A stretch of 62,143 nt of DNA, counting the filler, from Vezdaea acicularis (lineage: Eukaryota), in assembly GCA_026025075.1 (NCBI GenBank). It is 4 parts of 4 records of this genome, joined end to end, with 100 filler letters (N's around TTAATTAATTAA, not from the genome) between each part and the next. Parts side by side here need not be neighbours in the genome. Positions count along the whole stretch, not along the records: positions 15,740 to 31,269 come from JAPEUI010000221.1; 3 more parts are not named here. One strand, given 5' to 3'. Positions 1 to 62,143 of this stretch are shown here, piece by piece. The notes under the pieces were generated by a model, which worked only from the letters and a program-made list of their open reading frames with translations, did not search any database and was not told the origin of the DNA. A program made the translations under genes and the position numbers. Every line of letters starts with the position of its first letter. Position 1 is the stretch's first letter.

Positions 1-124
1 CTAACCCTAACCCTAACCCTAACCCTAACCCTAACCCTAACCCTAACCCTAACCCTAACCCTAACCCTAACCCTAACCCTAACCCTAACCCTAACCCTAA
101 CCCTAACCCTAACCCTAACCCTAA
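1..124. repeat. Telomeric repeat (CCCTAA)n, left chromosome end
   Basis: About 20 perfect CCCTAA units from base 1, ending abruptly at ctaa|attttt; C-rich strand runs 5'->3' as expected for a left end. Confidence 0.99.
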
Positions 125-884
125 ATTTTTGGACCAAAAATTAGCACTCCTTGCCACACCTAATCTCATAACTAAGCCAACAATTGTCCGAAAGCATCGT
201 TTCCGACCTCAAATGCACTTCAAATCATGTTGGATGGCGGATTTCGACCTTTTTTTAAGGGACATTCAGTATTCATCAGACAATTTCCATAGCCGAGAGA
301 AACCACGAGTTTAAGCTCTGCTAGTGATTGCGGCAGTTTCACTGTAAAACTATAAAGTATAGCGCATAAATCTTGGCTAACATTCCTGTCACTCGAGGAA
401 TTTCGAGCAATCTTTCTATACTGATTACGTGGGTGGTGATACGTGCAGGAATGGGCTAGGCCGTCTCCGTTCCACTGATACGGCGGAAGAATGCCCTGAT
501 TGTTTTGCTTTTAGATCGTGATCTCACTTCTCAACACATTCATTTTCTACTTTACTCTACTTTACATTCATGCGCTTTTCGAGGTTTAACAATTTGTGAA
601 TATGATCATTCTTATTTGCTATAAGCGCAACATAAAGGACACCACTTGGAGTCTTCCTCTCAAGAGAACAGTTACTTTGTTCCCATTGCAGTGTGATAGA
701 TGGTATTTCTTATTTTAGACCTTGAGTGTTGGATTTCGCGCCACTTTCCACGAGCTGACCTTGCTACACCGCAGCGTCTACTCATCCTATAATTTTGCCC
801 TTCGCTTTTCAGTCATCCGCAACGTCCAACAATATGGCATGCCATTCTGAGACTCCCACACTGGCGCCGGTTTGACGATGTGTC

Positions 885-3429
885 TTATCGGCCCCCACCA
901 AAGTCCGGCTTATAAGTTTGTACTCCGTCCCGCCCCATTAGCTCCCTAAGCATCATCGTTGCGTACTGACTTGTTCCAAGTTGAAACTTCAGAATAACTG
1001 CCAACTTGGACCTTTCCATACCACTGCCGGTTCCATGTAATCTATCGTCAGTATTCCCATCATCACTCACCAGCCTATGTGGGTTGACCGATCGGTGCTC
1101 CTGGGTTGGCTCCCCTCTATCGGACTGTGCGTTTCTAGCTTTCTTGCTCTCGTCCAACTTGTCTAAGTCCGTCTCTACCATTTGCTCATTCTCCCCCACA
1201 TAAGGTCTAGCCTCAAACTCAAGAAGGCCATCACATAACGGCCGCCCGAGGACCTTTCTGTAACCTCCACTTAGACTACTTTCCTTCCAGGATCGATGCA
1301 TATTGTGAGGGTCAAGTCCACCTCTTTGATCACTGCCCATAAAGCTTTTGTAAAATAGACCAATCTCATTTGGAGGATAGATGACGTCATAGCCAGGAAG
1401 TGGTAGTACTATATCGAAAATGTTGTATTGACCACTCGCAACTTCATCCTTAGAGAGCGCACGAGAACGTTCAAACCTGGAAGGCCGTAAATCGTCTGGG
1501 TTCGGGTGAACGACGAGCTCACCTACATCATCATACTCTTCTTCTGCTAAGTGAACTGTGGCGTCAGTTTTGTTGATTAATACCAAATCGCCCTCAACTA
1601 CCTCCAGGCCAAACCTAGCAATACGTTCGCTGACCGCAAAATTCCATACCAGTGCTTGATATGCGTGGATGTACATAAGTCTAAGGTTTCTTGGTATGGC
1701 CATGAGCGCTCCACGATAATCGCTGTGCATATGACTGCCTAGATGCCGAATTATCGCTGCCTCTGCCGAGAACTTCCTCGGAAGTTCATCGAGAGCCTTT
1801 TTACCCTGACCCGTAGCTTGAAAAATCTGGATAGCTCTGGCCCGCGATCTGTCGTCACGAGAAACAAGGTCCATTTTTGTTGATGATCCGTCGCTATCCT
1901 GCCGACTCGTTGAAAGAAGATCAGGGTTGAAGCTGAGAAGATCTTCACATGCGCCTTGAAAGTCCCCCTGAAGTATTTTTAACCCGATTGTATCCGTCCT
2001 AACCTTGAAAGATCCAAATCTTTGAAGTCCATAGTAGTTTATGAAGCCAGAGCTTTTAAGTTCAGAGGCCAGCTTAGCAAGGGTGTTCTTCGCAATTTCA
2101 AGCTTGGCTTCAATATGAGCTTCTTGCGTCCCACCAAAATCACAGTCACGAAGTGTGATGACGAATTCGTTGCCTTTTAGCTCTCCAAGTTCGAGTCCTT
2201 TCGGATGATATTCAAAGCCGCCTACTTTAGACCCGTGCAGTGAACGATTGACAGATGCCAATTTTTCGGCAGACATTCTATAGGCGCTGGCCCGCTGAAC
2301 TGTGACCGCACGTCTGTCTTTGGTGCCGGCAAACTGGAATGTTTTAGGGGGCAGCCTGAGCTGTCTTGCAAGATATGAAATCACCTCCATTGTATCCTTG
2401 TTTTCCTTGTAGATGCTGAAATGTAAATATTCACCACCTCTCGCCTCCCAGATTGACTTTGTAGAACGGCGAGGCCCATTGTTGGAACTCCGCTCCCTGT
2501 TATTGCTCCACTGATTTTGTCCAGGCTTTTCCCCTATAATCATCAACCCAGCGCCGTCTGTCGTGGTCTCTAATTTAGAATAGAAGATTCTTCGCATATC
2601 TTGGTGAATCTTCGTTCTCAATTGCCGATCTGGGATAGCAGACGAGGTTACAGTTCCATGTATTTGCTTCCTACCATTAGGATCAGCAGCAACAATCTTG
2701 CAATATAGCTCCACGATAGCAGCCGCAGTATCATGACCAAAATAATTCCTCAAAAGTTCTTCGTCTTCGTTCGAAAGCTGTTCTATATCACTACTTGATT
2801 TCTCTAGTGGGGAAAGTCAAATTGGGTGCTTACTCTGAAAGTCGACGCTGTTGTAGATTCATTGGCTGTGACTCCTTCTCCACACGTCTTTGAACGTACA
2901 GAGTCGCCCGAGCCGTTTGAAGGCCCATGTTTTCCCTCATCGCTAACTGACGGAGTATTGCCTAGCTTATCACCAGGTGCTTGATCTGGGAAACCTGAAG
3001 GTACTGTCTCAGCCGGTGCTCCTTCAGCTAGCTTGCGTCCCTTTGGGATTCTATAATTATTGAGATGCACTACCTCTCCAGAAGGAAGTATTTCATTGAC
3101 AAGGAAATCCGTATATCTGCGTGATTTGCCTCGTTATATCCAACCTCAGAGAATATTTAGTGGCGCATAACTAACCTTTGTTTTAATATACCTGAAAACC
3201 CATAAGAGCCAGAGCCCACATACATTGATATACCAACATCACGTTCCTTTTGTTGTTGGATCTTGGCCTCCGCAACGGCAATATCCGTTCTCGAAGGTGC
3301 CACGGCTGGCACTTTGGACAGAGTGTGATTTGCTGCTGGCTGTTCAAGAGTCACTTCGATGCAATCTGGAATTGGACTTGACAGCTTTAAGCGTTTCCGC
3401 GATAGCTCAGAGTTCTCGTCAGGTTGCAT
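885..3429 (-). CDS. PUS7: Multisubstrate pseudouridine synthase 7 (TruD family); 3 exons (3429-3176, 3116-2834, 2777-885)
   Basis: Motifs FSGILKQR|YTDFLVNEI, AGTKDRRAVTVQ, GELKGNEFVITLR, GFINYYGLQRFG, FQLGTSQYATMMLRE; GT-AG introns join the ORFs in frame. Confidence 0.95.
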
Positions 3430-4180
3430 TTCGATTTAAAAAGCAGCTAACCCTGTTACTATCTATGTAGAGCAGAATTTTTCCGAAGGGGTTACGGAGT
3501 ATTTAGCACTGGTATGTCACAATGGACAACAAATGTGCTTCCCATAAGCGAGATGGTGTTCAAGAACAATGATGGTTCATGACGAGGTGTCCCAGACTAG
3601 AAGTGGAATCGTCTAAATTAAATTGCTGAAGATGAAGATAATTATTTGGAGGTTTTAGCCGTACGTATGATGATATGCAGCTGTCCCAAATTTGGAAACA
3701 TTCTATAATGGGAGAAAAGTGGCAAAGCAATCAAAACCAGAGCAAATGTGGTGAAACTTGGCCTCTTTACCGATGTTTAGTTTAATCCAAAGTAATCTAG
3801 CCTTTCAGTGATTACGTATGAGACCGGTCATGTCTCAGGGCTCTTCCGCTGAATCACAACAATAAATTTCGTGTAGATTATGGTGCTTTTGATTTTGGCA
3901 AGTCGGTTCAGTTACCCTTTCATGTAGCTGGTTTCGGCTAATTTATCCTTCTTTCACACTTTCAAAATATCCGTCCAATCAGGTCCTTCTGAGTCTTTTC
4001 GCAAACATATATTCCCTGACAAGCTAAGATACTCTCCCAATAAGAGGAAAACTGGTGTTGGACGATTTGACTTTAGTACGACGTCTAAGTGCTTGGTAGG
4101 TCGTAATAACTACCTCACGGAGGTTAGAATTTTGTGAGCAGCCTCGATTTCAAAAAGACATACCGACTGCTCTATCAGCT

Positions 4181-6527
<2,347 letters not shown>

Positions 6528-8174
6528 GCCATCAGCGAAAGGCAAAGTGTTTGTAGAGTCAACTTCCCGTGACCCTCAGGGCCACATAATCGCCAATTCT
6601 CTCGCCAAAGCTTACATTCTTACATATAGAGTCTTGGGGCTAGAGTAACGACTGCCTTCGACGGCCAGACCGTCAAAATAAGCCGGGCAGCTCTCGGTGC
6701 TTACAGGAAGCTCGCCAGCTATGTTGCAGATATGCTTGCAATGGGGATAAGTTCTCTGCAATAAGGTACTAACGACTTGAAGGCACCGAATGATAGCGAG
6801 GGTTCCGCTCGAAGCTATTCTGTCCGAAGCTGTAACCCTCATTCGAACCAGCGACCAATCGCTCCATCGAAGCTGGACGGAATCTCGCTTTCCGACTTGC
6901 ATGGTTGTGTACGACTTTGTCCTCGCGAAGCCAGCCTAATTTTCTCTCCCCACGGTGGTTATATCTACCATCATCATCCGTGATTGGCCTGCGCCTGAAT
7001 TGATTAGCTGGACCGAGCGCATGGGTCTACTGTGTCCTACACGGGATGTCCTGTGAAGGGCTTGTCCTTTGCGGACCCAGTCGTTCTTTTGGCTGCCACG
7101 CTGTAATCTAGCCTGGAGGGACAGTGTATAGATGCATAAAAGATAATAGACAGCTGCATCTCATCAACGTGCCTTCCACAGCCCAGCAGCTCAGACCAAA
7201 GCTTCACAATCCTCACGTTGAATGGTGTTCTGAACAGTCGGCCATGGGAAGGGCTCTCCGACTTCACGTCAGGCCAGGCGAAGCCAACTGCTGCTGAGCG
7301 GTGAAGGCGAACGCCATTTCGTCCGATCTCGCTGTAGGCTGCACCAAGTTACACTGTGTCTTGATTGCACATTAATCAAGTCACTCAGTACGATTATCGT
7401 AAGCAGCGCTACCCGACAAGATATTCAACATCCCGATGAGTGCGACGGTCGATCTCGCTTGGTCGTGCTGCTTTGCGATAACTACAGTAGTTGCCCTTAG
7501 CGCTCGTTAGTCGCACCACGCGGATCCTAAAGGCGGAAGGACTAAACGCGCGAGTCGATCAGCCGCTCACTTGTCCTTTGCGACCTGTGCGTCCCCAGTC
7601 CCCTGCCTTCGTCCCCATCGACCGATTTACCCCTCACCTTCCTGACCCTTGCAATCCATCCCGACAGCCACCATCCTCAAAATCGCACCATTCCCCATAC
7701 TCTCGTGGCCGTCCGCAGCTGAAGTAATAATGCCCTGCATTTGATTGGCTCCTAACAACATGGTTAGACGCCTCCACGACTGGGGAAGGGGCGCCCGGCA
7801 CCCTTTGGGAGAATGCGGAAAGAACCTTCAGCCAGCCCGCCATAGCGCCTCGTGGCCCCGCCCAGCTTAATGCGGAGCTGCAATCGTCGACCCTCGTCCA
7901 TGCTTCCGACTTTTAAACTCTTCGCCCTTCTCTCTTTACTTCGTGCTGATTTTTCCTTTTCATGGTTTTACTGCTTGCTGCCAACGACTCAGTCTCTACA
8001 TAAGTTTTCAAGCTAAAGCTACATACAGAACAATTCATCCATTGCCGATATCGAGTTGATCTGCCCAGACATACAATCGGTCTAACCTAGGTGCTTTGAC
8101 CCATTGAGCTGCAGCTAGACCAATCATTTGCACGAGTCCCAACAAGGCAGTCCGCCATATCTTCCATCTACGCC

Positions 8175-9925
8175 ATGAAGAAGCTCATCATAGCTTGTGA
8201 CGGTAAGTTTTCACCTTTTTGGGCACTACCGTTCGAAGCAACTGCGTCAATCAAGATCGTGCATACAGTGCTAATGTCAACCGTGTAAAGGGACCTGGAA
8301 TGATGCTGATAATGGCTTTGTCCGGGATAGCCTTCTACCCTGGGATCACAGTGGTCATCTCGCCGTCCCCTCCAACGTAACACGGTTCTGCCGAGCAACC
8401 AAGGCTACAGATGCAAAAGGTATCCCTCAAATTGTATACTATCAGGCAGGTGTCGGCAGCGCGGAGAATATCTTCGACAAATATGTTGGTGGGGGAACGG
8501 GTCAGGGGCTCTCGGAACATATCCGGGAAGCGTACGGGTTTCTTACGAACAATTACGAGGATGGTGATGAAATATACCTTGTGGGATTTTCCCGCGGTGC
8601 CTTTACAGCGAGGAGCATTGCAGGTCTTGTAAGCCTCGTGGGCGTCATGACAAAACTCGGCATGGAACACTTCTACCGAGTCTATGAGGACTATAGAAAC
8701 AACCATGATCCGGACTATCGCCCTCAAGGCAGGCACCCATTTCCTGATCGACCAAACATCAAGACCGATGACTACAAGAGAACCCTTTTTGAGGTAGAGC
8801 TTACATCTTCACCATCTGTTGAGGTTCATTTGGACTGATAAATTGCAGATGGGAATGACAAGAGTCAACACGGACATTCATGCCATTGGCGTTTGGGATA
8901 CAGTTGGTGAGGACACCTCTCGAACGAGCATCACCTGGTTGCTAACTAGAGGCTCAGGATCCCTGGGCATACCCCAGACTGGCCTTCTCGAGTTTCTGGG
9001 CTTCATGAACGTCAATCGAAATTACCTCTTTCATAACACCTCCCTAACCAACAGCATTAAGAATGCCTTTCAGGCCTTGGGTCTGGACGAGAAGCGGGCT
9101 GCGTTCTCTCCCTCGGTCTGGGAAAAGCCTGAAAATGTCACCACAGTAAGCAGCCGGCTCCTTGAGCGGGGTCATCAACAGTATGTACTAAGGTTCATCA
9201 GAAACTTAAACAAGTCTGGTTTCCGGGGGTGCACACCAATATCGGTGGTGGATACGATGACCAGAACATGTCAGATATCACACTGACTTGGATGTGCGAT
9301 GAGTTCTCCCCATTCATTGAGTTCGATAAAGAATACCTCCTACACGAGTATAAACATACTCAGGAAGTCTATGAGCATAATGACCTCCCCAGCCGATCGT
9401 GGGCCAATGGTGAGCCTTGTTCCATCTATCTCAAACACGCATTTGTTATTTTCCAAGACTTACCACGGTACTTTCATTACAGGCAAGCTCTACAACTCTT
9501 ACACGGGCTTCACCCGTATCTTTGGCTCCAAAACGCGTACTCCCGGCAACTATACATTGAATGACCCTAAGACTGGCAAGCCGAGCTCCACTCCGCTTGT
9601 CAACACAAATGAGTACCTTCATCCTTCCGTACGTGTTCGCTATGGTAAGGGCCTTGGCACCAACGACAAGGGAGTATATAAACCTGCAGCTATGGCGGAC
9701 TGGCGCGTTATCCCTGATGAGCGCGGCGATGAGTCAGAAGCTACGGCAAAATCATCGGGCCATTTCAAATGGCATTATCAAGGTGTGAAGACGCAAGGGA
9801 TGAGTAGGACGATGCTGGAGGAAAGTTACCTGGGAGAAATGGAAAGGGTGTTGTTGAAGTTGGATGACGAGCAGTACAAACGATATCTGCTTGATGAGCA
9901 GCCAGCAGAGACTTCAAGAGGCTAA
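8175..9925 (+). CDS. DUF2235 (Tle1-like) alpha/beta-hydrolase domain protein, multi-exon
   Basis: MKKLIIACDGTWN, PSNV, YYQAGVG, GFSRGAFTAR nucleophile elbow, GVWDTVGSLG, QALGLDEKR, QVWFPGVHTNIGGG, NEYLHPSVR. Confidence 0.9.
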
Positions 9926-10274
9926 TGTGGCAGGTGGCCGCTCCCACGGGTAGACCGAGGCGACGCGGGCGTTGAGGGATTTGCATCTTCGCTGACTGGG
10001 AACATGGAATTTATTGCTCTAAATGGCTTTTCGCTGTGCGTCAGATTGCTTTCATCGCACGGCGACATCATACCCGATTGCGAGGTGCATCCTTTCAACG
10101 TACTCGTTCGATAGCTTAATCACTGAAATGTAAATCTCTTAGGGGTCACTTCCTCGCAAAAATATGCAAACAACGCAGTCTAGTTGGTTGTAGTTGTCAA
10201 GATGGGCAAGGAATCCCGTTCTAGATAGCTCCCTAGGACATCTTGTCGGGTTCGGAGAGCCTCAAGCCCTCCCA

Positions 10275-11658
10275 TCAACTCACGGCGAGGCCCTCTGATT
10301 CGACGCGCTCGACCCCCTTCGCGGCCTCCTTTACTGCTCTACGTGCCCCGACGGCCCCTTTTGTTCCCCTTCTGGTGTACGCTGCAATGAAGAAGCGCAT
10401 GAAAAGCCAGGTCAGCGGCGCAAGGTAGAGGAGGTTCAGTGAGATAGCGAAGGCTTGTCCCGGATTGGTTACGCAGTCTGTAGGCTGATATGTTGTCACC
10501 TTCACCTTATGGATCTGGGGAGAGTGTACGGAGAGATCTGCGGGAACATTTTCGGCAAGACCTTCGTTGCCCGCAGCACGAAGGCCGAGTTTGGCGAGGA
10601 GAGGGAGGAGAGCGGTCTTGCTCGTGGCAGTAACGGTGGCCGCAGGGATCGTAGAGGTGGGTTTATACGTGACAGTGGTATAGCTTTGTACGGGCTCCAT
10701 ATAGCTGATGAAGAGGTGCGTCCCTGCGTAAATGGATCCCCAGATCATTTGGGCGATTTGCATGCCGGTCAGTGTGCGTTTAAGCTGAGTAGGAACGGGA
10801 ACTGAGAGCGCTGTAAGCGTATAGTACGTGTACTATAGCCCGACGGCGGTGTCAGTCAGGCTCTTGCAGAAGGTTCGAGAGCCCGTGTCAAGGGAGTCTT
10901 ACCATCAGGGTGTGGATGAAGGAATTGACAAATACAAACATCCAAATTGGCGCGGCCATATAACGAATCCCAGACCATAGACAGAACATCGCACCCGCAT
11001 GGTGATACGTCTGTAAAAATGATGTGTTCTTCCCTTTAGCAAGGATAATGAACGTATCGACGACCTCGTAGAACTTCGATATGTAAAACAGCCAGCCGTA
11101 GAACGCCAGACCCTCATTCCAGAGCCGTCCGACATCCGTCGAGTCAGGCACGCCTTTTATTCCAAGCTTGATAGATGAAGACAGCGTTGTCCACTCGGAT
11201 ATTGTTGTATTATAAGAGATTGCGTCGCCGAACCCTCGCGGCCCATGCATCTTGCAGAGTGAGTCGAGTATTTCAGGAAGGCTGGTCGTGGCGTCCAGTC
11301 TCGCAACGGAGTGCTTCGCCGCAACGAACATGCCGATACATGTCCATGCCGAGTAGGCTGCAAGAAAGACGTTGTGCGCAACGACGGCGCAAAAGAAGGC
11401 CCAGGTTTTGCTGAATGCCCAAGGGGCGTTTTTCCGCGAGCGATTGAGCTGGTTCAGATAGACCGCAGTCACGGCGTAGACCAAAGCGATTGTGATCGGG
11501 TACTTGACTGACAGTGCTTCTTCATACAGCCACGGAGGTATTGTGAATTGAGCTGTCGGTATGTCCGAGGATCGTGGGGCAGGGACTACAAGGGGGTTTG
11601 GGTTAGGTGGTACGCTGAAAAATGAGGCCGAGGGCAGCGAAAGCCATACGGACTCCAT
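10275..11658 (-). CDS. Fatty-acid elongase (ELO/GNS1/SUR4 family), 2 exons
   Basis: FYISKFYEVVDT, FLQTYHHAG histidine box, NSFIHTLM|Y-YY, TGMQIAQ, YLAPLTWLFMRFF; multiple hydrophobic segments. Confidence 0.92.
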
Positions 11659-12064
11659 TGTGTTGAATTCCCTATACCTCAATCAGACTATTACAGCTGT
11701 TCTGGGAATAGTTCAACAGTGAGGGAAACTGGAAGGTTGCTTTGCCATATGTCGTCGATGGGTTTCATCGCATAGCCCTTCACTTTCTGTCGACCCTGTT
11801 GACGTCAATCTTCGCCGCTTTAGGCTTAGTGTAGCTAGATTAAAGTTCTGTTCGACAGTCTACTCGCTTCATACCTCCTACAACATATTGCTCTACACTC
11901 CTTTTAGGTACTTATAGAGACTGTAGCTTCGATTGACTTCTTTATCGTAACATGTGATCCTAATCTAGGTATTGCTCATACAAATTAATGTTTCTTCCCC
12001 TGAAAACATCCCCGGGTTGGTATGGTGTACACAATCTTTTCCATGCCAGAGTAAGGCGATATGT

Positions 12065-13222
12065 TTACTCTTTGACACCAGTGCGCCAGCCAACTCTCAT
12101 GAGCGTCTCACAGGAATGCTCAGTAGAATTCTTGATAAGATCTTCATCGAGCTTGACCTCACCCTTTGGATATAGAACAATCACCGTGCTTCCCCCATAA
12201 TAGAACGCGCCCAAACATTGGCCTCTACGTACCTGCGCCCCAATCTGCCCGACGCCTAGGACGTATTGGATGGAACCGACCAGCATTGCGCCAACAGCAA
12301 TGACTGCAATGGGAGCGCCTGTTGAGTTTCTGCGTAGCATCATGACAGACCTCTTGTTCTCGCAAAAAACATCCATAGTACCAGGCTCGTTGATGGCCTG
12401 CGGATTGACGGTATAATACGCACCAGGAATATCTTTCAACCCTTCGACAGTGCCCGTGATAGGGGAATGCCAACGATGGTAGTCTTGTGGTGCTAGTCTC
12501 GCAATGACGATGGACCCTCCATCAAATTGTGTGGCCGCGCTCTCGTCCCCTAGAAGCCTAGCGATAGTGAATCCAGCACCCTTGATCCAGTACTTGGTCG
12601 CAAGATCAACAGTCGGGAAAGCAGTGAGACGGCAATCGGCAGGGCTCGATGTTACCAGATCGTTCTGAGGCTCGGCTACAGGTCTCGCTTCCTCTTTTAT
12701 CTCCCGTCCGAAAAATTCATTGAAGGACGCATACTTCTCCGGATCTGGCTCCTTTAGCTCTGACAAAGTGTCCTTCAAGTCGAAACTGTCGATGAATGGT
12801 TGAATGTGTGCGCGACTTTCGGGCGCGTCATATTCCTTGCCCATCTTTACGCTCTGGGCTTCCAGGAGCTCCAATGTCCTTTTCCAATGGAGCGCTTGCT
12901 CTTGTGCTGTGCCATAGTACAGAAAATGCATGCCAACACGGACATAGATGCTCATAGGCTCGAACGCTTTTGCACCAGTTTGGCGGTCAATGACATAATT
13001 TCCCATGTGATACTTTGACTCGATACTCTGCACTGTCGAAGGAGGGAGGAGCTTGGATAGCCAAGCATGGGTTTCTGCTTGGGTAGCTGGCATATGAATG
13101 TGAGATTTTGGGTTTTCATTCTTGTTCTCAGCAGCCGTGGTCAGCGTTTTGAGGGCTGCGGCACTGGCGGCGTAGCCTGCCTCATTCTGGTTATTATCAG
13201 GCATGGATGGAGCTTGATCCAT
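12065..13222 (-). CDS. Phosphatidylserine decarboxylase (PSD2-like, no C2 domain), intronless; start could be up to 13417
   Basis: SFNEFFGR, SPADCRL, ARLAPQDYHRWHSP, YYTVNP, VGAMLVGSI, GAFYYGGST autocleavage motif. Confidence 0.92.
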   Translation of the reverse strand: MDQAPSMPDNNQNEAGYAASAAALKTLTTAAENKNENPKSHIHMPATQAETHAWLSKLLPPSTVQSIESKYHMGNYVIDRQTGAKAFEPMSIYVRVGMHFLYYGTAQEQALHWKRTLELLEAQSVKMGKEYDAPESRAHIQPFIDSFDLKDTLSELKEPDPEKYASFNEFFGREIKEEARPVAEPQNDLVTSSPADCRLTAFPTVDLATKYWIKGAGFTIARLLGDESAATQFDGGSIVIARLAPQDYHRWHSPITGTVEGLKDIPGAYYTVNPQAINEPGTMDVFCENKRSVMMLRRNSTGAPIAVIAVGAMLVGSIQYVLGVGQIGAQVRRGQCLGAFYYGGSTVIVLYPKGEVKLDEDLIKNSTEHSCETLMRVGWRTGVKE

Positions 13223-13625
13223 ATTTCGCCGTGATCTCGATTCAGAGTTTGAGAAATGCAATGCAATCGAGGGTCTCGCATAAAATGCCAAGCTTTGATG
13301 CCAAGTTGATATATCTGTTTGTTTTTGATGCGGGGTGGTGCAAGTGATGTAACAAAACGCATGTGCGTCCTCGCCTAATTCGTCATGGTCTTGCAAACCC
13401 TGGGAACGCCATGACAATATAGCAGTTGCGTCACAGGTGGGTGACAGGCCTGAGTGTCATCCTCCCAGATCACCTCGAGAGTCTGCCAAAGGCCACAAAG
13501 CCACATAATTGGGCTCTGATGGCCTGCCAAACCAGATTAACCCTGTTTATGAAGACGGTCGATTGAAGTCCCATGGACTTCGCACTCGCTTGAATGATTG
13601 GAAATCTTTTTAGAGCGTATAAGCG

Positions 13626-14873
13626 TTAGGCAACGTTATGGTTATCAGCAGAGACAGGAAGTTTGGGTTTACTCGAAATTGGGATCGGAGGTGGTGAAGC
13701 GGGCACTTCTGTTCCTGACAATCTGTGTAGGTCCTTTTTCTTAGGCGGTGGTGGGGGCGGCTTCTTCTTGATTGTGATGTCTGGTATGGGTTTCTCTTGT
13801 GGAGCATTGCCCACTAGACTGTTTGCGCGATTGATCAAATCATGCTGTTGATTGAGTCCGTCTACAGTCTTCATTCCTTGCGTTATTTGTCCCTCATGTC
13901 GCTCCCGAAAGTTGTTCGCAGTAGAAGCAGTAGTCTTTACATCTCCCAAAGATACCGAAGAAGGGTCATTACGAAGGTTTTTTGCAGTACGTAACGCTGC
14001 CTTCTTCTGAGCAAAGGTAGTCCCTTCCTTGGCAGTCGGAGAAGGCACCGTCGTTGGCGAATTTGAAAACTTCGACTGAATCTCCCTTAATTGAGGGGTG
14101 AGCTTCGAGGTTTGCATAGGCTCAGGACTCCGATGGGATGACGTGCTGTCTCGCCTTTGCACACTCGGGGGGTTTTGAACACCTATATTCAGAGCAGAGA
14201 CGGAAACTCCTGCTGCGCCTAGCCTATTTAAAGACATTTGGTTAAGATCTCCTACTTTTGCAGGAGACTCTCTTGTAGCGATGATATAGGATGGTGGGGG
14301 TGAGATGGATTCTCGTCGAGGAGGCAGTCGAGGAGGTAGTCTTGGTTTTGGTCTAGCAGGTAGTTGTGCCACGTCCTCCTCGGTGCCGGACATCTTTCTA
14401 CGTACTGGAGGCTTCGGGAGACTATCTGTATTTAGACCGGTAGTATTTGCTCGGTACGGGACAGGTGGCCGAGTCGGTACCACTTCATCCTCCTCCTCCT
14501 CCTCACCAGACTTCTTCTCTTCCGTATACACTGTTCTCTTTCTGACCAACGGCGCTCCTACTCTGCTTTCCCTCGGACTCTTCGCAGTCGGGGTGGCTGT
14601 GAAGTCTTGCTGGTCAATACGTTTTGGGGGTGGCTCAAATGTGGTCGGATCTCTGAGGCTTTCCAACGGAGTTGCCTCGTGCTCGCGGGCTCTGATGGCA
14701 TTTTTGTCTTTGCCTTTACCTATCCAGCCTGCCTTTTGGTACTATATTAGTACAAAATCGAAACACCAAGTTTAGTCGCATACCACTTGGTTGATTCCTG
14801 GATTATCACCACGCCAGCTCTCACCTTTGCCATCTTTGCCCTTCGGATGCCAGCCTTTCTTTACTATATCCAT
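13626..14873 (-). CDS. Conserved proline-rich fungal protein (AIM3-like family), 2 exons
   Basis: Exon 1 MDIVKKGWHPKGKDGKGESWRGDNPGINQV splices to AGWIGKGK...LESLRDPTTFEPPPK; C-terminal KKKPPPPPPKK and PPPIPISSKP SH3-ligand-like motifs. Family name from recall only. Confidence 0.6.
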
Positions 14874-15411
14874 GCTTGAGCTTAAGTATAGCGTGAGCAA
14901 CTGATGCTCTGCTGATGATTAAGTAAAAGCTATATGGAATCAAGCAAAATAGTGACCGTGCTATAGCATTTCGGCACTGCGTAACGAATCCCGCCAAGCA
15001 CAAAGGCATCAGTGAACTTATGCACAGCCCAGCCGACAAATATTTCACGCTATTCTAGCCGCTAAACCTTGCAGAGGACATCGCGACGACTTGCTCTGTA
15101 TCCCATTATGATCGTTCCTCATCACCACTTCCTCAAGATCTATCCAGTACCACCATTATTTCACGTGCGGATGCTCCAGTCTAAAGCCTGCATCGCATGA
15201 TCGCAAAGCTACTTGTCGCCTTTCAGTTTCTACTCTCCGTGGCCCGTCCTAGATCCGCTCGCTTCCCCACATGTCTTTCGAACACATCCAAGCGGCAAAT
15301 GTGATACTCAGTCCTCGAGAACCGCGCTTTGAAGTGGCATTCTCCATGCTATACTTGTGAGAAGCGCCTCGGCGTACTCTGTCGTAACGCTCACCACGAC
15401 TTCCATCGAAG

Positions 15412-15639
15412 ATGGCCACCGCAGCGGCAAAGCCAGCGCAACCACTTCAGAAGTTGAAGCGCCCACCTCCTCCGGCTCTTCAGACTGCTCCAAATGGCTT
15501 GCAATCCGCTACTTCGTCCCCCTCACCATCATTAAGTGCCAAGCGACCACAGAGTTCTGCCAGTCAAACCCCGTATTCGGCATCTTCGAATGGGCCTGTC
15601 GTCAATGGATCAGGTCCCCGTGTGAGCAATCGACAAAGA
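15412..15639 (+). CDS. 5' fragment of a gene truncated by the gap; resembles the N-terminus of Pezizomycotina SAGA subunit Spt20
   Basis: MATAAAKPAQPLQKLKRPPPPALQT...SPSLSAKR open up to the gap; similarity from recall, domain itself not present. Confidence 0.5.
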
Positions 15640-15739
15640 NNNNNNNNNNNNNNNNNNNNNNNNNNNNNNNNNNNNNNNNNNNNTTAATTAATTAANNNNN
15701 NNNNNNNNNNNNNNNNNNNNNNNNNNNNNNNNNNNNNNN
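15640..15739. other. Artificial assembly spacer 44N-TTAATTAATTAA-44N
   Basis: Identical 100-bp spacer occurs three times; the 12-mer has stops in all six frames. Confidence 0.97.
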
Positions 15740-16008
15740 AACTTGGAGACGCAGCGGTCAAGGCATACCGATTCGCCTTTGTTCAAGTCCCCTTCTCGAT
15801 AATCATTTGGTATACATTTTTTGGTGCAGGATTGTGTTAATCTACATGCCAGTCAGTACCTAATAGCACTGCCATTGGTAAGCTCAGTCCAAGGGCGGAG
15901 TTCATACCGAGCGAACATATCGGAAACCATCTCAATCTCTGTTTCAGCGCTAGCAATCTTCTCAGCGCTAGAAAGCTTTGGCCGACCACCTCCGAAGAGA
16001 AAAGACAT
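15740..16008 (-). CDS. TIM10: Mitochondrial small Tim chaperone Tim10, 3' end lost in the gap (absent from ORF track)
   Basis: Spliced translation [67 protein letters not shown] with twin CX3C motif. Confidence 0.93.
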
Positions 16009-16265
16009 TATAGCTCGTCGCAAGCTTTTGTATTTGTAGAGAAATGAGTTGATCTAGTTGAAGTTGTGAACCGTTTGTAGGACTTTCTTGACTTGCCGCG
16101 GGTTATGTGGTGACCCTCGCTTGAACTTCAACTCGGAGACGCGCAGTCACGTGGGATCGCTCAGATCCCAGGGGATCTTTCACTAGCTTCCGCGTTGCTC
16201 ACTGACTCTTTACAATCAACTTCCTGGAGGTAAGTCAAGCTTCTGTTTTCCACTTTTTTTTGAAT

Positions 16266-16346
16266 ATGATGATCCGTTTTAATGCAAAGAACCGTTGCGA
16301 ATGACACTTGTTCGCGAGTGTGTGACTGTACTAAGTTGATATCTGA
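16266..16346 (+). ncRNA. Putative intronic box C/D snoRNA in the 5'-UTR intron (16230-16411) of the mitochondrial LysRS gene
   Basis: Box C ATGATGA 16266-72; D' ATGA 16301-04; hairpin CACTTG-TTCG-CGAGTG; C'-like GTGTGA; box D CTGA 16343-46; bracketed by GTAAGT donor (16230), GCTAAC branch (16397) and AAG acceptor (16411). Confidence 0.72.
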
Positions 16347-16411
16347 CATAAATTAAATTTCCACGGTTTTGTAATTGCAGAAAGCCATGGGTATCGGCTA
16401 ACATTGATAAG

Positions 16412-18155
16412 ATGCGAGGTGTTAGGTTACTCTCTCTTCGATCCTACTTGTGGAGGAACATTCAGCAGGATGGAGGAACAATTAGTAGCCGTTACGCTCG
16501 TGCGTACTCGAGTGAACTCAATGAATCTGACAAGCATGGTCCAAATGATATTAAAGAGCGCATCGAGGAGCTCGAGCGAACCAGTTGGAACCTCTATCCC
16601 CGCCTTGAACAGTCTTTGAGGTCAAAGGCCATATCTTTCCCTGAATTTCGGCATCTGCATGCAGATCTAGCGAATGGAGAGACTCGAGCAGGAAACACAA
16701 TCACGCTGTCCGGTATGCTTTTATGGGACGAACGAAGGAAATTCAAATAGCTCATACTGTTAGGAAGGGTGAAATCGTGTCGAGTCGCTGGCTCCGGACT
16801 TGTATTTTTCAATATCAGCCACGATGGACATCAAGTCCAGGGGTTGGTGAATTTGAAGCGGATGGCAGGAAGTGTAACACCAGACCAATTTAAACAATTC
16901 TATCAGGTCCTCAGGCGTGGTGACAATTTCTGTACGTATATGCTTGGTACATGATGCATGCTGGAGCTAATTAATCCGAGCCATCACTGGGCACCCCCAT
17001 AGGACCCCACGAGGGGAGTTGTCAATTCAAGCAACGGAGATTCCGACTTTGTTGTCTCCTTGTCTCCACCGGCTCCCAAAGGGTCTGAGCGACAAGGAGG
17101 CCAGAAGACAGAACCGACACGTTGATCTCATAGTGAATGATCAGGAGGTAAAGACTATAAAAGTACGATCTCGGATTATTCAGCATCTACGGCTGTTCCT
17201 TCTCAGGCAGAATTTCCTAGAGGTAGAAACGCCTATATTAGCCAGCGTTGCCGGTGGAGCTACGGCGCGGCCGTTTACAACAAGCGCTACAGAATTCCCC
17301 GAGCGAGATCTATCTCTTAGGATTGCGCCAGAGCTTTGGCTGAAAAGGCTAGTCCTTGGCGGCCTCGACCGAGTCTTTGAGATAGGACCGGCTTTCAGGA
17401 ACGAAGGCATTGATGCGACCCATAACCCAGAGTACACGACATGCGAGTTTTATAGCTCGTACGCCACCCTCGAGGATCTCAAAGTCATGACAACTGTTCT
17501 ATTTGGCGAACTTGTCCGCGATTTGACGCAGGATATACCTGAGGCATCCGGACTACTTGGTGTTGACTTCGATAAACCATTCAATAGTATATCATTCATC
17601 CCTGCCCTAGAGCAAGCCATTGGTCGTTCCCTTCCCAACCTATCCGCCCAAGATGCAGAGGCCTCCCTCCTACAAATATTCAGTGACATGGGCCTCAAGG
17701 TCCCTACCTCTCCAAACGTGCCACGTCTCCTCGACGCCCTCTCTCATGAATACATCGAGACGAAAATCAAGGCTCCGACGTTCATCACACACCACCCCAG
17801 CTGTCTCTCGCCCCTATCGAAAAGTTTCATCGACCCAGCCTCGAACCAAGAAGTCTCCGCCCGCGCCGAGCTCTTCGCCAACGGCCGCGAGCTCGTGAAT
17901 ATGTACGAGGAAGAGAACTCGCCGTTCGAGCAACGCCGCAAGTTCTTGCAACAAGCCAAGTTCAAAGGGCCAGACAACGAATCAGTCATAGATGAGAGCT
18001 ATCTGGAAGCGTTGGAGTGGGGCTTGCCGCCTACCGCCGGTTGGGGCTGCGGTATTGATAGACTGGTCATGCTCTTCACTGGAGCGCCGAGGATAGAGGA
18101 TGTAAGGACATTCGGGAACCTACGCCATGTGGTCGCGCTTGGGAGAAAAGCGTAA
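16412..18155 (+). CDS. MSK1: Mitochondrial lysyl-tRNA synthetase (class II), 3 coding exons
   Basis: Arg/Leu/Ser-rich presequence MRGVRLLSLRSYLWR; OB-fold exons; FLEVETPIL, GGATARPF, LRIAPELWLKRL, FRNEGIDATHNPEYTTCEFY, GLPPTAGWGCGIDRL. Confidence 0.93.
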
Positions 18156-19097
18156 GGGACCGCGCTTGTATGATATATGTAAGAAATAACGAACGGGGAT
18201 CTGCATTTTTCAAGTTGTGATTCATAGTCCGTCGATCTATCTATGTGCGGGCCTCGTGGACGCCTTGGTAGCCCTTGACAAGCCACTTTGAGAGCTGCTT
18301 CTTGGTCCGGGGACGGCTCTTCTTCCATCCTGATCTACATACGAAACTGACGTATAGTGCCTGCGGTCGTCCCCAAGATCTCACAATCCACGGAAATAGA
18401 GAATATCCAATCCCTTCCCCCCTTCAAACCCAGCATCGCAACCCCCATCACTACTCCCTTTCCCTCCCCACCCCCACCAGTCTAACTCTAGGTTGTCAAA
18501 CCAACTCTAAATCAAACCATCTCACCCCATAACCAACGTTCCAGAGCCACCTAAACTCTTCTCTCGTCAACCAACACTTACGCGGGATCCAAAAGCAAGC
18601 CAGAGTGGGCTGGTCTCCTCTTATCCGCAATTTAGGTTGGGAAGCGGTTATGCACGTTCTTTCCTGTAGACTTGTGACTTGTGGTTGCTGGGTGGTTCGG
18701 GAGATGGGTTGGGATGGGGAGTGTGGGGGGGATGGTGGGGTGGGGTTGCGTGTAAGGGGGGGTTAGTCATTTCTTCCAAGATGGGCCGTATAATGAGATT
18801 TCGCTTACATGGTAACGAATCAGCCTTCTTTGGTCCACATGGTTCAATTTAGAGGGAGTCAGAGACTGATGGGGCAAAAATGGATATGTATTTCAGGGTC
18901 CGGATCGTAGAAATAGCTACGACTGACGAACCGCCCAAGATCGTATGGGATGTAGAACCAGAAACTCCCTCAAGCGAAAGTGAGCCTTGTTCTATCCTGG
19001 ATATGAGTACTTCGTAAAGCATTATCCAATATTGTGTCTCCCCCAATTGTGATATAGCCCATCTATTTATCTTCTCTAATGTCCCGCCCTGCTACCA

Positions 19098-20642
19098 TCA
19101 CCACTTCACGGAAGGCCCATAGAGCTGCTTAATCTTATCCCAAGCCGCGACCTCCGCCCCAGTGGGTCTTGCCTCGATATTATTCTGCGGACCAGCATAC
19201 CTGATCGGATCCTGACCGGGGATCCTCTTCAGCATGAACCGATGCATCGCCGTTTCCGGGTGTATGATCTCAAAGTTCACAATCTCATACAACCCATCAT
19301 ACCTCAAGCCATGGCTGGGACTATATATACTTTTCAGCTTATGGGATCTGATGAGCCGGACGGGTATCTTGGCAGCCATGCTGAGCTTCAATTGATTGGT
19401 TCCCGCGGAGGGTTGGCCGTCAGCCGATCCGGAGGTGCCGCAATACAAGACTTTATCGCCTTCGTCGACGTCGGCGTAGCCGCCCGCACTCATGACAATA
19501 GAGTAGGCGCCTTGGAGAGACGGACCGTGGATGCCGCCTTCGGCGGAGCCGTGGGCGCCGTCGCGGAGAGTGCATAGTTGGATGGGCCACCATTGGCCGA
19601 CCTGGAGGCCGTTCGCACCGACGACATTTGGCGACTTCTTCCAGAGGTAGTTAGGGTCGAGGCTGTAGCTTATGCGCTCTTTGCTGTTCAAGCCCTTCTT
19701 CTCGACGATGATGCCGCGGAAGAGGTGCGGGTCGGTCTCGCCTTGGTGCCACCTCTGGAAGAGGGTGCGGGCGTCGGCCTTCACGTCCCATGGGAAGCCG
19801 ACGTCCTCGGGATCGTCGAAGATCTGCGGGAGACCAACACTGTCCAATACGCGGGACTTCTTGACCAAAGCTCTGGAAATGAAGCCGAAGAACTCCATCT
19901 CGTGGAGGCGTCGTCGGACACCCTTTATGGCGGCAACCACATCCCCACCTTTTCGCTTGGCCTTTTGAGCATTCTTAATGAGATCTCTAATACGGTTCAT
20001 ATTGACTAGATCAACCCGTGCAATGTTTTGTGACCCTTCTTCGGCGTACCAATCAGGGGGGCTTATGCCATCGCGAGTGTCAATCCTTTCGACAAAGGCG
20101 TATTCTGGCCGGGCCTCTGATTTAGGGGCCTTCTTCGGTGGGGCAAAGGGTCGACGTTCTGGCCTTTCTTGACCACTCTGGCTCACCTTCCTCCCAGTAG
20201 TAGCAGCTCTCGTGCTCTCTCTTTCTACGGTAGTATCCGCTCTCCTATCGGATATTAGGCTGTCATATGTAGTGCCCGACTGAGTTGTGCTCCTCTTCTT
20301 TGCCGAAGTCAAGGAGGCATACTTATTTGTCGGCGGTAATGATGAAGTGGATAAAGGGTCTTCGGCCTCCTGCTTTATCTTCTGGTTCGACTCGGCTCCA
20401 GTCGGAGACTGAATTGGCGGCGTCGTGTTTCGAGCTTGTCCAAGGCCTGGGATTGCCGAACTTATCGTCAAATTTGGCATTTCGGGAATATTAGGTGACC
20501 TGGGACTATCTTCTTGGTAGCTCTCAGAGCGTCTGTTCTGGTGTGAGCGACGGGCCTCCTTTTTTGCTCGGTCCGAGATGGCGCTGAACTCCTCCAAGGA
20601 AGCCCATGGACGTTTGGTCCCTAGATCAGAGTCGCCAGACAT
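19098..20642 (-). CDS. Stand-alone SRA/YDG (SAD) domain protein, intronless
   Basis: C-terminal VGQWWP...RDGAHG...GGIHG...GAYSIVMSAGGYADVDEGD..YCG...PVRLIRS...GLRYDGLY...FMLKRIPGQ. Confidence 0.88.
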   Translation of the reverse strand: MSGDSDLGTKRPWASLEEFSAISDRAKKEARRSHQNRRSESYQEDSPRSPNIPEMPNLTISSAIPGLGQARNTTPPIQSPTGAESNQKIKQEAEDPLSTSSLPPTNKYASLTSAKKRSTTQSGTTYDSLISDRRADTTVERESTRAATTGRKVSQSGQERPERRPFAPPKKAPKSEARPEYAFVERIDTRDGISPPDWYAEEGSQNIARVDLVNMNRIRDLIKNAQKAKRKGGDVVAAIKGVRRRLHEMEFFGFISRALVKKSRVLDSVGLPQIFDDPEDVGFPWDVKADARTLFQRWHQGETDPHLFRGIIVEKKGLNSKERISYSLDPNYLWKKSPNVVGANGLQVGQWWPIQLCTLRDGAHGSAEGGIHGPSLQGAYSIVMSAGGYADVDEGDKVLYCGTSGSADGQPSAGTNQLKLSMAAKIPVRLIRSHKLKSIYSPSHGLRYDGLYEIVNFEIIHPETAMHRFMLKRIPGQDPIRYAGPQNNIEARPTGAEVAAWDKIKQLYGPSVKW

Positions 20643-22636
20643 TATTATGGACAGCTTGATACAGCCTGGAAAATTCGACCATAAGAACAGGAGTGTAGCA
20701 GCAAGTTCACTGGCGGTTAAGTAGTTGCTAATCGAAATCGAGGACGCAGATCCAATGCAGGAAAGCAGCGTAGTTTGAGAAATGTCAAAGATTGGCGACT
20801 TAGACCAATACTAGATGAAATTTGAGGTAGTCCTAGCGGAGGCGGATCAGTCTACTTATATAGACGAGGATCTGGTCATGGGGTTGGCGGTCGCTCGGCT
20901 TGTATAGATCTGATAGAGACGTGGGATGATATTGACAGATTGGAATGGTTCACAGGTAACACTACTTCAAGTAAGCATGGTGTGGTAGAAATATTTCCAT
21001 GTACAGTGTGAAACTTTTTGAGTACTAGAGAGAAGATACGAGAGGTATGGACATAGTGACAGACCTTTAAAAATACAGATGATGTAGTATAAGCTATCAA
21101 GACTATGTGTACAGAAGTTTAGAATACAAATCTCGCGACGCTGGCCGAGCGCGTCGGCAAATAGGCATCAGGTTCAGAACGCTAATTGAGCAACAGATAA
21201 GTTTCTCTGTTAAAAGCTATCTCTCGAACCACATGCAGGAAACTAGTCGCGCTACAATGTACAATTGGGCTGTGCAAGATCTAATTAGTCAATACATGTG
21301 TGTGGTATCGCAACCTGCGACCGTTTAGCGAGGTGTGTGAGTGGACAGACCGTTGTCACCTTTAACGGAGAAAGAAAATGTGATAGCCATGCTACAAATC
21401 ACCTTATCCTGAATCACTCCACACTACAGCGAAAAAACTGGGTTAATATACAAGGTATACTCGAGTTTGTTTTGAGAATTTTGAGTCCTTAATGACAGCA
21501 GAAATCCGGTCTTGAGCGTCATGTCGGTCTTGGCGGCTTAAGTTGAGCGTTGGCCGACGAAGTCACATGTGCCAATTAAACTCTACTGCGTCACTACTGC
21601 TGTTTCGCCCTGAGGGATATTTGTCGTACTTTATACAGAGTGTCTTTGATATATACTTCCATGTGCCTGACCTTGGATTATTGCCGGCTATCACCTTTTC
21701 CCAGGCATCTGTGGAGCATTACGTGCGTGGTGTGACTTCGGCCGATGGCTCATCGGTTGTGATTCAGGAACGGCCAAGGCCTAGTCCGCGCCCATCCCTG
21801 CATTGCACCTGTGTGGATTCCCGCTAGGCCGGGGGTGCTCCCGGCCAAGCGAATCGGACATGCACCCCCAGAAAAGCTCGCAGCGATGACTCTGTGTGCT
21901 CTGTCCTCCGCAACACCTTTGGTGATACCCGACTTTCTCTTTGGCCGTCTGTGCATAGCCAGGTCTCCCCCGAGCTGTGTCAGGCTACAGGCGGTGCTAC
22001 TGCGGCCGCAACCAGGAGGATGCGATGAAGACGAGTTCGTCATGGATGTCCGGCTCAGGAGTGTGCGCCTCAAAGATCGCTCGCGGAACAGGCAGCTTTT
22101 TCGGGGGAAGCATGGCCTGGCTTGCCCTCTTGCTCGGGCCAAAGTCTCATCTTTAGCCTTCCTTTGCCTTCTCCTTTTCCCTGCCGATCCTTGTTCCGCC
22201 CTTGCTTCCTGCCGTCTCGCTGATTGTGGCGGCGCTCCTCATTGCCCTTTCTCCCGCTGCACTAGCCGTTTTCAGGCTTAAGTGCTCATGTGATATCGCG
22301 AGCGACCCGCGTCGTGAGCCAACGCGTATGGCCCCCCGGTCGGCGCGTCTCCCGACCGGATCCCCGAAATTTCTCAGCAAGTCGTTTGCCTTCTGGCCCC
22401 TCTTTTCCAAACAGCTATAAATGCATGGCGTATCTCCCATGGTTACGATGGCTCTTTTCCTTTTCTCACCTCTCCTCCAAGTGATCAGAACGTTGGTACC
22501 TCAGGCAGTCATTCCAGGTTACCTCTCTCTCTCTTCCTCCGCTCGACATCTATGCTTGCGAGCTCGAGTTGATCTCCTGTTGCTCTGCTTGCTCCGTCTA
22601 CGGTCGGCCGACCGCCCTCGCTGTTGAGCTCTGAAC

Positions 22637-23566
22637 ATGTTCGGGAGACGATCTTTCTCTACGAACAATTCGAGTCATCGAGCAGGGAAAGCGACGAGCA
22701 GTAGGAAGCAGCGGTCTTTTCGAGAACATGGAGTCGGCAAGAGTCAGACAGCGACGAGGTCTCACAAGGTCGAAAGCCCTCCAATCGGCAGGTGAGGCGT
22801 TCCCTTATTCTAAAACTTCTGTTCGAGCCAGGGTTTGCTAACACGAAAAGCACCTTGAGTAGCGCTATAGTGACGCTTGTAATCGGTCGTGAACAGCGTC
22901 TATTCGCTGCCCACGAAGACGTCCTATGCCTCTCCCCATTCTTCTCTGCTGCCTGCCGAGGTCAGTTCCTCGAGTCACAAACTCGTCGAATCGATCTTCC
23001 AGACGAAGAACCCGAGATCTTCTCCTCGATTCTCGAATTCCTCTATAAAGGGGACTACTACCCACGCCTGAACTTCAACAAGCGTCGAGACACATGGGAA
23101 CTCGAGAATGCGGGGGATACTACAAACCACGGAGCGATCGAGTCCACGGTCTACCATAACGGCGTGGCAGGCCTGATCCTGAAAGACACCGTCATCTACT
23201 GCACAGCGGATAAGTACGGACTGGAAGAGCTCAAGCGGCTTGCACTCCGCAAGCAGGGTCTTCAGTCCGGCATCCAGGTCAATACCATCTTGGCAAGTGC
23301 ACGCTACGCCTACACCAACACGCCAGAAAACGACTCGAAGCTTCGAGCGCACTACCTCTCCCTGATCATCCGCTGCCGCGATACCTTCAAGCGCAGCGGC
23401 TCCATGCAGCAGGAGATGGTCATGGGCGGTCCTCTATTCTTCGACCTCTTCGTCGCCCTGTGCAACCACATGGACGACCTCGCAAACACGTAAGTCGTCC
23501 TTGCACTCGAACTATCATAAGCCCTCAAAAGTAGCTCACACACTCTGCAGCAAATCTCCACGTTAA
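22637..23566 (+). CDS. BTB/POZ domain protein, 3 exons
   Basis: IVTLVIGREQRLFAAHEDVLCLSPFF...IDLPDEEPEIFSSILEFLYKGDY...IYCTADKYGLEELKRLA; ATG 22637 splices in frame. Confidence 0.88.
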
Positions 23567-24890
23567 TCCATCGACTTCTTGTCGACTCATAACTGTCTCA
23601 CACCTCACTGCTTTTTCCCTCCCTACTCATCATCGCTGAGCGACTTCTTCCTTTCTATGACCACGCCATCGGGGCGTCCCTTAGGGCACTGTTTTTTTTG
23701 CATGGCGTTCTGGCTTGGGACAATTTGTATTACTATTCTCCCTTAACTTACCGCAAGCTCCCCCACGGGGTCGAAGCGCGTCCGAGATGCTTCTCTCACC
23801 CTCACAGTCGGGGGGCAATCTTTCTGATCTTCTATAAAAAGTCACTGCTTTGTCCTATCCTATTCGCAGCGGGGGAACTGTTTTATTTAGAGGTGCAGTG
23901 CGTAGTATTACTATACGTTTTACGATTCTTATTTATTTTCTAGCGCTCTGCTCTACTGTAGCTGCGACAAAAACCCAATAGACTCTTCATTTCTCACGAA
24001 GCCCTTCTGGAGCCGTCCTTCTCACGAGCCCCCGTACAGAAATTAATCAGAACCGAGACTCCATCCGAAGCAGGGCACAAAACCACAGAAAAATCCTGCT
24101 CTGAGGGGAGCATCCGCCCAGCGTCCCCCCCAAGCATCCCATCCTCCCAACGAGCGAGCGAACCAACGCCACGTTCCCCCCATCCCCCAAGACTAGCGCA
24201 AGAAGCCATCTGCAAGCACTGTATGCAAACATCCCATGCAAGCCCTCAAGCCCACCCCATCCCAAACGAACCCTGCGCGAAACAACGGGCATACCCATGT
24301 CCCCTGGCGCTCATTGGCCAATTCGCCTCGATGCGCGGCCGACGAGGAAGATTTCTTGATATCGGGGCGTGAGTCACTACGCCGCAAGCACGACGTCCGC
24401 GGACAAGGGACTGCGTGTCTAGCGAAGGCCTGGTCGCGGAGTTTGGGACCCGTGGGGATGGGTGCGCTAGGCGGCGCGGCGGGAAGGGGCTAGTGAGAGA
24501 AAGCGTAGCAAACGGTGGTGCGGACGGGGATGGCGTGGTTGGTGGTGGTGTGGGATATCAGGACGAGAAAAAGTGCGGGCGCGGACTTATTCGCGGCGGC
24601 GGGTGCCGCCTTCAATCTTGGGTGTCTCGGCTAAGGGAGAGGGATGAGGGAGGCCCAAGTCCGGAGAAGTGATTCGCTGCGTGGGAGTGGCGCCGAAGTG
24701 AGAAAAATGCCCCGAACATGCACCGAAGGAGATATGCTAGGGAGGGGAAGCGGGAGGATGGGGAGGGGAGTCATGGCAGCCTGATCGGCCGAGACATTCC
24801 CTCGTAAGCTAAAAAGGACGCCCTGTCCGCACGCAACCCAACCCCACGCTTGATGGATGTAGGACGGACCACCGTATACGTACACCGTCT

Positions 24891-26607
24891 TCAGACACCG
24901 GTGCCGGGAAAAGCACCCCCCTTGCTGAGGACCACCATACCCCGCTCGTGCGAAATGTAGCCCCTCATGAAGTTCTGTTCGTCGTCAGCCTGATATGAGT
25001 CAAAGGGAAGAAGAGAGTGCTGGACGTGGCGAGAGCCAACGACTTTAAGCGAGGCGATCGAAAAGGGGTGCCTTAGGCGACAGGAGAGGTCGGTGCCTTA
25101 AGGCAGCAGGGAAAGAGAAAGGGGTATTGACCTTATAGATCATGTTTGCGAGTAGGCACTCGACCTCGTCGTTCTCCATGCTCTCAATTTTATCTTTGCC
25201 CCCTTGCCCGAGACCGATCGCGACACCGAACTCCTTGATTGGAATCCGTGTCCGGCGTGAGGGCGTCGTCTCGCCTGGTTTGAGCTCCTCAAAGCCGCCA
25301 GCGAGGAAAACCTTCCGGAGTAGGTTGCGGAGTGCGACGTCGCGGCAGCGCTCGAGCGTAAGGTAGATACGTCGTTTGATGAATTCGTCTTCGCCGGCAG
25401 CGAGGGCGGCGCTGAAGCCGGAGAGGTCCCCGCGCTTGATGCAGAAGTTTAGGGGGGCGAAGAGGGACTGTAGGCGGGGAAAGGGGGCGAGGAGGGAAGA
25501 CGCAGGAAATCTTTGGTCGGTGAGCAGCTTGCAGGGAATCAGGTAGGTGAGGATTAGTCTGTGCTCTGGTTAGGGAGGTACTCGAGCAGGGGTGGAAAGG
25601 AGTGCATTACTCCTGATTTCTGCGAGAAGACTTCAGACAACTGTCCCATGCTTCCGTGAGAGATTTTTGCGCCTATGGAGTTAGTAGCCAGTCAGTCGCA
25701 GCTTCTCCTAAAGAAAGGGGCGGAGCGGACCTGGACGTAGTCTTCTTCCAAGAAACAGATAACCCCTGTGTAGTATTTATATGTCACAACATGGGACTTG
25801 GGATAACTCTCTAAGGGCGGCATGTCGGTTGACTGAGAACCCAGAGCACGGATGATATTCTTTGATAAACCAATGTTGTTGAGCCGAAAATAAGTCTTAA
25901 ATAGGAGATTCGTTATGTAGTAAAGACCCCATTTCCGGGATTCTGAAATGGGCGCTCTACTCGTGATGGAGGTTACCACATGTCCGTCGGAGTGTAATTG
26001 TTCTTATCATAGCTACATACCTATCGCTGATGCACAGTTGAAAAATCCTTGTTAGTACACTCGCAGCATCCGACAAGTTCTTGTTGGCTGAATCCTCCAC
26101 AACGTCATCTTGGTATCCCGAGCTAAAAGTCACAGTCCCATCCTTGAGTGCGGAAAGATCATCAGCTTTGATTGCAAATATCCGCAGATATTTGCCTGCA
26201 ACGTAGAGACACGGAACTGTCCAGGCTGGAAATCCGGTGCTGCCACTTGTATATCCACGGATCAATGTTATGGCAAGCTCTTTCCACGCCTCGTAGATCT
26301 TTGACCATGGTACTTGGGTCTTCCGACCTGGTCCTGAAGTATCCTCCGCCACAATCAAGTACCCAGTGGCATTGTAGAATGCTGTATAGACTTCCACCCA
26401 AGCATTGGCCTCCGCTGTAGAAATTGGCAGCCGTTGATCGTGAATCCGATCTTGAAGTTCCGTTTGGATAGCATGATGTGGAGCCAACGCGAACGATCTG
26501 AGACGTCCGGGCTCGTCTGGGAGAGCAATCGGCGTTAGCGTTTGTGCGAGCGATGGTCCATTCAAGACCATTTGAGCATCGGCAAACTGCCGCATGAGAC
26601 TGTCCAT
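24891..26607 (-). CDS. CSN12: PCI-domain protein CSN12/PCID2-like, multi-exon
   Basis: [92 protein letters not shown]. Confidence 0.88.
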
Positions 26608-26967
26608 GTTAATTCTACCTGGACGTAGACTCGGCTCGAACAATGAGCTATAAGTCCCTCAGCCTAGACACCCGGTATAGCATCTCCACATGAAGTAGAT
26701 TGCTCTTGTGCGGTGCACCATGTCGTCGCGCAACTAAATCTTTGTTGATGTTTGCGGCTCTGTCGATCCCCGCCGCCGCAGCTAAGAGTGTATTGGGCTT
26801 AGCGAGACCCCAAGCCCTAACCACAGACTTTTAGCGAAAATTGCGGGACTTGCGAGTTCATACTTCACGACAACGATATCAACGCCTTGTTCAACGACGA
26901 CAAAATCTCAAGGTAAGCGTAATATGATCTAGAGCTTTGAATCCTAAAGCCGCTAACTGATGAACAG

Positions 26968-27817
26968 ATGGGTAAGCTGGTTTTTCCTTTTCTCAAAAGC
27001 CTTGGAAATTGCAAAATAAATCGACATCTTCGAACTTTGAACGTGGGGCCCTCGATCAATGCAGAAGAGCTGGTACCATGCTGGCACGGGTGACAGAAGG
27101 CTTTGTGCTCTTGCTAATGAAAATAAAGCAACATGAATGATGGACGCTGATACTGGATTGAATAGGCCGTCTCAAGGAATATCAGGTGATCGGTCGTCAC
27201 CTCCCGACCGATGCCAATCCAACGCCAAAACTCTACCGAATGCGTATCTTCGCTCCTAACAATGTCGTCGCAAAGTCTCGGTTTTGGTACTTTCTAATGA
27301 AGTTGAGGAAAGTGAAAAAGGCAAACGGCGAGATCGTCACCCTTAATGAGGTACGCGGCAAGAGGGGTCATAACCCAATGTATGATTCGCACATGGATGA
27401 GGACTGATGGCGATGCGCTTAGATTCACGAGAAGCGGCCCATGAAGGTCAAGAACTTCGGCATCTGGATTCGATATGATTCCCGTTCTGGCACTCACAAC
27501 ATGTACAAGGAGTACCGAGAGATGTCCCGCACAGAAGCCGTAGAGGCGCTCTATCAAGATATGGCAGCCCGGCATAGATCTCGCTTCCGGTCAATTCACG
27601 TAAGAGATATTACCTCTCTGAAGTGTGATTGATCAGCGTGCTGACAAGGAACGTGTAGATTCTCAAAGTTGTCGAGATCGAAAAGACCGCCGACGTGAAG
27701 CGGGTGTATGTGAAGCAACTCCTTACCAAGGGTCTCAAATTCCCACTCCCCCATCGTGTGCCGAAGTCATCAAGCACGAAGCTCTTCTCTGGAAAGCGAC
27801 CGTCAACCTACTTCTAG
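26968..27817 (+). CDS. RPL20: 60S ribosomal protein eL20 (L20/L18a); 4 coding exons, first is the 4-nt ATGG
   Basis: [16 protein letters not shown]...[55 protein letters not shown]...KRPSTYF*. Confidence 0.97.
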
Positions 27818-28324
27818 ATAGATGGTGTCGCAGGGAGGTTTAGGATGAATGGTGGCGATCCAAGATTTGTTGCATTCATCAAATAGCAAACTTAAAGATG
27901 AAGTAGAAATACTGCATGTAACATCTTTCACTCCACAATCTTTGGGCATGAGACAGAGCCTGTGATTTGCGATTGCTTTTTGCCGCCATATGCTTCGCCC
28001 GAAATGCCGTTTCCTCTTTCCCCCCTTTGTTGCTCGGCCCTGGCATTTCTCAACTCAAAGTAATGAATCCAACGCACAATTAAGCAAAGCGAGGGTACTA
28101 AAATACAGCCCACCCATACCCTGTGGCTAGTCCTTTGAGGATCCATTCATATGCTCACCGGGCTCGAATTCCCGAATCCAGCCTAGCGCCACGTTAAATT
28201 CCAGTCTCGCGAAGCGTGGCCTCTCCTGGCAAGTCTCGAGACCAACGCACCTCTCAATTTTTCTACCACTACCCCTGCACAGAATCGCAGCGACTGAAGA
28301 ATATTACAATTACAAAACACCATA

Positions 28325-29221
28325 ATGGTGAGTTATATTGAAATTTCTTATAGTGTTTTTTTGAGGATTTTAGCCGCCAGGCATTGCGATTACTAGATGC
28401 CTCGGGGGGACCATCACGGTGGACTGCTTGAGAGCACAAGACATCTTCGACACTTCAAGGCATTGCTTAAAGACTGCATAAGCGGCGGATATTTGATCTC
28501 TTTTACGAGACAAACAACGAGAAGCATGGCTCTTGTACCGTCCGGCGCTCAGCACCAGCTTTGGACTTTCTCTGCTGTGCGCCATTCACACGACCTTGGG
28601 CCCTTACCCTCCGCCTACATCGAAGCTTCTCATCCGCCTTCAGATGTCCTTGTATTGCCAGTCTAACACCCAACTAATCATCTAAAAAAACAGTCTTCAC
28701 CACCAACCTCCCCACCCCCAACATCCGGGTCAAGCACCGCCCGGCCTTCCTCTCCGACTCCTCCAGGCGGCCCGAAGACTGCGATCCGGCGAAAAGCGGC
28801 TGCAGACCGCGCAGACAAGGTCGCGAATGCGCGCCCCAGCAGTACAAGGAGCGCAGGCGCAGGTGGGAGTAGCAGCACAATGTTAAGTACGTATCCTTTA
28901 AAACTCTGGGTGTGATGGAAGCGACAGTTGGGGCGGCGAAGCAGCGGGATACTGTCCGGGGGAGTATAAGAGCAAAGAAATCAGGGGGGAGAGCGCTCAC
29001 AGAGCCAATTGAGTTTTCGCTGACCATATTTAACAGGATTATACACCGATGAATCGCCAGGGCTAAAAGTCGATCCAGTCGTGGTGCTGGTGTTGAGTCT
29101 AGGTTTTATCTTCAGCGTCGTCGCGCTGCACAGTTAGTACCGTCCACTCTCTTTCCCTCAATAATTCTTCTAAACGGCTTCTGTAGTCATTGCAAAGATC
29201 ACGAAGAAGTTCGCAGCATAG
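28325..29221 (+). CDS. SBH1: Sec61 translocon beta subunit, 4 exons (absent from ORF track)
   Basis: ATG|SSPP...[22 protein letters not shown]...[54 protein letters not shown]. Confidence 0.92.
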
Positions 29222-29571
29222 TCTTGCGCGAGAACCTGAAAAAGCGGGAGATGTGTACGACTATTGGTTGCATCGAGGAAACATGCTATTTGTCTTTTAA
29301 GCCTGCAGCGCTTTAAATGGGATATCAGCGTGAAATAAAGCCAGGGATACGGGGTGCGATTATGCTACGGTCAACGTTATGCCTAGACAGAGTGGTCGTA
29401 TATATATGGATAACTGATGCACGGCACTGTGGACTGTGTATTGTCTATTATACGACATCCAACCACTAAAATAGAATCCCTTGACCGAAGTTCCTTCATT
29501 GCCGAATATATCAGGAGAGTTGCCGGGCTCAGTGACATACATCTTGAGTTGGTGTGATCATTTTCCTGTTC

Positions 29572-29689
29572 CTGGAGTATCGGAGATTCGGCACTTTTCT
29601 GATTCGCCCCTCCGGAAAAAAAAAGTTGTCGAGATGCGGCATTGCATCATGTCCCGGAGCCCCACATTCCACGGCAGTGTTTCGCGGGG
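29572..29689. promoter_or_regulatory. Cluster of five CreA/Mig1-type SYGGRG sites upstream of xylose reductase
   Basis: CTGGAG 29572, CTCCGG 29610, CCGGAG 29654, CCCCAC 29660, GCGGGG 29684; fits carbon catabolite repression, but the motif is short and common. Confidence 0.4.
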
Positions 29690-29803
29690 TACCGCAACGG
29701 AAGGCATAAGAAGACCGCAACTTCTCCATCTTCCCAAATTGTCATTCTGAATACCCTGCAAATCCTCCCTTTCGTTTCCACAGAGCATTCAGGAGCAGTA
29801 ATC

Positions 29804-30916
29804 ATGGCCTCACCAACCATCAAGCTCAATTCCGGCCATCAGATGCCCGTTGGTATGTGCCCGACCCTCCCTCTGTGATTTGAAGCACGCGACGTCCGGT
29901 AGATTGATAGCTTTCGTATTATAGTCGGCTTTGGCCTCTGGAAAGTCAACAACGACACCTGCGCCGACCAGGTCTACGCCGCCATAAAAGCGGGCTACCG
30001 CCTCTTCGACGGCGCATGCGGTATCCTCCTCCCCCCCTCCCCCCATACCCTCTAAACCCTCCAACCTAACATCCTCCTCCCAGACTACGGCAACGAAGTC
30101 GAAGCCGGCCAAGGCATCGCCCGGGCCATCAACGACGGGCTCGTGAAACGCTCTGACCTCTTCCTCGTCAGCAAACTCTGGAACTCCTTCCACGGCCCCG
30201 ACGAAGTCGGCCCCATCTGCCGCAAACAACTATCCGACTGGAACATCGACTACTTCGACCTCTACCTCATCCACTTCCCAATCGCCCTCGCCTACGTCCC
30301 GCCTTCCACGCGGTATCCCCCGGGCTGGTACTTCAACGACACCACGAACGAAATCCGCACCGCCCCCCATTCCACCCAGCAGACCTGGTCCGCCATGGAA
30401 TCCCTCGTTCCCGCCGGTCTAGCCCGGAGTATCGGCGTCAGCAACTTCGCCGGCGCACTCCTCATGGATCTACTCCGCTACGCAAAGATCCGCCCCGCGA
30501 CGCTGCAGATTGAACATCATCCCTACCTGACCCAGCCCGAGTTAGTGACGCTTGCGCATAGAGAGGGCATTGCCGTGACGGCGTATAGTTCTTTCGGGCC
30601 CCTCTCTTTCCGGGAATTAGATATCAAGAAAGCTGTCGATGCCCCTTTACTCTTCGAGAACCCCATCGTGCGGAAGATCGCGGACAAGCACGGCAAGAGT
30701 CCCGCGCAAGTCCTGCTCCGCTGGGCGACGCAAAGGGGCGTGTGTGTCATTCCCAAGAGCAATGATCCGGCTCGGCTGCGGCAGAATCTGGAGGGGGCCG
30801 CCGCGGGGGGATTCGAGTTGGCGGCGGAGGAGCTAAAGGAGTTGAGTGGGCTGGATAGGGGACTGAGGTTTAATAACCCGATGGACTATTTGGGGGAGTT
30901 GCCGATTTTCGCGTAG
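29804..30916 (+). CDS. XYL1: NAD(P)H-dependent D-xylose reductase (aldo-keto reductase), 3 exons
   Basis: [18 protein letters not shown]...[61 protein letters not shown]. Confidence 0.93.
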
Positions 30917-31083
30917 GTGGGGAAATGGGGGGAAAGATGTTGTTTTTATATTGGGTTTGAAAACTATGTATAGTAGGAGACGCCGTATTAGATGCTAACC
31001 CCCACAAGTGATTCGCCCCTGGCGTTATACTGTGGTCTAAACGCCAGAAGATTACTCGCTCTATTCATGCCCTCTCTACATCC

Positions 31084-31269
31084 CTACGAGACCCTCACAA
31101 AAGCTACACCCGCGTCAGCAAAATCACTTTCCTAACCAATACTCTCATAGCCCAACAACTCACTTGCGTCAATCTGCTGCACCTGCGGCAGGGCCAAGCG
31201 CACTTTATTCCGATACAGCACCGGATTCTGCGTCTGCAGGGGATTGCCTTCGAAGTAGACGGTATCGAG
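31084..31269 (-). CDS. SDS22: 3' end of PP1 regulatory subunit Sds22 (LRR cap); remainder in the gap
   Basis: LDTVYFEGNPLQTQNPVLYRNKVRLALPQVQQIDA|TFVRVS*. Confidence 0.85.
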
Positions 31270-31369
31270 NNNNNNNNNNNNNNNNNNNNNNNNNNNNNNN
31301 NNNNNNNNNNNNNTTAATTAATTAANNNNNNNNNNNNNNNNNNNNNNNNNNNNNNNNNNNNNNNNNNNN
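31270..31369. other. Artificial assembly spacer 44N-TTAATTAATTAA-44N
   Basis: Same spacer as at 15640. Confidence 0.97.
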
Positions 31370-31371
31370 GT

Positions 31372-32559
31372 GGAGCTCCGCTGGGTGCGCCACGCGGTCG
31401 GGGCATGCCTCCCGGGCGGGGCGGTCCTCCAGGCCGTGGTGGCCCTCCACCCCAAGGGATGATGCGCGGTGGAGCTCCTCCTCCGGGTGCTCCGCGTGGC
31501 AGAGGCGGCCCTCCTGGCGCCCCGGGTCGAGGTGGTCCTCCTCCCCCGGGCCAACAACGTCCAGCTGGCGCCCCTGGTGCTCCAGGTGCCCCACCAGGCT
31601 CAGCACCCCATGCGGCTCCCGGCGCCGCTGCGACGGCCCCAGCGGGTAAAGATAAGGGTATCGGCGGGTTGCTAGCTGGCGCGGCAGGCGGAACGGTCCT
31701 CGGAGCGGGCGCCGCTGGTCTCGCAGGCAAATTCTTCGGTGGCAAAGACAAGAAGCAACAAGCTGCGGCAGGAGCCCCAGGAGCACCAGGCGCCCCAGGG
31801 CACCCAGCCGCGTACGCAGCCGCTCCAGGAGCACCCGCAGCAGCACCGGGCAAGGCGGCAGCTCCCGCAAAGAACCACAACCTAGCCATGGGTCTCGGTG
31901 GTGCCGCCGCGGGTGCCCTCCTCGCGGGCGGCGCTGTCGCCGCATACGAGCACCACGAGAACGAAGAGAAGAAGGAGCACCAGCTCGAGAATGCCCTGAA
32001 GCACGCCCAAGGGGGCGGCGGACAATACGGTGGGGCCTCCCGCGGTTACGGAGGTGGCGGGTACGGAGGCGGCGGGTACGGCGAGTACGGGTACCAACAG
32101 CAGAGCGCAGGCTACTACGACGACAACAACGTGTGGATCGAGACGACCACGTATAATGATACGACCGTCTACGACAACAACGTCTACGACCAGACGAACG
32201 TGTACGAGCAGACCAACATCTACGAAGACAACACCTACGCCCAGACCGGCGTCTACGAGCAGACCAACGTCATCGATAATACCGTCTACGACCAGACCAC
32301 CGTCTACGATCAGACCACCTACGATCAGACCACCTACGATAATACAGTCTACGATAATACCACCTACGATACCACCACGTATGATACCACGACGTACGAC
32401 CAGACCACGTATGGCAATACCGAGTACGATCAGACGTACACGGAGACGGACACGTATGAGGAGACGGACACGACTGTGTACGACGGCGCGGGTGATACGT
32501 ATGAGGAGGTGGAAGCGGAGGAGACCGCCACGTACGACTTTGAAGCCGCAGAATTCTAG
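31372..32559 (+). CDS. Low-complexity Gly/Pro/Ala-rich protein with RGG motifs and an acidic Thr-Tyr-Asp repeat tail; 5' probably truncated by the gap
   Basis: Frame open from the gap to TAG 32559; strong C/G third-position bias; segmented composition. Confidence 0.8.
   Translation, partial: GAPLGAPRGRGMPPGRGGPPGRGGPPPQGMMRGGAPPPGAPRGRGGPPGAPGRGGPPPPGQQRPAGAPGAPGAPPGSAPHAAPGAAATAPAGKDKGIGGLLAGAAGGTVLGAGAAGLAGKFFGGKDKKQQAAAGAPGAPGAPGHPAAYAAAPGAPAAAPGKAAAPAKNHNLAMGLGGAAAGALLAGGAVAAYEHHENEEKKEHQLENALKHAQGGGGQYGGASRGYGGGGYGGGGYGEYGYQQQSAGYYDDNNVWIETTTYNDTTVYDNNVYDQTNVYEQTNIYEDNTYAQTGVYEQTNVIDNTVYDQTTVYDQTTYDQTTYDNTVYDNTTYDTTTYDTTTYDQTTYGNTEYDQTYTETDTYEETDTTVYDGAGDTYEEVEAEETATYDFEAAEF
32143..32460 (+). 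repeat. Coding tandem repeat of 15-18 bp units (consensus approx. ACCACCTACGATCAG) encoding T-T/V-Y-D-Q/N/T
   Basis: About 18 units; near-perfect copies such as cagaccacctacgat x2 and accacgtatgat. Confidence 0.85.
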
Positions 32560-33184
32560 TAGATCTTTCTTCAATCGCAACTTCTGTCTCCACAAAGGGA
32601 TGAAGATGTTGATGATCATCGAAGGGCCATCTAGGGGACCGCAGTCCGAGAATCCCCCTCCACCCCTCTCTCCTATATGTCTGCATGGCATTCTTTCTTT
32701 ATTGTTATTGCGCCGAAGTCGCGCTTCTGCTTTCTTCCTCCACCATTTCGCTCAAGGGGCTAAGAACGTGTCTTTTCTCGCTGCAGATCCTGGCGTTTTG
32801 CTTCTTGTTCCCCTCTCTCCAACCCCTAGCTTCCTTACCCTCTCCACATAGCGAACTTATCCCCCGAACCCAGCACAAATGCAATTTACATGACCTCGCC
32901 CCGCTTCTCACTCACCCTTGCCCCCCCCTCGCCATCATGTTCGTGCGTGGTTTCATCGGGCGAGGGGGCTGCAGAGGGGATGCGGGCCAGATGTCGCTGG
33001 GAGTAGCGTGAGGTAGCAATGGTATCTATTTCTATGCAAGGCTCTATAAGCAATGAAGTAGCTATATATATCCGTCCTAGCGATGACGCTCCGCGAAGCA
33101 AAAGACGGCTCTGCCCCCCCACCCTGATGCAGAGAAATAGCAATGCAACTCTACCCCTCCCCCCCTCCCCACTATGCTGTCCAC

Positions 33185-34386
33185 CTATATCTTCCCACCC
33201 CCCTCCCCCCTCCACACACCCTCCGGCAACACAGTCTCCTCAACCCCCCTCATCCATCTATTCGTCCTCTCCGCCAACGTGAGCGTCAGGACCGTATGCG
33301 GCAGAATCCGCGCCAAATGGGCTCCAAAGCCCTTATACACCGCCCACACCCCCTCCGCTTTGACCGTCTTTCGTATACAGTCCCATACCCCCGTATACAG
33401 GTTTCCGGACTGGTTATACATGCGGCTCATGATGGTATCGGGAGGATGCATTGCCAGACAAACCGCAAAGCCGGAGAAGGTCGAGGAGAGGAGGTGTAAG
33501 GCTGTTCCGTCGACGAGGCTGAAGTGCCGGGTTAAGCGCCGTTTGGCGAGGAAGTAGGTCGGCAGCTGCACCGCGCTGCCGAAGCCGGTGCGGAGCATGG
33601 CGGCCGAGACGCCGCGGTAGAGACCTTTTATTCCTTCTGCTTTGCGGATTTGTCGGAGCCCGTCCAGTGCGTGGGCGTAGGCGTGTTGCGTCCCGACTGG
33701 TCGAGAGGGGGAAAAGCTCTGCAGTCGGGTTTTGACGAGGAAGAAGGGGCTTCCGGCCGCGGCGCCAAGCAGGCCGGAGAACGCGCCGGAGAAGATGTTT
33801 ATGGGTAGCGATTGGGTGGTTGCGGTGGGCGAGGAGGGGTAGAGGAGGGAGGTCAGGGAGGAGCGGAGCGGCTCGTAGAAGCCCAGGCGGCATCCGTTCA
33901 GCAGGATTTGGTAGATGTAGGCGCTTCCGACGCCGCGCATGAGGCCCCGTGGCCCTTCGGTGCGTAGGATGGAGGTGTATCCATGGAGAACGCCGCGGTA
34001 GAGGCGTGGGGTGAGGGAGGTGGGTTGGAGTTCGCCTTGGAGTTGGAGTCTGGGGGGGGGTGTTAGTTTGGGTTGTGAAGAGGGGCGGGCCGGGGAGCAG
34101 GTGGAAGCAGTGTAGGAGGGAAGAGGTATAGTGAGAAAGAGAGGGTTATGGGAGGTAGAGAAAGGCAATGGGTGAAGGAGGAGAGGGTACCTAATCTTGA
34201 CGGTCTCGAAGCCATGCGTGACGGTCACCGCACCGCATGCCGCCAACCCACCAGCTATGAACGAGCTTTCCAACACATCAGCCTCATCCCCATATTCGCA
34301 AGCACAAGAAACAAGAAAAAGGGGGCCCGCCAGGAGGAGGGGGAAGGGGAAGGGGGGGGCGCATACCCAGCAGTAGTATGCGACAT
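33185..34386 (-). CDS. OAC1: Mitochondrial oxaloacetate carrier, 3 exons
   Basis: MSHTTAG|SFIAGGLAACGAVTVTHGFETVKIR|LQLQGEL, YQILLNGCRLGFYEP, GSPFFLVKTRLQS, RTGFGSAVQLPTY, RILPHTVLTL. Confidence 0.93.
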
Positions 34387-34895
34387 CCCGCGAATCTCTC
34401 ACACGTCCGCTTCTTCGCAAGGAACAAATTTTGCTGGGGGTACATGTAGTACAGTAGTGTTACGAGAAACCCATGATGAAGAATATCGCGAACGGATGCT
34501 TGCAGCGTTACGGGTAATAATAATTTGCGCCTCACTCGGAGGTAAAGGCACCCTTATTCAGCGTTGTACCACCGCAATGGGGGCCCGGACGTAAGACGGA
34601 TACTGGACCGCGCGATGCAGCTGCGTTCCGAAAATTGTTTTTCGCGGCGCTGATGCGAGACGGCGGAAAGCTTGGTGTTGGGTTCCGGCCGGATTATCTT
34701 GCGGGCCGATGACAGGGGAGGTCCTGGAGCCGCGGTAGCGGAAATCATCTTGTCGTCTGGGCATTTTGTTGCGCTTTACGAACGCATTTCCAGTTTTGGT
34801 CTTTCTCGATTATGGAGGTGAAAGGCGCACTGTGTGACGGGCTGATTTCTCATTCATTCTTCTTCTGAGGGGCGAGACTGTGTTCTACGTCTAGA

Positions 34896-35277
34896 ATGCC
34901 GCCTCCACCTCCCCCCCCTCAGGCGCCGCAGGCGGGGCGGGGCGCACAGCTCACGATCGCGGAGACGATTGATACCTTTAGGCCTGCAAAGGTGCATTTT
35001 CTGATCCCCGGCAATAGTCAGCAATGTAGAAGCTAATACGAGCGAAGATCTTCAAGCCGGATGCTACGCACAAGCATGTCACTTCACTTGACTTTGACGA
35101 CACGGGCGAGCTGTGCGTCACCGCCTCGACGGACGAGTCCCTCACGATCTATAATTGCAAAGAGGCGAAGACTGTCAATCAATGTATCAGCAAGAAGTAT
35201 GGTGCCCATTTAGGTCGGTTCACACATCATGCACAGTCAGTGCTATACGCCAGCACGAAAGTCAACGGTATGCCTCT

Positions 35278-35322
<45 letters not shown>

Positions 35323-36191
35323 TTTGACTCAAACCGTCTTCCCAAACGAGCGGAACCGTAGACTGACCTGCCAAAGACGACATCCGCTATCTCTCCACGC
35401 ACGACAACTCCTTCCTACGCTACTTCTCCGGGCACACCGGCCAAGTAACCTCCCTCTCGCTCTCCCCCGCAAACGACACCTTCCTATCCTCCAGCCTCGA
35501 CGACACCGTGCGCCTCTGGGACATACGCGCCCAGCACGCCACCGGCATCCTGAATCTCAAATCGCCCTACTTCACCGCCTACGACCCCGCCGCGACCGTC
35601 ATCGCCATCGCCTCAACCATCACCAGCAACGTCCTGCTCTACGACAGCCGCTACTGGAAAGAAGCGCCCTTCGCCACCTTCGACCTCCTGCCCCACGAAC
35701 GGAAGCACTCCCCCCTGCGCGCGAGCACGGGATGGACCGGCCTCGAGTTCAGCAACGACGGGAAGAGCATGCTCGTCAGCACATCCGGCCACGGCCACTT
35801 CGTGCTCGACGCCTTCAGCGGCGAGCTCAAAGCGTTTCTGTACCGCCGCTTCCCCGCCAACCGCGGCAGCCCCGACACCGGCTTCAACGACCCCTACGAA
35901 CAGCTCGATGAGCGCCGCCAGAAGTTTCCCAGTCAGGGCGACGCCTGTTTCAGTCCCGACGGCCGCTTCGTCCTGGCCGGCATGGGCAACACGGGATTGA
36001 GCGTGTGGGATCTGGAGGCGCACCCGGATGCGGAGCAGCGCTTGGGTCCGACGTATGAGCTGGAGAGTAAGGGCCGCGCGAGCGTCGTCGGCTTTAATCC
36101 GAGGTGGAACTTGTTTGCTTCCGGCGACCGCGAGTGTGTCTTTTGGATCCCAGATGAGGCTTTGTTGGAGAGTAAGATGGCTGTGGATTGA
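34896..36191 (+). CDS. SWD2: WD40 subunit of COMPASS/CPF (Swd2/WDR82), 3 exons
   Basis: TFRPAK|IF...VTSLDFDDTGE...SKKYGAHLGRFTHH...YASTKVN|DIRYLSTHDNSFLRYFSGH...LEFSNDGK...DACFSPDGRF. Confidence 0.92.
35279..35322. repeat. Poly(C)44 homopolymer within SWD2 intron 2
   Basis: Uninterrupted C run 11 nt after the GTATGC donor (35268). Confidence 0.9.
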
Positions 36192-36466
36192 TCACGGCAT
36201 GTGTATATAGGGCTGCGTCACTCGGCATAGAAAGGCGAATGCGATATCCCCTTTTTGATATTTGCTGGCGCCGGAGCTTCGTTGTATGTGCTCGTTCCTC
36301 GATTCCACGCCGACTTGGTAGTGTAACGGCTAAACACCCAAACAGAACCCTCTCAGCCAAAACGTGTACCTCTAAACAATTACCCAGTTTCCCTAACATT
36401 TTTTTGTGGATGGCCACCATTGAAGGGGCGCTAAGCTCAAACTCTATGTACCCCAAACCACCCTCG

Positions 36467-37082
36467 TTACAACGAGTAACCCCCTTTCTCTAACCTCCAG
36501 CCGCCCTTCATATGATCACCAACCTTCCAAGACCAGTCTATAACATGGGCGAGCGCCGGTATTACGACATCAATTTTCTCATTTACAACTCCTTCTTCCA
36601 CCCGATATATCCACTCCCCCGTTACTTCTAGACCTCCACTTCTCCTTAGAAAACCAGAGTCTCTTCTCCAATCGATGTATCATCATAAACAGCGCTCAAT
36701 CCTGTATACACGCTTGGGACACAACGCCCCCACCACAGCGTCCGTAACAAAGCTTAGGAAACATCTTCCTCCCCACGCAGCCAGCACTTCAGAATCGTAA
36801 CCCAAACCATCAATATCCTTATCCCCTCCACATCCAGCACACGCGCTGGCCTTCAATTTGGCCAATTCGCCCATACTTGCGCGAAAGCCCCTCCTCAAAA
36901 CCTTTGACGAGCTTGATAATTAATGAAAATGTGCCATTCATTAAGAGGGGAGCGGTGGCGACCTTGTTCGGTGTCCTTGGTCTTTTCTTGTTGATAGGTA
37001 TGTGTGGATCAGGGGGCGAGAGGACGCTTTGGAAAATCGTCGATCCTGGTGAGCAGCCTCTTCGAAGGGAAGTGCCGCTCAT
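36467..37082 (-). pseudogene. Possible decayed or orphan gene
   Basis: TATATAA at ~37142-48, ATG 37082, overlapping short ORFs, then after TGATGA a further ~70 protein-like codons; G-rich 3' end like neighbouring genes; no recognisable family. Confidence 0.25.
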
Positions 37083-37802
37083 CAGAGGAAACTGAGCACG
37101 CAATATTAAAGAACAATCAAGAACGAGATTGCCGCCTTGCCTTATATACTCCTTCGAGAGCAGCCAATCCCCCTTTCCACTCAAAGCCTATCCCCAGCCC
37201 TCCCCTCCTCCCCCCCTCCCCCTCCTGCCATTCTCCCACCATTCCCCCATTACTTCTAGACCCCCAAATGTCATGCATAGACCGATCTCTTCTCCAATTG
37301 ACGCAGTAGTTCAAAAGGGGTTCGATACTATAAATAAACCGCTTTCGTCGATATGAAGTGCTTTCGCCACAGGGTCTGTGGTGGAGGGTACGAAAGATCT
37401 TCCTCCCCATGCGGGAGGCGTTTTGGGGGAGAAACTAACGTGTTGCTCAGGATGCACAGCGGAGGGTAAACGAAGACTGTGCGTCTACGCCGTTAGAGAG
37501 GGGGTGGATGGTATTCTGTGGGGCCTCCCGTAGAACAACGAACCCCCTGAAAAATGGACGCCTCACTATTACATGGTCTAGCGCTATTGCGTAACGAGCG
37601 AAACGATCTGACTTCAATGGCAAACGACAGAGGAAGCATTCTCAGAGTCGAGGGAGTTCGCTAGATACATGCAATAAGGGCCTCCTATCCCAAAGCCAGA
37701 TATATAATTCCCATACGCAATCCGATCTAAAGTTATCCACCCATGCCCCCTTTCCTTCCTTCTCACAAACAAATGCTACAGTCTCAAACACCACATAACA
37801 GC

Positions 37803-40800
37803 TCATTTCCCCCTCTCCCTTCCACAGCGCCTACAGACCTCCTTCCGGCCCCTCAACCCGGTCTCCCACGCCCAGCTAGTCGCACCACACTTTGTGCACT
37901 TCTCTCGCGCGTCTGCGTCCTTACTGGCGCCCTCCTTCTCGCCTTCGTCGTCTTCCCCACCATAAGAGCTATCACTGCTCAGCCGACTCACACTCGATTC
38001 CCCCCTCTTTAGCGTCCGCGGCCTCATCAAATGGCCCGAGCCATCCTCTTCCCTCCCCCCGCGCCCCATATGCGCTCCACCTGGTCCTACGCCCTCGCCC
38101 TCGGCGTCCAGCTCAGCGCTCGGATCGACGCTCTCTCTCCGGGGGCCCCCCATCTTCCAGCTCGAGGTGTTGTAGTACATCATACTCTGCCCGTTCGGGG
38201 CAATCATCAGCGGATCGTCCAGGTCCATACCAGGGAAGTATCGCTGAGGGGGATTGCTCCTGCTCGGCTCGAGTACCGCTCCCGGCATGGCCTCGTCCGC
38301 ACTCCGCTGCTCGTCGCTGCCCGGCGGTGGGGGGGAGGTCTCGATGGACGGGATTGGGACGGCGGCATTTGTGCTTTTCTGCAGCAAGCCGCGCGTGCCG
38401 ACAGCCTTACGTGGGCTTACGCTGCGGTTCGCCCTCTCTCTGCCAGGGGTGCCGCGGAAGGCGAGACTGTCCAGCGAGTCCTTGCTCGAGCCCACGGAAT
38501 TGCGCCATGAGTTGATGCGGTCGTCGCTGCCGCGCCCGAGGCCGAGGTTGAGGTTCAGGGCGGAGCTGGAGTTGCGGTGAACGGATGAAGAGCCAGAGGT
38601 ACGCGTGGCGATGCTGGCGCTGCGGTTGAAGAGGCCGGTGCCGACGCGTTTGGAGAACGAGGATGCGTCCCAGCTTTCGCTGCGCAGACGCTTCTGCCAC
38701 GCACAGTCCTGTCGGAAGACCTTGATTGCACCAGTGTAGTCTGCTGTTACGATGATGTTGCCGTCGAGGTGGCCAGAGCGAGCCGTCCAGGTTGCGGATT
38801 GGGCGAGGGGGGCAGAGGTTGGGCCAGTAGCGGCAGTGGGGTTTGTGTCAATGGAGGCGGGGTGGTCGGGCGAGGTGGTTGAGCCGGCTTCCGAGTCGCG
38901 CTTTTCGGAGAGTGTTGGGGGGCGTGAGGAGGTTTTGGAGTCATTGCGCGAGGTGAGAGTTATGCGAGGGGGGTTGCAGAGGTCGAAGAGGGGGTCGCCG
39001 GAGGAGCTGAGGAGTTTTTTCGTCTGTGTTGGGGCGAGGCGCGCAGTAGTTACGATAGCTTTGTGAGCTTCGAACATCTCCATGGGGCGGCGGTCTCTCT
39101 TGTCGTCCTCGCCAGGACCGGTCGACCAGATGTAGCATTTGCGGTCTTCGCTGCCGCTGATGACCCAACGGGCGTCATCGCTAAAAGAGGCGTGGATTTG
39201 GGAGCAGGTATTTTCATTACCCTTGAACTTCAGCTCGAGGGACTTGTCGCGGAAGTTGTAAAGGCGGATGCGAGAGTCGTTGCTGGTGATGAGGAGTTTG
39301 ACTTCACCAGATGGGTCATCTGGCGGATATGTGATTGTCTCGATGCCAGTGATTTTGCTTCCCTTGACGTTCCGACCGTGTGATGACCGGACATGTATCT
39401 GTGTCAGATACTTGAGCCCTTCAGTCTCATAAAAGAGGCAAAGGCCTTTGAGACATCCGGCTATAGCTGTCTTTCCATCAGGAGTAAACGAAACAGCGGT
39501 GATCAGATCAGGCAAAGTGCTGAAGAAAGCGACCTGCTTGTCTGGTATACTCCATAGTCTCAGTTTCGAGTCTAATGAACCCGCGAGGAAGAATCTATCA
39601 TCTCGAGGATGGAAAGCGATGGAAGTGACGAAGTCGCTATGCTTAAAAGCGCAGAGGCACTCTGCTCTACTGATGTGCCATAGTCGGACCGTTTTATCCA
39701 TGGATGAGGAAAGAAGGAAGTTGTTCTATCAACATCAGCAACAAGCTCCTCAGAACCCAAGCATTTTTCTCGTACTTTACTCCAACTTATATCCAGCACG
39801 TCCGCCGTATGCCCCTCATACTCTCTCACGGTTGTGGATCGAAAGACTGGTGCCTGGAGCTTCTCATGCCTCTCTTTTGTGCCTGTATTGTCTGCATAAG
39901 CAATATGTACCTCTTCGTCCATCTCGTGAGCTTCTCGCTCCTCTGACGTCGAGATAACCGCCCAAACCCTGACCACCTTATCTTGTCCCCCAGTTGCTAG
40001 GTATTTGCCATCTTTGCTAAACTCTAATGCCCACACAGCAGTTTGGCTCTCCTTTATGCCAGGTCTCGGCTCCTCCACCTTTGTTTCTACTCCATTTGCC
40101 GACTTCTCCTGGGCTTTGCGACTCTGCAGCTCTTGTGCTAGAAATACTCGGTTGAAGTCCCGAGTCTTCTTGTTACGTGCCCTGACTTTGATGTACTTTG
40201 GGGGCGGGGGGAACTGCGGGATGAAGCCTACGGGCTGAGAGAAGACCGCAGCATCCATCCCCTCAATCCGCCGATCTCCAGCCTCAGAATCATCATCGTC
40301 AATCTCGGAAGGTGTCTCGATTTTCTTGTTCCGCATGATTCGACTCAAAAAGGAAACACCTTTTCTATATTCAAAATTGGGTTAGCCGATATATTTGGTG
40401 TAACGCACGAGACAGGGTGGCGGAGTAGCCAGTAAGCTTATAAATAAGCACACGCGCAAGCTAGCCGGACGGGTAGTAGCATTTCCTAAGTTTGAGATGG
40501 GGATATATATCTCACTTCTTATCTTTCGGGTTCAGCAAGCTCTCAGCGTGGGGAGAGACCGACGTAGACTTCCGTCCCGCGGTAGCCACGTCAGCCCCCG
40601 CTGGCCCTGTAGCCCCCAAACTCTCGCCCATACTGTCACTAGTAGCAGTCCGTAGTTTCTGAGGAATGATGTTCTCTGTATTGGTGCGCTTTAGGATATG
40701 CTGAGGTTTGACGCCCGTAAGTCAGCCTATTTATTCGGTACCGCATGTTTACAAGAAGACAAGTAAGCAGATATTGGTACACGAACCCGTGACAATGGGT

Positions 40801-41157
40801 CGATCGCAGTCTGGGACTGACGTCCTTGATCTCTTCCATCTATTGAAGATTTCCGCGCAGGAGATGCTGAATTCTCATTATTCGTAGACTCAGGTGGGCG
40901 CTTGCTTGGGCGGCCTTCTCCGTTCAATGACCGACTCGCTATCGAGGTCCGTCAGCATCAGCCGTAATAGCTTGCGTGTTCAGCTGGGATGGCCGCGCAC
41001 TCTTTTCGCGTTTTGTCTACATGGAGCACATACGATTTGCTAAAGCATCTGCGCCTTGTTCTTCCACGGGAGATGAGAGTACCTCCGGTGGATCTGGGGT
41101 ACCCTGGACCCCGTCCAGAGAAGCCGTCACCTCAACAGTGGGTAGTACCTCAGCCAT
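37803..41157 (-). CDS. WD40 protein of the WDR44/Dgr2/YMR102C family, multi-exon
   Basis: PPKYIKVRARNKKTRDFNRVFLAQEL, VWALEFSKDGKYLATGGQD, YEGHTADVLDISWSK|NNFLLSSSMDKTVRLWH, FHPRDDRFFLAGSLD; C-terminal CxxC..CxxC. Confidence 0.9.
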
Positions 41158-44100
41158 CAGCAAGGTGATCTCACATGGGGTGTCAGAAGTTGGATATATG
41201 ACTATTTAATTTGCGCGACACCGTGGTCACAAGTGACAGTGAGGTGGAAGAAGGGCAGTCATATCTATCAAAAGTCAGGAATGGAAAGCTTCAAGATGCG
41301 AGCGGACGCATTATGCATCCGCCGAGGCCCGAAACCGAAGCCGAAGCCGAAGCCATTGGACAAGCTTAAATGTTTCCGAACACTTGGCTCCTGCTCTTTG
41401 AGCGGCGTTCGGACCACAAACAACGTAAGGTGTGCAGCTCTATGGAGCAAATAGCTTACCAGATGAATCCCCGCATTAGGCCGAAATGCCAGCCCCTTCA
41501 CCTATCATATTGTAGCGATTGCACTGTAAGACGATGAAGCTTCAATTCCGAGTAGTTCGCACAAAGTTCGGGACGCCTCAGCACACCCACGTCATGTGGA
41601 GTGGGAAAACCCGGAAGTCGGCTCAATTTGCAGCCGATCCCACTCTCTCGAACAAAGGACGGAGAATTGTGCATATTTTTCACACGCTTGGCTGTATCAC
41701 CCTCTGACAGACTGTGACCATCAGGTTATCGATAAGAACTCCCGATCAAGCTCTAAGGAGGGATCACTCATGTTGAGCGCAGCCGGCGAGCTTGGAGGTC
41801 AAAATCTGATCGGGGTTATGTCAGCCTTATGGGGGGTTGGGCAGTACGCTGAGAAGAGTGTCGACAGCGGGGACTTGTCCGGGACCCATTTCCCAAGAAC
41901 CGCGAAAGATCAGACAAGACGATCGGCATCCTACGTCGCCAGGGTTTTGCCTTCAGGACAGGGCCAGATCCATCCAAGGAAATGATCAAGCAAAGCCTAG
42001 ACGGGACTGATAGTTCATCTCTAGGGTGATCTCGACATGGCTTTTCCAACAAGAACTCGGACATTTCCGTCATGACGGCCGATATGGCCAATCACACACG
42101 AAGGGCGCTCGTCGGACGGTTCCCCGTCCCTGGAAGGGGTTGCAAACTCTTTTAAAGTTACAGGGCTGTTGCAGCAGCTTGGAAAAGCTTGCGCAAGGTC
42201 CTGGGATCGTCGCCGTCGATCTCTCCAAAGACATGGCATTGACGCCGACGGAAGAGCTGTCAAAATTCTGATTTTCCCAGGCTCTTTTCATCCGACGCGG
42301 GAGTGACATGGACGAGGCATGGGATTGGAGCCTTTGATAGCTCCAATCTCATGCTCAAAGCAAGAAATTTGCTGGGGCTTTGAAGGCAGCACATCTCCTT
42401 GACTTAGAATCCCTGACGGTGCGCACTGTTTCATTTGTTGTTTAACCTCCCACACGTGATTCTGGGCTTTTGGCGTCGTGGAGTGTCGCAATTCTCTGTA
42501 TGCCCTTTGCATGCGAGTCTTGTTGTTTCTTATCCGTGAACGATAGGACTACACAATATGCGAGCGTAGCTTTCAAAGTAAACTGGCTTGGGGAGTGTTG
42601 TGCTCTATTTATAGGGCTAAAAAGCAGACGGGTTTTACTACTATCTTCTGGGAGCCTTTTGGTGCCGGTCCTGCTAAGCAAGACTGGTGCAATATTAGGA
42701 GAGAGTGCAAAGCAGGTGAACACCGGTTGCTTCGCAATAGCCTCTGAGAGCTTGGGAATATCTTTCAACATTGGGGCTACGGCTATCTTGAGAGTCACCA
42801 TGTTATCCAAGCACTGGTTATCTATCCAAGCAAATCGTTGCACGAATCGAGAACTTCATATCGAAACACCTATGTCAACGAAAGGCTTGTAGCAACAGCA
42901 GTATCCATATCATGACACACCATCTATCACATGATTGATTCCAACAATTACGATCAGCGATCAACTCGTCGCCGCGCTTCTCTCCTCTTCCTCTGACATC
43001 TCCGCTGCGTCAATTATTCGAACGTAGCGCCCCTGTATTGCTTTTCTTCAAACGAGGAGGGCCACCATGGCGTGGTGGGCAATAGCGCGCTTTTACTAAT
43101 TGGATCAAAGTCCGTCTAAAAAGAGGCCAGTCAGGCGACTTTCGGCAGGACACGATAGCCATTTACGTCTATTGCGCCTGGTCTGGAAGCTGGACGATCA
43201 TACTGAAAGGCTGGTGTTCTGGGGGCTTGCGTGCCTGGCACAAGCCCCAAGGAGGCCATCACTCTCAGCCTTTGAGGGGTCCAGCGATACTTTGCACCTT
43301 TGCGCATTATTCGAGCGGGTCTCATCTGGTGGCGTGCGCCCTTTCGCTTGCTGCAACGGGCAAGCCCGGAGCGCTCACATGGTCGCGAAAAGAATTTCAC
43401 GTTGCATTCTGACGACTGGCGCAGAGGTTGGCAGCGACTTGGACCCATCGCTCGCCTATCGAATCGGCGATACGACTGCTAATGAGGACTGCGTTTCGTA
43501 AGGATGCTCGGGCCTGTGTGTAAGAGGGTTGGGAGAACAGGTTCGACACTGCTCTCATGCGTGTGATTTCCGGAAGCAGTGATGACCTCGACTTGCGGGC
43601 CGTCCAGGCGGCTTGATGGGAGCTAGGGGGGAAGCTCCCGTTGCGGACCGTGATTGAACCAGTTGCAGAAGGTCTACGACGGCGTCGAAACCGCACGACG
43701 CGGCAACCCCGGCACTTGGTCACACCTTCGTCTGACGGCGAGGCTGCATACTCCAGCGCATTCGGAGCTGCGGGGAAGGGAGCGGAGGGCTTCGTGGCCC
43801 AGCTATGCATGCGCTTGGACCCTTCATCTGCGGCTGTGGGGTTGAAGAAAGGTTGGGGATTGAAGTCCTGACCTTGACGACGTTGGGTCAGGTCAAACCT
43901 GGCATATAGTCAGCATCTTAACAGTCAGTCAGCACGTCGCGAAGAGGGATTCCCTGTCTACGCTCATAGCTAAGAGGGTCGACAGCGAGGTCTGATTGGA
44001 TTGCCGTGATCAGGCCCGCGCCGCCCTCCGCATCCTCTTCCCTTACGTAGCGATGGAGGGGGCGCCCTAGGGAGGGGTTAGGAGGTGCTAGTAGGAGGCG

Positions 44101-45197
44101 CTACCGCAGTCGCAGGAAAAGGCTTGAGGCCTTGAGCAACGGTGAAAGACCCTGGCAGTTGGAGCTCTCCATTTCCTCATCATGATGAGGATCATCGCCT
44201 TCGCCATATACTGAAGCTGTTCGAGATCGAGAGGGGCCTTTTGCTTCTGATGGCAAAACGAATACCCTCCGAGTTTGCGCCGGTGGGCCGCCGATCAGGC
44301 TTCGAGATTCTCGAGCGCAAAGTCATCTGCGCACAGTCCGGGCGACGCAGAACGTCGAAAATCTCCTTCCGCAAGCTCGCAAGCTTCCCTCCAGACGCCA
44401 CCATGAGCGCCTCTGCCCAATCGACCGATGGAAGCAGGGACTGGATGCCCTGCACCGACCACCAACGCTCAGTTCGCGGTCGTATGCAAGCCCGGTCGAA
44501 TATTGTGATTGGCCGCCGCCCGGCGAATTTATTGACTCTCCCGCCATCCGCGACGATCACATCTGCTGCTGTCTCATCGAATAAGTCAAGCCCAGGCGAG
44601 GCAGGGCCAGAAGAGCAGAGTATGATGCCGACCAGGTTGGGTTGGGTGTTGTGAGTTGATCGGAGAGTGAGGCCGTCGCGCCGGAGGACTTGCGGACCTG
44701 GTTCGCCGGGGCGCCCTTAGCCCCATTTCGCTTCCAGGCCATGACCTTGACTTTTGCGGGGCACCGACCGCACCCACCGAAAAATTCGACCCGGGGTTCC
44801 TCTCGTTACGGCACCGGCACTACTTCAGGCTACTCGCCCAGCCTGTCGGGTCGGCGCTGGCCCGTTGATCCACTCTTTTTCCTGCACTCCACACTTTTAA
44901 TCCACACCCGGCAGCCCCCTCTTCCCCCCAATACCCCAGTTATTTCCTCAGACTATTGAAATACAGTACACCCCCCCTCCCCCCGGGGATGGTGACACGA
45001 CACGACTACATATCAGCCCCACCGTCCACCTCTCCCTCCGTACGGCCCGAACTTTAACACCTACGCTCCACATATTCGAATGCGTCCCCATCAGAGCTTT
45101 ACAGCTTTACTACGGACCCCTCGAGCCCGGATGATGCCCCCGTAACAAGCTTGCCTCTCATGCCATCCTCACCACGCTCCGCCCTCTCGCCGTCGAT

Positions 45198-46061
45198 ATG
45201 GTCCGCTTTCTTCCCCCCATTACTTCCTCCGATGAAGCCTTCAACGATGTTTTCACCTTTACAGCCGGGCCCAAGCCAGCCTTCCTCCTAAAGTTCGCCC
45301 GGTCCTCGTCTCCCCGACCAGCAGCTCGTCGGATGCAGTCGGAGAGCAGGAAGCGTGGACGTCCGCTAGCTGACGTCGACGGGGACTATCACGGGATCAC
45401 CCGCACCAAGAAGCGGAGGCTACGCCTGTTCCTGATCACCTCCCGCCTCAGCCGTCCCTTCTCCTCGCCGCCGACCCATATCATCGATCGCGGCTACTCC
45501 AAGATCGCTGTGTGGGCAAAGCAAAAGTCGCTGGGTCGCAATCTGCTTCGAAAGGCGGCTATCATGAACCGTGTGAAGAAGCTGGCCATCGCCGCGCGCG
45601 AGGTCGAACAGAAGCAGTTGGAGCTGGCACGCCAGGCGTTCATGTCAGTCCTCGAATCTCCCCTTCTCCAACCTCATCCGCGGTCAGGCCGGCCAGCTGA
45701 CACGTCGTACAGCAGACACCACGCCTCGCTCGTGCAGATACCTCGGCGGCAATATATTCCACTTCCCCCATCTCCCCTGGGCCTATCGAACTATGCCGCG
45801 CTCGACCTCGAAGACGATATCTATGATGACGACGATGACGACTGTAACGGGGAGCGGCCCACGCTGTATAGTGACTTCAATATCCTCGAGCCAAGCGAGT
45901 CCGTCGTACTTGACTACGACAGCCTTGAACATCTTAACGACCCTCTCCAGCAATCTCAGAAACCGCCGGCGCCGATACCACCAGATGAGAGGATGGCTGA
46001 AATCATGAGAGAAAAGGAGAGACAGAAAGAACTTTGCTTCTTGCCGTTTGGCGTCGTGTAG
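45198..46061 (+). CDS. Conserved hypothetical fungal protein, probably with an in-frame 69-nt intron (45644-45712)
   Basis: 287-aa ORF with basic KKRRLRLFLITSRLSRPFS block, LPPSPLGLSNY, LYSDF; GTCAGT...GCTGAC...CAG intron signals. Confidence 0.75.
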   Translation: MVRFLPPITSSDEAFNDVFTFTAGPKPAFLLKFARSSSPRPAARRMQSESRKRGRPLADVDGDYHGITRTKKRRLRLFLITSRLSRPFSSPPTHIIDRGYSKIAVWAKQKSLGRNLLRKAAIMNRVKKLAIAAREVEQKQLELARQAFMSVLESPLLQPHPRSGRPADTSYSRHHASLVQIPRRQYIPLPPSPLGLSNYAALDLEDDIYDDDDDDCNGERPTLYSDFNILEPSESVVLDYDSLEHLNDPLQQSQKPPAPIPPDERMAEIMREKERQKELCFLPFGVV

Positions 46062-46562
46062 CGCTCTTGTTCATGCCACATTCATCCGACCCATACTCAT
46101 ACTCCTACTCGGTTCCAGGCTTGGCCCATCGCATGTTTTTGGGGCAGAAGCGTTTTTCAGCTTGATTGCATTGCGCGTGGTCGGTCATTACTAGCAAAAA
46201 CTTGTTTTGTTGTCGGGCATTAAGTGGTGCGAGGGTTTTTTTGAAGCATCAGCGATGGGAGATTGAGGAGAGCGTCCTCGGCAGGGCTTGAGCTATGTAC
46301 TGTACTGCACTTTACTGTGGTGAAGTTAGCCATCGCCTTCTCGAGCTCGAACGCGTCGGACGACGGTTGGAGGTACATCAACTACTCGTGCCTACCAACC
46401 ACCTTGCGCGTTCGCTTAGGTGGTGGACATACCAACGGGACAGACACACCAACGGGACAAATTGCGTAAGGACAGCAAGGAGGAGAAGCAGCGGCGTCTC
46501 CTTGCTAGGACAGAAGGGACAACTGTATCTGGATAATCTTGTCTATCAGAGAAGCATTGATC

Positions 46563-46736
46563 CATATATGACTGTTTTCGGATAAGCATTTTTTGTCCAA
46601 ATAAAAAGCGTCATTCAGGTAAGCAGCGTTGTCCCAATAAGTTGCATTGTCCTGATAAGTAGCATTATTCTACTAAATAGCGTTGTCCAGATAGAAAGCA
46701 TTGTCTTGATAGACAATGTTGTCCTGATAAGCAATG
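46563..46736. repeat. Degenerate 18-bp minisatellite (consensus TAGCATTGTCCTGATAAG) running into the gap
   Basis: Units cagcgttgtcccaataag, ttgcattgtcctgataag, tagcattattctactaaa, tagcgttgtccagataga, aagcattgtcttgataga, caatgttgtcctgataag. Confidence 0.8.
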
Positions 46737-46836
46737 NNNNNNNNNNNNNNNNNNNNNNNNNNNNNNNNNNNNNNNNNNNNTTAATTAATTAANNNNNNNN
46801 NNNNNNNNNNNNNNNNNNNNNNNNNNNNNNNNNNNN
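46737..46836. other. Artificial assembly spacer 44N-TTAATTAATTAA-44N
   Basis: Same spacer as at 15640. Confidence 0.97.
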
Positions 46837-47151
46837 CAACTCGAGAGATTGGTCGCCAGCTGATTGTGAGCCATGCTCAGAGCCATCCTCGGAGTAGCCG
46901 TCAGCGTCTAGCGGGCTAGTGTCGTAAAGTTGATCGTCTTGGGATCGATGCAACGGCACTGGAAAGGGGCAAATGAAAACGCCGTTAGGCTTCTCGAGCT
47001 TGACTTCAGAGGGCGTTGCAAATCTTGTGGTGCTGCCGTTATTTGAGGCTTCAGCGACATCTGTAGGTTCCCTTGCTATGACGACTCTTGACAGATAGAG
47101 TAAGGCAGCTAGGAAGGTGTGGCTAAGGTGGACGCGGAAATGAGAGTGCAT
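46837..47151 (-). CDS. 5' fragment of a putative secreted or membrane protein, truncated by the gap
   Basis: MHSHFRVHLSHTFLAALLYLSRVVIA signal-peptide-like segment, NGS sequon, frame open to the gap. Confidence 0.55.
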
Positions 47152-48100
47152 TATGAGCTGAACAGCTTGAAGAGGAGTAAAGAGATGTTTCGAGATAAAC
47201 ATGGCGTACGAGGTCGGCCTTAAAAAGGCTCCAGCATATAGAACAGTATCAAAAAGACCACATCGCGCACTGACGTGCTCAGGCCGCCATGTCTCCTTGT
47301 CTCAAACTAAGATAACGTCACCCTTGGAATTGAGGGTTCCGTGCGTATTCATGGAGCTGAAACGCTGGTCGCATGTACATGTATGAGGTCTTTTCCGAAA
47401 GATTTAGCCTTTTGTCCACCACATTAAAAATGGCATGTTCTGAACACAAGCGTAGTTGTAGGAGAAAATGTAATTAGAAGAGAACAAGATAATAGGTAAG
47501 CTATATCGCATCTGTTCATAGATTGCCATACCCAAATGTATACGAAAGCGTAAAGTTAGCCTCCAACTTTAATGCCACGTATCATACGAAAGCATCCTGT
47601 TAGAATGCTTTTATTGAACGGTCGGACAATATCTCAAAGGCTATTATCGACAAGGAAGGGAGCCAATTAAATTACTGTAATCAGCAGGGATATCAGTTGA
47701 ATGACCGCAATGGAATCCGAGTCCCTTGTTCAAGATCCGTGAGCCCACGATATTGCCCAACATGACCTTGTAGGTGTTAACCATTGAATTGATGCCAATT
47801 GGGACAGTCGCATCATAGAGAACAAAATCTTCGGGTCACGTCTTTATAAAGATTGGGTTTTGTGCAAAGCTGACACCAGTGATGAAGCGTACGATGTAGT
47901 GTTGAGACCACTTCGTATTATCGGAGTTAGACTTCGAAGACCGGATTTCCGATAATTTTTCAACGGCAAAAGCACCGAGCGGCTTATCTAAGATTAAAAG
48001 GCTGTGTAGTACTGCCTATACGACTAAACCATCAATAAGATCAATATCGGCCACTTACGTCTTTGCAAGTCATCGTTTGTTAAGGCCAGTTCGCGACGTC

Positions 48101-49593
48101 ATGCCCGCAGAACCAATTTCGGTGCCGGATGGAGCCGATCATGAGTCCCGACCTTCGCGTCCCCGACGAAGCTCCACCACTATTGACAAGACGATTATTC
48201 ACCCTGGTTCTGTGAATATCAATGTCACGGGAGCTTTCATTGCTGATTACGAGCCAAATACGCCTAATGTCGACCCTAACCCAGGTGGGAAACATGAGAC
48301 CAAAGATATTCGACTGCCCAACCAGGCAGCTGTTGTTAGCCACATTGCCGTAGATGTCAGCAACCCCGCCTCGTATACTAAAGCACAAGCTGATTAGAAC
48401 CTCGAACTCAGATTGGCGGATCGCTGGCGAAGCTTGTCTACTTTACTCGAGAGCCGACCTCGGAAGAATTGGGCGGGAGACTCAATTTCATCAAGTTCGA
48501 GACTGAAAGCATCGATTTATGCCTGCATTTTATGCAAAGACTCAAAGAAGAGCAGCAAACACGCAATGGATCAAAGCCTGGTGAGCTTAGCGTTGTCGCT
48601 ACTGGAGGAGGGGCGTACAAATACTACGATAGAATGAGAGAAGCGCTTGGAGGAGTCGAGGTGCTCAGGGAAGATGAGATGGAGTGTTTGATTACTGGTA
48701 GGCCTATGAGGGTTTCGTTCCCTAGGTCGCAGCTAACATGGGCGTACGTGTAGGCCTTGACTTTTTCCTCTCTGAGGTTCCAGACGAAGTTTTCACCTAT
48801 TCGGAGCAGGATCCCATGAATTTCGAGGAGCCAACTACAGATTTCTACCCCTATCTTCTAGTAAATATCGGCTCCGGTGTATCTATGATCAAAGTCTCGT
48901 CACCAAGAGATTTCACTCGCGTCGGTGGAACGTCCCTTGGTGGCGGGACTCTCTGGGGCCTTCTTTCGCTGTTGACCAGTGCAAACACGTTTGACGAAAT
49001 GCTCGAAATAGCTGATAAGGGTGATAATACCGCTGTGGATATGCTCGTGGGCGACATCTACGGCACAGACTATAACAAGATAGGGTTGAAGAGCAATATC
49101 ATTGCGAGCAGTTTTGGCAAGGTCTTCAACCTAAAGAAGAACGCAGAGAAGAGCGCTGAAGATAGCGGGGGTTTGGCCAACAGGGATCAGGAAGAGGCCA
49201 ATAAGAGCGAAGAGACGAAACAGGAGAAGGGCGGCTTTAAAGAGTCGGATATGAGTCTAAGCCTTCTCTACGCTGTCAGGTAAGTTCCCGTAACACGTAC
49301 TTATTCAGGCCCATCTCATGCTTGATTATAGCAACAACATCGGCCAAATCGCCTACCTTACATGCGAGAAACACAACCTCTCACGCATCTATTTTGGGGG
49401 CTCATTTATCAGGGGTCATCGGCAGACGATGAATACGCTGTCGTTCGCGGTTAATTTTTGGTCTCAGGGGAAGACGGAGGCATACTTTCTTAGGCATGAA
49501 GGGTATCTCGGCGCCGTCGGTGCTTTTTTGAAGAGACAGCCGAGGAATTGGGGAAGACGAAATAGCGTTGAGGAGAACATCTCAACAGCCTAA
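48101..49593 (+). CDS. CAB1: Type II pantothenate kinase, 4 exons
   Basis: SHIAVD|IGGSLAKLVYF, ATGGGAYK, EDEMECLITG, YPYLLVNIGSGVS, RVGGTSLGGGT, DMLVGDIYG, NNIGQIA, FLRHEGYLGAVGAF. Confidence 0.95.
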
Positions 49594-50018
49594 TTTGCTG
49601 TGGCGTTCGGGAAAGATCGAGAGAGCAAGCTGATGGATATGCAGATGGCTGTGGGATATTAGATGGCGGAAGGAAAGCACCTCTAGACTAGATTCAGGAA
49701 CAGTACTCGCTATTCACGAATTCACACTCACATAGGCACTGTTCATCGTGGACGCGTCAATTCGAGAGTTTTTGATTGAAAGTTTCCTGATACCTTATAA
49801 TCCCACGTAAAAGCGCTTGGCGCATCCCCCACTAACAACTTGCGAGCTTAGAGATCAGTGAGCTGACAAGAACTAAATCCTCATTTCTTATAACGATAGG
49901 CCCAGATAAGCCCCCCTATTACCCCTCTCCCCACAAAAGCTAAATCAACTCCTAAAGCAGTGCGTCGGGAAAGCTAGTCGTTTGCATTGATCAATCGCAG
50001 ACAGCTACTAGGCTATCT

Positions 50019-52010
50019 TCAAGCTTCCTCTTTTATCTTCCCTTCTACAGGCTCTTCTCCTGCTAGAACCCCTGCATCATTCTCAACCTTGACCTCCTCT
50101 ATCCTAGGCAATGTAACAGGCTTTTCGTCCACACTCTCTACGGGGCGCTCGGCCTGCCTCTCCATATCCTCAGTCATAAGCCCTTTCTCTTCCGCTTGTT
50201 GCTCAAGAGCGGTCGAAACTTCCACCATTGCTAGCGCTGATGCCACATCCTCTTTTCCGACGTTCCCTTCGGCTTGGGTAGTCGCAGGAGGAGGCGGCGC
50301 TTCCAGCGCTTCAGCTGAAGTGGGGATGTCGCGTATCACGTCCGATAATGGGGCCTCCTCTACTATTGCAGTTGTAATATCGGTTGTGGTCTGCGATACT
50401 GGTAAGCTAGGCGAGGCAGGTTTGAAAGGGGTTGATGGGTTGCCTGCTTGGTCGAGTTGGTCAGTTGTAGGCTGTGATGGTTCAAGTGTGGGATCTGAAG
50501 ATGCCTCTGCATTGGACGGGTAAAAAGTCGCGGTGTTAAGGTGAGGCGGAGGAGCGACAAGGGGGGATGTACCGGAGATGGGGAGTGTAGAGACAAGAGG
50601 AAGAGAGGGCACAGAAACCTGGGAGGCTTCGGAAGCAGGTAGTGGTATATGTGCTGGGCGCGATTCCGTGGCAGGATTAGAAGTCGGGACGTCAGCAATT
50701 GATACTAATGTTGGCCCTGAGGGATGTGCCAGATCGGTAGGAGAAGGTGGTCGGGGAGGAAGCGATGCATTCGACGTTTGAAGTGCTTCTGCATTATTAG
50801 CTTTGGGTCGCAAAGACTCTTCTAGCGAATCCAGGGGATCCGCAGGTCCAACTTCGATGTGAACAGGTTTCGGAGGTAGAGGGTGGTTGAGGGGGTGGCC
50901 AGGGGGTGGTGGTTCTGTGAGATTGACTGGGGGACTTATAGACGGTTTTGCAGCTTCAACGGCCTCGTCAGTCTCGGGTGCATCTGGCAACTCTCCGTCT
51001 TCTACCTCGTTTTCTTCGCCCTCTTCAACTTCCTCGCCCTCTTCCCCTTCGTCGGCTTCGTCATCTTCTTCGTCTCCATCACCCTCACCCATCTCGACTT
51101 CTTCGTTCGCGACACCATCTCGCAATCCATCCGACGTGCCTGCACCATCAGCCGAAGCAATCCCGTTATGAGACACGCCTTTAGTTGTGACTGTACCGTC
51201 AGGATTTGTGACCGTAGCTCCTTCTTGGCCAGGCACGAATGCGACCTTCTTCTTGCGGCCACGACCAGGTCCCTTCGGCTTTCTCCTTGGTGGGGGAGGT
51301 CTTCGTCGCGGCGGCGTTGGCTGGACAGCTACGGTGGCAACTAGGCCATCCACGCCGACAACTCCAGCTCCATCGCTAATTGCCCCAGTGCCTGAAGGGC
51401 CAGCAAGGGGTGCTTGCTCTAGTATCTCTCCTTCAACTTTTTGTCCCTCCACAACGTTGACCTCGCAAGTATAAGGGTTTCCATCAGAGTCAATACGCCG
51501 AACCTTCATTTTCCGCAAGTCTCCCATGGAGGGAGTTGGAATCGCCAGGTCGGCCGCAGAATGAAGCCCCTTCCGCTTCTTCGCGAGGTACTCAGGCTCT
51601 GGGCCCTCTAGATGCCTTGGGACAGCCACCCATCTTTTTGCCACAAATCCTTTTATCTCCTCCTTCTCCACATCCTCATCTGCTCCATCCTTCGGGTCTT
51701 CCTCCACAGGTGCGGGCTTATGGACTGTTCCTGCCCTGGCTCGCTGCAGAAGCGCTTGACTCATAGGGCTCAGCAGATGCGCTTCTCGCGGCATGGGTAG
51801 TTCAGATTGAAGATTTCGGTTGATAGCCACCTCTTGCTTTGGTGGGGCTCCAAAAATTGCTGGTTGGCGTCGCCATTGCCGCACAGGGATGCCTTCAAGA
51901 ATATCGTGGTCAACATAAGAACGGTTCGTCCGTCGAGTGTCGCGGTCGCGGTCTCGACCTGAGCGGAACTGCAGAAATTGAGAGGTTAGCTGCTCTGAAG
52001 ATGTGGACAT
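50019..52010 (-). CDS. Conserved hypothetical, largely disordered, probably nuclear protein (intronless, 663 aa)
   Basis: N-terminal VDHDILEGIPVRQWRR...ELPMPR..HLLSPMSQALL..ARAG, RWVAVPRHLEGPEPEYLAKKRKGL; NLS-like RRKPKGPGRGRKKK; acidic tract. Confidence 0.8.
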   Translation of the reverse strand: MSTSSEQLTSQFLQFRSGRDRDRDTRRTNRSYVDHDILEGIPVRQWRRQPAIFGAPPKQEVAINRNLQSELPMPREAHLLSPMSQALLQRARAGTVHKPAPVEEDPKDGADEDVEKEEIKGFVAKRWVAVPRHLEGPEPEYLAKKRKGLHSAADLAIPTPSMGDLRKMKVRRIDSDGNPYTCEVNVVEGQKVEGEILEQAPLAGPSGTGAISDGAGVVGVDGLVATVAVQPTPPRRRPPPPRRKPKGPGRGRKKKVAFVPGQEGATVTNPDGTVTTKGVSHNGIASADGAGTSDGLRDGVANEEVEMGEGDGDEEDDEADEGEEGEEVEEGEENEVEDGELPDAPETDEAVEAAKPSISPPVNLTEPPPPGHPLNHPLPPKPVHIEVGPADPLDSLEESLRPKANNAEALQTSNASLPPRPPSPTDLAHPSGPTLVSIADVPTSNPATESRPAHIPLPASEASQVSVPSLPLVSTLPISGTSPLVAPPPHLNTATFYPSNAEASSDPTLEPSQPTTDQLDQAGNPSTPFKPASPSLPVSQTTTDITTAIVEEAPLSDVIRDIPTSAEALEAPPPPATTQAEGNVGKEDVASALAMVEVSTALEQQAEEKGLMTEDMERQAERPVESVDEKPVTLPRIEEVKVENDAGVLAGEEPVEGKIKEEA

Positions 52011-52737
52011 AGAATCAGGCCCTGTTGTTTAGGAATGTAAAAGGGTTACGGTAGTATTTATGTCCACACCCGTACGGGAGAGTGGAGACTTCGAGCCATC
52101 AAGGAGAGAGAACTCCATCACTACAGACGTGAAAATCGTGGAAACACTTACTGAAACCATGGCTCCAAAAAGTTCTGAGCAATACAGTGACCTAGCAGCT
52201 TATTGGCACCCAAAGCAGTAAGGGCTAGAAAGAGCGCCGCGGATTCAATCAGTGTTGGCGCATGAGAGAAGTGAATCGCTGGATGAGGCAGGGACGCTCG
52301 CGATGTGAAGCTGGTGGTGTCTTCGTCCGCGCCGCTAACCGAGATCTGAAGGATCGCGAAAAGAGCAAGCGCAAGCGCGTTATCTCCCGGTTCATAGGAG
52401 GCTTGCATGATGCTCGACGCAAATAGACGTTAGTCGATTTGAGCTGAGTTTCGTAAATTCTAGAAATAATTATGATTGTACATTAAGCTGCGCTCAGAAA
52501 GACATGCTTATTGCTTTGAATTTCACCACGTGATGTCATCACTTATACACTTGCATGGGATGCTTCGACAGAGTATGAAAGAAGTGAGTTAGAGTAACCC
52601 ACGTCACAGAAACCTTGCGATATTTGATGACCTTTTGTACATGTATACAGAGAAAACCAAGGGAGTTCTCCCAGAATGCAACTGTTCCCTACCCTTCCCT
52701 TGATGATGATCGTGATACATTCATGAACGCAAAGTCC

Positions 52738-53569
52738 TCAAGTCCACCTACATAGGAGATCAGCTTGCGTCAGAGACGATATTGCAATTAGATTAGGGGT
52801 TTGAAGGTTAGAAGATAGATCTAGCTTACCCATGTTCTTTTTGCCGAACAATGCCCCCTGACTTCCCTGTCTGCTTGCCCTTGATTCCTGGCGTTAGCAT
52901 ACTTGAACAATCAAAAGTGAATTGGTGATCCAGTTAGGATAATTCAGATCGAGAGAACATCAAGTCATGACTTACTGATTTTCCTCCTTCAACTACTAAC
53001 CGATCTAGTTGGAAGAATTGACTGACAACTGTCTGCCTCTGTAAGAACCATTGCAAATTAGCCTTTCTCCCAGCACCTGTAGGATGAAGCCGCAGCTCTT
53101 GCGAGGTCGTGTGTCGTGTGGCCCCGTGTGCTCCATATGTGTGACCCTTAAACCCTCCGTTATTGTATGGGGCCTTGCCAAATCCCTCTCTACTCGCCGC
53201 ATCTGAGTGGCTGAACCGCATACCTTTAACATTTGTAGCTCCTTAAGGCCCTTTTGCATCAGTTCCTGCACCTGTCTTTCGTCCTTCAATCCAGCATGCT
53301 CCCTGAATGCATCTTTTGTTCTCCGCTTTGCATATTCTCTGAAGTTGTAGGCGGCAAATTGATTTGCCTGCCGGATGAGTGAGCGATACTGTCGTTAAAA
53401 GTCGTTAGCAACAGTTTTGGTAGTTTGAAGCATCTAAGAATGCGTTTGAAAAACGGAGGAAGACTGATATAGAAGAAATAGCAGAGAATGGCGAATGTTA
53501 TGACCAAAAACATACCAAGGATCGAGCTTGGAAGGGTGCATCGCCATGCGCTAGCTTGGCCACAGACAT
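52738..53569 (-). CDS. ISD11: LYR-motif protein Isd11/LYRM4 (Fe-S cluster assembly), 5 exons
   Basis: [48 protein letters not shown]...[35 protein letters not shown]...|WT*. Confidence 0.93.
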
Positions 53570-53771
53570 TCCAACAGATAGGCACTTCCTAGGAAGAGAG
53601 TTGAGGGATGTTATTGAGATTTCAGCATTTGAACGTAGTAAATGCAGAAATATTTAGATAGATAGAAAAGAAGCGCGTCATCGGAATATGCCGAACCATA
53701 TATTTCTGATGATCCCTGCCGCCAAACAATCATTCCTTCTTCGCAATGATAACTACATGGCAGCATAATTC

Positions 53772-54688
53772 ATGGCGACAATCTTGCGGCGCAAGTTCCC
53801 TGTGCAAAGATGTAGACAATCGAATACTGCCTTGATGGCAGCTACGACACTTGTTCACCGCCAACCATTCTCAGTATTGAATCGCCCTGCTCCCAATTAC
53901 CCCGGCCATGTCCCTCTGACGCCCCTCGAGCGGGGTGCTCTGGCGATCGGTTCAGCAATTGGTTCTCTAATAAACCCACGCCGAGGGGGTAATGATCCCC
54001 ATATTCTTTCGAGTAAATATAGCCTTAAAGTAACGCCCGTGTCCCAGATCTCGTCGCTGCCCTAGGCGAGGCAACTGCAACGCCCTACTTCATATATCGC
54101 CTGCGGGATACCATGCTCTCGGATTCTACCGGTCGACGTATATTACGAGACCGGCCCCGGATTACTTCTAAGACCCTTTCACTCGAGCATCTGCGAAGCC
54201 TTCCCGTGAAAAGCGTTGGCCACGCCTACGCCGCATGGCTGGACCGCGAAGGCGTCACTCCCGATACCCGCTCAGCCGTCTCATTCATTGACGATGAAGA
54301 GTGCGCATACGTGATGCAGCGCTATCGCGAATGCCATGACTTCTACCATGCTCTGACAGGCTTGCCGGTGGTCGTCGAGGGAGAGATTGCGCTCAAGGCT
54401 TTTGAATTCGCTAACACACTATTACCGATGACCGGATTGAGCCTCTTTGCGTTTCTGAGGCTCAAAAAGGTGGAGAGGAGCAGGTTTTTGAGTACGTATT
54501 TGCCGTGGGCAATAAGTAACGGACTCAAGGCGAAGGAGGTAATTAACGTGTACTGGGAGGAGCAGCTAGAAAGAGATGTAGATGACTTAAGGTCGGAGTT
54601 GGGGATCGAGGCACCCCCTGATCTGAGGGAGGCAAGAAAGCAGGCGAGAGAGAAGTTAAGGGCTGAGAAAGAAGGGAGAAATAGGTGA
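53772..54688 (+). CDS. COQ4: Ubiquinone biosynthesis protein Coq4, 2 exons
   Basis: [55 protein letters not shown]...[10 protein letters not shown] (HDxxH-E metal motif). Confidence 0.95.
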
Positions 54689-55222
54689 CATCGGATTTTC
54701 TATCTGCAGAACTTTGGGTATTCAACTCGGCGTTCTGGAGCTACTCAGGCATACATCTTATGGCCGTATTCAGAGGTGCTGCATCCTTTATGAGAATAGT
54801 TACCCTCAACCATCGAAGAAGCTGCTATTTTGGTGAGAAGGAGGTCCATCAGCCTGCGAAGTGCTCCCTTTGCCCTTTAAAGCCATTTTTCACGAATCCA
54901 CTTCTCCTCTGATCACTATCTTTATTATCCGGGCTTTCTATTCCTGTGACAACGTGCAAGCAAGGGAATGAGCCTACGGCTACGATTTCCTAGTGATGAT
55001 ATGGAAATTTGGCTATGTCAGTGGAAGGCAAATCAATAGTATCAACATGCTTCATGGATGGCTTCCTGCATCAGCCACTCACAAAGTGAAGGAAGCGATA
55101 TCTGCCCACCGTGTATTTCGGTCAGCATTTGTGTACATTTTAACAGCCTTGCTAAAATGGACCACCGACGCCTGCAGATGCATCGCAACGCTCCTCGCCC
55201 CTACCTCTCACAACCCACTGTC

Positions 55223-55755
55223 TTATAGCCCCAGCAAATCATCATCGTCCTCGTCTCCCCACCCGCCTTTCCTGCGACTGACGACAATCCTCTCCTCGTC
55301 CCTACTATTCTCTGCAACGGCACCAAGAAGTTCCTTCAGTTGCTCCTCAGTGACTTTCTGCCGTAGCTGCCCAGATCTTGCGAGCGTAATGAGCCTGTTC
55401 TCTACTTCTACCGCGCGTGATTCTTTCACGAGTCGGATTCGGTTCAGGCGGTCGATGGCGTCGGGGAGGAGGATTTGGTTTAGGATGGATTTGCGTGCTT
55501 CCGCTAGAAAGAAGAGAGTTAGTATACCAGTATCTAGATGAAGTGAAGGTGTGGGTCCTGAGGATCTACCTTCTTGTTCCTGCCGTTGCTCGTCCTGTTC
55601 GGGAGAGCCACCCCCACGGCTAAGGCCACCCCCACCAGGGCCGGCTTGTTGTTGGAGCTGCGCCAGACGCGCTTTCCGTATCTAGGAAGAAGTCAGTCGG
55701 ATGTTTGGGGGGCGGGAGAGAGTGCACCGACTTGTTCGAGGTCTGCGTCAGACAT
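55223..55755 (-). CDS. PDCD5/Sdd2 dsDNA-binding domain protein, 3 exons
   Basis: MSDADLEQ|IRKARLAQL...|EARKSILNQILLPDAIDRLNRIRLVKESRAVEVENRLITLARSGQLRQKVTEEQLKELL. Confidence 0.9.
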
Positions 55756-57029
55756 ATTTCATTCGTGGTGGGGCTTGATCGACAGAGGGGCCGAAACATA
55801 TCGGCTCTTGAGAGCCTTTGCCGTATGGCAGCGTCGTGCTGCTCGCCGTACTCGCTAGGTTCATGCATAGCACCGCTACAGGCAAGTCACGCTCCGAACT
55901 TCCCACGAACCCGACGCGAAGAGCTTGGGCCACCACCCAACCCACGAACGTTTTGTTCTAATTGCGGAAACACGGGACGACAATGCACTCTGGATGACGG
56001 AATGGGGCGCTGGACAGTCGTGGCAGCCAGCGGGCAAGACAGGTCCAGGGGTACTTCCAGGGTTCTGGGCCTGAGGCGTTGAGATTGCGGGCGTTGAGCC
56101 ATGGCACGTCGATACGAATCGAGAGAGTATAAATCTCCTGAAGGGCCTGTCGCGAGGCCTGGGCTGGAGCTATTGGCTGAGGGCTGAGAGATTGTTGGGC
56201 TAGAACGCTACCCGTGCGAAGCGAGGAGTTCCGAGGGCTTCGTCACCCTGTCTTGAGCACGGTTGCGGAACGACAGAGAATTGATCGCATTGATGATCCA
56301 TCATCGTCATGTCGGAGTAATGGGGAAGCTCCTTGCATTCCTGCCGTCCTGCTGTCCCCTCCGCATGTCCACATCAGTTGTATGCGCACAAGTGGGGGAT
56401 GTACTGTAGCGTTGCTGCTTGATAGCGGCGTCAGGCCGGATGCGCTGAGTGACCGGGGTGGCCGGGGTGGATCCTCGACTCTGTGGTTGGCGGAAGAGTA
56501 AAGCGGCAGAGGCCAATGACGAGAGGGCTCCTCGCCGGGCGCAGGGACTGGCGGTGGGTTCGCTGCAGTGCGCCCAAGCACACCCCAGCACAATCCCGGC
56601 CCGAGCTCGACCAAATGGTGGACGGCGAAAAAGTGGATTGCGGCGATCAGCGGAATAAGGTCACGATCGCTACCCTCAGTGTCACCACATCCGCTGTCTC
56701 TCTTACTTCTCACAACTTATCGACGTCTCTCGTCGACCTCGAACCTCCGTCGACATCAACCTTTCGTGTTAAACTAGAATCATGAGAGGGCGCGAACACC
56801 ATCTGGCGTGACGATCTCGCCCATCCTCATCCTTCTCGCTCGCCTCGGCCGCTAATTCCATCACCGCCTTTGTTTCGTTCCTTTCTTCTGTAGCAAGCTA
56901 GATTCTGCCACCGAGGTTGCGTCTGCCGAGTCTAGACGTCCGTCTTCACCTTCTTCCTTCTCCGAGAATCAATTCTCAATCAACCCTGGCAGCGCTTCCG
57001 ACAGTAGGACTGCCTGCTGTCCTGTCATT

Positions 57030-59431
57030 CTGGCTGAGTACGACCGAACCCGGCTTCTTAAATCCGATCCAAATTCCCCTCCCCCTCCACTCTATCCTTA
57101 CTTTGTGCTACGCAACATACTGCCGTCTGCGTGTTGGCATCTCATGATGCTCTGTCACCTTCATTCGTTGACCCATTGATCTAGTTTTCTTTACTCTACC
57201 GCCTGGGGTCAGACCCGAGGCTTTGGCGCTCCACGCTCATCTTCACACACTCGCTCATACTCAACGACACCCAAGCGATCACCTTCTCCCAATCCTGTGA
57301 CAAAGTCTAAATCGACAACTACTCTTTCCAAGATGGCTGCCGTTACAACAGCTCCTGGCATTCCTAGCTTTCGATTGCATTCGGACTCAGATCTAGTCAC
57401 GACATTACCAGACCCACGAAGTCGGAGTGGGACGCCTAGCACGCCGGTGAGGAATGGCAGTGCTACACCAACACATCACCCAGACCTAAGCAACGAGGTA
57501 GCCATGCTCAGCAATAAGCTTATCGATGCCATCAATCATCAGACCAACTTAGACGACACACTGGCGGATACTCGTCATGAATTGGGGGCTGCTAGGACAC
57601 AAATTAGTCAGCTAGAGGCTAGAGCGCAGGAGCAAGCAGAGATGATAGCGAGCGGCGTGCTGGTACAGAGGAGTGAAGTTGAGAGGCAGAGAAGTAATCT
57701 TCTGCAGGCGGTGGAGGATGAGAAAACCAAGAGAAACGCGGTCGAGAAAGAAAAGAAGGAGATTGAACAAGAGCTCGAGTCCCTTACCGGTGCCCTATTT
57801 GAGGAAGCAAATAAGGTACGGCTCCGATATTCACTTCTGTGTCGACAATGCTAACCGGATTCAAGATGGTTGCTGCTGCTCGGAAAGAGCGGGACGCAGT
57901 GGAGAAGAAGAACGAGCAGCTGAAGTCCCAGCTTAATGAAAAGGAGCTTCTATTGGCCTCACATCAGGAACAGCTGACAGAGCTCAAGTCCGTCTTGCAG
58001 CAAATGGGCTCTGAAAGAGACGAGATGGAGACGAACACCAACATCTCTACCGCGCCATCGACACCTGCTCTTGGAACCCGTGATAGCAAGGAGAACCTCG
58101 AAAAGGTCATCGAAGCCTTGCATTTATCCCCCAACACTCCCGGCACGTCCGATGTACCCCCAGCGTGCCCCACAAGCTTCTCACATCTTGTGCATCCTGT
58201 TCTCCGGCACGACCTACACGCGTATGAGGATTTCGGTTCTCTTCTTCGAATGGGCCGTCAAAGCGCCCCATCAAGTCGGGTGAACAGCGGCTCATATGGC
58301 GGCCTTAATGTGATGGGACTGGGCAGCCTATCACAGCACAACTCTGTCATCATTCCCGCCAATAATGGATCGTCCTCTTCTCTCTCAACCGTCGCTACCC
58401 TCAATTCGACACCTACAACCCCCATCACTCCTGCATCCTCCGTCAGTAACGGCTCAGCTCGAGATGTCCCAGACCCTCTTGTTCCCCTCAAAGAGACCCG
58501 TTTTTACAAACGTGCATTAGTAGAAGACATCGAACCCACTCTCCGACTCGACACAGCTCCGGGCCTCTCCTGGCTTGCGCGTAGAACAGTGCTCACAAGC
58601 ATTGCTGAAGGCAATCTAATCGTGGAGCCCTCGCCCGCGTTGCACCGACTTTACATGAGCCCTTGCAGTCTCTGCGGCGAGAAGCGCAAGGACGAGGAAC
58701 ACGCTCGCAATTACCGCTTCCGTACTAGCGACAAGGATAAGAATGGCCAGGCCTACCCTCTCTGCGGATACTGCCTAGGGCGCATGCGCGCTGCGTGTGA
58801 CTTCCTTGGCTTCCTCAGGATGGTCCGCGACGGTTACTGGCGCACCGAGGGCGAGGAGGGCATCAAGGGCGCGTGGGAAGAGAGCGTGAGGTTGAGGGAG
58901 CGCATGTTCTGGGCGCGTATGGGCGGGGGAGTGGTTCCTGCCTTTCTGAACGTCAGGGAAGCCAGTCCACGCAGTAGCGAGGCGGACGAACGCAGTAGGA
59001 GTCTGGAGAACGCCAGGAGAAGTAAGGAGCTGGAGGAGAAGGAAACAGAACGTGAGAAGTTGACCGTGGAGGATCCGTTCAAGAGCTTTGTTAAACGTGT
59101 GAGCATCGGCAAGACCGTCCTGACGGCGGAGCAAAAGAGTGAGCTTCGCGCTGTGGACGATCCATCGGAGATTGACAAGCAGAAGGCCTTGCCAGATACT
59201 CCAAAAGACGAGGAGACATTTGTGGATGTCCAGGAGGAGATACCGGGCACCTTTCCTTCGGCAGCTCAAGCCAAAGACCCTACATCCGAACCGTCTCGCC
59301 AGGAGAATATTGATCCCTCGGGTGGTCGCGACTCCCTGCGTTCGGATAGCTCAGCAACTATGACGCCAGGCTCGCGCCGCTCATCATTAATGGGCGCAGA
59401 TCGCCTTTCCATCAGCATTCCGAGTTCATAA
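57030..59431 (+). CDS. SEC2: Rab GEF Sec2; start uncertain (CTG 57030 or ATG 57333)
   Basis: HPDLSNEVAMLSNKLIDAINHQT, coiled coil EKKEIEQELESLTGALFEEANK|MVAAAR, LKETRFYKRALVEDIEPTLRLD..PGLSWL, CSLCGE, YPLCGYC, WEESVRLRERMFWAR. Confidence 0.92.
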
Positions 59432-60314
59432 TCCTAATACACTTATACATAAATCTCTCTTTTTACTATTCACAACCTATACGAAGCAAGCAGCGATCGG
59501 TCTTGCTGAAACCTGGGCATACTCGCTGAACAGCTCCACCGCTTTCACAAACTTAAAACATTAATGACTAATTCGAAGCGAGCAAGCAGAACTGGCTATG
59601 ACGGTGCTTTGGTGGGGCTTGGAATCATGGCGTTTGGTGTTTGAATCGTCTCCATCGCTGGCTTCGGCTTAGCTTGTATGATAGATGAGTCGATAGAGAT
59701 GTATAGACTTTCATTGCTGGAGGAAAGGAGATTGAAAATTCATAAGATTGAACTTAAATCTGCACAAGATTTCTATCAATCTAGATATTTGTGACTAAGG
59801 ATGCCATCTACTGTAGTTGCGTTCCCGCCTAGTCCCCAGATGCACGAAAATAGAATTGTGATATCTGCGCCGCATCAGCACCAACAACATTTGAAATTGC
59901 AGGGGGCATCGCTCCGAAGTCGATATCATCGACATGTCGTCCAACGACGTGATGGAAAGCATTATCACAATGCCTTCCATAGAAATAATCTCCAAGTTCC
60001 TATCTGACTACACATTAAATCCTCCTCGGTCTTTGAGTTTAGCCAAAAGCTACGACTTCACGTTCGCGGCACCGCCGCCTATTTCTGCACGAATGCGGCA
60101 CGAACACTCACGCTATTAACCACTGAGTGACCACGCTGAGCGTCTAATGAGAACTTCTAGGACTCTCCTTTACGAATTTGCCACTGCGCCTCTTTACTCG
60201 ATCTGAGAGTCTTTTCGTTCACCTCTGCCTTTGCTGGTCATGGCTATTATCTCATCTTCCATCATTGGTGCCTAAAACCACGGTGAACCGTGCACTGTGC
60301 TTCTCTCGTTGAAA

Positions 60315-62143
60315 ATGTTTCCTAAGGCCGTTACTCTGGCCGCTGCGATCTTGCAGCTTTTCTTTCTTCCTGTTGCGAGCAATGATTTCCTTCCTTCAGG
60401 TTTGACGGTCTGGTTCTGGCAAGCCTGTGAGATTTGCCCCTGGTCCTGGGCGAACTTTCGTCACCTGGAGATCTCCCAATGTCGAGATCCGTACTGACTG
60501 CTCCATAGCGATCGTCGTTGGGAACTGGCTCTATATAGAAGGTGGCGAGACTTGGAATGCTTCGAATACTGCAACATGGAGTGAGCCCGCCGTCCACGAC
60601 CTCAAATCACTGCCCGGGATACTAATGCTCTCAAAATAGACACGCAGACCTTCGCGATTGACATTTCGCAATCATGGACGACCTCCACGGTCAACGTTGT
60701 TAGCCATAACAAAACCGGCGACAAGAACCTCTCTGTCCGCCGGCCCACGCTCTGGTACTCTCCTCAGAATAACATAGTCTATTGCTACGGCGGCGAGCCC
60801 TACTACCGTAAGGATGGCGTCTCCGTCTGGGGATTCACGCCGGACGGGCATGGCGGCGCAGAATGGACGGAGCAATTCCAGAAGGGCGACTCCTCCTCTT
60901 TCACGAACTTTACACGCCCCGCCGGCAGCTTGAGCGCGGCCTCTCCCACCACGGCTTACAACCTGGGCGGTTACACCAATTCGTACACCGATCCCGACCT
61001 CCCTTTCATATACGGCTACACGCCCGCCGTTACAGGCATGGCGACCTTCGACTACTCGAGCGAGACATGGAAGAACCAGACCACCGATGGCGCGTTCGCC
61101 ATTCTGGGTGAAGGGCAGTACATCCCCATCTTCGGGAAGCAGGGGGTTCTTATCTTTATCGGCGGCGATGCGCCGACAAGCCAGACGTACAGTCTGGGCG
61201 CGAGCCTGGTGCCCATGTCAACCGTCACCGTGTACGATATCGCAAGCCAGCGCTTCTACAAACAGACGGCTGGCGGCCAGGTCCCGCAGAGCCGCGCGAT
61301 GTTCTGCTCTGTCGCGGTCGGGGCGGCCGACAACACATCGTATGAAATGTATGCTCCCATTGTTTACCTCTTTCCCCTTTCCCGCTTCGAGTAGAGGGGC
61401 GTGTCCGCAGACCATACTAACTCCCCTCTCCCGCCAAAGCTACATCTTCGGCGGCCAAACCGGCTCAACCCCAAGCTCCAGCCTCTACACCGACCTCTCA
61501 ACCGTATACATCCTCACCCTCCCCGCATTCACCTGGCTACCCGTCACGAACGCAACGTCGCGCTTCCGCGCCGCGCACCACTGCTCCGTCATCGGCCAGC
61601 GCCAGATGCTCTCTATCGGCGGCTTCACCGGCACCTTCCCCCCACAACCGGACAACCTCCCCAACGGCCTCGGCGTCTTCGACCTGACCGACCTCAAATG
61701 GGGCCCTAGCTACGACAGCAACGCCGCCCCCTACGAGCGCCCCAATCTCGTGCAGGACTATTACAACGGCAACCCGCGCTACCCAAACACCTGGGCCGAC
61801 CCGGCCCTAGCCTCCATCTTCACCGTAGCCGCCACGTCGCCTAAGTCCGGAACAGGCGCGTCCCCGCAAAAACGCCACAACACAGGCGCCATCGCGGGCG
61901 GTGTCGTCGGCGGCCTAGCCGCGCTCGCCCTCTTCGCCGCTCTCGCCTTTTGGCTGCTACGCCGGAGGAAACAGAGAGCCGACGGTGTGCTCGGTGGGCG
62001 AAAGTCGCGGTATACTATGCCTGGCTTCTCGAGGTCGGGCTCCAAGAAAGTCCAGCCCTTGTATGAACCGGCGGTGCAGCAAAGTCCCGTTGAGGCGGAT
62101 GGCAGAGAGACCCAGCCGGCTAGGTATGAGTTGTTGGGCAGTA
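60315..62143 (+). CDS. Secreted kelch-repeat type I membrane protein; runs off the window end
   Basis: Signal peptide MFPKAVTLAAAILQLFFLPVA; kelch-like GNWLYIEGGE, YCYGG, YNLGG, LIFIGG, YIFGG, VYILTLPAFTW; TM GAIAGGVVGGLAALALFAALAFWLL-RRRK. Confidence 0.85.

Follow-up and report, generated by a model that had tools for sequence, protein, structure and literature searches.

A Candidate Intron-Encoded Box C/D snoRNA in a Lysyl-tRNA Synthetase Gene of Vezdaea acicularis with Complementarity to Adjacent Segments of LSU rRNA

Introduction

A candidate 5'-UTR intron of a lysine–tRNA ligase gene was found in Vezdaea acicularis, in a stretch of DNA of 62,143 nucleotides (hereafter, the window). It is about three times as long as the neighbouring inferred introns (~50–65 nt, judged by eye), and it contains motifs resembling the boxes of a C/D snoRNA. 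The locus raises the question of whether this intron encodes a guide RNA and, if so, which RNA is its target. An earlier note on this DNA had proposed an intronic box C/D snoRNA whose orphan guide would be aimed at tRNA, snRNA or mRNA. The first half of that proposal is sustained by the architecture of the element and by guides that lie in register, whereas the second half is not supported, since both guides match adjacent sites in LSU rRNA of other eukaryotes.

The element at ~16262–16350 is interpreted here, with a probability of about 0.75 judged from sequence features, as an intron-encoded box C/D snoRNA that would guide 2'-O-methylation of LSU rRNA. The following sections describe the host gene, the boxes, the two guides and their targets, and the relation of the element to known snoRNAs and to a structure already published from a lysyl-tRNA synthetase gene. 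The coordinates of all features are collected in Table 1.

Table 1. Features of the locus, with positions counted along the whole window.
Feature	Position	Strand	Basis or remark
Tim10/DDP-family gene, divergent	15742..16008	-	Start codon 16008; ORF 15853-16008; second exon from ~15841; remainder masked by N
Candidate 5'-UTR intron of the lysine–tRNA ligase gene, 182 nt	16230..16411	+	Read from sequence; splicing inferred from consensus signals
Intron signals	GTAAGT 16230-16235; GCTAAC 16397-16402; AG 16410-16411; then ATG 16412	+	Read from sequence
Box C, ATGATGA	16266..16272	+	Read from sequence; fits RUGAUGA consensus
D' antisense element, ACCGTTGCGA	16291..16300	+	Fifth nucleotide upstream of D' = T16296
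D'-like box, ATGA, degenerate	16301..16304	+	Directly adjoins the 10-nt complement
Internal hairpin between D' and C', CACTTG-TTCG-CGAGTG	16305..16320	+	RNAfold of 16301-16326: 7 bp, -7.5 kcal/mol
C'-like box, GTGTGA, degenerate	16320..16325	+	Read from sequence; consensus fit limited to terminal TGA
D antisense element, TGTACTAAGTTGA	16327..16339	+	Fifth nucleotide upstream of box D = G16338
Box D, CTGA	16343..16346	+	Read from sequence
First coding ORF of the host gene	16412..16750	+	ORF reading; GTATGC 5' splice site probably at 16713
Class II lysine–tRNA ligase core	Downstream ORF 17487-18152	+	Profile/PDB matches

The Host Gene and Its Leader Intron

All of the splice signals that had been listed for a 182-nt intron ending at the ATG of the lysyl-tRNA synthetase are present in the sequence. 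The intron is poor in G and C (0.368, compared with 0.521 for the window). It is also by its intron signals that the window would be placed in Pezizomycotina.

The identity of the host as a lysyl-tRNA synthetase, proposed in the earlier note, is borne out by three sets of matches that agree with one another. The ORF matches PF00152 (E 2.9e-29) and, with its C-terminal 222 residues, TIGR00499 (E 9.6e-51). The top matches in the PDB are all lysine–tRNA ligases, from E 3.2e-35, while aspartyl enzymes appear only from E 3e-7. The N-terminus of the host protein is arginine-rich, starting with MRGVRLLSLRSYLWRN..., and looks like a mitochondrial presequence. The label "mitochondrial" for this synthetase would come from that N-terminus together with the divergence of the protein from the cytosolic enzymes. 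TIM10 had been named as the divergent neighbour, and this is confirmed by the match of the segment 15742–15840 to PF02953 (E 5.2e-12). In the 3' part of this Tim10-family gene, positions 15641–15739 of the window consist of two N blocks around a literal TTAATTAATTAA, which looks masked or withheld and not natural.

The promoter region common to TIM10 and the lysyl-tRNA synthetase gene contains a CACGTG E-box at 16148–16153. It is followed by GGGATC (16153–16158), GATCCC (16164–16169) and GGGGATC (16171–16177), from which two mutually exclusive short hairpins could form. These hairpin repeats (16148–16177) explain a spurious match to the Rfam family Dicty_Class_I.

An alternative 3' splice site, TTTTGTAATTGCAG, lies within 16376–16401 of the intron (AG 16379–16380). 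The sequence CTGAC at 16343–16347, formed by box D and the next base, would fit a fungal branch-site consensus for this alternative AG, the use of which would leave a 4-codon upstream ORF (ATG 16387, TAA 16399–16401) before the main ATG. The site could serve alternative splicing, or its branch-site use could compete with the assembly of the snoRNP.

Box C/D Architecture of the Element

The 81-nt box C/D element reported earlier, with its boxes, its 28-nt spacer and its TTCG-capped stem, is present as described. The 81 nt are measured from box C to box D, fall inside the 60–120 nt typical of box C/D guides, and include the spacer of 28 nt between C and D' (16273–16300) and another of 17 nt between C' and D. 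The distance between box D and the branch point, previously estimated at ~50 nt, is 55 nt when measured from the end of box D to the branch adenine. An alternative 10-bp stem is possible between 16295–16304 and 16308–16317.

The whole element is no more stable than its shuffles (folding z -0.10). A terminal stem is absent, the 8-nt flanks giving +0.6 kcal/mol, and an external stem is absent as well: the best duplex in the wider flanks reaches -9.4, against a shuffle mean of -10.4, and 61% of the shuffles are as good. Moreover, seven RTGATGA...CTGA pairs at snoRNA-like spacing occur in the window. The other six were considered as snoRNAs and rejected, as they look like coding sequence. The boxes by themselves are not beyond chance, and the excess over chance lies in the complementarity to rRNA. 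With boxes, fold and stem all at chance level, the case for a function must rest on the guides. Among the seven pairs, the element at 16266–16346 has the longest rRNA duplex, while the others reach 8–12 pairs, with more G·U pairs or with flanks that are not rRNA.

Under one alternative there is no RNA gene at all, and an AT-rich intron, or a leader that is not spliced, happens to contain box-like motifs and complementarities together. The chance-level count of seven C...D pairs in 62 kb would fit such a reading, as would an element that comes without a terminal stem, without an Rfam match and without an orthologue in the metagenome, assembly and viral scans described below. The weight of this alternative depends on the guides, and it is taken up again once both of them have been presented.

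The D Guide and the Sarcin–Ricin Helix

The D guide was compared with LSU rRNA sequences recovered from a collection of prokaryote genomes. The scan used a 19-nt pattern in which 10 nt taken from the D guide were followed by the complement to the conserved sarcin–ricin motif, and so tested whether the D guide has its complement just 5' of the sarcin–ricin loop. The scan returned 37 contigs (L033–L069) filed under bacterial or archaeal species genomes. Nine of the contigs were compared with Rfam RF02543, and every one proved to be the 3' part of a eukaryotic LSU rRNA (E 3.4e-54 to 0). The flanks of L058, and perhaps those of L059, do not have the look of rRNA, and L034 is cut at the target site. 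Scoring was limited to ungapped duplexes in which the nucleotide five positions upstream of the box is paired. The targets covered are the 3' parts of LSU rRNA from other eukaryotes. The 37 contigs are evidently eukaryotic rDNA contamination of isolate assemblies and MAGs, and in one of them (L067) a linked 5S rRNA gene is also present.

Only partial complements, in LSU and in SSU rRNA, had been found for the D guide in the earlier note. The scan shows instead 13 uninterrupted pairs covering position 5 (12 Watson–Crick and one G·U, guide positions 4–16) with TCAACTTAGTACG in six LSU fragments (L043, L050, L053, L054, L067 and L069). The duplex extends to 14 pairs in L062 and comprises 12 pairs in nine further loci, so that 12–14 pairs are found at one and the same site in 16 of the 37 loci. 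The duplex energy is -17.8 kcal/mol. This test is partly circular, since 10 of the 13 paired nucleotides were already contained in the scan pattern. Beyond this, the scan shows that the complement is truly LSU rRNA, at the expected position, and that natural variants extend the duplex in register.

The target of the D guide is ...UCAACUUAGUACG, the 5' strand of the sarcin–ricin helix (H95). The nucleotide opposite the fifth position is the C of UU[C]AACUUAGUACGAGAGG, located 12 nt 5' of the first A in GAGA. Its identity changes together with that of the opposite base past the loop among the 37 loci (TC..GA, TG..CA, CC..GG), and the target nucleotide is therefore placed in the stem of the sarcin–ricin helix. 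The yeast-type loci (..AATTG AACTT..), which make up 18 of the 37, have a G at the target, where the duplex is interrupted exactly at position 5. The guide is apparently limited to lineages with a C at this position.

A Second Complement Next to the First

The earlier note had found no complement for the D' guide. Such a complement exists in fragment L053, 3 nt upstream of the D site: the D' element forms a perfect 10-bp Watson–Crick duplex with TCGCAACGGT (-17.4 kcal/mol), which occupies guide positions 1–10 and lies flush with the AUGA box. In this variant, the matched rRNA segment is UCGCAACGGU, and the three nucleotides separating it from the D target are AAT. The D' guide was absent from the scan pattern, and its match is thus an independent test. 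As a control, every 10-mer of the window, on both strands, was checked for a perfect complement lying at most 40 nt from the D target in at least one of the 37 loci; only 70 of the 123,632 had one (5.7e-4). For the ~19 10-mers of the spacer, the chance of such a match is ~0.01, before an adjacent xUGA or D'-like box is required.

A perfect D' match occurs at only one of the 37 rRNA loci. The loci differ in their H94 segment (CGCAAUAG, CGCGAUGG, CGCGACAG and others; also CGCAACGG), and against the commonest TTC-type variant, CCGCGATGGT (L043, L054), the D' guide forms nine pairs including two G·U, by a hand count. Given this variable segment, the D' pairing in V. acicularis is a candidate interaction. 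The possibility that the D' region is itself derived from rRNA was also considered, from a 9-nt same-sense likeness to the 3' strand of H95 (GAACCGTTG), and was rejected: the likeness arises simply because both pair with CAAC-containing strands.

Both guides bear on the alternative of an absent RNA gene. Taken jointly, canonical boxes C and D, a duplex of 12 Watson–Crick pairs plus one in register, a second perfect 10-mer that sits by a D'-like box and is aimed 3 nt away, and an intron three times as long as its neighbours are far below chance expectation, which makes this alternative improbable.

The same evidence bears on the orphan snoRNA of the earlier note, for which the rRNA matches would be fortuitous and the true target a tRNA, snRNA or mRNA. 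A better target may exist elsewhere, as the scan covered only LSU 3' parts of other eukaryotes. However, this reading leaves it to coincidence that two independent complements are in the correct register and match neighbouring LSU segments; for the second alone, the chance rate is ~0.01. The orphan reading is considered very improbable.

A closer competitor accepts the D guide and reinterprets the second complement. According to this view, the D guide alone directs methylation, of the C in H95, while 16291–16300 provides a non-catalytic pairing that stabilises the duplex, the ATGA having no function as a D' box. Conserved extra complementarities of 4–11 bp next to the methylation site, stimulating up to five-fold, are known, and in the parts of the study compared here they lie mainly between D' and C' or in an unused second guide region of the snoRNA (van Nues et al. 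2011, PMC3116282). The element has in common with snR75 and snR69 of that study a second rRNA-complementary region beside the methylation target (PMC3116282). The closeness of the second complement to the D target, from which 3 nt of rRNA separate it, and the degenerate state of the C'/D' boxes are also as expected for a single guide. However, the extra regions in the part of the set compared do not adjoin a D or D' box, with one exception, whereas the second complement of this element runs right up to an xUGA, the arrangement expected of a true guide. The second region of the element, next to a D'-like box, might direct a methylation in its own right, a situation represented in that set only by snR69 (PMC3116282). 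Furthermore, highly divergent C'/D' motifs can be active, as indicated in the same source (PMC3116282). A single guide with an auxiliary pairing is regarded as a genuine possibility, although one well short of even odds.

Proposed Mode of Action and Implications

As a guide RNA for LSU methylation, the element would act as follows. After splicing of the host pre-mRNA, debranching would open the lariat, and trimming would stop at the snoRNP that has formed on boxes C and D, leaving a mature RNA that would be expected to accumulate. The D guide (16327–16339) would pair with the 5' strand of H95, 5'-UCAACUUAGUACG-3', and fibrillarin would methylate the C at the fifth position from box D. The D' guide (16291–16300) would pair with the adjoining 5' strand of H94, 5'-UCGCAACGGU-3', three nucleotides upstream. 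This second pairing could direct another methylation, on the A of UCGC[A]ACGGU paired to T16296, which would make the element a double guide, or it could be an extra pairing that strengthens the D interaction. The H94/H95 junction suiting both guides would read 5'-UCGCAACGGUAAUUCAACUUAGUACG-3', or a variant retaining 10 or more pairs to each guide, and on this model the rRNA of V. acicularis would be expected to be of this kind. Binding of both guides to the rRNA at once is geometrically plausible, since the D guide at its 3' end and the D' duplex at its 5' end are both turned toward the C/D end of the snoRNA, and 3 nt separate the two rRNA segments. What the sequences compared contain is the set of boxes with their spacing, together with in-register complementarity to natural eukaryotic LSU rRNA; the methylations would be predictions drawn from them.

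To our knowledge, the two predicted sites have no counterpart among the methylation sites of yeast or human. From table offsets and the yeast numbering, they would lie near positions 2963 and 2973 of the N. crassa 26S rRNA.

If real, the element would bring one or two lineage-specific sites of 2'-O-methylation to the base of the sarcin–ricin helix, which is central to ribosome function. It would also be an unannotated guide RNA for the fungal snoRNA catalogues, which were seeded from few species. The snoRNA content would explain a 5'-UTR intron of about three times the usual length, and mechanistically the element would be an ordinary methylation guide. As pure speculation, modifications in the stem that presents the sarcin–ricin loop to elongation factors and fungal ribotoxins could tune the binding of the factors or the sensitivity of the fungus to its own ribotoxin.

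Relation to Known snoRNAs

The earlier note had suggested a check for a known Rfam snoRNA family, and this check returned no match. With Rfam 15, the whole window gave no matches at gathering scores. Around the element, at E up to 10, there were only two matches, both unrelated, on the minus strand and far below gathering.

The Nc CD series of N. crassa (PMC2780460) and the Afu series of A. fumigatus (PMC2377427), as presented in the main texts of these articles, resemble the element in their length of ~80 nt, canonical boxes C and D, degenerate C'/D' boxes, location of one per intron and 26S guides of 10–16 bp. The guide duplexes in Table 1 of the N. crassa study range from 10/0 to 16/0 in the "Match" column, and the lengths of the D (13) and D' (10) duplexes fall within this range (PMC2780460). 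Both also reach the 10 bp, with the fifth nucleotide paired, that is expected of a methylation guide. The main-text table of that study contains no guide for the predicted site, and of 26S entries numbered Cm28.., Cm29.., Am29.., Gm29.., Um29.. or Cm30.. it has only Am2904, Cm2906 and Cm2917 (PMC2780460). Likewise, the main-text table for A. fumigatus contains neither a guide for the predicted site nor a lysyl-tRNA synthetase host (PMC2377427). One conceivable homologue, the 80-nt orphan intronic snoRNA Afu-199, was rejected, as its host, Afu7g02320, is listed in that table as "Unknown" and not as a synthetase (PMC2377427).

The families of the fungal snoRNAome were seeded from such species lists. 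The main text of that work contains no 25S-41.., 25S-42.. or 25S-43.. target, the corresponding alignment range, and no occurrence of "sarcin" (PMC5824354). The 12-nt guide string does not occur in the published main texts, and a text search of the literature returned no report linking a mitochondrial lysyl-tRNA synthetase with a snoRNA.

In mammals, the SNORD91 family guides the methylation of 28S G4618 in H95/SRL, as stated in the part of the source compared here (PMC12288042). Both SNORD91 and the element are box C/D guides directed into the stem of the sarcin–ricin helix, but they address different nucleotides. The mammalian site presumably lies two nucleotides 3' of the predicted C. No SNORD91-like sequence similarity is detectable in the element by Rfam at E up to 10.

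A Published Structure in a Lysyl-tRNA Synthetase Gene

A conserved RNA structure has been described from a lysyl-tRNA synthetase gene of Pezizomycotina. Structure #11 of a screen based on A. fumigatus is ~60 nt long, with four significantly covarying pairs and 180 sequences in 172 Pezizomycotina genomes (Gao et al. 2021, PMC8216456, as described in the part of the article compared here). Most of its occurrences are in the first intron of a lysyl-tRNA synthetase gene and some are in the 5' UTR, and autoregulation by the synthetase has been proposed for it (PMC8216456). The location of the candidate intron at 16230–16411 agrees with this description. Structure #11 and the element are alike in the part of a lysyl-tRNA synthetase gene that they occupy, the first intron or the 5' UTR, and presumably in the broad clade, Pezizomycotina; structure #11 was not in Rfam at publication, and the element is likewise without an Rfam family. 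The difference lies in the interpretation: in the account available, structure #11 was read as an autoregulatory protein-binding site and not described as a snoRNA (PMC8216456). Compared by location and description, the two may be the same RNA, an identity that is possible but held here as doubtful. The internal hairpin of the element could supply the covarying pairs of structure #11.

This publication raises the alternative that the element is a structure bound by the synthetase, which would autoregulate its own splicing or translation, with the resemblances to boxes and guides being incidental. The published Pezizomycotina structure in a lysyl-tRNA synthetase gene fits in its location (PMC8216456), and the element does hold a hairpin of 7–10 bp. 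Nevertheless, autoregulation leaves unexplained the 13-bp and 10-bp complements to adjacent rRNA, each in the register of its D or D' box, and the fold is no more stable than shuffles. Moreover, structure #11 is compared here by its description only, and that description is silent on which of the two lysyl-tRNA synthetase genes is concerned (PMC8216456). The two readings are also not exclusive, as the published structure could simply be the internal hairpin of a snoRNA. Autoregulation with incidental guide resemblances is judged to be quite improbable.

A broader form of the snoRNA reading would combine these elements: a double-guide snoRNA, Pezizomycotina-wide and equal to structure #11, that methylates two nucleotides flanking the H94/H95 junction and is not an autoregulatory protein-binding site. 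Under this reading, the D' guide should co-vary with H94 between lineages. Such a combination appears unlikely on present evidence. If the element is the same RNA as structure #11, it is conserved across many genomes, and the published autoregulatory interpretation would need revising.

Search for Related Elements

Related elements were sought in metagenomes with the pattern TGATGA, a gap, ACTAAGTTGA, NNN and CTGA. The scan returned 32 loci and no clear orthologue, all of them chance-like with the possible exception of three identical ones (L001, L009 and L028). The pattern was found in none of the five assemblies that hold TTC-type rRNA contaminants, and in no viral contig.

The three identical loci, L001:627-698(-), L009:714-785(-) and L028:2001-2072(+), carry a 72-nt box C/D-like element in which ACTAAGTTGA-NNN-CTGA is forced by the pattern. 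Two of its features are not forced: CGTTGC in the first spacer, and a hairpin, CCACTTA-TCG-TGAGTGG. The alignment z-score is only ~2.2, and the flanks are low-complexity eukaryotic DNA in which no lysyl-tRNA synthetase is visible. The hairpin resembles the CACTTG-TTCG-CGAGTG of the window and differs from it by one compensatory pair (G–C to A–U). The 72-nt element may be a distant homologue, or the resemblance may be due to chance.
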